64,000 nt of DNA, taken from NCBI RefSeq assembly GCF_009914755.1, contig NC_060934.1. One strand, written 5' to 3'. Of the stretch, positions 1-64,000 are shown one piece after another. Origin of the DNA: the human T2T-CHM13v2.0 reference genome, Homo sapiens. The notes beneath the pieces were generated by a model. It searched no databases. It worked only from the letters and a program-made list of their open reading frames with translations, and had not been told where the DNA came from. Each line of letters starts with the position of its first letter. The stretch's first letter is position 1. Position numbers and translations under genes: made by a program.

Positions 1-900
1 CTTTTTTCACCCGCATACTGAAAAGATGTTTTCATTGGGTATAGAATTCTAGGTGGTAATTATTTTCTTTCATTACATCAGGGGTCATCAAACTTTTTCT
101 ATAAATAGGCTGACAGTAAATATGTTAGGCTTTGCAAACCATGTAGTCTCTGCCACAACTATTTAATGCTGCCATAGTGGTGTGAAAGAAGCCATAAACA
201 ATACGTTAGTGGGTGTGGCTATGTTCCAATAAAATCTTATTTGAAAAACATGCAGCAGGCTAGTTTTGCCCCATGGAGCCACAATTTGCTGAACCCTGCA
301 CTACATTGAAGATATTATTCCACTATTTCTTACATTATTGCCACAGAGAAGTCAGCTATTAGTCTAACTGAAATTCCTTAGAAGTAATCTGTCTTTTCTC
401 CGACTGCTTTTAAAATTTTCTCTGTCTTTGGTTTTCAACAGTTTCACTCTGGTAAGTCTAAGTGTGGATATCATTTTATGTATTCTGTTTGGGATTCACT
501 GGACCTCTTAAATCTGTAAATTCATGTCTTTAAGCAATTCTGGGAAATCCCCAGTCAATATCTCTTTAATTATTGCCTCTGTCCCACTTTCTCCTCTCTG
601 GACTCTAATCAAACATATGTTAGATCTTTTCACTGTATTATTCTTATCTCTTATGTTCCCTTCTGTATTTCCTACCCTTTTGCTTTTCTAGTATCATTCT
701 GAATAACTTCTGATCTATCTTCGAATTCATTTATTCTCTCTTTGGCTATGTCCAACCTTTTGTCAGACATGTTCATTTAATTTTTACTTTGCTAGTGTAT
801 TTTTCTTCTTTAGAAGTTCTATTTGGGTCTTTCCTCCTTCTTTTATGATATCTTTTTCCTAGTTTCCTATTCTCCATAGATATTTTAAGTTAGTCATTTA
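1..900 (-). mobile_element. Old L1 (L1M) fragment, interrupted by MER58
   Basis: T-rich degenerate antisense L1-like sequence. Confidence 0.5.
79..298 (+). mobile_element. MER58-type hAT element inserted in an old L1
   Basis: cagggg...ccctg termini; 8-bp TSD cattacat/cactacat. Confidence 0.75.
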
Positions 901-1778
901 TTTATTAAAACATAAGTTAGCATAGTTTTTTTTTTTTTAAAAAAAACTTCTGGTAATTATCAGAAACAAAAGTCTTTCCATACTTAAATTTAAGTTTCTT
1001 TCAGGCAGAAAGTCATTGAATTTTGTTTGCAATTCATCTAAAATGATTGTCTAACAATATAAATATCTGCTAATCTTGATGTCTGAAGATCATTCCATTA
1101 ATTAGGAATCTTCCTAGCAGTATAATTGAAGTAAATGTTTGTTTTAATCTTGCAATAATTCATTTTTCTTCTTCTCTTATAGAACACACATTTTCTTTGG
1201 AGAACAACCTATGCCCCAATCTCAGTTCTCATTTAAGTGGGTTGACTCTACCCAGCATCCAAGGCTATGCATTTGACTTAGGCCTGGCCAATCAGAGTTT
1301 AGGATTCCTATGGTGCAAGTGATTGACCCGGGGTAGACACGTGATTCAGTCAGTCCAATGAGTCTAGATTCCAAGATTTTTTTTCTAGCTGGTATCTTTC
1401 CACCAGGGACATCAAGCAGGCAGAAATATAATCTAGAGCTACATATAACTGTTAACACCATAAGCGGAGAGTCTGCATGGAAATGGAGGCAGCAGAGAGG
1501 AAACAGAGCCAAGAGATGGAAAAAAACAAGGCTTGGTGGCATCATGGTAGCTCTTTTATTCAGATTCACTCCTTGCCCTTTCAGTTACATGCACAAAAAT
1601 AAACCAATAGCTCTTTGTAATTTAGGCCTTTTAAATTGGGTATTTTTTCATTTACAACCTAGAGTCTTGACAAGTAGAGTACCACTGTGCAGCATACTCT
1701 GCTCCTCATTCCTGTCATGTAATGATGATAATAATACTATCTGAAAATCACATATCAAGAAATTACCATCCAACATAC

Positions 1779-1910
1779 CTTGTCTGTTTGAATCAGCAAC
1801 ACTGTATAATTGGGAGAAAATGTCATATGTTCTACAGGTCTTTCAATCTCAAGAAAATCCTCGATCATGTAACTTCTATCTTTAATAATAAAAGAATACA
1901 CGAAGCCATC
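1779..1910 (-). CDS. CFAP43: CFAP43 exon 8 ([12 protein letters not shown]...LLIQTDK); gene continues beyond the window start
   Basis: ctctag|GAT ... AAG|GTATG; 132 nt; frame continuous. Confidence 0.95.
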
Positions 1911-3047
1911 CTAGAGATGAGTGAGATAAACATAGAAAATCAGTCTTAGTCAATGCATAGTATACTTGCCTCATCAGACAAGCTAAGGCTTATTGATTAC
2001 TTCTACTGCTTATTTGGAATCATCATCTATGTTTGCATAGATGCACTGTCCTCTCATCTTTATTTAGACAACTTTTAACTATGTTCCCTGGTCAAGCTTC
2101 AGTCTGATCTCTTTTGTGATGCATTTTTCAATTACCTAAAATTTTACTGACCTCCCCTTTTTTTGAGTTTCTCTAGTATCCCTCTTCTTACTACATTCTT
2201 CACTGCACAGGAGGTAGGAAAAATGAAGTAGAGTTTGTGTGGCTTGTGTATAGCAGTTTCTTTCCTTCAAAGGACACTAGCCCTCCTGTATGCTCTTTAA
2301 TCATTATTATGTGCATTTCTTATCTCCCTAAATGACCCAAGGGTAGGCAGTGTGCCTTTTATTCCCTTCGGATCCTCTTTTTCTGTTCCTCACACAGTAG
2401 TAGAACATGGCAAGTATCCAATAGAAACGGGTTGGTGGGTTGGTTGGTTGGCTGGTTGTGAATAGATTTAGGTTAATTTTATTATTCTCAAGAGGAATTT
2501 GAGTTATTTTTACAATAGTGAAAACACTCTGAGGAAATTTATTTATCATTTTCTAGATTAGATCTGTTATAACTAAGCATGGGGACTTTAGATGGCTGGT
2601 TTCAAATGCTTGGGCCCTGGAAGGGAAAGCAGGCAAGGTGCTTTTTTTGAGCTCATCTCCATTCTCCATCACTCACCAGAGCAAATGCTATAATAGTTAC
2701 TTTAAAGGGGGTTAAACAAACATCAAGGGTGGTCTTGAAGAGGACAAGAGTCATAAAAGGCACAAATGCTGACTAAATGGAGGAGGAGGAGGGGATAGTC
2801 CACTGCAAGGTTGGGGGAGCTAAGTGTAGGTGTATGTGCTCCAGATGGCTTCCTGAGGGTAAAATGTCTCTCACCCTGATGTCACTGCCTAGCTACCCTC
2901 AAGGTCCTGGAGATGTCATCTGTGGCAGTGAAATGGACTATGCTAACATCTGGGATAGTTACAACTAGACCTATGTTTTAGTGTAGGTCAGTTCCACACC
3001 TTAGCATTGTTTACATTGATTACAATGGCATGGAAAAACATGGTCTG

Positions 3048-3393
<346 letters not shown>

Positions 3394-4075
3394 TTACTGA
3401 GGCTGAGTTCTAATAAATGACAGCAAAGACTTTGGAGTTTGATACACCTATGTTCAAGCCCTAACTCTTCCAATTACTTGCTGGTGAACTCTGTGAGATT
3501 AGATTCCTTGTCTGTAAAAGGAGGATGTCAATAGTTTCTATTTGATAAGGTTGTTGTAAGGACCTATAAGATAATACAAGTAAAGTACTTAGCTTGGTGC
3601 CTGGCACAAAGCAAGCACCAAGTAAATGGAGGCTATTAATACTGATTCGAATATCAACAATAACATTATGATACATGTAAGTTAAATGGGCATTCACAAG
3701 AGTCTAAGCTGCAGCTTAGACAAAGGATTCCAAATTCGTGTCTGATAAGCTAATACATTAAGTGTAGAAATGAGCATGGAATTGGGTTACAGATATTAGG
3801 TATTTTTTCATTGCGGAAGGGCAATGGATTTTTAAATTCTATTTGTGTTTGTTTGCAGTAATATATGGTAGTTCATTATATCGTCCCCTCTATTTTGTAT
3901 AGATTTGAAGCTATTCATAATAAATCCTTTTTAATAGTACCCAAAGAGGAAACCATTTTAATTAATAATGTGACAGATCTGACATCCTAAAATATGGCTC
4001 ATAATAGTAAATGGCAACAAATGGGAATTGTGAATTTTCTTTAAACCAATTAATTTGAAAAAAAGAATACATTAC

Positions 4076-4146
4076 AATTCCAGAAGCCAGCACGCCCTCC
4101 TTCTGATATACCAAGGTTACTGGACTGATAAAATTTCTTCTGTCTT
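4076..4146 (-). CDS. CFAP43: CFAP43 exon 7 ((E)[23 protein letters not shown]); NAGNAG acceptor, starts at 4146 or 4143
   Basis: ttttccag|AAG|AC ... ATT|GTAAT; 71 or 68 nt, both keep the frame. Confidence 0.9.
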
Positions 4147-5004
4147 CTGGAAAAGAAAAACAAGGTAAAGCAGGTGACGTAATTAAAAGTACAATGTAAC
4201 AATGAATAATAAAAGCTACTTTTACTGATGTAAATCTTATAAGTTGTTTTTGAATTCTCTATCATCAGATCTATGTAACTAACATAGATGCTAGATTAGA
4301 GAGAGGAGCAAGGCTGGAGGGTATAGTAGGAGTAAAGGGAAGAGAGAAAGGGAGTTGGGAGGGAAGTGAAACCTCATGGCCTCAGTTTTACAGGGAAAGT
4401 GAGTCAGAGAATAGGAAAAAAGGCAGATGAGGGACAATGCAATGGGGAAAACTTGCTGGAGGGGGTGGTATTTGAGCTGGGCATTGGCAGATTCAGAGAC
4501 AGTAAGTGCCAAGGGAATGGGCTAGAGGCATGTCTGTGAAATGGTGAAAATAAATGACTGGCTCAGAAAACTCATACCAGGGCATAGTTGGAAATAATAT
4601 TAATGGAGTAGGTAGGATCAGATTAGGGAGAGCGTGAAATCAAGGCAGAGCAGTTCTTGAGCTGGGTGTTAAAAGTGGCCTTCAAAGAGGCAATTTGACA
4701 GAGATAAACTGCATAGTTTGGGTCAGATGTAGATTAAGGTCAGTGAAGTCCATCCTAAGGTTGTTACAGAAATCAAGGTGTGAAATAGTAAGAGCAATTG
4801 AAATAGAGAGTGCTTTGGACAGGTTTGAGGAGCTTGTCTTGGCAAGGCCCCCTCCTCCCAGGGTCTACATCTACTGCTCAATGAGTGGACAGTGGCTCCT
4901 GTGGCCCAGGCCCAACCATGGCCACAGCTGATAGGGTCAGGAATAGACACTATATCTAGGGCAGAATAGATCAGGTTATCTTTCAAATTCTAGCTGAGCA
5001 ATAT

Positions 5005-5300
5005 GGCAGGGTGTGGTGGCTCCTGCCTGTAATCCCAGCACTTTGGGAGGCCAAGGCAGGCAGATCACTTGAGGTCAGGAGTTCAAGATCAGCCGGGCCA
5101 ACATGACGAAACCCCATCTCTACTAAAAATACAAAAATTAGCCAGGCGTGGTAGTGTGTGCCTATAATTCCAGGTACCTGGGAGGCTGAGACACGAGATC
5201 GCTTGAACCCAGGAGGCGGAGGTTGCAGTGAGCCAAGATTGCACCACTGCATCCTAGCCTGGGTGACAGAATGAGACTCTGTCTAAAAAAAAACCAAAAA
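5005..5300 (+). mobile_element. AluS
   Basis: Alu consensus with A tail. Confidence 0.9.
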
Positions 5301-5777
5301 AACAACACCTCTAACCGAGCAATAGAAAGGTAATTTTCAAGATGGCTTTTGGGCTTAACAGATGATCAGCCTGGAGAAAAGGGTTGGGGTGGGGGCAGGA
5401 AAGGGTATGATTAGCAGACTAAGCAGAATGGGCATATGTATAGAAAAGGATACAGCACAGTAGCCAAGAACTTGGACTCTGAGGTATTATTGCCTGGGTT
5501 CAGGTGTCAGCTCCACAGTTTACGTGGACTGGGCCATGTTTCCTAACATATCTCTTCTGTATCGTGGAGATTAAGGTGTCTCTCCTCATAATGTTGTTCT
5601 GAGGATTACATGAAATATGCATATAAAGTGATGGTAGAATGCCAACAGCACAGTAACAGCCAGAGGATTAAGAAGAAGGAGGATTCAAAGATGTCTCCAA
5701 GAAAGAGAAAAATAGGGAAAACCAAAAAAACCAACACCCATGGCTATACAGGAATATGAAGTAGGACAGTTTCTTAC

Positions 5778-5937
5778 CCAATGGCGATTCCTCTTCTATC
5801 TTATTAAGTACAGTCACTTGCAAGGTGTCTCCATTAATCATTAAAAGATGACCCTCTTCACAGCCAATGTACAAGTCACTTGTTGGAGTCCAGCAATGCA
5901 TAGTCGGGTGAAGCAAAGGATATAGATCATCTTTCGG
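5778..5937 (-). CDS. CFAP43: CFAP43 exon 6 ([11 protein letters not shown]...EEESPL)
   Basis: ccctgaag|CCG ... TTGG|GTAAG; 160 nt; overlaps ORF 5668..5979. Confidence 0.95.
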
Positions 5938-7954
5938 CTTCAGGGAGAGAATAAAACCTTGTGTTAAGAAAACAATCACGGCTAAAAGCCTGAGAAATAC
6001 TCACCAGAACAACTGACAAAAAGGAACCATACTTAACCCCATAGACGCAGAAAACATAGGAACATTGAGCATTCATCATAATAATTTTTTTTAAGGACAG
6101 ACTGACTTTAATTTATTATTTGTACCTTTCATGCCCTCATAGCCTTAGATAGTTAGAAAATAAATAGTTGGGTAACAATCTGGTCACCCAGTGGATCAAG
6201 AAAAAGGCAAACCACCTTTCCCACTCCAAAAAATTAAACTGCTGCTGAATAGTGACACTTCTGTGGTGTCTGATTGAGATTTGACTCATAAGGAAGAGAG
6301 TTATTCACCGTTATCACCATTATTGAAAAGTTTCCTGAGTTTTTTTTATGACATCTAACCTTAAACTATAAATCACAAAGACAGACTTAACTGAAATGAC
6401 AATAGGATCAAAATCTTAAACAAAACAACAACAAAACACCATGTCTCTCATTTGCACAATACCAGTGAATCTGTGTGTATAAAACAAAATGTGAAGATTA
6501 AAATTTGAAATTTTCTGGCCTTGGTATGTTAAACTAGTATTGTATGTGGCTTTTTTTTCTTTAAGACAAACCTGGGCTTGTCTTCCTATTACTTTTTCAT
6601 CAATAAATATATTTGATGACATTTAAAAATGAATGTGAGTATATGGATTATGTAAGCAGAAACAATAGTTTATAATTCTGAGATATTTAAAAATAAAGGG
6701 TACCAGTAGTGTTTAGAAATGTTTGTTGATAATATCATCTCCTTTTTCAGTCCTCTAGAATCAGAAATCATTTTGATCACATGATGACAAAACATGAAAA
6801 ATTGCAGTCCAATTTAATCCTGCTTTAGAAAATGTAAAAATCCATATATATTTCAAAATATTTGAGTCTCTAAAAGAGATTCCTATTTAGCAACATCTGT
6901 TTGAAAAAATTAAAAAGGTAGATGGAAAATAGAAATTAGACACTTGAGATTAAGTTCATGATCTTGGATCCAATTTCTGCCCAGATAACATCTGCCTTTG
7001 ATTTCCCCCATGCTACGACTTAAAACTGGATACATTTCTAACGCCCTAAATAAGTTGTGTAATGTGACTCAGGGCTATTTAAAGTCCTGTAATGTACCCT
7101 TCTGGCATTAGCTATGAATAGATAATGGGATTATTTGATGTTTGTAATTTTTTAAAAGTCCACAACTTATCCATTTTTAAGACCTTATACAGATCGAGTC
7201 ATTATTGATTCCCTTGCCATTGGTACCCAGGTCACAAGAAATGACATTGAAGGAGGGAATAGAATCAAGACATTTGAGATCTATTTTTGGTTATGCTTTC
7301 ACTCATTGTACAGACATTAATTAATGTTTTAAACATTTTCCTCACTTTATTTTGCTACAAAATGAAAAAGTAAACTACTGGGAAAATGTCTAACTTAAAT
7401 ACAAAATATATGGCTTTATTAATAATCCATGAATGATTTAGGGTTGTCAAACTATAATATTACATTTCTGCTTTCAGAAAAATTTAAAATACACTGAGTG
7501 CACAAGTCCTAGGAAATAAAGATGTCTGCCCAGACAATATATCCACATAGCAAAACTGCAGGCGTACCCCTTAAATTTATACAAATAAAAAAGGTTTTAA
7601 AATAAAGATGTCTATTATGAGCATTTTAAAATAATAACTCCACATTTGAGTATTTAAAGAAGGCATTTCATAGCATTTCTCAAATGACAAGGACAATTGC
7701 CTGAATTTTAAATGTTTTATGCAGAGTTCGTTATGTTTGTACAAAATGTGAAATATAAGGGCTCCTACACATATTTTCTGCCCAGAAAAACCCAATTTGA
7801 GAGAGTAGAAATTTAGGGGCTCTGGCACCAAATACTAAACATAGAAAAATTTGAGTTGCAAACCTTGATGGCTGATCTCTTTGTTCTTCCTTTGCTGCCC
7901 CACTGTGGCTGAATGCAGTTATATCTCCAAGGCTGAGACCTGTGCTATAAAAGG

Positions 7955-8342
7955 AACTACAGTATCCACAGGGGATGGGTTCCAGGACCCCCCACTGATA
8001 CCAAAATCTGTGGATGCTCCAGTTCCTTACATAAAATGGCATAGTATTTCCATATAACCTACATACATCCCCCTGTAAATTTTTTCTTTATTTTTAATTA
8101 TTTTATTTTATTTTTTCTCCCATATACTTTTAAGTCATCTCTAGGTTACTTATAATACCTAATACAATGTAAATGTTTTATAAATAGTTGTTATACTATA
8201 TTGTTTAGGAAATAACGAGAAGAAATAAAAGTGTGTATATATTCAGTACAGATGCAACCATACAACTTTTTTCTGAATATTTTTGATCTGCAGTGGGTTG
8301 AATACACAGAAGTGGAACCCACGAATGCAGGAGATTGACTAT
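7955..8342 (+). mobile_element. MER2 (TcMar-Tigger) element
   Basis: cagtatcc..ggggat.ggttccaggacccc..ataccaaaatc..ggatgctc matches the recalled MER2 consensus. Confidence 0.7.
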
Positions 8343-8484
8343 AATCTCTTTCCATAATTTAAAAAGGTGAATCATTGACATTCATTAGAGGAAATATTAA
8401 GGGCATGTAACCCTTTCTCTTGCTTGCCACAGAGATTTTTGAATGAACTAATCTTCACACTGAATTATTTTTATTTTAGTTTAG

Positions 8485-9170
<686 letters not shown>

Positions 9171-9179
9171 GAAACACTC

Positions 9180-9545
9180 TTTATCCTGCTTGTAACATGA
9201 GTAATGCCTCCTTGTCCTTCAAATCTTAGCTTAAGCGTCATCTCCCCAGAGGCCTTCCTTAACCAGCCCATCCCATCCTTGCTGCCCTGTCTCCATTTAT
9301 TCTGTTGTAATAATTACCACATTTTGTAATGATTCAATATATCATTGCAAAATGTGATAATTATTACAAAAGAACAATACTCTTTACTTTTGTTGTTGTA
9401 GTTCTGTCTCCCTGACAAGAATGTAAGCTCCATGAGAATTACATGGAGCCTGCTTGGCCACCATGCGAATCCCATTGCTTAAAACAGTGTCTGCTCCATA
9501 GAAGAAACTTGATAAATCTCTGTTGAATGAATGAATGAATGAATG
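9180..9545 (+). mobile_element. L2 3' end with (GAAT)n tail
   Basis: tgtaagctccatgag...tgttgaatgaatgaatgaat, the typical L2 terminus. Confidence 0.65.
9300..9374. repeat. Near-perfect inverted repeat (~34-bp arms, 7-nt loop)
   Basis: ttgtaataattaccacattttgtaatgat / atcattgcaaaatgtgataattattacaa. Confidence 0.9.
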
Positions 9546-10122
9546 GGTGTGTAACACCTGGCAAACTCCCTTTTGAAACTTTCTTCTGCTGTTTCCTACG
9601 GCCTTGTTCCTCCCTCCCGGGTTTGCTCCTACTTCTGTGACTGCGCCTTCTCAGAATTCCTTTCGCCCCTGAGTTCAGCAGTCAGCTGGCTCTGGCTCTC
9701 TTTTCTTCCCTTGCACCCTTTCTCTCTTTGCTCATCACATCCCCTCAGTGCTCCCACCGTCCTATCTGTGAGAATGACACTGACAGTCCCACCTCTCCTC
9801 CCTAACACTAGGTCCACTTTCCCAACTTCTGCCCAGCATCTCCACCTAGGTGTCTTCCCTGCACCCCAAATTGAGTATGCCCAAAATGGAAATCACACCT
9901 GGGCCCCCTGTCTCTGTTAGCAATGCCGTCATCATCCCAGTCATCCAAACTCAAAACTCCAGAGTCTTCATCTCTCACAGTCTCTGTGGCTAATCTATAT
10001 TAAAAACCAAGATGATCCTCTGTATCCTGCATTTCTCAAGGGATGGTTATGCCAATCAAATGAGATCAGGCTTCCTAGACCTCAACCCATTAGGCAAACA
10101 GGAAGAGGTGCCAGGTAATTAC

Positions 10123-10273
10123 CCGGAAAGTCTCTGCCTCTTTGCCTACCAGCCCGGCAATGGCTGACAGTGGCAGCACGGGACCATAGATGAGATCTTT
10201 CGGCAACGACTGGGGGAAAACGACATCCGTTTCATTAAAAAATGACCCATCTTCTAGAGGTAATTTCACCGAC
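10123..10273 (-). CDS. CFAP43: CFAP43 exon 5 ([12 protein letters not shown]...EAETFR)
   Basis: tctacag|G ... CGG|GTAAT; 151 nt; overlaps ORF 10090..10335. Confidence 0.95.
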
Positions 10274-11660
10274 CTGTAGACAAAAGAGGCATCAGAACAA
10301 TGAGATGAACAGAAACTTCTTATTGATGCAACCACTGCATATCAGTTTAAGTGAGGTGGGGAGGTATTATAACTTGCAAAAATCAAATAAGAAGATAAAA
10401 GCCAAATGATAGATTTAAAAATATATAACAGGTTGTAAAAAGACAAGTTACACAGTTTTAAATTAAGTACTGAGGGATTATAAAAATTTTTGAAAGTTAA
10501 TATCTAAAGCAGGAGTTGTAAATTTGAATACTGGATGAGGGTCGGGCAGGTGATATGTGACTGGTGAGGACAGTGGAAAATGGGAAAATATTTGTCCCTC
10601 CTCAAGGTGGCAGGGACCACTCAGTTCAAGCCAAGAGGGTTGTTGACATGTGAGAATTTTGATTCCAAAATTTCAAGAGAATACTATAACCTGGATATTT
10701 ATGAGAAATCTCTTAAACTTTAAATGTTGGCAACTAATTCAAATGAAAAACACTGTAGACTAAAATAAATATATATTTAAACATATATTCAGGCTGTATT
10801 CAGCTACTTTTATAATCTCTGATATTGAGTTCATTTTCAAATTTATCATATATCTACTTTTAATTTATAATATGGTTATAAAGGTTAATTTAGAGAATTT
10901 GTGGTTTCATGCATTAAATTCAAAACTTCCTTGCCTAGATTTTATAAATGATAAACAATTTTGAAAAACAATCACATAAAAACAGCACCTACTACTCAAA
11001 TGTAAGGCTGAAGTGTGTTTGAATCCTGCTTGCTTTGTGAACTAGGACAATCCACTCGTTTTATCTCCCATTTTATTTGCTTACAGAAAAGTCACAACTC
11101 AGTATTCAGAACTTGAGTAGAACGTTTGAGGGAGGCAAAGGGAGAAAAGGGTGTGATAAATTACTTGCCTGCCCTCACAAGGATCTGATAGAGATATCAC
11201 CCACTTTTATTAAAAGGTGCAGTGTTGTCAACTCTCACTAGAGACAGATTTGGCTATTCAATGGGTTACTGTGAAAAAGAAGTTGAGACATAAAGAGCAC
11301 TGAGCAGAAAGGCTTCTCTTAAGGCTCTCCATTTCAAAAGCTTTATTTACTAGCTTTAGATTCTCTTAAGGCGATTTATCAAAATTGCAATTTCAAGGGA
11401 ATACTTTTGAGATCTCTTAAAAATCAAGAGATCCAACATCTCTTCAACTTTGACTTCATGGAGTACACTGAAAATGGTCAGCTCAGTAGCACCTTGAGTC
11501 TCCGAGCTCTTTCTCAACAAAAGCACCCATTATCACCACGGCATTTGTCACAGAATTTCTCTTTGACCCAGTTCTATTTAAACAGGTAACTCCCATGGCT
11601 CCACTATACACAACTACCCTTTTGCTTGCGGATAATGTGTCTGAATGTATAATCTGCATA

Positions 11661-11950
<290 letters not shown>

Positions 11951-12374
11951 AATCTGCATACTTTCTATATCTAACCATTTCTTATTTTTGAAATTCCAGT
12001 AGGGCATCTGAGTAATAGCAAAAGTCTTAACTCTCCTTTTTATACAACAGGCATGTTTTAAAATAGTAAGGACAAATAAAATTTTAGAAAATTAGATCAT
12101 GTTGGAAAAAGCTCTCAGAGAACTTAATATTTTAAATAAATTAATTGGGAAACAAGTCATAGAGAATTCTTTTGAAATGCAAACAACCACTCCAAGGTAA
12201 TCACGCATGTAGAAAGATGTTATAACAAGATAAGCTGAACGTATGTGTGTGTATGTGTGTGTATGCATATATATGTATGTATAAAGCCACTTAATTCATC
12301 AAATTGACCCAATCACATTACACGAATGCAAACAAAGAGCACCATGTTGCTACTGTTGTAACAAAGGCTCCTAC

Positions 12375-12542
12375 CTTGCTCTGAAACAATGCTCCTGGTT
12401 ACTTCTTTCAATGGTCCACACGCTCACTGTACTTGGACTTGATAAGCACAGCTGGCGCCAGTTCATGGGGTTAAAAGACATTTGGTTCACATCCATTCCA
12501 GGCTGTGATTTCTTACACAAAATGATACTCGATTCCCAGTTC
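12375..12542 (-). CDS. CFAP43: CFAP43 exon 4 ([11 protein letters not shown]...EHCFRAR)
   Basis: ctctaag|G ... AG|GTAGG; 168 nt; frame continuous. Confidence 0.95.
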
Positions 12543-12970
12543 CTTAGAGAAAAATAGCATTTGATGAAAAAAAGTTCATTTGAATTTCATGTATTTAGAA
12601 CATTTATCTATTTTTTAATTTACATAAATTGGGATATAATTTATGATACAATTTATATAATCAATGACCTTAATGTCAAATTTATAAATACTTATGCTTA
12701 TCATTGTATTGTATCCTAAGAAAGCAAAAAAACTATGTTTTAAAAACACTATACTGTCATATGCTATACCAAGGCTATTTTATCTTCTTTAATAATTTTG
12801 CAATTTAACTCAGCCAAACCTAGAAAATGAAATATATCATCACATTTGCTACAAAACAAGTGTAAGTGCCTGAATCTGTAAGTACTACATGTGAGTACTC
12901 CATATGGATCTGGGGGTACTGTTCTCATCGATGCCAATTGATCATTTATTGAGTTTTTAAAATTAAAGTG

Positions 12971-13324
<354 letters not shown>

Positions 13325-14569
13325 TTACCCATTTAAGAGAATATCCTGAACTCCTACCATGAACAAAGTCCCTTGCTAGATGAAGGAAAAGAAAAAAATT
13401 AAATGTGAGCTATGCCCTCAAATGAGGGGCCAGAACTCCATTCAGAGTTGTGATTAGGAAACTGGAGCTAATATTGATTGAGCTTAGCTTGCCTTTCACT
13501 CCCTCCTGCCCTCATCCTTCATTCCCTATCACAAATGCCCTGCCCAACACATCAACCACACTCTTGCTGGAATCTCTGGTTCCCTTGATCCTTTGACTTT
13601 TTGCATCAGGTACCTGGCAAAGACCGTCATCCCTGGATGGAGACAACTGAAAGCCTGGGCTGCTAGAGACATGGGAACAAAGACTACAGGACTGTGCATG
13701 GCAGTGACACCATAAACTTGTGGTTGCCACCCCCCACCAGACCCTCAATAGGATCTCCAATCCTGCTATGTTTCTCTGGCCAGTTCTCTCTCTCTCATTC
13801 TCTAAAATGGGCATTTAAAATATTCTCCCCTCTCCCGAAACCTCTAGCCCCTCTACTCCCTTCTCAATCTCAGTAAATGGCTTTGATTCCCATGAATAAA
13901 ATAGAGGCCATCAGCTGAGAATTCTTGCTCTCAAGTATAACTACCCATTTGGGTCTGCATGGTTCTCTCCGCCTCCTCTCCCCTTACAATGGAAGGTGTG
14001 TCCTTCCTCCTACCTAAGGCCAATTCCACCACCTGTGCTCTGGGTCCCACAGTCTTGCCTTCTTAGGGACATTGGTTTACTCAGGATAACTGCATCTTCC
14101 AACTCTCCCTCTAGCCTGACTTCTTCCTGCCAACACACAAGTGCTCATCCATACCATCCTCAAAAGAAGCCTTCCCTCAGTCTTACCTTTCTATGTCTCT
14201 CCCCTCTCCTCAGAGTCAAACTTTTTGAGCAAGTTGTTCTAAAGTCACCGCCATGGCTTCCTCAGCTACTTTCCTCATCCCAGGATACCTGCATCCTGTC
14301 ACCACCATTCCATTGACATAGCTATATCCACAGATACCTGCCTTCATCCTAAATCCAAAAGGCACTTCTCAGTCATTGCCTAACTTTACCTCTGCAGAAC
14401 TGGGCACTGTTCACCACAACCACCTTCTGGAATCACTCTTAGACTCTCTGTCACACACCTCTTATGGGACACCACAGATCCTCTCTATTGTGTCTGGGCC
14501 CTTGACCCCGTCTTCTGCCTCGCTGACTCAGTGGCTGTCCAACTGTGTGTGCACTTTGACTAACTTCAT

Positions 14570-15000
14570 GTAGGCACACCCCACCTGTGCCTCGCCTCAC
14601 ACCCACTTCACACGCCCAGTGGCTTCACTGGGGCTTCACTGGGGCTCCTGGGGACAATCACGACAAACCTGAAAGTGTGAAGGAATTACCACCCTGTGCA
14701 GTGAAGCTTCAATCGATGGGATACAGGAGTTGGTGGATAAATTCTCATCTCCTCCTCTCCCCTTCCCCACCCACAGTCTGTCACTGCCTGAGGACTGTCC
14801 TGATTCACAGCAGTTCATAGAACCTCTCAGAAGACCACCTTCGAGATAGAGTAACCAGTTGCACTCGGTACCAAGTGGTGGCCAGCAAGGTAATACGCCC
14901 TCATACTGGCTCTCCTGCCCTGGGATCACACACCCTGCTAAAGATGGGATGCATGAGCTCTTGCCTCAGCCTCTGCTTTCCAAGGAACCAGGCTGAGGCA
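14570..15000. mobile_element. ERVL LTR (LTR16-like)
   Basis: Resembles LTR16 (gacaaacctgaaagtg...ggagttggtggataaa). Confidence 0.45.
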
Positions 15001-16176
15001 CATTCTGGAACCCTCCCTGCCTAGTGTCCTTCCTCCTTTCATAGCTACTCCTATGAGTCTCCTAGGTGGGTCCCTTCCATTGATATTCCTCAAGGTTCCA
15101 CCCTAGGCTCTTCTTGAGGTGTTCTTACTTACATTTCACACTTTGGCTATCCATTGACTTAATTATTCCCAAATGTTTATCTCCAGCCCTCTCTCCTGAG
15201 CACCAGTCCTGGATATCTGTGGCAAGGGCATGTGTCCCTCAGCATTTATTCTCCATTTCTCCCTCTGAGTAACAGAACCCCCTGAATATTAGCCAGGCAC
15301 ATATGGCCACTCACAATGAGGACCTAATATTACCTAGCCACCCTTGAAGCTGGCTGTGGCTTATGGCCGAGCCAGTCAATGAATGTTAGTGGCAGTCATG
15401 TGTGCACCTTCCAAGCCTTGCATTTTTTTCTTTCTTTTTCTTTTCTTTTCTTTCTTTCTTTCTTTTTCTTTCTTTTTGAAATATCATTACTTTAGTGTTC
15501 CAGGCATTTTAAATATTCATACAATTTCCTTATTTCAGCAGTCATTTCCTCTCCAGTATAGATTTTGTGTCCAGGATCAGAGCCATGTACATCACTGAAT
15601 TTTCTCTACAGCACTCGCATGCTACATAGGACCCACTCCGGCACCCATGTCTTTGCTAGTAGAGCCTCTCACCACACCCGCAAGAGGGCTGGACCTTCCG
15701 TTGCTTGACATGGCCTCCACTGCGAATGAAAACACACTTTGTAGCTTCGATCCCGGTACATTTCCAGCACTCCCAGGTGTTCCATGTATGTGGCAATCAT
15801 CCTGCAGAGCTAGTGATACATCAGGTCAGCTGGTACCTATGCCAGCACCTGCTCCACTGTATCATACAGATGCTGAGGCACTTAAGTGTTCTGGGTAAAA
15901 TGGAGTTCATAATTGCCATAGGAGTTGAGTGTGGAGGAAGGGGACTTTCTCTCAATAATTAATACCCTTAATACAAATTTAGCAGATTTATAATTTCAGG
16001 TCTGTTTACATTTGTTGTCAAAGCTTCATAAACTATTTACATAAATGAAAGCATGTTCGAGTTTCTAAATGTCGCTATGACAAGCAAACAGAGAAACTGC
16101 TTAGACAACACTTGCTTCCGCCGTAAATACATATGGCAACACCTGGTCATTCTTAAAGAAATGCTTGTGTTTCCAA

Positions 16177-16710
<534 letters not shown>

Positions 16711-16888
16711 GTACTAAAGGCTCTTGCATCTTCCTACTGTCACTTGTCCTCACCAAAAGCCCTTGAGGTAGTCCCTGGGTCAGGCAATGATCTCTTTCAT
16801 GCAAGCCCTGCATTTCAACAGAAGGTTTGTGCCCTTCCCCTCATCCTTTTCCCTCCCCATTGGCTCCCAAAATACACCGGTGGTTTAG

Positions 16889-16983
16889 GGTTCCTCTGCT
16901 GTTCCTAGGGTGTTGCCCTCATCTCTACTATTTAACCCATTATAGACCAGAGATGAGAGAAACACCCTAGGAACAGCCGAGCA
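16889..16983 (-). ncRNA. MIR609: pre-miR-609 hairpin (mature AGGGUGUUUCUCUCAUCUCU at 16949-16968)
   Basis: Near-perfect ~30-bp inverted repeat GCTGTTCCTAGGGTGTT..CTCATCTCT / AGAGATGAG..AACACCCTAGGAACAGC; mature sequence as recalled for miR-609; sense to CFAP43 in intron 3. Confidence 0.9.
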
Positions 16984-18014
16984 GCATGACAGCGGGAGAC
17001 TGGACGCTGACCCCGAGGAGCCACCACACCATCCACAGCTGCTCGTGCCCAGACAACTGCATGTGACAGAAGGAAACACATGTTGGTGATTTGGGTTTCT
17101 GTGACCACAAATGAACCTAAGTCCTAACTGATATATCAGCTGCCAACTAGACATCTCCGTTTGTTCATCTCAAGCACTCTCAGTTCAGTTTGTCCCCCAG
17201 CTCATCTTCCCCCATTGCCTCCCCTAAATTCCCTGCCCCCAAGCCCTCAGTATCTCTCTGAATAGCATCAGAGTGTCCCTAAGTTGCCCAAGTCACACGC
17301 AACTCTGGATATAACCCTAGACCCATCCCTCTTCCTCAGCACGACACCCAATATTTAGTCAGTTACAAGTCTCATGATGCTACCTCCTAAACACCTCCCA
17401 AATAGTTTCACTTCCCTCCATCCCTACTCCCACCCTAGTCCATGACACAGTCATCTCTCACCTGGACCACCACAGCCTCCTAATTGATGTTCATGCCTTG
17501 TTTCCTTCCAATATACCTTCCACAGTACGAAAGTATTGGAGATACTTTCATTGGAAATAATTGGCTGAAAGGAATCTTCTTAAATGCAGATATAATTGTG
17601 TCACTTCCCTGCTTAAAACCCTTTAGTAGCTCCCCACTGCCTTTAGGATAAAGAATTTGTCCATTAGCCTAGCTTATATGGAGTGTGAGTATCCTTCCCA
17701 GTATGCCTAGGAGAAACCCAGTTTAGGCTAAAGTGCCCTGCATTCATCAGCAACACCCTCTTTCACTCTCAAAAGCATCCTGATTTGGATGATAAACCAC
17801 ATGGTCACCTACATATAGGGCTGCTCATAAGCTCACCTCTGACTGTCCCTCCAAGCTTGCCTCTCTCATGGCAAATCTCTTGTTCCCGTTATCATGACCT
17901 TTTCATTGAAACCTGCTGTGCTTTTTCTACTTCATGGCCTTTGCACATGCCATTCCTCTGCCTAGGATGTTCTTTCTTCCCGTCACAAGGCTGATTCCTG
18001 TTCATCCTTTAGGT

Positions 18015-18478
18015 ATTGCTATGGGTTGAACTGTGCCTCCCCCAAATTCCCGTGTTAATATCCTAACCCCCAGCACCTCAGAATGTGACCTTATTTGGAA
18101 ATATGATCTTTACAGAGGGTAATCAAGTTAAAATGAAGTCATTAGGATGGGCCCTAATCCAATAAGTCTGGTGTTCTTATATAAAGGGAACATTTGGAGA
18201 CAGACACACACAGGGAGAATGCCATGTGAAAATAAAAGCAGAGATCTGGGTGATGTGTCTGTAAGCCAAGGACTGCCAGCAAACAAGTGAGCAGAAGTTG
18301 GTGAGAGGCGCGGGGGCAGATTCTCTCTCACAGCCCTCAGTAGGAACCAACCTTGCTGAGACCTTGATCTCAGAATTCTAGTCTCCAGAACTGGGAGGCA
18401 ATATACGCATGCTGTTTAAGCCACCCAGTCTGTGGTACTTTGCTATGGCAGGCCTAGCTAATTAATAGAAGTATCTGT
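18015..18478 (+). mobile_element. MLT1B/C-type MaLR LTR
   Basis: tgctatgggttgaactgtg...ccccagcacctcagaatgtgacc...tgtttaagccacccagtctgtggtactttg. Confidence 0.75.
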
Positions 18479-19046
18479 TTAAACATTACCTCTCCTTCCA
18501 GGAAGCCTTCCCTGACCATTCCCCTCCACCAACAGACTATGTGAGATGCCCCTACTACAGGTTCCCATTGTGCCTTAGATCAATGAAAGCTATAAAAGAG
18601 CTTAGAAACCAAATGAGTTTAAAGCCCACTCAGCAACTCACCAACTATATAAGTTTAGGCAAGTAGCTATAAGAACAAAAAAAAAATGAAACTTGGAAAA
18701 AAGAAAAATTGTGTTGGCTTGATTTCTCATATCATGCTGGGAAGCATTTTCCAGCAAGCCTCCTCGAACAAAAACCAGACTTTGTACCTTGCTTTGCCCC
18801 ATATCTGACACTCCTGGGGAATGTAACTTTGTTGTCATAATACATACTAACAGCCTCGATGTGATAAAGGCAGGCATGCTTTTACAGGTTAAACTCTAGA
18901 ACATGTTCAATGCTATGATTGTATGCCCTGGTAGAACAGTTAAGTTTAAGGTCCTAAGGTTTTAGAGACCTCTGGAAAGATAATCATTCACATATCTAAC
19001 CTAGAAATTTTATGTAACCACTACTTTTTCTAACTCTATATGAGTG

Positions 19047-19751
<705 letters not shown>

Positions 19752-21019
19752 GGGACCAGCTTCTTTTGTTTTCCTGCTGGTTCCATTATTAAGGAGTTAT
19801 ATGAAACCATCTTACATCTTATAATCTGTTTGAAAATTCTCCTTTAACATCCCATCTCTCTGAAGTTTCAGTCTCTTTCTTTAAAATGAGGACCATCATA
19901 GATGTCTCATGGGGGTTGCTGCAGGGGGGAGGCAGGGATTAAATGCACTAACCCATTGGAAATCTCAGTGAATGCCTCTCTGATGAAACTGCTGGTGGTG
20001 GTATTGCTGGTGTATAGCACATTGTCTTTGCTTATGAACCCCAGATGTCCCAGACCCCACCAGCCTGGGACTATAACCATGAGACCATTCCCCACCTACT
20101 TTAGATTCTTTTTCAGAATTGTTATTTTTAATTACACAAATAATATATGAATCCATTCTGCTCTTTTAAAACATTAGAACATAAAGGTAAAGTCTTCTTA
20201 GATCAATTTACTTCCAGGAGTCAAATCATGGTACTTGGGCTCCTCCTGGTCTGACTTCCAGAAGTTTCACCTCTTTTGAACTTTTACTAAATTATTTCTG
20301 GGAGTCCCCAGGGTCCACGGACTAACTGCTGTCACCAAGTGAGTTGCATCCTCCTCCCTGTTCATCTTCTAGCTCCCTCGTGTTTAGGCCCACTGCTGGC
20401 AAAGCTACTTGGTGAAGAGGACTATTGGGCCTCATCACAGGATTAAATCCCACTCACATTTCTATGCAGCACCCGAGGGTGCCATCGGGGTTGCTCCCAA
20501 AGCTTCTCATCTTGGGTTTCCACAGCAGAGGCTGGAAGAGTGTCTGTCTCCCAGCTCTGTTCATACTCATTCTTGGGCCCCAGGGCACCTCTGCTGCCGC
20601 AGAGCCTCACTGAGAATCTCCTCATGAGAGAGCAGTGTCTGGTCCTCTGCACAGCATCTACCCTGTCCTCCCCTGCCCTCCTCACTCCTGCCCCCTTGTC
20701 TCTCCCCTCTGACTCAAATTTCCTAAATAGAAGTGCGCATGAATATTAAGACATGCAAACAAATCTAGGGGAAGGGTTGGGACCGGGAGGAGATACTACC
20801 TACCCATAGTCTCAGTCTCACCTCAGCTTATCAAAAATGCCCTCTACAGAAGGCTCAGATATACCTAAAATGTACCTGAGATACATTTTATATCCAGCAG
20901 GAAGCAGGAGATACAAATGTATTGAATGAATTAAATCCAGTGAGCAAACTCAAATCCTTATAGGGGCCAGGAAGTTAATGTAAATGAATGAAATGTACTG
21001 AGTATAAACACCTCTAGGA

Positions 21020-21232
21020 TAGGGGTTGGCAAGCTCTTTCTATAAAGGACCAGACAGTTAATCTTTTTAGCTTTGCAGACCATATATGGGCTCTATTACA
21101 ACTCAAGTCTGCCATCATAGAGCAAAACCAGCCATAGATAATATATAAGCAAATAAACATGTTCCAACAAAACTTTACAAAAACAGGTGGTGGGCCAGAT
21201 TTGGCCTATGGGCCATCGTTTACCAACCCCTG
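21020..21232 (+). mobile_element. MER58A-like hAT element
   Basis: taggggttggcaa...ttaccaacccctg TIRs. Confidence 0.7.
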
Positions 21233-22138
21233 CTCAAGGTGGTGGGCATGTAGAATGAGCACCCACTTACTAGCCCAACCAGACTGTGACCATGTGGGAA
21301 TACAGGTCCAGGGTTGCCTGTGTTTGAGAAAGGTTATACAGATAACTTTTTCTCTAAATTTTTCCAATTTTAAAAATATTTTATGGCCAAAAAAAAATAC
21401 ACTGGTGGCCCAGAATTAGCCTAACAATCATCATTTTTGAAACTCTGACTTAAATAAACATAATGTAATAGACACTATTAGGTATGATGCATACTTTTAG
21501 TCAATGAATTATTAGAAAAACCATATTTAGGAGACATTGATGTACCCATTTTACAGAGGAAGAAACTAAGGCTCAGCCTTTCTAAGATCACACAGCTAGT
21601 AATTTGTGGAGCCAGGATTCAGGTCTAAGTCTGTTACACTAACACATTTGTGCTCATTCCACTTCACTGCTTTTTTAATATTTACAGATTGTTCTTAGTA
21701 AGGACAATTGGAGCCTTCTGCTTTTGGAACTATCAGAATTTATGCACTTGTCATCTCTCCCCAGCTGCTTCCTATCCTGTGTATCCAGAGCTGTGAGATA
21801 ATACATTTCTGTTATTCGAGACACTCAGTTTGTGATACTTTGTTACAGAAGCCCTAGCAAGCTAATACAGTACATCCATCAACAGGTGAATAAAGTATGG
21901 TATATCCATACCATGGAATAGAAAGGAATGACTACTGACACATATATGCAGCAACATAAGATAATTTCAAAATAATTATGTTGCATGAAAGAAGCCCGAC
22001 AAAAGAATATACACTGTGTCACTCCCTGTATATGAACTACCAGAAAATGCAAACTAGAGTGACAGAAACTACATTACTGACAAAGGCTAATGAAGAAGCT
22101 CTGAAGGAACACAAGGAAACTTTTGGGGTGATGGATGA

Positions 22139-22436
<298 letters not shown>

Positions 22437-22547
22437 GATGGATGTATTTATTATCTTGATTACGGTGATGGGTTTATACATAAATCAAAACTTATCAAAG
22501 TATTTACCTTATATATGAACAGTTCATTATCTGTTAGTTATACCTCA

Positions 22548-22908
<361 letters not shown>

Positions 22909-23553
22909 TTACATTTTTGTATAAGAAATGTTAGTATGTTATCCTTTAATCATTTCTGGAATATTTTGTACTTCCCCTTAATAAGAAAAATATCCTCTTG
23001 AAGGGGCTTATATCATGGATAGAAAAGGGAGTATAGCCTTAAAGTTGGCCACGTGAAATGATCCAGGAAAGACTAGAAATGTGTCTTAACCACAGGATTT
23101 CCCATACAGTGGGCAAAAGTGGTATAATGTTCCACTCTCTGAACATATAATTGTTCTAATGTCTCTAACAACAATTACTTTAAACTGAACTCTAATATAG
23201 AGACCATCTCAATTTCAATATTAGCAGGAAACATACGAACAACTCCAAGATGCCATTTGTTTTTTTTAAGTGAAACTTTATGTATTTATAAATATATTCT
23301 CTATCTGAGAATACATAAAGCATGTTAATGAAAGAGAATGACAATAACTAATTTAGTTCTTATATAGTTTTTGCTCTGACTGCCAAATTTTATGCCTAAA
23401 CATAGCAACTGTATTAAAACTTGTGATTGGCATTTTTTCCTTCTATATTTCCTTGTTTCAGATTTTTCATGTCTATTTCCTTCGATAAAATCCAGAAGAG
23501 TAAGAGGAAAATGTAACCCAGTAAAAGGAATTCCACAGGATGCTGAAACTTAC

Positions 23554-23650
23554 CAAAGGGCCAGTTCAAATTCTGGGAGAGAGGAGTAACTAGCCAGGTA
23601 GGTGCCACAGTAACTGAATGAAAGTAAAGTGTAGTCCAGGAGAATGTTGC
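23554..23650 (-). CDS. CFAP43: CFAP43 exon 3 ([33 protein letters not shown])
   Basis: ttttag|GC ... TG|GTAAGT; 97 nt; WD40-like sequence; frame continuous. Confidence 0.95.
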
Positions 23651-24829
23651 CTAAAATATAAAATCCATTATCAGGATTTGATTATGTTAAGACCATGTTC
23701 AGTTAACTATGGTCTTACAGTTTATTTTCCTTTGCTAATGATTTCCACGTAATTCAAAAGCATTTAACTATTAGAATAAGAAAGATCCTGGCTAATTTCT
23801 AAGACCATGAACAGAAAGCTTAGAGCAAAGCTAAGATCCATTTGTAAAATATATTAAAGTGAATTAAGACCATTAGGTTACTGTCTCTAGACTTCAATGC
23901 AGAACTGAGCATACCGCACCATGTATGTCCCAGCATGGTCTGAAATGACCCAAGAATAATCTCATAAATATATGAGACATTGTAATTAGAATAGTTATTC
24001 AGACATCTTTAAATATCTTGGGAAGTTGTAATAATTCTAGCTTACTTCCTTATTTCTATTATCTTAGGCCATATCTGGCCCTTAGCTTAATATCTGCCAG
24101 CTTTTGGAACAGCTATAAAAAGTGACATACTCCTTTGTACCTATAGTTGACAAAAAGCAACATGAATTCCAAAGTCTTAGCAACAACATGTTTTAAAATG
24201 CGTATCATGGGGAGGCCAAAACAAGAAGCGCCTGTCTCTGCTTCCCAGTACAGAGTGGTCTGATTTTCCCTCTTCTTCATCTGCTGTTCTTCAGTGGGGT
24301 TCCACAGGTGCAAGCTTTGCCCTCATCTCAGTCTGTCTTTGTATGTTTGTGTCTCTATTGCTTGTTCTGTGGATTTTTAATAGCTGTTTTCTGCTTTTTT
24401 TCTCATTCTCATTTTAATTGACCATAATATAATCCTAAAATTTTGCTTTTGTCATTTATTGAATATATTTAGCATAGTCTAATCAACAAAGAAAAAATGT
24501 ATTTATTGAGCATTCACTACAAAAACTAGTTTTTCTGTAGGCAGAGATCTTAATGATTTTTAAATGCTTGCTAAACAGACGTTTCCCCCCACAATTGAAG
24601 ATGACCAACTTTAGATATTCTTTAAATCTTAGAAAATATGGTATTTGAAGAAAATGCCAAAAAAAAAGAGAGAAAAATATACCCTCTATAATCCTACTAC
24701 CAAACTTGGTAAATTTCTTTCTAGTCTTTTCTTCTGTGTTTACTTGAAAAAATACATACATATATATTTTCTTTAAATATAACTTTGCTTTTTATAGCTA
24801 TACTAGCCATAGATTAAATATTATATATG

Positions 24830-25142
<313 letters not shown>

Positions 25143-25860
25143 TTAAATGGAATTGGATCATAGTGTTGCCTCCTATTGGTTTTTTATTTACGTTATATTG
25201 ACCATTTTATCATTATCTTAACACTTCTTTAAAAGTGTGATTTTTAATGTTTGCATAATACCCCTTTATAGTATATTTTATTTAACTATATCCATAATAC
25301 TGGAGATGTAGGTTGCTCCAACCTTGTGCTATTATCATAGTGCTTTTTAAGCTCATTTGCATGTAAATCTTTGACCATATTTCTAACCATTTCCTAAAAA
25401 TTGAATTCGTCTTGAAGTGAGTATACTGGGTCAAATAGAGTCAATATTTATTTCACAGAAAGACTCTATCAATTTATAGTCCCACCTTCAGCAAATAAGA
25501 GTGCTACCAATTTCACTGCATTCTACCTAGCAATTATGATCATAAAAAAGTTGTGACCTTGATAGGCAGAAAAATAGCATCTTGGTTTAAATCACACTTT
25601 TTAAAACAAATCTTGAGATGAAACATTTTTTGATGTCTTTGGTTATTTGGAGTTTAGTGATTTGTCTGGGTTAATTTCTTTTCCATTGTTCTAAGAGGCT
25701 GTTTGTTTTGTTCTTGTTTCATTAATGCTCTGAAAATATTTGATCATATTTGTTCCAAATATTTTACCTGGTTTATTATTTCCCTTTTAATTTTTCATGG
25801 TGTTTTTGATGTTAATCAGTTTAAAACAGATATACAATCAAATATGTCTGTCTTTTCTAA

Positions 25861-26233
<373 letters not shown>

Positions 26234-27427
26234 ATATTTTCTACTATTTTCAAGTGGATTTGTTATTTATATTTAATGCTTTTTTTCATCTGATATAGAC
26301 CATGAGTATCTAACTTGATACTTTTGTTAAAATATGCAGTTTTCTTAACCACTGTTGAATAATCTATATTTTTTCTTCTTTCTTCCTCCTCCTCCTTCTC
26401 TTCCTCCTTCTTTTTGGTGGTAGCCTCTTTCTTCATTTACTCAGCTTTTATATACTTTAGATTCTGTCCCAAGTCTTCAACTCTCCCACTGATTTGGTGA
26501 TCCCTGCACCAGTGCCATACTTCTAATTACTATGGCACCATAATATTAAAATGACCCTCTGCCTTGCCATCATTCTCTTTCAAATTATTCTCATTCTCTA
26601 TGTTTTATTTTCCCAGATGAATTTTGGAATCATTTGAGTACTCCTTGCTGTCTAAAACATAGGATAAACCTACAAATTACTTTCTATGACAAATCTCAGA
26701 AATATATTTATAATAACCAGGCTTTCCATCCAGGAATATATTTCTATATATTTAAATATTTTAAATCAATGATTTTTGTAGTTTTCTTCCCCTAGGTCAC
26801 TCACACTTTTTTTTGAATTATTTCTAAGTATGTATATGTTCTAATTGTATGGGTACTTATTTCAAAACCAGCATCTTACTGAGCATTCTTTTGTTAGTCC
26901 TAGCAGACTATCGCATTATCCATCATCCCCTTTCCCATAGCTATATTTTTTTCAGTTTTATATTTTGTTGCATTGGCTAGAACTTCCAGGTTGATATTAA
27001 ATAATAGTGATAACAGGTCTCTCTGATTAATATTACTGATTAGTATTACTGGGAATTCCTTTAGGGCATCATTATTCAGTAAGACTCCTGGGTATTGGTT
27101 TGAACTAACTTTCAATTGGTTCAAACAGAACTACAGCCAAATAACCAACCTGGGGAAATTTTAAAGATAAAGGGTATAGTCCACCTAGATAGTCCCCAAC
27201 ATGTGAATGGGTTATGTTTTGAAAATTGTCTTAAACTGTTGAGAATGCAAATTTCACCACAAACAAAGTATTATAAATTATAGTGAAGTTCCCTGACTTC
27301 ATCCAAACACTTATTTGACCCTTAAGACTACAGAGCTAAGTCCAGCCTCAAGCATGAGCTTTCTGCCCATGGGGTGTTAAATGAAGGAATCATTAGCTGG
27401 TGGCTCCAGCAGACGTGCAGCAGCTCA

Positions 27428-27773
<346 letters not shown>

Positions 27774-28032
27774 AACACTAATAATTCAAATGGTAGGCAA
27801 CATTGAGCACTTGGCATACATACACATACAGCATATTATATAATTTCATCTATCATCATCACCGCAGCCTTCACATTAGACACCATCTTTATCCCTATTT
27901 CATGAATGAGGAAATTGAGGCTCAGAGACTTGACTTTAGAAGCTATACAAACATCAATTCACCTGGATTTTCAACAAATATTAGGAAAGAAAAAAAAATC
28001 ATTGCTCTGAAAAAGGCAATAGTCTTCTAGCC

Positions 28033-28199
28033 CAGTGCTTCTCAAAGTTTAATGTGCATATGAATCACCTGGGAATTTTGTTAAAATGCAGATTCTGATT
28101 GAGTAGCTCTGATGTGGGAGCCAAGTTTCTGCATTTATAACAAGCTTCCCAGGTAGCACCAATGTTGCTGGTAAACAGACCACACTTTGAACAGCAAGG
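28033..28199 (+). mobile_element. MER5A1-like hAT-Charlie element, full length (copy A)
   Basis: cagtgcttctcaaa...cacactttgaacagcaagg; 8-bp TSD-like flanks ttctagcc/ctctagct. Confidence 0.85.
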
Positions 28200-28276
28200 C
28201 TCTAGCTAACATAATTTAAATCCTCAGTGATCAGCTTGATTCCTTCTTTAAAAATGTATATTAAAAAAAAAAATGG

Positions 28277-28609
<333 letters not shown>

Positions 28610-28681
28610 TTATAATAGATTTAGTCAACTCTTTAAACAAAATCCTTCAATTATGGGCAGAGGAAGGGTTCTCTAGAATAC

Positions 28682-28935
28682 CTTTCAATTTGGTCCTTCT
28701 GGTCAATCCTGGAAAGCTGTATACGTAGATGAGAGGTTTTAGCTTCCGGTCAGAAAAAGCCACAACTTCACAGGGGATGTTAGTTGCCATGACGCCCACA
28801 ATTCCATTACTACACTGCAGTACAGTCTTTTTCTTGGTTTCAATATTAATAAATATTACATAATTCCCACAAGGGTAGCAAATGGTGTTGTCGTTGACAA
28901 AATGAACATTCTGCTTAGGGAATCCTTGCACCCAT
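28682..28935 (-). CDS. CFAP43: CFAP43 exon 2 ([12 protein letters not shown]...RRTKLK)
   Basis: Acceptor cccaaag|A, donor G|GTATT; 254 nt; in frame with exon 1; overlaps ORF 28647..28931. Confidence 0.95.
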
Positions 28936-30159
28936 CTTTGGGAAAAGATATGTCAACATCAATATAATACATTTCAAATAATTTTTTTTTTTTAACAAAG
29001 CAAAGGGTCATCAAAATCTTTGAAACATTTCTATTTTCATGTCCTTTCTGCCCCCAATTTCTAAGATAAAAGAACACACATGCTGGCTGTGAGATCCATT
29101 TGAGTCAATGAATTATAGAAATTTAAATGTAGACCTAAAGTTCCGTAGGTCTCCCAGGCCTTCTTCAGATAACTTTTTCAGCAAAGGAAACTCTCTGACC
29201 AAACCTGAGAAAGTCTCAGAAGGACTTCTGGGGTCTTCTATACTTGGAAGACAAAAAGTGAAAATAACAGAGAAAAGAGCTTGATCTCAACACAGTGGCA
29301 TCCTGGGCCATTCTTTTATAATTAGTTTGATTTTTTAAAATAAACTTTAAAAAACAACTTTGCATAGGACAGCCTGCTTTGTGGTTGTTAGCAGAGTAGG
29401 AAAATTGCTTATTTACACAGATGAAGAGTATGTGGCCATATTTTAGATTTAAAAATACAGATAAACGTAGAAAATAAAAGGAATGAAGTCGACGTGAATG
29501 AAAGGCTAGCACACAAAAAGAACATACTCTCAAGTAAGGAGTGCGTGCTAGGTGTATGCTAGAAAGGAGAGGAGATGAAGGAGATTCTATTTTTATTTAA
29601 ATATTAAAGGTATGCTTGAAGATGGTGGAAAAGGCAAGTGAAGGACACTGGTTTGGTGAGAAACCTCGAGACATTAGAGTGTCCAGGACTAGCAGGGGAT
29701 GCTGTATAGAGTGGAGGTGGGTGCTGGGAGGAACACTCTAGAATGTAGGGGAAAAAATGCCACCTATATCTGCGCAGTGCTTGATGCTTTTCAAAGGCTA
29801 CTATAAATGCAAATAAATCCAAAGCTAGTGGATAGGAGTTAGAAGGAAAGGATTCAGGGACCTAACTTTGGGGAAAATCACCAAAGGTAGCAAGGACGGG
29901 ATCCGGGCTGTCGCCAGGTGGAGGGGGAGGGGGATGTGATCAGAAGACCCGGATCACTAGCGGGAATCCTGAGCTAGAAGGAAGAGATGAAGGGTGCAGG
30001 GGACGTTGCTGGGTAAGAGACGGAGGGTCAGGGTCGCAGAATAAGGAGTGGGAAAGACAACTGGGGACGGGGTCAAGGAACAAGGGGATGGGGAGCGGAC
30101 AGGGGAGGTCACACGGGGAGGGAGGCTGAGGGAAGGCACTGGGGGCAGAGGGGAAGAGG

Positions 30160-30590
30160 TCGAAGCTGCGGGGAAAGCCGCCCTAAGGAACCGGAGGGAG
30201 AGGAGGGAGGAGGGGACGTGGGGCAGGAGGTTCCGCGAGACCCAGATCGGTCGCGGGGCCGTGAACACCGCACCTCACGGACAAGGACGCGCCGCCGGCG
30301 GAGTGGGGGCCTTCGTCGCGCTCCCGGCCTTGCGCCATGGGCAGTGTTTTCCTCAGGCGGGAGCAGGCAGCGCACGCAGCACCCCAGGGCGGGTCGGTTA
30401 CCTTTCCGCCGCCGCGGGGCTGCGGGCCGCGACGCCGCTGCTGTGTACACCCGTATCCCGGAGACCGTAAGCCCCGCACCCATTGGCTCTGCGCTTTGGC
30501 CCGCTCCCTTCTGAGCCGAGCAGATTGGTGGAAGGTCTGCCGCTCTCGGCCAATGGGTGAGCGGCAAGCCAAGCGAGGGGCGGGCCCCTT
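30160..30590 (-). promoter_or_regulatory. CFAP43 CpG-island promoter: three CCAAT/ATTGG boxes (~30482, ~30524, ~30550), GC box (~30577-30584), X-box-like GTATCC-C-GGAGAC (30453-30465)
   Basis: High CpG/GC content around exon 1; motifs read directly; RFX X-boxes are typical of ciliary gene promoters. Confidence 0.75.
30274..30338 (-). CDS. CFAP43: CFAP43 coding exon 1 (MAQGRERDEGPHSAGGASLSV-R)
   Basis: ATG at 30338 in a CpG island; donor AG|GTGCGG; 65 nt; N-terminus matches CFAP43/WDR96. Confidence 0.95.
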
Positions 30591-30720
30591 GCTGTTCAAA
30601 GTGTGGTCTGTTTACCAGCAACATTGGTGCTACCTGGGAAGCTTGTTATAAATGCAGAAACTTGGCTCCCACACCAGATCTACTCAATCAGAATCTGCAT
30701 TTTAACAAATTTCCCCAGGT
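30587..30720 (-). mobile_element. MER5A1-like element (copy B), inverted and ~97% identical to copy A, truncated at an Alu
   Basis: Reverse complement aligns to 28067-28199 with 3 substitutions and 1 indel. Confidence 0.9.
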
Positions 30721-31040
30721 CCGGGCCAATAATTGCAAGTAAGACTCATGCCTACAATCTCCGCGCTTTCGAAGGTCAGAGCGGGAGGATCGCTTGAGGC
30801 TAGGAGTTGAAGACCAGCCTGGAAGACATAGCGAAACCTGCCGCGCCCGTGCCGCATCTCTACAAAAAAATTTAAAAAGCAGCCGGGCATGGTGGTGCAC
30901 GCCTGTAGTCCCAGCTACTTGGGAGACTGAAGTGGGAGGATCGCTTGAGCCCAGGAGTTCAAGGCTGCGGTGAGCTGGGATGACGCCACAGCACTCCAGC
31001 CTGGGCGACAGAGCGAGACCTGTCTCTAAATAAATAATTA
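30719..31040 (+). mobile_element. AluJ-like, CpG-rich, abutting MER5 copy B
   Basis: gggaggatcgcttgag in both arms (J diagnostic); disrupted 5' end. Confidence 0.85.
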
Positions 31041-31207
31041 TTTTTAAAAATTAATAAATTTCTAAACAGACTTTCATTTAGAGTGCTGACTGTGCCAAAC
31101 ATTGTTGCAACGTCTTCACATCTCCCATCAGCCCCATTTTACAGATAAGTAACGTGAGGAAAAGAGAAGCACATAATTTGTCCATGGCTACAAAGTTGAG
31201 TGGGACT

Positions 31208-31523
<316 letters not shown>

Positions 31524-31954
31524 CTGAGTGGGACTTAAACGCAGGTCTAGCTAATTTAGAGCTCCAAGCCCTTAAGTACCATATAACACTTTGAAATGTA
31601 CCCTCTTGCTTCCTCAGGGAAGCAGACAGCTCTGCAAGTAACCTGATTGAATGGTCGGCAGCTTGTCATTCCTTCTTCTCTCCCATACCTTCCCTTAGAC
31701 TCCCTCCCTTACCCTTCTTCCTTTCCCTTCAGTCGTCTTCCCTTCTCTACCCTTCCCTTCCTTTCTTTAGGTCTTTCCTTCCTGTCTTGCTTTCTTCTCT
31801 CCATTTCTTTCACAAATATTTACAGAGCATCCCGCATGCATTCATGCATGTGCTAGTCACTTGAAAAAAATAGAAAAACAAATAAAGTTTCTTCCTTCTT
31901 GGAACTTAGAGACTGGTGGGATCCAGGGAGTTGGGCTAGATATCCACATGGTCT

Positions 31955-34462
31955 CAGATGGTCTGTGTAAGTTGTGAAAGGATTTATGAAAGTGATTTTA
32001 TGCAAGAAATGTTGTACAATTCACGGATTGTTAGGCCTCCTAAATGCTTCATACAATGCCCTATGACTCTTACTGTACAACTTGCCTGCTTAAGTAAGGG
32101 TGAGCCCTGTGGACATGTGGAGTTAGCTATGCCCTCTAGCTATGCTAGAGAGTCAGCTGTTATCTGCACTTCTGCCTGTTGTGTCCTAGGCTAGGCTCCA
32201 CACCTAGTACACAATTAAAATCTCTTACTTACCAAGGTTTTCACCAAAAATAAAAGTTGCAAAAAGTTAACATTATAACATGTAATTAAAACTACTAAAG
32301 AAACAGTTTTACATGCAAGGTGTGTAAAGAAAGTAAAATGTGTTTTTGGTGAAAGATTATAAGAAGTAATGGGAATGTGGATTTTTCTCTGCCTACATTT
32401 AAGTGTTAAAGGATTGCTTTAAGTAAAAAAAAAACTAAAGGTTTAAATAAGTTGTGGAAGCTTTATAAAAATTAATTGTAAGAGATTCTGTATGTGAACA
32501 TACTGGCTAAAGTTACAGGGGTATTATTCAGTTTTTCGATAAATTAAACATTGGAATAAAAGCACAACAGGTTTTTCTTAGAGTTGATCTGCTCTTTCAC
32601 ACACACACACACACACACAATTGTAAAGGGTTATACGAGGTTTATAAGACTCTTACCTTATGGTTAACATTAAAATTGGGTAAATATGTCTATAAGGTTT
32701 TATTAAAAATTGGGTTTAACATTAATAGCACATTAATGTAAAGGTAAAATTTGGCTTATTTGCTATAAAAATCATATAGGAAGCATTGCCAAATATGAAA
32801 TGGTTTTTTGCTTTTTTTGGACTATATTTGCATAAATGTGTTATTGGTATATGTTACAAAGTTATGAGAAACTCTTATAATTCTAATATGACTTAGTGTA
32901 GATTATTAATAATTATAATTGTTATGTAAAATTTTGTGTGCCACATAGGTAACCAAGTTTCCTTATCAATTGTGGCTTTAATAGTGGCTATCCTAAAACT
33001 TTTTATCATCCACAATTGTTTTCTTGTTCTAATCCTCTTTAGAAGGTGGTTTATAATCAACTGTAGAACTCCAGCAGGTGTTCCCAAATGCAGGTTTCCA
33101 ATAACTTTGGAAATTGTAACATTAGAATAGAGGAAACAACTTTCAGAACCCTCATGTAGAGCTGGAATGTTCATGAATATCAGAGTCAAGGAAACTTTTC
33201 TTTTGAGCTATTTACAGCTTTTAGCAATTGAGTATACTTCTGTGAACAAAATTTGGAGTATATTTGTTTCTCTCTACCTGATTTTTCCAAAATTTGGAAA
33301 CTATTTGTGAGTATTCTTAATTTATGGCAATATAGTTATTTGCATACATGCAATAAGGATCTGTTTTCTTTTGTAGCAGAACACAATTGGATAAATTGGT
33401 TATTTCACCACGGCTTTAACTGGAATGGTGTGCTTTCCTTTAAGGAATCAAACTTGACTTGTAAAGCCAATAAAAGCCACTTGGAGAATTGGCCTCAGAT
33501 CTTGTCTGCAACTGTCCCTGTAAAGGTAAGTAAAGAATGACCTGTGGTAAGTAAAGAATGTCACTTTCTGGCAGGTCCAGGAGTCCTAAGTTATCTTGGG
33601 ACCTCAAGAGAACAGGAATTTACTCAACTCATAGATATTTGAGGATACAAACACATGGCCGAGCTTGGCTTTACAAAGTCTTGTCTAAGATTACTTCTAT
33701 AGAGCAGAGTTCCATCAAAGCTAATTTAAAAAGAGCCTATGTGAAAAATAATTATTTTTGTTGCACTTTATACAAATAATCAGGCCAAGTATAACAAAGC
33801 AAATCAGCCTTACCATGATTTGTCTTTAGTAAAAATGAGAAACTGGAGAGAGAAATATTATGTTTCAAGTACTGTGGTATACTTGTTATTAAATTCTAGT
33901 CTCATTAGTTGTTTTTAAGTTCGTTTCTGCAATTTAGGCTAACCCTGCTTATTCCTGTGAACCAACCAATGATCTCTGACTGCTGCTCAGAATAAACAAA
34001 AGGGATGGGTAATGTAAAAATCTGGATCAGTATTCTAATTCCGGGCACATCACATTCAGCTAATAACCCCATATCAGCTTAGTTCCAACAGCTGCCCAGT
34101 TCATGAAAAGCCTTCTAATTTAGCTTACTTGGAACAACTTTACTTATTTTGCTCTACCCTTGTGGAATATATTGCTGTTATACTCTTTGTGTAGGAATAC
34201 AGGACAAGCTTACTAAATGTTTTCTTAAACACGTATTAATCTTCCAGATATCACCTTTTGTCAAAACTCAACAGTTATGAATGGACCTTACCATACTGAT
34301 GTTCTCTGACTGAACTCCTCTCTACCCTGAATGCAAGAGACCCTCATAGTTAGGCAGGAATATCATCGCCCCTATTCAGCCTGAAAAAGTTACAAAAGAT
34401 GGATCTTCGTCCCTCTGCAACCCTTAGGATTAAGGGTTCTCTTATAAAAGACAAGGGGGAAA
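31955..34462 (+). mobile_element. MER41/MER4-group ERV1 internal sequence, 5' truncated, non-coding
   Basis: AT-rich MER4-group internal sequence ending in the polypurine tract aaaagacaagggggaaa just before the LTR. Confidence 0.7.
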
Positions 34463-34948
34463 TGTCAGAGGCATGTGAACAAGAGCAACTCCATCTTAAA
34501 TAGGAGCTGGGCAAAACGAGGCTGAAACCTACTGGGCTGCATTTCCAGATGGTTAGGCATTCTAAGTCACAGGATGAAATAGGAGGTCAGCACAAAATAC
34601 AGGTCATAAAGACCTTGCTGATAAAATAATTTGCAGTAAAGGAGCCGGCCAAAACCCACCAAAACCAAAATGGCGACGAGAGTGACCTCTGGTCATCCTC
34701 ACTGCTACACTCTCACCAGCTTCATGACAGTTTACAAATGCCATGGCAACATCAGGAAGTTACCCTAGATGGTCTAAAAAGGGGAGGCATGAGTAATCCA
34801 CTCCTTGTTTAGTATATCATCTTTTATTCCTTTACTTTCTTAATAAACTTGCTTTCACTTTGCACTGCGGAGTCACCCTGAATTCGTTCTTGCGTGAGAT
34901 CCAAGAACCCTCTCTTGGGGTCTGGATCAGGACCCCTTTCCTATAACA
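34463..34948 (+). mobile_element. MER41A LTR (3' LTR)
   Basis: tgtcagaggc..gaac..gagcaactccatctt start; aaggggaggcatga junction lacks the MER41B GAS segment; ends ..taaca. Confidence 0.8.
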
Positions 34949-35035
34949 ACATCATTATGCAAATAGAATTATAGATTGAAATAAGAAGAAAAGAAACATG
35001 ATAGTATGAATGCTTATGTTAGGATCCTCGCCTAG

Positions 35036-36114
35036 TGACAAAGATTCTCTGCCTGGTCAAACTTTCGTCAGGCTACTGAGCCTTTCCCTAGGCTTGTCTG
35101 CGCCCTTCCTTGTAAGATCCGGTTTTAGCAAAGAACACTGCTAAGTCAGTTTGGCAACACTGCTAAGTCAGTCAGTCAGTGTCCTCAGTGTCTGATCACC
35201 CTCCATATCTGATCAGGTTCCTCATTCTCTACCGTCCCCCAGGTGATGTCTGATTACCTTGGCCTATGTGAACCCAAAATATCTGAGACAGGTCTCAATC
35301 AATTTAGAAAGTTTATTTTGCTAAGATTAAGAACATGCCCATGACACAGCCTCAGGAGGTCCTGACATGTGCCCATGGTGGTCGGGGCACAGCTTGGTTG
35401 TGTACATTTTAGGGAGACATGAGACATCCTACACAATATGTTTAAGATGTACATTGGTTCACTCAGGTCATAGGGAGATAAGAGATAAAAGATTGCATTC
35501 CTTTGAGTCTCTGATTAGCTTTTCACTGAATACAACAATTTACATATGAGAGGAGGGTAGAGGAATAGTCACTTATGCCTAAGTCTGGCTTAGTGAAACA
35601 ACAGGGCAGAGAAAGCCATCAGATATACAGTTGTCTCTTGTGACCAGAGGGACAACTTTGAGTTTTGTCTGTCCTTTGTCCACAAGGAATTTCCTTGTGG
35701 GAAAATTATGAGGGAGGTATGTAGCTTTTTTTATATTTGTAGCTATCTTATGTGGGAATAAAATGGGAGGCAGATTTGCCTGACACAGTTCCCAGCTTGA
35801 CTTTCCCTTTGGCTTAGTGATTTGAGGGCCCCAAGATTTATTTTCCTTTCATACCTGTCTTCAGCAAGAAGCCCATTAGGTCAATTTAGCCAGAATCCTC
35901 CATCAGCCCTGATGGTTTCTTATAGTAATTTTCCATCCACTGACCCCCACCCTGCTCCTTGGCTATAAATTCCCACTTGCCCATGCTATATTTAGAGTTG
36001 AGCTCTGTACTCAAACTTCCATTGTCATGGTTCCTATACCTTTCATGATGGTCCTGAGTAAAGGTGGCCTTACCGTGCTTTAGCAAGTACCGTTGAATAA
36101 TTCGTTCTTTAACA
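35036..36114 (+). mobile_element. MER67-like ERV1 LTR, interrupted by MER4A
   Basis: tgacaaagattctct...caaacttt..gtcaggct start; ends ttctttaaca. Confidence 0.6.
35267..35853 (-). mobile_element. MER4A-type LTR nested in MER67
   Basis: Reverse complement begins t(a)tgaaaggaaaataaatcttggggcc..aaatcactaagccaaaggg. Confidence 0.7.
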
Positions 36115-36400
36115 CGAGCTGAATGGGCAGTGTTAGGGATGGTCTCTGTGTGCATGCACCGCTTTCACTGAGGGTCAAACCATGAGGAGTGATTGCTGGA
36201 TGGGGGTGGGATGGGCTGAGGATAATTTTTATAAAGACACTAAGGCAGGGCCACAGATTGGATGAACTGGGAAGGGCAGTGTGATTGGTGCAGAGGGAGA
36301 TAAGAAGAAAATACTTAAGATGAGGCTAGTGAAGGAACCAATGGCCAGGTGAAGGACAAGTTGAAAGTTCTGGCCTTTATCCTAAGAGCCATGAAAAGAC

Positions 36401-37342
36401 TATTGGGGCTTAGAGCCCAGGAGTTCAAGACCAGCCTAGGTAACATAGTGAGACTTCATTTCTACTAAAAATACAAAAATTAGATGGGCATGGTGGCATG
36501 TGCATATAGTCCCAGCTGTTTGGGAGGCTGAGGCAGGAGGATCAGTTGAGCCTTGGTAGGTCGAGGCTGCAGTAATTCATGATCTCACCACTGCACTCCA
36601 GCCTGGGTGACAGAGTGAGACCCTATCTCAAAAAAATAAATAAATAAGTAAATAAAAGTATAATGCTTTGGCATGCTGAATACTTTGAATTAAAGAAGAC
36701 TGGAAGGCCTCAGAAGCAAAGTTTCTCTCCGACCTTTTTCTGTTTTCCTGTCTCCTGCCCCTGTTTCTCCCCCAAAGCAAGTCATAGACACCAGAATTCC
36801 TCTTCCCCAAGGTGGGTCATAGAAACTATTAATATATATATTGTATATATTATAGAACCCCCTCCCTCAAAGCAAGGCATAAAAACCTGGAAATATTACT
36901 CTAACCTTCCCCTGCCTTTATTTGTAGGAACTGGCCATAAAGAAATTCTCTAGCCTACCTGTCTAATGTAGATCATAAGCATCTTATTCCAGAGGGGTCC
37001 TGCTCTGTACCCAGCAGGAAGGAATCCTACTCGGAGAGGCCACAAAGAATGTAAATAGATGGGCCTTGCTGGGTTCCCCTTTCAGTCTGTTACCATTAGA
37101 TCATACCCTTTTTGTCCAATCACATTTCTACACAGCTGTCCGTTCTTCATGGAGCCTAAACATAAAAATACTTTTCCCTGGGTCTTTGAGTCTTTATTTC
37201 TGAAGGCTCCTGTGTCGTGTAAAACTTTGATTTAACAAATTTGTCATGCTTTTCTCTGGTTAGTCTGTCTTTTGTTATAGGAGTGTCGGCTATAACCCTT
37301 ATGATAGATGAGGAAAGGTATCACACCTTCTCCTCCCCTATA
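36401..37342 (+). mobile_element. MER39/MER34-like solo LTR containing a 5'-truncated Alu (36413-36655), inserted in L2
   Basis: 4-bp TSD agac; L2-like sequence continues across the insertion. Confidence 0.65.
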
Positions 37343-37508
37343 AGACATTAAGGGGTTTTCAGCAGGGGAGTGACAGGATCAGGTCTATGCTTTTAAAAGA
37401 TCATTTGGCTGCAGGATTATCAATTGGTTGGGGTGGGAGAACAGGGAGAATTGAAATAGGCAGATCAGTCGGGAGTCTATTCCATTCTCCTAACAAGTGG
37501 AGCCAATG

Positions 37509-37692
37509 CAGGATTTCTCAAATTCAGCACTATCGGTATTCTGGGCTAGATTTGGCGATTGTTGGTAGAGTCCTGTGCATTGCAGGGTGTTTAGCAATGT
37601 AGCACCTCTGCAGTTTTGACAACCAAAAATGTCTATGCACATTGTCAAATGTCCCCTGGATAGCACAATCACTCCCCAGTTGAAAACCACTG
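37509..37692 (+). mobile_element. MER20 hAT element
   Basis: caggatttctcaa...gacaaccaaaaatgtc...gttgaaaaccactg. Confidence 0.75.
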
Positions 37693-39522
37693 GTAAGTCA
37701 GTGTATTAAAAAGTTATTTTAAAAGGTAAAAATCTATAGGATTTGGTGATGGATTGATAAAAAGAGGAAAGGGAGAAAGGAGAGTCAAGGATGTTCCTAG
37801 ATTTCTAATTACCACAGAGATGGTGGTGCTCTTCACTGAGACGGGGTGAGGAGGAAATGGAGACACGTGTTTCTATGCAGAAATGTGAGTGCCAGACACA
37901 CACCATGCTTAGTTCTTAAAAACTCATAAAACTGACTGACAAAATCTCAAGTTGCAGAGTCCCAGGGAGAAGTGGCAAGGAGGAAAAGTCAAACTTTCTC
38001 TTGCCACCCCTGATGACTTTGCTTATTTGTGTTTTGACCAAGCCCTCTCCACCCCACCCTCATACCTTTAACCACAACTAAGAAAGAAAGGCCACTCATC
38101 CTTCTGCAACCAGGCCCGGTGTGGGGGTCAGGGAATCTCCTGAATATCAACTATGGGTATCCCCAGAAACCCAGCTAGAGACCTCCCTTAATTTTAAAGC
38201 CAACCCTAGAGCAGAATGTGAGGAGGCCAGTCTTGCCCTGCTCCCAAAGTAAGTGACTGGCAGAGGATGAAAGGTAGGCAGGAAATATAGACTTCGGGAA
38301 AGAGATGCTGGCCTGGAATCAGCAGTGACCCTGGGAAGCTGAACTTACCCTGTGTTACAGCAAAAGAGGAACTGAATGGAATCAAATTGAAAAGGCAGTC
38401 TTGTGTGTATCTTACTCTTGAAATCTTGGTGTTATGGTTTAGATGGAAAGGGAGGTCTCTGGCTGAGTTTCTGGGGATACCAGAATGTTCTGATATGCAA
38501 GAGATTACCTGACCCCTACACCGTGCCAGATTACAGAAGGATGAGTGGTCTTTCTTTCTTATTCTGGAAGGGGAAATGCAGATCATCCCAGAGAATGGAC
38601 TGGGAAGGATAAGTTAGGAAAATCGGTTCCAGTTCTCACATTGAAAGATTTATGGGTATTAGAAACAAAATCTAAGACACACAAGTTTTTCTCTAATCAG
38701 TGACCCAGTGAGCAGTCCTGGGCTTCCTAAAGTAATAACCAGTGTGTTCCATCATTTTTAGGAAGGGCTCAACTCCCCTAAACTGGCCTTGCCCCTCCCA
38801 ATCTTCTCTTCCCTGGCAAATCTCCACCTTGCCACCAACAGCCTAGTCCTTGACAGAATACGCCTAATCCTCAGTGTGAGGTTTTATACTTTTGTAGAAC
38901 TCAGCTTGTATTAAAGGCTAAAAGAGCAGTGGTTAATTCAAGTTCATGGAGCAAGCCCTAAAACCAAACTAGTCCACAGCCAGTCACAGAACAAAAAAAT
39001 CCTTATTTCCCACTAAGGGATCATTTCAGTCCTGGCTTCTGTAGGGTTCCAGCCAAATTCCAAGATAATCTGCAAGATGAAATTTCACTAAGTTTTTCAC
39101 CCATTAATTAAGTTTTCTATGACCATTTAAACATGGGAAAAAAATCATACAGCATACTAGAACTTATTTTATTAAGTAGATGAGTAAGTGGTTTCCTGTT
39201 TATCAGCTAATTATTTGCTTTTTGTGAAATGCACCTTGTTTATGCAAAAAGTCAAAAAAATAAGTTGGCATTGTTTCTCTGTGTAAAAAGAAATGTAAAT
39301 AATGAATGTTTTTAAAATAAAGGAATAATCTGCTGTGATAGAGAGTATCTAGTTATTCTATGGCAATTGACCCCTTTTATAGCAGCGATGACCACAATTT
39401 ACTAAGCAGCTATTACGTGTTTGGAGCTCCATAGATTCTGAATGCTCCCACCAACTATGCTACATAGGAACCTGTGGCTCAGAGAGATGAGTGAGACTCA
39501 AGATTACACATTTAGTTAGTAG

Positions 39523-39771
<249 letters not shown>

Positions 39772-40924
39772 TAATAATAGCTAACTTATATTAAGCCACT
39801 CCTCTGTGCCTGGCATTGTACATCCTTATAAAACCTGTATTATTTAATCCTTATTGTAGAGACAGGAAAGATGAGTCTCAGAAAGTTAAGATTTTTTGCC
39901 CAACATCTCACAAGTTTCAAATGAACTTGAATTCAGGTAGTTAATTGTCTGAAAATAACTCTTCTTTCCAGCAGACTTGTAAATTTCAAAGTAAATTGGA
40001 CATTTAGTTTAAATTTTGCATTTTTCTGGAAAAAGAGAGGAAAAATAGGAAATCCTTCATAATTTCCAAAAGTTTTAGAATAAATAATATGGGAAGAGGC
40101 TACATTGTTATGGATATCCTGGGCCACTTAGTGAAAATGGCTGAATGTTATTATTTGGTGCGTTTAATCTACAAATTCAGACTTCATTTTCAAGCTTCAA
40201 ATATTTTCGAGATATCTGTGGAGTATAGCTTTATGACTAAATTTTGTGTCCCAAGATGCTTCCTTTACTCTTGATGCTGAAATAACTACACTAGGTTAAA
40301 TACAGAAAGGGTTTGTAGGTCAACATTCAGGAAAATAGCACACTGAACATGTGGTTTTAAATAATGTTTTAATGAAGAAGAATGAGAAGGTTATTTTGCA
40401 AGACAGAGGGGATTGTCACATTACGCTTACCTAGAATTCTAAGGCAAGAATATTAATGGAGACTCATAAATCATTTGTTCAATTATTTTCAAATTAGTTC
40501 TTAAAATTTAAAAGTCAAATACAAATTATAAGATTGAAAATTAAAAATTCAAATCAAAAATTTTTAAAGCAAATATTTTTAATTTAAATGAAATTTATTA
40601 CACATTTTTATATAAATTTGCAATTCTAATATTTATTATTTATCTAGTTGTCAAATAATTGGTATCAAGCTTCATACATGTTATATCTAGACCTACATAC
40701 CTACAGAAATGTAGGACTAATACATTTTTTTCTATATTGCAAAACATTCTTCAGCATCCATGTGCAGCTATTGCCAATACCACACTAACTCATGACAACC
40801 CCTGGAACCAAATGGAGTTGGAATCAAAGAGACACAAGAAAATAGTCACTTGATTGTACTGGGAAACAATACTTAATTATTCACAAAGCAATACTGAATG
40901 AATGAATACACTCATGCTCTCTGA

Positions 40925-41243
<319 letters not shown>

Positions 41244-41578
41244 AATATCTTTTATCTTATCCAAGCATTCCCACCCTCCCCATACTCCTTAAGTAGTTTC
41301 CATCTCTGATGTTGAAAGAGGCACAACACACAAACCTCACAGTGTCCAAACACAGTAGCCTTTTGTTTCAAGGACATGGGGCTAACGTGAAGTCATGTGG
41401 CAGATCTTCAGAGTCACATCATGCTGGGAGAGTGTTGAGAGGTGGATCCCACATGACAGTGGTGTAGGCCCTCTAAAGGGTGGGGCCCATGGCAGGGGCA
41501 CACCTTGTGGGGTCTATGGGTGGCACTATTTTTACTGGTGGAAGGTATTTGAGTTACGGGGGGCAAATCAGAACAGGT

Positions 41579-42500
<922 letters not shown>

Positions 42501-43076
42501 CTATGGTACATGTTTGAGAAACTAGTACTTACTGAAAGATAAAATAACATAGGAGGAAGACTTTGTAGGAGACAACAAAAGGGGAAGACAGTGGAATTTA
42601 TAAGAATGACAAAATACATTGCAGAGTAATATAAAGTAAGGAATTTACCCCCTTGAAGTACTTGGTTTGTGGTGGGCATGGGACTTCTGATATGTCTTGG
42701 AGCCTTGGATGCCAGGTAATTACCAGTTTTGCAGAACACTGACATCTATGGACTCTAACATGGACTCCATTTAAAGAACTCCAAGGACGATTAATAAACA
42801 AAAACACAAATCAATTTGCACTGTTGCCTAAATATCACCTAAAATAGCACGTTAGGAAAGCACCAAGTACCAAGTGTGTGAAGACATGGTCTGAAGAAGT
42901 GTCTGAAGACCATCATTCCACATTTCACATTGAATAATATCATGAAGACTTAAGATCCTCTTAAAAAGCTTCAAAGCTCATCTTTATTAATTTCTCACAA
43001 AAGTAAACCTCTTCCCAAAAGTATAAACTTAAAACTACTAATGTATCAATATATTCTATTTTGTGTCGTCTCATCG

Positions 43077-44489
43077 TGAGAGGTGACAGCGTGCTGGCAG
43101 CCCTCGCAGCCCTCGCTCGCTCTGGGCTCCTCCTCTGCCTGGGCACCCACTCTGGCGGTGCTTGAGGAGCCAGCCCTTCAGCCCGCCGCTGCACTGTGGG
43201 AGCCCTTTTCTGGGCTGGCCAAGGCCGGAGCGGGCTCCCTCAGCTTGCGGGGAGGTGTGGAGGGAGAGGCGTGGGCGGGAACCGGGGCTGCCCACGGTGC
43301 TTGCGGGCCAGCGCGAGTTCTGGGTGGGCGTGGGCTCGGCGGCCCTGCACTCGGAGCGGCCGGCTGGCCCCACCACCCCGGGCAGTAAGGGGCTTAGCAC
43401 CCAGGTCAGCAGCTGTGGAGGACGCACAGGGTCCCCCAGCAGTGCCAGCCCACTGGCGCTGCGCTCGATTTCTCGCTGGGCCTTAGCCACCTCCCCATGG
43501 GGCAGGGCTCCGGACCTGCAGCCCGCCATGCCTAAACCTCCCCACTCCGCCGTGGGCTCCTGTGCCACCCGAGCCTCCCCGACCAGCACTGCCCACTGCT
43601 CCAGGGCGCCCGGTCCCATCGACCACCCAAGGGCTGAGACCTGCCAGCGCACAGTGCAGGACTGGCAGGCAGCTCCACCTGCAGCCCCCTACGGGATGCA
43701 GGACTGGCAGGCAGCTCCACCTGCAGCCCTGTGCAGGATCCACTGGGTGAAGCCAGCTGGGCTCCTGAGTTTGGTAGGGACTTGGAGAATCTTTATGTCT
43801 AGCTAAGGGATTGTAAATACACCAATCAGCACTCTGTATCTAGCTCAAGGTTTGTAAATGCACCAATCAGTGCTCTGTGTCTAGCTAATCTAGTGGGGAC
43901 TTGGAGAACTTTTGTGTCTAGCTCAGGGATTATAAATGCACAAATCAGCACCCTGTCAAAACGGACCAATCAGCTCTCTGTAAAATGGACCAATCAGCAG
44001 GATGTGGGTGGGGCCAGATAAGGGAATAAAAGCAGGCTGCCTGAGCTAGCAGTGGCAACTTGCTCAGGTCCGTTTCTGTGGCGTGGAAGCCTTGTCTTTT
44101 CGCTCCTCGCAGTAAATCTTGCTGCTCCTTGCAGTAAATCTTGCTGCTGCTCGCCATTTGGGTCCACACTGCGTTTATGAGCTGTAACACTCACTGCAAA
44201 GGTCTGCAGCTTCACTTATGAAGGCAGCAAGACCATGAACCCAGCGGGAGGAACAAACGACTCCAGATGTGCGGCCTTAAGAGCTGTAACACTCATCGTG
44301 AAGGTCCGCAGCTTCACTCTTGAAGCCAGCGAGACAACGAACCCACCAGAAAGAACTCTGAACACATCGGAACATCAGAAGGAACAACTTCCAGACACGC
44401 CGCCTTTAAGAACTGTAACACTCACCGCAAGGGTCTATGGCTTCATTCTTGAAGTCAGTGAGACCAAGAATCCACCAATTCTGTACACA
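43077..44489 (+). mobile_element. LTR12C/E (ERV9) solo LTR
   Basis: tgagaggtgacagcgtgctggcag start; GC-rich U3; CCAATCAG tandem repeats; TSD atcg/attg. Confidence 0.9.
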
Positions 44490-44627
44490 ATTGGACTTCC
44501 CTTTAATTTTTTTGGCTTTTAGGGTTTTTCATATTGCTTGTGTTCCCTTAGACGGGAGACAAACAATACTTTCCAGAAAAATACATGTTTTGGGGCCTTT
44601 TTCACTAGTAAAAACCTGGCATAACAA

Positions 44628-45486
44628 TAAAACTAACTTTGCAAATATTATGACAGTGCAAGAAGTCCAGCATGGCTGACTGCATCTTGCTTCTAGCCTC
44701 ACAGGCTGCCTGTCCTCGCTCATTCCTGGGTGTAGGCTCAGCTAACCCCGGGAGGAATTTAGTTTATGGTTTAACTTTGAAGCAAGGATGGTAATAGTCT
44801 GTCCCTAAAACTGATCCCCTCATTATCTGGGGACTGAAACCACCTTTGTAAGACTAATGAAAAAGACACAAGATTAGGCGTGTGGGAGAGGCCTGAATTC
44901 TGCTAAAATGTAAGCATGGTGAAATGATAACCAACTATTGTTTTGTATAATCCCTGAGTATTAAAATGTAGGTGTAGTTAAGCAGTACTACCAGCAGTTA
45001 CTATTTCCTAGCTTGCTTTTCTATAATTTCTTACTGTTCAGGAGTCATGAAGTCAGAGGTCATAAGATTTGTAATTGCTTCTACAGTTGACATCACTATT
45101 GTCAAAACCTAAGACTGGTTTTTGAAATACTTTTCAGACTTCTGCATTCTGGTAACTAACTCCACCCAGACCCATGATTCGTATCAAGGAACTGACTCAA
45201 CTGGTGGTCCCCACCCAGAATTGATTCAGCACTTGGAGACAGTTTGGACACTCCTATGATTTCATCCCCAACCAATCAGCAGCACCCATTCTCTTAGTCT
45301 GCTACACACCAAATTATCCTTAAAAGCCCTAGCTTCTGAGCTCTCGTAGAGGCAGATTTGAGAATTATCTCCTGTCCTACCACTTATCTGGCCCTGTGAT
45401 GATTAAACTCCTCTACTGCAACACCACTGTCTCAGAGAATGGCTTTATCTGTGCAGCAGGCAAGATGAACCCATTAGGTGATTACA
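44628..45486 (+). mobile_element. LTR8-like ERV1 LTR
   Basis: ctttgcaaa..ttatgacagtg..ctgact.catcttgcttct..gggaggaatttagttta; ends gattaca. Confidence 0.65.
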
Positions 45487-46906
45487 GTAAGTTTAGAAGT
45501 AGGTGTTTTGTTGTATTCTATGACAAAAATTTGAGTTAACATAAGTGAGGATGAAGTGGTGAAAATATTTGAGTTCAGATTATACTCTCAGAGGCTACGT
45601 GGCATGGAGAAAAAAGCCCTCGACCTTAAAGTTCATGGTTCTTATTCTATCTCTGCCTTTTACTAGGTCTGTTATAACTGGAAAAGCCACTTAACCTCTC
45701 TGAATCTTAACTTCATCTGTAAAGTGGATCTGATATTTCCCTGTCTACCCTCACAGGATTGTGGTGAAGATCAGATAAAGTCATGTACATAAAAAAGGAC
45801 TTTCATAGAAAATGTACGATACAGTTATGTGGTCTTGTTACATAGTTGCAAGTCATTTCCCCTTAGCTGTTGAGTCTGGGAAGAAAAGTGGTTTACAGGC
45901 ACACTGAAACAATATGCCCTGTCTAGGCAGGATACATGGTAACAAGACTATGTTAGTTTTTTAAATTTTTTTTCTGAGTTCATAGAATACTATTGTGAGC
46001 TAATTCTCAGAAGGAAGGCTATAAATTTCCCTTAAATTGTTAATTAGCATTTATAACACACATTTGTGCTCTAGAGCAGTTCTGAGTTGGAACGTATTAG
46101 TGGTTGGTAAGATCTGCTTACTAAGTTGTAACCAACATGTCTTTAAAATGAACGGAACAAAAAAACTTCACAGTGCATCCCAATGGTAAGTGTAAATTCT
46201 GTTTTAGGGGTGTGTGTGTGTGTATGTATTTTTTATTGGACATTAAATAAAATACATTTTTTTCTTTAAAAATGTCAGTAAGTACTTTAGGGGGACTGTG
46301 AGGGAGACAAACTGTATTTAGTCAGCTCTAAGATCAACTGACAAGGAGGGAATAATTAAATAAATAACCAATTAAATTACAACAGAATCCTAAAATTTTT
46401 ATTTAACGCTTATTGAAAGAGCTCTTTTAAGCCCAGATTTTTATGATAAAAGAACTCTTAAGCTTATTTAGAAATGATTTTTATTCTATTTTACTCTTGT
46501 GCAAGTATAAAAAGGAAAATATAAGTTATATAAAGTATTCATTCAACTTTTAGAATCCAGCTCTTTTGAATAATTTTTAAAATCAGCATCATAGGCATTC
46601 ATTTCCCCAACTCATTCATCCCATAGCATTGTCCTCTGTGCCAAGAAGATCATTTAATTCCATAATGCAGCAAGAATGTTCTGTTATCTCTGGGATTTTC
46701 TTCCAAAGCCATTGACAGCTACCCTGCAAGTCCAAGCAAGAGCAATAACATCAGTGTCAAAACTGCTACACAGCCTGCTGTAATTTTAGATACACTTCCA
46801 TTTTTAGAGGTATTTAAACATGAAGAAATGTGAATCTTAGAATCCATGAGATATGGTAGCAGTCTTAACTGCTACCTGATCTCTCGATCAGACTTAGGTG
46901 TCAGAC

Positions 46907-47636
46907 TGATGGGTGAAGCCAGCTGGGCTTCTGGATCGGGTAGGGACTTGGAGTACTTTTCTGTCTAGCTAAATGGTTGTAAACACGCAAATCAGCACTC
47001 TGTGTCTAGCTAAAGGTTTGTAAACACACCAATGAGCACTCTGTAAAAATGCACCAATCAGCGCTCTGTGTCTAACTAAAGGTTTGTAAACGCACCAATC
47101 AGCACTCTGTTAAAAACGGACCAATCAGCACTCCGTAAAATGGACCAAACAGCACGACATGGGCGGGGCCAAATAAGGGAATAAAAGCTGGCCACCGGAG
47201 CCAGCAGGGGCAACAGGCTGGAGTCCCCTTCCGGGCTGTGGGAGCTTTGTTCTTTTGCTCTTCACAATAAATCTTACTGCTGCTCACTCTTTGGGTCTGC
47301 ACTAGGTTTATGAGCTGTAACACTCACTGTGAGGGTCTGCAGCTTCATTCCTGAAGTCAGTGAGACCGTAAACCCCCGGGAGGAACAAACAACTCTGGAC
47401 GCAGCACCTTTAAGAGCTATAAGACTCACTGCAAAGGTCTGCAGCTTCACTCCTGAAGTCAGCGAGACCATGAACCCACCAGAAGGAAGAAACTCCGGAC
47501 ACATCTGAACATCTGAAGGAACAAACTCTGGACACACGATCTTTAAGAACTGTAACACTCACTGCGAGGGTCCGCAGCTTCATTCTTGAAGTCAGCGAGA
47601 CCAAGAACCCACCGGAAGGAATAAATTCCAGACACA
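46907..47636 (+). mobile_element. Short LTR12-family (ERV9) solo LTR
   Basis: ggtgaagccagctgg start; CCAATCAGC repeats; perfect TSD agac. Confidence 0.88.
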
Positions 47637-48738
47637 AGACCAGAGTTGACAACCCATCTCCACCATAAAAAATATATTGATTTTGAGAAAATCACTTAAC
47701 CTGTGCCCCCCAGTTTCCCTATCCCTGAGATGGTAATATTAACAGTATTTAAATCTTAGGATTGTTGTGAGGATTAAAGACTTTCCAGGTAGAACATTTA
47801 GGAGATAACTGGCAGGACATGTACATTCAACAGATGAGATTACCTCCTGCATGCTGTTTTACAACATTTTTATTTAACAGTGTATCTCTGGCATGTTTCT
47901 GCATCAGTATATATGAATCTACTTCATTACTTTTAACAGTTGTCTTTTAACAGTAGGTTTTTTTTTCCTGTTCTTTAAAAAATGTTTCTTAAATCTTAAT
48001 TTTTCCCAATATAGCGTATATTAAGAGTAAAAAATCAAAGTGAATAGAAAGCTTTTCAAATGACAGCAGTCGACACCTCATTTCTCCCCACCTGATCCTT
48101 TCCCATCTCAATGCCATTCTCTAGAAGCCACCTTCCAACTGAAGAAACAGAAGGGAACCAATACCCTGGAAGCACCTCCCTACATCATGCACCCACCCTT
48201 TTCCATTCCCTTCCTTTCCCCTGGATGTAGCTACCATCCTGAATTCTGTGATTATTGTTCCCTGCTTTTCAATTCTACCATGTATGCATGAGCCATAACT
48301 AATGTGCTGTTTCACTTTGCCTGTTTTTAAAGTTAACACATGTAGAATCATACCATATATATTATTGTGACTTGCTATTCTGGCTCAATATCATGTTTTT
48401 GAGAGGGATTTAAGTTGATAACTATAGCTGTAGACTATTTGTTTTCATTGTTGGGTAGATGTCCATTATATGAATACAACACAATTTATCCATTCTTCTT
48501 TCAATGGACTTTTAATATCCCCTCAATTTTTTTTCTATTCAAGCTTCTTTTTTTTTTTTTTTTTTTTTTTTTTTTGAGACAAAGTCTCACTCACTCTGTT
48601 GCCCAGGCTGGAGTGCAATGGCATGAACTCTTGATCTTTAACCAGCAGAATCCTCTCAGATTAGTCTCTTAGGTTATTAAGAAATGTAGTTGTAAAAACG
48701 CATGTATTGTTTCCTTTTAACTGTGGCTATGGGCAGCA

Positions 48739-49191
48739 TGTCAACATAAAAGGAAGAGGGTGAACCAAAATTAATGCAATTAGGTAATTTGAGCCAAGGT
48801 TGAGGGTTGCAACCCAGGAGTATAGGTTCAAGTTGCTCTGAATAGATACTCTCATTAGCAGCAGTTACAAGTGGATTTCTAAAGGCAAAAAGGGGCTTCA
48901 GGAAGTGGGCTGACATAAAGTTGTCTGTCAGGAATTCTCATTGGTTTACAGAAATAACATTGATTAGTAGCTGGCTACACATTGTTAAGCTATAGACTGT
49001 GGGTTATATTTGCTGTAGCATTATTAGGTTAATTTATAGCTACTTGTGGCTATAACAAGCAGTTTCAAGAGGTGAATACATAGCTCGAAGCGGGGAGTGG
49101 GGCATGATTGCTGTCTCATTTTAATGTCTCTTTGGGCCTAATAATTTGAAATGGCTCACATTCCTCAGATGAAAGTTCTATTCTTTCCTCA
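48739..49191 (-). mobile_element. ERV1 (MER4-group) solo LTR, subfamily uncertain
   Basis: TG...CA ends; gccaaggttgag motif shared with MER4-group LTRs. Confidence 0.5.
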
Positions 49192-49732
49192 GGTGTATAT
49201 TCAGATGTTTACACAACCACAAAGGACTTGGAGAGGACCTATTGTAATGCACACCAGTAATATAGTACGGTAGTTCACTGGGAGAGTATATTTTCAATTT
49301 CTTTCTTTGAGGAATTAACCTTTTACTTTATTTATTGATGAGGTGGATCTTTCAAATCATTGCAATAAAATATTACATTATTCATACTAAATTAGGGGAC
49401 AGGGCATTCCAAGTAAAACTTTTAAAGTAATACCTTGATGTGAAATTTTTTTTTGGCCATTCAGAAGTTTTACCTTGCCAAGTTTCAATTTACAAGGTTA
49501 TTTGCATGAAGTCATTAATGTGCTAAAAAGTCAATATCCTTAAAAAGAGTTAAGCAGTGCCCATATTTTAGCAAAAATGTGGTCGATTTTTAAAAATTTA
49601 TATCTATTTCTTGCCTATTTACTAAATTAAATCAAAATATGTAGTGATCACATTTATTTAACATATTCTATGCCAAGCACTGCTCTGAGTGCTTTCTGTA
49701 TAGTAACTAATTTAATCCTGCCACAGACTCTA

Positions 49733-50260
49733 TGTCAGAGACGTTTGAACCAGAGCGACTCCATCTTGAGTGAGGGCTAGGAAGATGCGGCTGGGACTTG
49801 CTGGGCCGCATTCCCAGAAAGTTAGGTATTCCTAGCCTCTAGATGTTTATGGTTAAGGGAATAGATTGATAATGTTTACTAAACAGACCCAGACTTAGGA
49901 GTGTCCAGATATCCCGATATCTTGAGAACAAAGGCATTCCTAATTTTGCTTTAAAGATAATAATATTGATTCTTGCAAAACATAGTAATTATGAAAATTA
50001 ACCCTTTATCACAAAAAGAGCACATCTCCCCATATCTTTTTTTCATCCTATATATACAGGCATTGAACCTGGGGTGGACGCCTTCGTCCTCTTACTTTCG
50101 GGAACACCCTACTCTGTCTATGGAGTAGCTGTTTTTTCACCACTTTACTTTCTTAATAAACTTGCTTTTGTTTTGCACGGTGGACTCGCTCTGAATTCTT
50201 TCTTATGCGAGATCCAAGAACCCTCTCTTGGGTCTGGATCAGGACCCCTTTCCCGTAACA
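49733..50260 (+). mobile_element. MER41-family (MER41D-like) solo LTR inserted in a MIR
   Basis: tgtcagagacgtttgaaccagagcgactccatcttg start; perfect TSD tcta. Confidence 0.8.
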
Positions 50261-50363
50261 TCTATGCAGGAGGAATAACATGTGTTCCATCTTATTTTAC
50301 AGGTGAGGAAACTGAAACACACTGAGGTTAGTGACTTCCCCATGTTCACAGTTAATAAGTGGT

Positions 50364-50751
50364 TGTTACGGGTTGAATTGTGCTCCCCCAATTTCATACA
50401 TTGATGTTCTAATCCCCAGTGCCCCAGTATGTGACCTTATTTGGAAATAGGGTTGTTGCAGATGTAACTAAATTAAAATGAGGTCATACTGGAGTGTGAA
50501 TGAAGATGAAGGCACAGATGGGGTGGGTGGTGCTTCTGCACTCCAAGGGACACCAAAGATTCCCTCAAACCACTAGAAGCTGGGAGAGAGGCATGGAACA
50601 GACTCCCTCACAGACTCCCTCCTCAGAAGGCAGCAACCCTGCTGACACCTTCATCTTGGACTTGTAGCCTCTAGAACTGTGAGGCAACACACTTCTGTTA
50701 TTTAAGCCACTCTGCAGTACTTTGTTACCCTAGTCCTAGCAACTGAATACA
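50364..50751 (+). mobile_element. MLT1B/C-type LTR
   Basis: tgttacgggttgaattgtg...tgtgaccttatttggaaatagg. Confidence 0.7.
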
Positions 50752-51093
50752 GGGGTGGAGCCAGGATCAAAACAGGCAGGGTGCTCCAACACTTGGTGCT
50801 TTTCACCTCATTCTCTGCTCCTCCCATAATAGGGCTAATCAAAATAAAAATAGACATCTACCCCAATCTCACCCCAATAAATGGCACAGGAGTTACCAGC
50901 TTTCAAATCTAGGCAAACAAGGAAATCATTGAATAGTCTTTTTCCTCATCTGTATGATGGCCCTGGAACCCCTCTTTCCTGACCCCTAAGTTAAAAGAGC
51001 TGTTTGAGAGGACTCTCTGGCCAGACCTTTATTCCCAGACCCAAAACTAAATTCACTCATGCCACCTGCTTGATTCTGAGCCTGTGCCCTTAT

Positions 51094-51685
51094 TGTAACT
51101 GAAATGCAGGTTCAGTTGCTTCCCGCTTTCAGAGTCCAATTATTAATAAGAAGAGCAAAGTCTGGTATAAAGAAAGTGATTTTTTATTCCAAAGCTAGCT
51201 TAGGGGAAGCAAAACAGGCTTCCTGCCTTAAGGGTACCACTTTGCTTCTGGGGCAGAAAGCAGGGGCTTTTAAAGGGGGCAGTTGGTATGAACTGCATGC
51301 TGGGGAGGGAGCGAGTGGGTGGGGGTTCGCATGACTCACTTTGGTGCTTTATCTGCTGGGTTGTGCCATCATGGGCAGAAGTCATTTGTAAAGTGGCCTT
51401 GTCTCAGGCATACTTTTGGATGTAAATGGACTGTTATCTCTGGAGGCAGTCTCCTGGGGGGTGAGAGTCCTGCTCTGGAGCTTTTAAGTAAACACCCAGT
51501 TAGATAAGCTTGCCCTGTAGGGAGTGTCAGGTGAAGGGAAGGTAAAAGATGATAATTGCATTTCTAAAGAGCTAAGTAGGAAGTGGGGAACAGGGAGAAA
51601 GGAGGAAACAGAGAAGATGGGAGAAATAAATAATGTAAAAAATAACTCATCCTCTATCTCTTAGAAAAATGGGAGTACTGTTATA
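51094..51685 (-). mobile_element. ERV1-class solo LTR, subfamily uncertain
   Basis: tgtaac...gttata ends; AATAAA on the minus strand (tttatt ~51183); TSD-like ttat/ttac. Confidence 0.5.
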
Positions 51686-51929
51686 TTACCAGGGCTCCAA
51701 AACACAAATGTTTAATAAGTGGGAGAGTTTTGAAAGCAGCACCATTATTCTGAGGTTGATAATATCCAGGTTTGTGCTGTCTCCTATGGGTTAAAATGAA
51801 AAGGATGTATCCTACAGGTGACGATAGGGACAGAGGCCCTCCCAGTAGTCACGTTAAGCTAGTACTGACAGAAAAAGGAAAAGCCTGTCCAGGTGGCTGG
51901 GCAACCCTGCAGCGAGGCATAGATGAGCT

Positions 51930-52598
51930 TGTAAATCAAAGGAAATGACCAAGGTGAGTCTCAATCCTTTTAGAGGTTTATTTTGCCAAGGTTGAGGACA
52001 CATCTGAGAAAAAGGAACACAAAATCACAGGAACATCTGTGATCTGTGCTCTTTCCAAAGAGGGCTTGAGGACTTCAATATTTAAAGGGAAAGAGCAGGC
52101 AGTAGGGGAAAGTGGAAAGTAAAAAGGGAAGGTAGATAAAAGGGGAGAGTAGTTGCATTCTTTGGGGCCTTTGATCAGCATTCACTGAATGCGCATGTTA
52201 CATTCGTGAAAGGAGGTCGTAGAGGAATAGTCAGTTATGCATTCGTCTAGTGCTTGGTGAATCTGCATTTTTACAAGATTAAATATAGGGTAGAGGAAGC
52301 GGTCAAATTGCATTTTTCTCCAGCGAGAGGAAGGATGACTCCTAGACCTGTCTTTGTCCCATACTTGGGAAGATAAGCTGTTAGTTTACATTGCCAAGAT
52401 GAAATTCAACTGATCTGTTTTAGAGTAAAGATCTTGCGGGCCAACAAGGAATTTCCTTGGGGAGGTGTGTGGCCTTTGATCTTTGTAGCTATTTAGCAAC
52501 AAAATGGGAGGCAGTGTTGCCTGACTCAGTTTCCAAGCTTGACTCTTCCCTTTGGCATAGTGAGTTTGGAGTCAAGAGATTTTTATTTTCCCTTCACA
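51930..52598 (-). mobile_element. MER4-family solo LTR abutting the GSTO1 CpG island
   Basis: Reverse complement begins tgtgaagggaaaataaaaatc...gccaaagggaagagtcaagctt; perfect TSD agct. Confidence 0.75.
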
Positions 52599-53065
52599 AG
52601 CTGAACAGGAGCCTTTGGAGAGAACGCTCTGGACCGGTGAGTGAGCCATGAGGTCGGGCCACAGGCTCTGAAGTCGTGAAGCCTTGGGACGGAGCGGGTG
52701 GTGCTTCGAGGTCAGTGTCACGGGAGGGAGGTCAGGGTCAGGGTCAGACGTGGAGCCCCGTGGAGTGCGGAGTGGTGACCCCTTCGTTCGGGGGCGGAGG
52801 GATGACTGAGCATTTATAACTTTTGTGTATCTCCCCGTGGGTGCAGCCCTTGGCCAGCGAGATGCTTTGACACAGCCCCTTAAGATGTTTTAAGGGCTAT
52901 CCCATAAAGCCGGGAAGGCACAACGGGTGGAGCTGGCGGCCGCCGGGGGCAGGCACTTTTGAGCTAAGGAGGAAGCGGGGGAGGGAAGGAGGGCGGGAAG
53001 GACGCGCCACCTACTTCCTGAATCCCCTGCAAACCCCAGAGGAGCTCGGCCTGCGCTGCGCCACG

Positions 53066-53099
53066 ATGTCCGGGGAGTCAGCCAGGAGCTTGGGGAAGG
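53066..53099 (+). CDS. GSTO1: GSTO1 coding exon 1 (MSGESARSLGK-G)
   Basis: ccacgATGtcc; donor AAGG|GTGAGG; 34 nt. Confidence 0.97.
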
Positions 53100-53130
53100 G
53101 TGAGGCCTGCCCGCCGCGAAGAGGGGGTGA

Positions 53131-53553
<423 letters not shown>

Positions 53554-55454
53554 TAGCAAGTTATAGGCCATTCCCCTAGGAAAAATAGGCCACAGATTCC
53601 AACGGTCTAGGACACCTCATTTAGATTAACCAACCATTTAATGGATTAGAAAAGCTGAGGCTCCAGTGATGTTAGTGATTTGCCCGGTAATAACCGGCAG
53701 CAGCTCTTTTAGCTTTGGTAGGTCACGAATTCCTGGTCCAGAGTCCTTTCGCTTTCGCCCTATTGTGATTTCCCGTTCTTATTCCAGCTTAACTGTTAGT
53801 TGTTATTCTGAATGTATTGTTCCCTCCTAGAATAGTGATTTACCCCAGTACAGCAGAGTTTAGACCCTGACCCTCCTAGGGTAGTGCTGAGTTTACTGCA
53901 CATATTCCTGTGGATTGGGCTGTTGGTTGAGTCAAATAGAGGGAAGTGTCTGTCTAGCTCATCCTTCTGCAGAGCCTGTTTTGAAACTAGCATAGTTTTT
54001 GACTTACGGGCTATCCACAGGATATGTGCAACAGTCACTTGACTTTTCTCTGACACCAAGTATCCATTGGAACCACTTCCCTTCCCATGACCTTTGGATG
54101 TCTGTTGATTAGACATTTATTAGATACCTTTGGTGTGGAAGGTTCTGTGGAAGTTTAAAACAAACCCCCTATTCTTAAGGAATTTTCTGTCTGTGTGCTT
54201 AGTGTTTGTGAACTAATTTTAGTCTTCTAAGGGGATAATCTTTAGGGGTAGGCAATTATTTTCCCTAAAAGAAAGGTAAAATGCATTTAAAAAATACATT
54301 TGAAGGGGATTTGTCATTACTTCACTAAGAAATGCATCTCATTTGGATGAGATTATGATTCTGAACACATAGAGTACTTACTATTTCATAATGTTTCTCA
54401 AAAACACTGTCATATTTGCTGTGATAGAACTCTTTTATTGTACTAAGAGAAATCTAATGTAACCAAAATTGAAAAAAGACATTTTTTGGTACTCATTTAT
54501 TTGAAAAGTCCAGGAGCATGACACAGCTGGATTCAGAGGCACAAAGTCCTGGGTTATGTGCTTCACCCTGGACCTTTAGTTTGAAAACAACCCTACCTTA
54601 TTTACTGGGGCAGTTTTCCAAAGGAACATTGAAACTATCTTCCCCTAATAGTGTGGGGTAGAGGGGAGGAAGAGAGTGGTTAACAGCTTCCAGACAGTGC
54701 AAACAACAAAGGTCTACTACATTAATAGACCAGTTTTAAGCTTGAGCCCGAGGAGGCTTTTACTGGGAAAGTACTAGATTTTAACCACATGATATGACTT
54801 AACAAAGCATGGTTTTCTCTAAAAGATGCATCTTCCAACTTGCTGTGGCAGGTGTGTAGACTTGTTGGCTCACAATGCCAGCTTACCAAAATTCATGTGT
54901 GTTCTGACATACTTTTTTTTTTTTAAATAACAAAAGCCCAGGATCTTTTTGTTTTCATAGTAACAAAAGTTTTTGTTTTATAGTTCAAAAATGTTGATAA
55001 TTCTTTGGCAAGGAGCCAAATAATTTTTTTTTTTTTTGCAATGGCTGGTACTTAAGTGTCCAGTATTGTCAGCACATGAACCTTTTAAATTACATGCACA
55101 CCTGTGCTCATGTTCAAATTGGATGTTCCTTTGTTTACATGGGGGATTATGTATTTAAATCCTCAAATGAAATGCTGTTCTAGCTACAGCTGTGGATGGG
55201 AAAATAGAAAACAAAAGGTATTGGTGTCTATTTTTTTTTTAGTAATCTGTTCTATTGAACATTTATTCAGCCTTGACAATCATATGGACCTAGCTCCTTT
55301 CTCTTAGTTCCTCTACAGTCTCAGGCAACATACAAGATAGACCTAAATACAATCTGACTATAGCCTGGACTTCACCTGTTTTCTTCCTTTTTGGTTTACT
55401 TTGTATGATTTACTCAGACAACATTTTTTAAAAAATCAGTACATGGAGATTTAA

Positions 55455-55802
<348 letters not shown>

Positions 55803-56429
55803 TAATATCTTCATAAAAACCAAGAAACTTTTTACTCAAATTAGCAAAATAAATTGAATTTTATGTTGGTTCTCATATAGTGGATAGTGGACACAATTCA
55901 ATTAGTTGCCTCATATGATTTATAACTAAGATACCTCTTAGCCATAAATGGAGTATCTTATTGACAATTTTGAAGCATTTCCACAGATTTATTCATTCAT
56001 TTATATGAAATATTTCAAAACAAAAATATTTACTGAGTCCTTATTTGAAACTTTTTATTTTCTTCAGAGCATTTATATCTATATAGCATTTTGCTCATTT
56101 ACATGTTTGTTTATTACTATGAACAGATACACAAGATCCCACCTTTCGTGAAGCTTACATTCTAGGAAGATAACAAACTTGTAAATAAGTGAGCAAAGTA
56201 ATTTCAGATACATATTATCAGTTCAATGAAGAAAGTAAAACATGATAATCATGTAATAGAAGCTGCTCAGCAACTTCAGAGCTATGGTCAGGGAGGGCCT
56301 GGGGATGTGTGTTTGACCTGGGAAGACCTGGGAAAAGGCAGGCAGAGGAGGCAGAGGACCATCAAGTGCAAAGACTCTAAGGTGGAAACACATTTGGCAA
56401 ATTCAAGGAATATAAAAACCGCCAACGTG

Positions 56430-57590
<1,161 letters not shown>

Positions 57591-57650
57591 AATCTAGGCA
57601 GACTCCTAAATTTGGGGTCTGATCAGCTAAGTGGATGGCAAAGCCAGTGA

Positions 57651-57944
<294 letters not shown>

Positions 57945-59115
57945 TAAGAAATTTCAGCTCCTATTTGAAAAACCTGTTTTTTAAAGCGAAATCAGTGCTG
58001 CCATTTATGGTTCAGTGATTTGGGAGAGAAAAACAAAACAGGAATATGCTTGTCAGCTCTGAGTGTCCTGCAAGTCCTTTCACGATCCAGTTCCTGTTTA
58101 CCTCCAAAATTATCCCTTTTCACTCGTCTCCTGACACTTTATATATGCCAGCCATACTAAACTTTTCTCAGAATTCCCAAATTCGCCCCTTTCTCTTTCA
58201 ATTCTTGCTGTCAGATTCTTCCCACTTCTCACTGTGCCTGGTTATCTCCACGTCATTTTTCACATGTCTGCTCCGACACTGCTGCCTTTTCAGGAGCTTG
58301 GCAGGCTGGTTAGTGCTCTAGCTTCTGAGTTCCCATCCGTGTGAACTTTTGCCTGCCTTCTTGCCTGTGTACTGCACTGGGGCTGTGAGCTCCTTGAGGG
58401 TGAGGGCTGTGTTTTGATCACTGTTAGTTCACTGCCTAGTTTTATGACTGGCTCTGCTACTTTCTTGTGACTCTGAGCAAGTTACTTATTACTTTGCCTC
58501 TCCGTTCATCATTGGTAAAATGGATATAGTAATTGTTCCCACCTCATAAGATAAAAATCAGTTAATATAAAACACCCAGAACAGAGTCTGACACATGGGA
58601 ACTACTTAATTCTTGTCCTTATAGCCATAGCATCAAGCAGTGAGCATCTACTTTGTGTTGGCAATAACTCAGATGACTGAATAAATAGCAATCCTGTAGA
58701 AGAACTGTTTGTACCTTACTTAGCATCAACACTGTGGATTAGTTCAAACAATTAGTATTAACAAAGAAATGACTAACAGATGTGTGTTTAGACACCAAGA
58801 ATAGCATGTCTGGTTATATGCCTATAACATTGTCACCTTGGTAGTACGGTCAGTATATAAAGGATTATCTTTAGAGAAAAAGATGGTTAAAGAAATGCCC
58901 TAAGAGAGAGTTATAGGGAAAACATTCTGTTTTAGGAGACATTATAAAGGGAAGCCAATGGGACAGGAAGAGTGAGTCATCTGCTTAGTAAGATGAGGGT
59001 GAAAGAATAGTAGAGGCGGCTGCTGTGAAAGATAATGTAAAGGGAACATGACATTTTCAAGAACGATGTGGGAGAGTTTTACAAAGTAGTAACAAGTTAA
59101 AGGCATGCAGCTTCA

Positions 59116-59206
59116 AGACACGAAGTCATCGATACCAACCAAAAAAAATAAGCCTAAGTGGTTCTTAAAGAAAAATCTCTTTGGTCTGGTGCCAGTTCTG
59201 GAAAAC
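59116..59206 (+). pseudogene. Degenerate copy of the 5' part of GSTO1 exon 3
   Basis: Aligns to 57711-57800 with 9 substitutions and 1 inserted A; frameshift reaches TAA after RHEVIDTNQKK. Confidence 0.9.
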
Positions 59207-59210
59207 TTTT

Positions 59211-59316
59211 TTTAGTATGGCTGGAATATAAAGTGTCAGGAGAAGAGATAAAAGGGGTAACTTTGGAGAGGTAAACAGGAACTGGATCGTGAAAGGACTT
59301 GTAGGACACGTCAGAG
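59211..59316 (-). repeat. Inverted copy of GSTO1 intron 3 segment 58057-58161
   Basis: Reverse complement matches, e.g. gaggtaaacaggaactggatcgtgaaaggacttg is identical; roughly 85-90% overall. Confidence 0.9.
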
Positions 59317-60565
59317 AAAATGAGCTTTAAAAGTAAAGCTTTTAGACATGAAGCTTTACTTTCATGCATAAAGCTACTACTTTAAAAAGTAGTCACAAGA
59401 GATTCATTGTACTATCTAGAAAGAAAATGAGATTTAAAAGTAATGCTGAAGATGCCCACCTTTACTTCCCTGCTTGGGTTTTAAAGGAGAGGTGGCTTTA
59501 TGTACATATGACCCTGCTCTCCTGGCCACAGCCCATCAGAACAGAAATGTACCCCACCCCACACACCTGGGCCAGTTATCTTCTCTCCTGGGAACTTGGA
59601 AATGAGACACAGAACTAAGACAGTAAAGGTTAGGACAGTAAAGACAACTAAGCGTTGGGGCTCAAATAATGTTAATTAGAGGCTAGAAAAACCAAAGCCA
59701 CTTAAGAAATAAATTTTTAGAGGAGCAAGAATTAAAAACATTGCAAAGGGACTGAAGTATGCAAAGTAATATGGAGCAGAAATGTGAGGAAAAACAGACG
59801 AAAGACCAGGCAGACCCAGGTGGAAATGTGGATGAAAGGGCTGCCTGAAAGCCTTCAGTCCCAGTGAAGGCAGGCTGAACTGATGTGGATGGGATTTCAT
59901 GGGATTCTATATTTTTACAAGTGCCTGTTTACTTAAACTAGGATGAGTGGACTTCTGCGTCTTGCAATAAAATGATACCAAAGACCAAAGTATTAAAACA
60001 CATAAACACCATCACGAGCATTAAAGCATCTGATGCTACACCCATCAAGTCTTTAGGTAGTCGGTCCCTTTTGAACAGTCTCCTGGTGTCCTCCCCAACA
60101 AAGAAATCAGAAAAATTTTCTTCCCTAGCTCTTTGCAGTTGGGGCCAAGTTTTGTGACCTAGGCTCTTCCTGTCAGACACACACATAGAGTTCAAATCAG
60201 AAACGAGCAAGGTAAGGAAACAGGCTTGGTGGGATATCTGCTTAAGATATTCAGCTCTCCACTGGTTTTCCTGGTGAGAGCAGCGGCAGAGCTTCTGGGT
60301 TTCAGCAGTGTGGGTTACAAGATAAAATTCCAGAGTAGAAATGGCATCAGTGCCAGTGGTGTTAGCAGTTATCTCAGACTCTACTTTCTGGCAGCCTCAC
60401 AAACTGAAGCATCTGGTGCTCAGCTTGGACTGGCAGCAGTGAGTGCTTCCCATTAGGCCATTTCTCAGCATGAATTTGGGATGTTCTGTCTTAATTCCAA
60501 GCCTGTTTGTTCCGCCTCCCAATAATTCTATGAGCCACTCAGTCTCCTTTAAAGAAAGTTGTGTT

Positions 60566-61051
<486 letters not shown>

Positions 61052-61115
61052 TTATGTGAGGGGGCCGATACAGTTAGCCATAAACTGATAAACTAAGAAA
61101 TTATTCTCTGTCTAG

Positions 61116-61250
<135 letters not shown>

Positions 61251-62772
61251 TAACTATATCTACCCTCCTTTTCCTCCTATTCTTTTCTTTATATTCCCAC
61301 TTTCCAAGTCACTTTAAGGTAATTAGGAAAATTCCCCTAAACATTTTTGTTTACAGCAGACTGCTGTTATAAAGCAGAAAGCTGTCCTGCTTAAGATATA
61401 AATCAAAACACCTAAACAGACTTTGTCATGGGCTTGCTTTTAAAATATTCTGCTAATGTTAAAATAACAAGGAAAAAGGAAATTGTACCCACGTTTCCAC
61501 AAGTTTTTATGTATCCAGTTTTCCATGCTTGTTTGCAGTCCTTGTCCATATATTTAAAAAAAATTAATATAGCTCTAATCAGAGCATAGATATCATTCTG
61601 TGTCCTGCTTTTTTTCCTGTGTCCACTTAGTATTACATACTAAATATTTCCCACCAGAAAAAGTTTGCAATGAACAGTACAGACACTTGAGGGAAGCCCA
61701 GATGTATTTTACCTTCTTTTGGGGACAGCTGACATTTGGGCCTTGGAGTCTGTCTCTTGGCCTTGAAATATTTCATTCATGCTAAGCCTGAAGTTTTTAC
61801 TGACAGAAGACATAGTTCCTGTCTTTCATGGGAATGCATTTTAACATTTTATCAGTAAGCATGATGTTTGCTGTAGGTTTTTCAGAAACCTTTTTTTCAT
61901 TATAAAGTTCTCTTCTATTACTAGTTTGCTAATTTTTAAAAAAGTCATAAATGTTGAATTTTATTGAATGGTTTTTCTGCATCTGTTACATCTATTGAAA
62001 TGTTCATAGAATTTTTTCCTCTTAATCTGGTGAATATGGTGCTATTGACAAATTTTTTTTTTTTTAATGTTTAACCATCCTAGCATTCCTAAGATAAAAC
62101 CTACTTGTTCTCTATGGATTTTTATATGTACTGTAGAATTAGCTAATGAATGATTTTTGTATGTGTGTTCATAAATGAGATTGGCCTATAAATTTTCTAC
62201 TCTTATAGTATCATTATTGGCTTTTGGTTTCAAGGATATTCTGACCTCATAAAATGAGTTGGGTAACTAACCTGTTTTTCTAATCTCTGAAACCATTTGG
62301 TAGGGACTAGCGGTTTCTTTAAAACATTTGAGCCTGGTGTCTTTAACAGGGGTAGATTTTTCATTACTAGTTTGATTTCTTTAATGGTAATTGGTTTTTT
62401 GGTTTTATATTTCTTCTTGAATCAGTGTTGGTACTTTTATATTTTTCTGCTGAACAGTGTGGGAGCTGGAAAGTAAGATGCAGTCCATATTCTTCAGATA
62501 ATTAGTTTAGTAGTAGACAGAACACAGTAGGTAGATATAAGCAATCTAAAATGCATATTATGCATTGAAAAAAAACTATGGAGGTTATTTATAAAGGGCA
62601 AATTAGTTTGGTGGTTTAAATAGCCAGATAATATTCTCAATCACCCCCTTTGGCAAACCCTGTAACCAATTCGCCTTCTTAAAATTTCAGAAACATACAA
62701 TTTGTGTTTTGTTTTCAAATGATTGTCATCTGTTTAGCAGTTAATCCAGTCTATTTCCAGTATATTTTAAGT

Positions 62773-63238
62773 ACAAATGCTTTTGCACTTACAATGGGGT
62801 TACATCCAATAAACCCACCGTAAGCTGAAAATATCATAAGTGGAAAATGCATTTAATAAACCCAACCTACAGAGCATCATAGCTTAGCCTAGCCTGCTTT
62901 AAATGTGCTCAGAAAACTTCCATTAGCCTGCAATTAGGCAAAATCATCAAACATAAAACCATCAAACATAAAATATTTATAAAGTGTTGAATATCTCATA
63001 TAATTTATCGAATACCTGCATCCAAAAGATGCTGGCAACACAGCACACTTTAGAGCATTGGTTGTTTACTCTCTTGATGGTATGGCTGCCCAGCATCAAG
63101 AGTTATCATACTGCAAATCGATAGCCCAGGAAAAGAGCAAAATTCAAAGTTCAAAGTAGAGTTTTTACTGAATGCTTGCTTTTGCACCGTCGTAAAGTTG
63201 AAAAGAATTTAAATTGAACCATCATAAGCTGCAGACTG
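62773..63238 (+). mobile_element. Tigger3/MER7-type TcMar element
   Basis: acttacaatggggttacatccaataaacccaccgtaag. Confidence 0.7.
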
Positions 63239-63259
63239 TGCATTTTATATTGAAAAGTT

Positions 63260-64000
63260 AATATTTTTAATTTTTAATGCAGAGAAGTACCCAAAGCATA
63301 AAAACACAACACGTTTTCACAAAGCGAACACAGCCATGGAACCAGCACCCATATCAACTAACAAAATACTAGTTTGGGCTTTTTTGTACTTTATACAAAT
63401 GGACTCATATAATGTTCATCTTTTGGGTCTGCCTGCTTTCATTCAATATTAGGTTTGTGGGTTCATCTCTGCTGTGTGTAGTTCTTTCCTGTTCTTTATA
63501 CAGTGTTCCAAAGTATAGTATATTACACTTTACCCATTCTACTCTTGATAGTAAACGTTTTCACATTTGGGCTATTACAAATAGTGCTGCAGTGAACATT
63601 CACATAACATATCTTTTGGTGAACATGTGTTACATTTCCAAGTACAATTGCTGGGTGATGAGTATGCATACTCTTAAAACATGGTTGTACCAATTTACAC
63701 CTCTACGACAGTGGTTCCATACCCTTGCCAACTTCATTTTGTTCATTGTAGGCATTCTCTTGGGTGTATAGTGTTATTGCATTTTGGTTTTAATTTGCAT
63801 TTCCCTAATGACTAATGCAGTTGAACACCTTTCCAAATGATAATTGGCCATTTGGACATCATCTTTCTTGAAGATCAAGTCTTGCTCATTTTTCCAATGG
63901 GTCGTTTGCTATTTTTCTTACTGATTCCCAGGAATCCTTTCTATATTCTGAATACCAGTCCTTTGTATTACAAATATGTTGTACTCTGTGACTTGTTTTA
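63260..64000 (-). mobile_element. Old L1 (L1ME-like) 3' fragment
   Basis: ttttaatttgcatttccctaatgactaatg...ttgaacaccttt, antisense L1 3' motifs. Confidence 0.7.

What the first reader, a model, noticed from the sequence alone, without database searches (positions are those of the whole stretch)
59100..59446. Compound templated insertion in GSTO1 intron 3: exon-3 copy, inverted intron copy and fold-back scars
Seen in order: (a) 59116-59206, a direct ~89% copy of 57711-57800 (exon 3 with its AG); (b) 59211-59316, an inverted copy of 58057-58161; (c) 59315-59339 agaaaatgagctttaaaagtaaagc, repeated at 59422-59446; (d) short palindromes aaagtaaagctt..aagctttacttt and actactttaaaaagtagt. Known: serial copying of nearby templates in both orientations is the signature of template switching (FoSTeS/MMBIR) or polymerase-theta templated insertion. 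Inference: this is a fossil multi-switch repair event, and ~10% divergence suggests an anthropoid-age origin.
Basis: partly seen in the sequence, partly recalled or inferred. Interest (0 to 1): 0.75.

Follow-up and report, generated by a model that had tools for sequence, protein, structure and literature searches.

The report
Fossil multi-template insertion in GSTO1 intron
An old DNA copying accident pasted a piece of GSTO1 exon 3, a flipped piece of the neighbouring intron and some small fold-back bits into intron 3; it is a neat but ordinary scar of a known mutation process, with no sign of function.

Summary
All four observations are real. 59111-59206 is a direct copy of 57706-57800, the intron-2 AG plus the first 88 nt of exon 3 (84/95 identical, E 5e-24). 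59211-59316 is an inverted copy of intron DNA 58057-58161 (E 2e-27). Neither is a repeat family: in the whole T2T genome the intron piece occurs only at these two places.

New findings:
- The end of the exon copy matches, 10 of 11, the uncopied DNA just beyond the template of the inverted piece (P=0.003). This is the annealing footprint of a primed template switch, and it orders the copying: exon piece first, + strand nascent.
- A 19-nt duplication (59078-59096 / 59381-59399) brackets the block, so the insert is probably 59097-59380.
- The window's only perfect 12-bp hairpin lies inside the insert.

Best reading (0.7): one ancient microhomology-primed serial template switch of the MMBIR/FoSTeS class, now a dead neutral fossil. 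The exon copy has a frameshift and two stops.

The single-event reading has marginal tension, because the exon copy looks more diverged than the inverted copy (p 0.02-0.04). The age (3.2-8.8% per lineage) allows an anthropoid origin but could not be tested, since no primate genomes were available.

Known kind, low-moderate interest.

The parts
57706..57800 (+). Template A: last 7 nt of intron 2 (with the AG at 57711-57712) plus the first 88 nt of GSTO1 exon 3
   Evidence: Exon start 57713 comes from the hub's gene table.
58057..58161 (-). Template B: unique intron-3 DNA, copied in reverse complement
   Evidence: The whole-genome search finds only itself and the inverted copy.
58162..58172 (-). 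Annealing site for the A-to-B switch. It is uncopied DNA just beyond template B. Its reverse complement, TTCTGAGAAAA, matches the 3' end of A, TTCTG-GAAAA, at 10 of 11 positions.
   Evidence: Alignment. Score 8, P=0.0028 against 20,000 random 14-mer pairs.
59078..59096 (+). Left copy of a 19-nt flanking duplication (17/19 identical to 59381-59399); probable pre-existing target sequence
   Evidence: family D6. 0 of 300 shuffles reach the score. 58 of 3000 real-sequence placements reach it.
59097..59110 (+). 14 nt of unassigned filler. It holds AGGCATG, identical to 57711-57717 at the head of template A, so it may be an abortive first copy.
   Evidence: Read directly. A shared 7-mer arises in 678 of 20,000 shuffles, which is marginal.
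59111..59206 (+). A': direct copy of template A, a dead exon-3 fragment
   Evidence: In the exon-3 frame it has a +1 insertion and two stops (compare). 8 of 9 exon substitutions are derived in the copy, judged against the chr3 processed copy and GSTO2.
59207..59210 (+). Four extra T between A' and B'. They are either untemplated or a slipped extension of the TTT that begins B'.
59211..59316 (+). B': inverted copy of template B
59315..59367 (+). c1: direct copy of 59422-59473. The core of 26 nt is 92% identical. It shares AG (59315-59316) with the end of B'.
59323..59375 (.). Nested quasi-palindrome. It has a perfect 12-bp stem (59330-59341/59351-59362) plus an outer 7-bp stem (59323-59329/59369-59375). 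The matching stretch in c2 has only an imperfect inverted repeat.
   Evidence: The comparison with c2 was read.
59376..59393 (.). Second palindrome with 8-nt arms. Its left arm abuts and overlaps the right flank duplicate.
   Evidence: 88.9% of 18, E 5.8, not significant on its own.
59381..59399 (+). Right copy of the 19-nt flanking duplication; inferred point of return to the original template
59422..59473 (+). c2: template of c1, 23 nt beyond the inferred return point

Best explanation
A single ancient germline event inserted about 284 nt (59097-59380) into GSTO1 intron 3. It worked by synthesis-dependent serial template switching of the MMBIR/FoSTeS class.

Inferred sequence of steps, with the growing strand having the sense of the + strand:
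1. The strand left its template after 59096.
2. It copied 95 nt from 1.4 kb behind: the intron-2 AG plus the first 88 nt of exon 3.
3. Its 3' end, TTCTGGAAAA, annealed to the nearly complementary stretch at 58162-58172 on the other strand. From there it copied 105 nt of intron 3 backwards, giving the inverted piece.
4. It copied about 26-53 nt from just ahead (59422-59473).
5. It made short snap-back copies of its own product, which are the hairpins.
6. It re-annealed 19 nt behind its point of departure, leaving the 19-nt flanking duplication.

Shown: the copies, their unique templates, the junction homeology, the flank duplication and the hairpins. Inferred: that all of this happened in one event, the order of the steps after B', and the enzymes involved.

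The product is a neutral fossil. The exon copy cannot be spliced in usefully or translated.
For: - Copies at E 5e-24 and 2e-27 lie 4 nt apart, in opposite orientations.
- The whole-genome search of T2T-CHM13 gives 4 places for 59100-59450: itself, template B, template A and a chr3 processed GSTO1 copy at 85%. It gives 2 places for 57940-58330 and 1 place for 59310-59700. No repeat family is therefore involved.
- In 53.4-61.3 kb the only local repeats besides three Alu-sized pairs are A, B and c.
- The A-to-B junction has a 10/11 match between the copied end of A and the uncopied flank of template B, in register with the boundary. P=0.0028 against 20,000 random 14-mer pairs. The reverse-direction test, A beyond its end against the start of B, scores 3 (P=0.85). 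This fits priming by annealing and fixes the direction.
- Microhomeology of 7-14 bp at 70-90% identity is reported at 19 of 57 join-points of replicative rearrangements (PMC6902434, passages read).
- Templated insertions from several nearby templates, flanked by microhomology, are the described MMBIR signature (PMC8421209, passages read).
- All four repeated pieces have similar identity: A 88%, B 89% with gaps, c core 92%, flank duplicate 89%.
- The only perfect 12-bp hairpin in the 64-kb window lies inside the insert. The DNA fold has z -4.98.
Against: - Only 1 of 5 junction tests is significant. Flank-to-A, B-to-c1, B-to-flank and the reverse test each score 3, P=0.85.
- Four T at 59207-59210 interrupt the expected A/B join.
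- The exon copy has 8-9 substitutions in 88 nt on one lineage. B and B' differ at 6 of 103 sites over two lineages. Under one age and one rate this gives binomial p 0.038-0.020. The tension fades if the 4 gap events in B are counted.
- A's differences crowd towards its 5' end (KS p=0.027).
- The small pieces are only moderately significant against real-sequence nulls: 58 of 3000 and 103 of 3000.
- No outgroup genome was available, so the empty site and the co-appearance of the segments are unseen.
Confidence: 0.7

Rival explanations
1. Stepwise origin. The exon-3 fragment A' was inserted first. The inverted intron copy B', with or without the small pieces, was added later at the same fragile spot. 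Alternatively a larger copy of 57706-58161 was later inverted and trimmed.
For: A' carries 8-9 derived substitutions in 88 nt on one lineage, against 6 of 103 for B/B' over two lineages (p 0.020-0.038). That would fit an older A'.
Against: - Two independent local copies would have to land 4 nt apart.
- The 10/11 homeology between the end of A and the uncopied flank of template B is expected if A's end primed B', not from a later unrelated event.
- No remnant of 57801-58056 lies in or near the insert.
- The rate gap can also come from error-prone synthesis at the first switch, from gene conversion between the B arms, or from chance.
Confidence: 0.15
2. Capture and ligation. Free DNA fragments from the neighbourhood were ligated by end joining into a staggered double-strand break. 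Fill-in of the 19-nt overhangs gave the flank duplication.
For: A 19-nt flanking duplication is present. Four unassigned T lie at the A'/B' join and 14 unassigned nt at the 5' end. 4 of 5 junction tests show no homology.
Against: Ligation does not explain why the DNA next to template B, which was not copied, matches the end of A at 10 of 11 positions. Both templates are intact in place, so the fragments would have had to come from a sister chromatid or homologue.
Confidence: 0.08
3. RNA-mediated. L1 reverse transcriptase copied unspliced GSTO1 or antisense RNA with twin priming or template jumps, leaving a target-site duplication.
For: A 19-nt duplication is in the size range of L1 target-site duplications (recalled). 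The inverted-plus-direct layout formally resembles twin priming. Twin priming is said to explain about 85% of inversions under 2 kb in L1 insertions (10.1101/2021.12.20.472354, listing abstract only).
Against: There is no poly(A) or poly(T) next to either flank duplicate (read). For sense RNA the order of the pieces is wrong for twin priming. The A-to-B homeology lies in genomic DNA beside the template. A third template (c2) and the snap-back hairpins are not features of L1 insertion.
Confidence: 0.04
4. Remnant of a tandem exon duplication that once served, or still serves, as an alternative exon 3.
For: Exon copies in neighbouring introns are common. More than 2,000 unannotated candidates are cited in PMC9013439 (passages read). 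The AG is retained at 59116-59117.
Against: - Only 88 of the 223 exon nt are copied.
- There is a +1 insertion and two stops in the exon-3 frame.
- 9 of the 20 nt before the AG are pyrimidines, against 15 of 20 at the true exon (read).
- No RefSeq exon lies here (hub table).
- GSTO1 is not named in the main text of PMC9013439: 0 occurrences.
Confidence: 0.03

Closest known systems
MMBIR/FoSTeS templated insertions at breakpoints of replicative rearrangements (MMB-TI; PMC8421209, PMC6902434)
   Same: Several nearby templates were used in series and in both orientations, and the templates were left intact. There is microhomeology at a join-point: 10/11, within the reported 7-14 bp at 70-90% identity. 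There are small unassigned insertions at the joins, and the strand returned close to its point of departure.
   Different: This is a fixed, tens-of-millions-of-years-old germline fossil with no associated copy-number change, not a disease or cancer junction. The templates lie 1.05-1.4 kb away, whereas the MMBSearch definition looks within 100 bp. Only one junction shows clear homeology.
Short-range template switch mutations, four-point model (PMC5453318, listing only; PMC7954356, passages)
   Same: An inverted copy of nearby sequence is created by a transient switch. A near-perfect inverted repeat becomes perfect: c1's 12-bp stem against the imperfect one in c2.
   Different: That model describes one excursion (two switches) within a fork and gives one inverted stretch. 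Here at least three templates were used, one in direct orientation, and over a kilobase.
Fold-back or snap-back templated inverted insertions at double-strand breaks (PMC11724301, listing abstract only) and polymerase-theta templated insertions (recalled)
   Same: The 3' part of the insert (59323-59393) consists of short inverted self-copies of 5-12 nt.
   Different: The two main segments are 96 and 106 nt and come from 1.05-1.4 kb away. That is far beyond the roughly 5-34 bp given for fold-back insertions.
Tandem exon duplications and unannotated exon copies in introns (PMC9013439)
   Same: A copy of an exon with its acceptor AG sits in the next intron.
   Different: The copy is partial (88 of 223 nt), frameshifted, lacks a pyrimidine tract and is fused to an inverted intron piece. 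It is not a usable exon.

Membership tests
MMBIR/FoSTeS-type templated insertion | Inserted segments have intact templates nearby | tested here: met
   The templates at 57706-57800, 58057-58161 and 59422-59473 are all present.
MMBIR/FoSTeS-type templated insertion | Two or more templates used in series, with direct and inverted orientations possible | tested here: met
   A' is direct, B' inverted and c1 direct, and they are contiguous within 4 nt.
MMBIR/FoSTeS-type templated insertion | Microhomology or microhomeology at the join-points | tested here: inconclusive
   The A-to-B junction has 10/11, P=0.0028. B' and c1 share a 2-nt AG. The other junction tests score 3, P=0.85.
MMBIR/FoSTeS-type templated insertion | All segments arise in one event | tested here: inconclusive
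   The identities are similar (88-92%). However, the A against B substitution test gives p 0.020-0.038. No outgroup genomes are held.
MMBIR/FoSTeS-type templated insertion | Dependence on replication or break-induced synthesis (POLD3, PIF1, translesion polymerases) | not testable with these tools
   This would need an experiment.
Polymerase-theta end-joining templated insertion | Short inserts (tens of nt or less) templated within tens of nt of the break (criterion recalled) | tested here: not met
   The main segments are 96 and 106 nt, copied from 1405 and about 1050 nt away. Only the 5-12-nt fold-back pieces fit.
Single four-point short-range template switch | One excursion that gives one inverted stretch which replaces or extends local sequence | tested here: not met
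   There are at least three templates, one of them in direct orientation.
L1-mediated retrocopy or twin priming | Poly(A) tail next to one target-site duplicate | tested here: not met
   No A-run or T-run lies at 59097 or 59380.
L1-mediated retrocopy or twin priming | Flanking target-site duplication | tested here: met
   A 19-nt duplicate at 17/19 identity is present. A return behind the point of departure explains it equally well.
Interspersed repeat family | Many copies across the genome | tested here: not met
   The searches found 4, 2 and 1 places in 3.1 Gb. The tool warns that counts are lower bounds and that very common words are skipped.
Functional tandemly duplicated exon | Whole exon with an open frame and both splice sites | tested here: not met
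   Only 88 of 223 nt are copied, with a frameshift and two stops. 9 of 20 nt upstream of the AG are pyrimidines.

The most novel reading that the evidence does not exclude
The event built a 105-bp inverted pair inside one intron. The predicted RNA duplex of 58057-58161 with 59211-59316 is -163 kcal/mol. In GSTO1 pre-mRNA this pair would loop out 1 kb, including the exon-3 decoy. On this reading the long intronic double-stranded RNA is retained because it hides the decoy acceptor, tunes excision of intron 3 or is edited by ADAR. A splicing QTL that shifts excision of GSTO1 introns 3 and 4 is reported (PMC12404487), but nothing links it to this site.
Probability: 0.05. Interest if true: 0.5.

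Novelty: new member of a known kind. Interest (0 to 1): 0.3.

Why it matters
This is a cleanly resolved, fixed example of a multi-template switch in the human germline. It has readable junctions, a direction of synthesis and a predicted empty site. Such fossils can calibrate how often complex replicative errors, rather than transposons, add sequence to introns. They also show how one such error can create a decoy exon and a long inverted repeat in a single step.

It does not change what is known about GSTO1 or about the mechanism. No functional consequence is shown.

Tried and rejected
- **Repeat-family origin: rejected.** Whole-genome searches found 4, 2 and 1 places.
- **Tandem array: rejected.** TRF gave 0 rows.
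- **GSTO2 or the chr3 processed copy as donor of A': rejected.** A' includes intron-2 bases and is closest to GSTO1. The GSTO2 exon is far more diverged (73% amino-acid identity).
- **Further templated pieces from 57600-58300 in the filler 59340-59421: none found.** 66 of 300 shuffles (+ strand) and 68 of 300 (- strand) reach the observed score.
- **58017-58044 against 59065-59092 (20/28): treated as chance.** 18 of 300 shuffles reach it.
- **Inverted matches of the filler to either flank: not significant.** 82 of 300 and 38 of 300 shuffles reach them.
- **Known RNA family in 57600-59700: none relevant.** The only hit is mir-326, E 0.12 and 23.8 bits against a gathering score of 66, at 58360-58455, outside the insert.
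- **Patchiness of B' (42 nt at 98%): not significant.** KS p=0.33.
- **Literature:** a search for 'GSTO1' plus 'intron 3' found 9 papers, 8 listed, none about this structure by title. I read passages of one only. Supplements were not examined.
Full report
**What is there**

I read 57600-59600 and searched it for repeats. I then ran a sensitive BLASTN of 59000-59600 against the whole window.

Two strong local matches stand out:
- 59111-59206 is a direct copy of 57706-57800, 87.5% over 96 columns, E 4.9e-24.
- 59211-59316 is the reverse complement of 58057-58161, 88.9% over 108 columns, E 1.8e-27.

Counted exactly, A/A' has 84 of 95 identical bases plus one 1-nt insertion. B/B' has 97 of 103 identical bases plus four gap events.

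By the hub's gene table, exon 3 starts at 57713. Template A is therefore the last 7 nt of intron 2, including the AG, plus the first 88 of the exon's 223 nt. Because intron bases are included, genomic DNA or unspliced RNA was the template, not mRNA.

The only correction is that homology (a) begins 5 nt earlier than stated.

**Not a repeat family, not an array**

The window's own assembly (3.1 Gb) could be searched.
- 59100-59450 has 4 places: itself, template B (89%), template A (89%) and a chr3 locus at 85% that matches only the exon part. I recall that locus as the processed pseudogene GSTO3P; no call gave that name.
- 57940-58330 has 2 places: itself and the inverted copy.
- 59310-59700 has 1 place.

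The tool warns that its counts are lower bounds, so a very old and highly diverged repeat cannot be fully excluded. Nothing, however, rivals the local 89% match.

TRF finds no tandem array. In a self-comparison of 53.4-61.3 kb, the only repeats besides three Alu-sized pairs are A, B and c.

**Junctions**

Aligning each copy with 25-nt flanks showed the following. The 3' end of A, TTCTG-GAAAA followed by C, matches the reverse complement of 58162-58172, TTCTGAGAAAA followed by G. That stretch is the DNA immediately beyond template B, and it was not copied.

I tested five junction hypotheses with 14-mers against 20,000 random 14-mer pairs from 52-64 kb.
- This junction scores 8, P=0.0028.
- The other four each score 3, P=0.85. 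They are flank-to-A, B-to-c1, B-to-flank, and the reverse-direction test of A's continuation against the start of B.

A match between a copied end and an uncopied template flank is what primer annealing leaves. It also fixes the direction: the nascent strand had + sense and copied A before B.

Imperfect join-point matches of this kind are described as microhomeology, 7-14 bp at 70-90% identity, and are found at 19 of 57 join-points. They are regarded as a signature of replicative template switching (PMC6902434, passages read).

Four extra T (59207-59210) sit at the join. They are either untemplated or a slipped extension of the TTT that begins B'. B' and c1 overlap by AG.

**Boundaries and the small pieces**

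A 19-nt stretch, 59078-59096, lies 15 nt before A'. It recurs at 59381-59399 with 17 of 19 bases identical.
- 0 of 300 dinucleotide shuffles reach this score.
- 58 of 3000 placements of the same geometry elsewhere in the real window do. That null is conservative because it includes Alus and simple repeats.

I read this as a flanking duplication. The insert would then be 59097-59380, and the empty site would join 59096 to 59400.

On this reading c1 (59315-59367) is a third templated piece, copied from c2 (59422-59473), which lies 23 nt past the return point. For c1/c2, 0 of 300 shuffles and 103 of 3000 real placements reach the score.

The 3' part of the insert is a nested quasi-palindrome, 59323-59375, followed by a second palindrome, 59376-59393.
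- Folded as DNA, 59310-59400 gives -18.2 kcal/mol, z -4.98, with 0 of 200 shuffles as good.
- Its perfect 12-bp stem is the only one in the 64-kb window.
- The corresponding stretch of c2 has only an imperfect inverted repeat (read). That is the pattern described for short template switches, which convert near-perfect inverted repeats into perfect ones (PMC7954356, passage).

The 14 nt at 59097-59110 are unassigned. They hold AGGCATG, identical to the head of template A. This is marginal: 678 of 20,000 shuffles share a 7-mer.

The four repeated pieces have similar identities, 88%, 89%, 92% and 89%.

**One event? How old?**

I aligned A and A' with the chr3 processed copy and the GSTO2 exon (loci, alignment). 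8 of the 9 exon substitutions are derived in A', and position 57713 is ambiguous. A' has therefore taken about 9-10% change on one lineage. B and B' differ at only 6 of 103 sites over two lineages.

- If age and rate were equal, the exon's share of substitutions would be 0.30. It is 0.57-0.60, binomial p 0.038-0.020. The earlier version, which included the 7 intron sites, gave p 0.033.
- The differences in A' also crowd into its first 46 columns, 10 of 12, KS p=0.027.
- B' shows no such crowding (p=0.33).

This is a marginal tension, and it fades if B's four gap events are counted. It could mean any of four things: an older A', error-prone synthesis just after the first switch, gene conversion between the B arms, or chance. 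I cannot tell which.

The joint estimate is 5.5% substitutions per lineage, 95% 3.2-8.8%. I recall human-lineage neutral branch lengths of about 3% to the catarrhine ancestor, 5-6% to the anthropoid ancestor and 9-10% to the primate ancestor. These figures come from no call.

**What it does**

Nothing shows function.
- In the exon-3 frame A' reads HEVIDTNQKK, then a stop, one residue and a second stop. The true exon reads [14 protein letters not shown]....
- Only residues 8-30 of the exon-3 translation still match the copy.
- 9 of the 20 nt before its AG are pyrimidines, against 15 of 20 at the true acceptor.
- No RefSeq exon lies there (hub table).
- Rfam finds nothing in the insert.

The two B arms could form a roughly 105-bp RNA duplex of -163 kcal/mol within intron 3. 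This is a consequence worth noting. It is not evidence of a role.

**Mechanism and rivals**

The best reading is one synthesis-dependent, microhomology-primed chain of template switches (confidence 0.7). Segment sizes of about 100 nt and distances of 1.05-1.4 kb point to the MMBIR/FoSTeS class (PMC8421209, passages) rather than polymerase-theta joining. Typical theta insert sizes are recalled. The terminal snap-back pieces resemble the fold-back insertions of about 5-34 bp reported at breaks (PMC11724301, listing abstract only).

| Rival | Confidence |
|---|---|
| Stepwise events at one site | 0.15 |
| Ligation of captured fragments at a staggered break | 0.08 |
| L1-mediated copying of unspliced RNA (no poly(A); wrong order of pieces for sense RNA) | 0.04 |
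| Decayed or alternative duplicated exon | 0.03 |

**Novelty**

This is a known kind of mutation in a new place. I found no description of it. The search for GSTO1 plus 'intron 3' gave 9 papers, none on this by title. GSTO1 has 0 occurrences in the main text of the tandem-exon-duplication survey PMC9013439. Supplements were not read. The searches were narrow, so this is not proof of absence.

Interest is low to moderate. It is a tidy textbook-grade fossil with a testable predicted empty site.

Noticed in passing
L006 (G000 chr3:133571639-133571860, matches exon 3): The chr3 processed GSTO1 copy matches the exon-3 peptide at 91% with no stop. It sits in an open frame of 283 aa, longer than I would expect for a dead pseudogene. 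I recall the name GSTO3P for it; no call gave that name.
   Followed up: no
window 59111-59156 compared with 59157-59206: 10 of the 12 differences between A' and its template lie in the first 46 alignment columns, next to the first junction (KS p=0.027). This may be mutagenic synthesis right after the first switch, or chance.
   Followed up: partly
window 59268-59309 / 58063-58104: A 42-nt stretch of the inverted pair is 98% complementary, while the neighbouring 43 nt are 88%. This is not significant as clustering (KS p=0.33), but gene conversion between the arms is not excluded.
   Followed up: partly
window about 58330-58600: This stretch looks to me like an old MIR-type SINE. That is recognition from memory, not from a call. 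Rfam gives a weak sub-threshold mir-326 match at 58360-58455, E 0.12.
   Followed up: no
GSTO1 introns 3 and 4 (window 57936-61115 and beyond): PMC12404487 (passages) reports that rs34521730 is a splicing QTL. It increases excision of intron 3 and decreases excision of intron 4 in more than 40 GTEx tissues, and it colocalises with a blood arsenic-metabolite signal. The SNP's position relative to the insert was not given in the passages read.
   Followed up: no
window 55480-55778, 56731-57013, 60566-60875: Three Alu-sized repeats match one another at 67-74% identity, in mixed orientation, around exon 3 and in intron 3. Two of them coincide with stretches the hub lists as masked.
   Followed up: no
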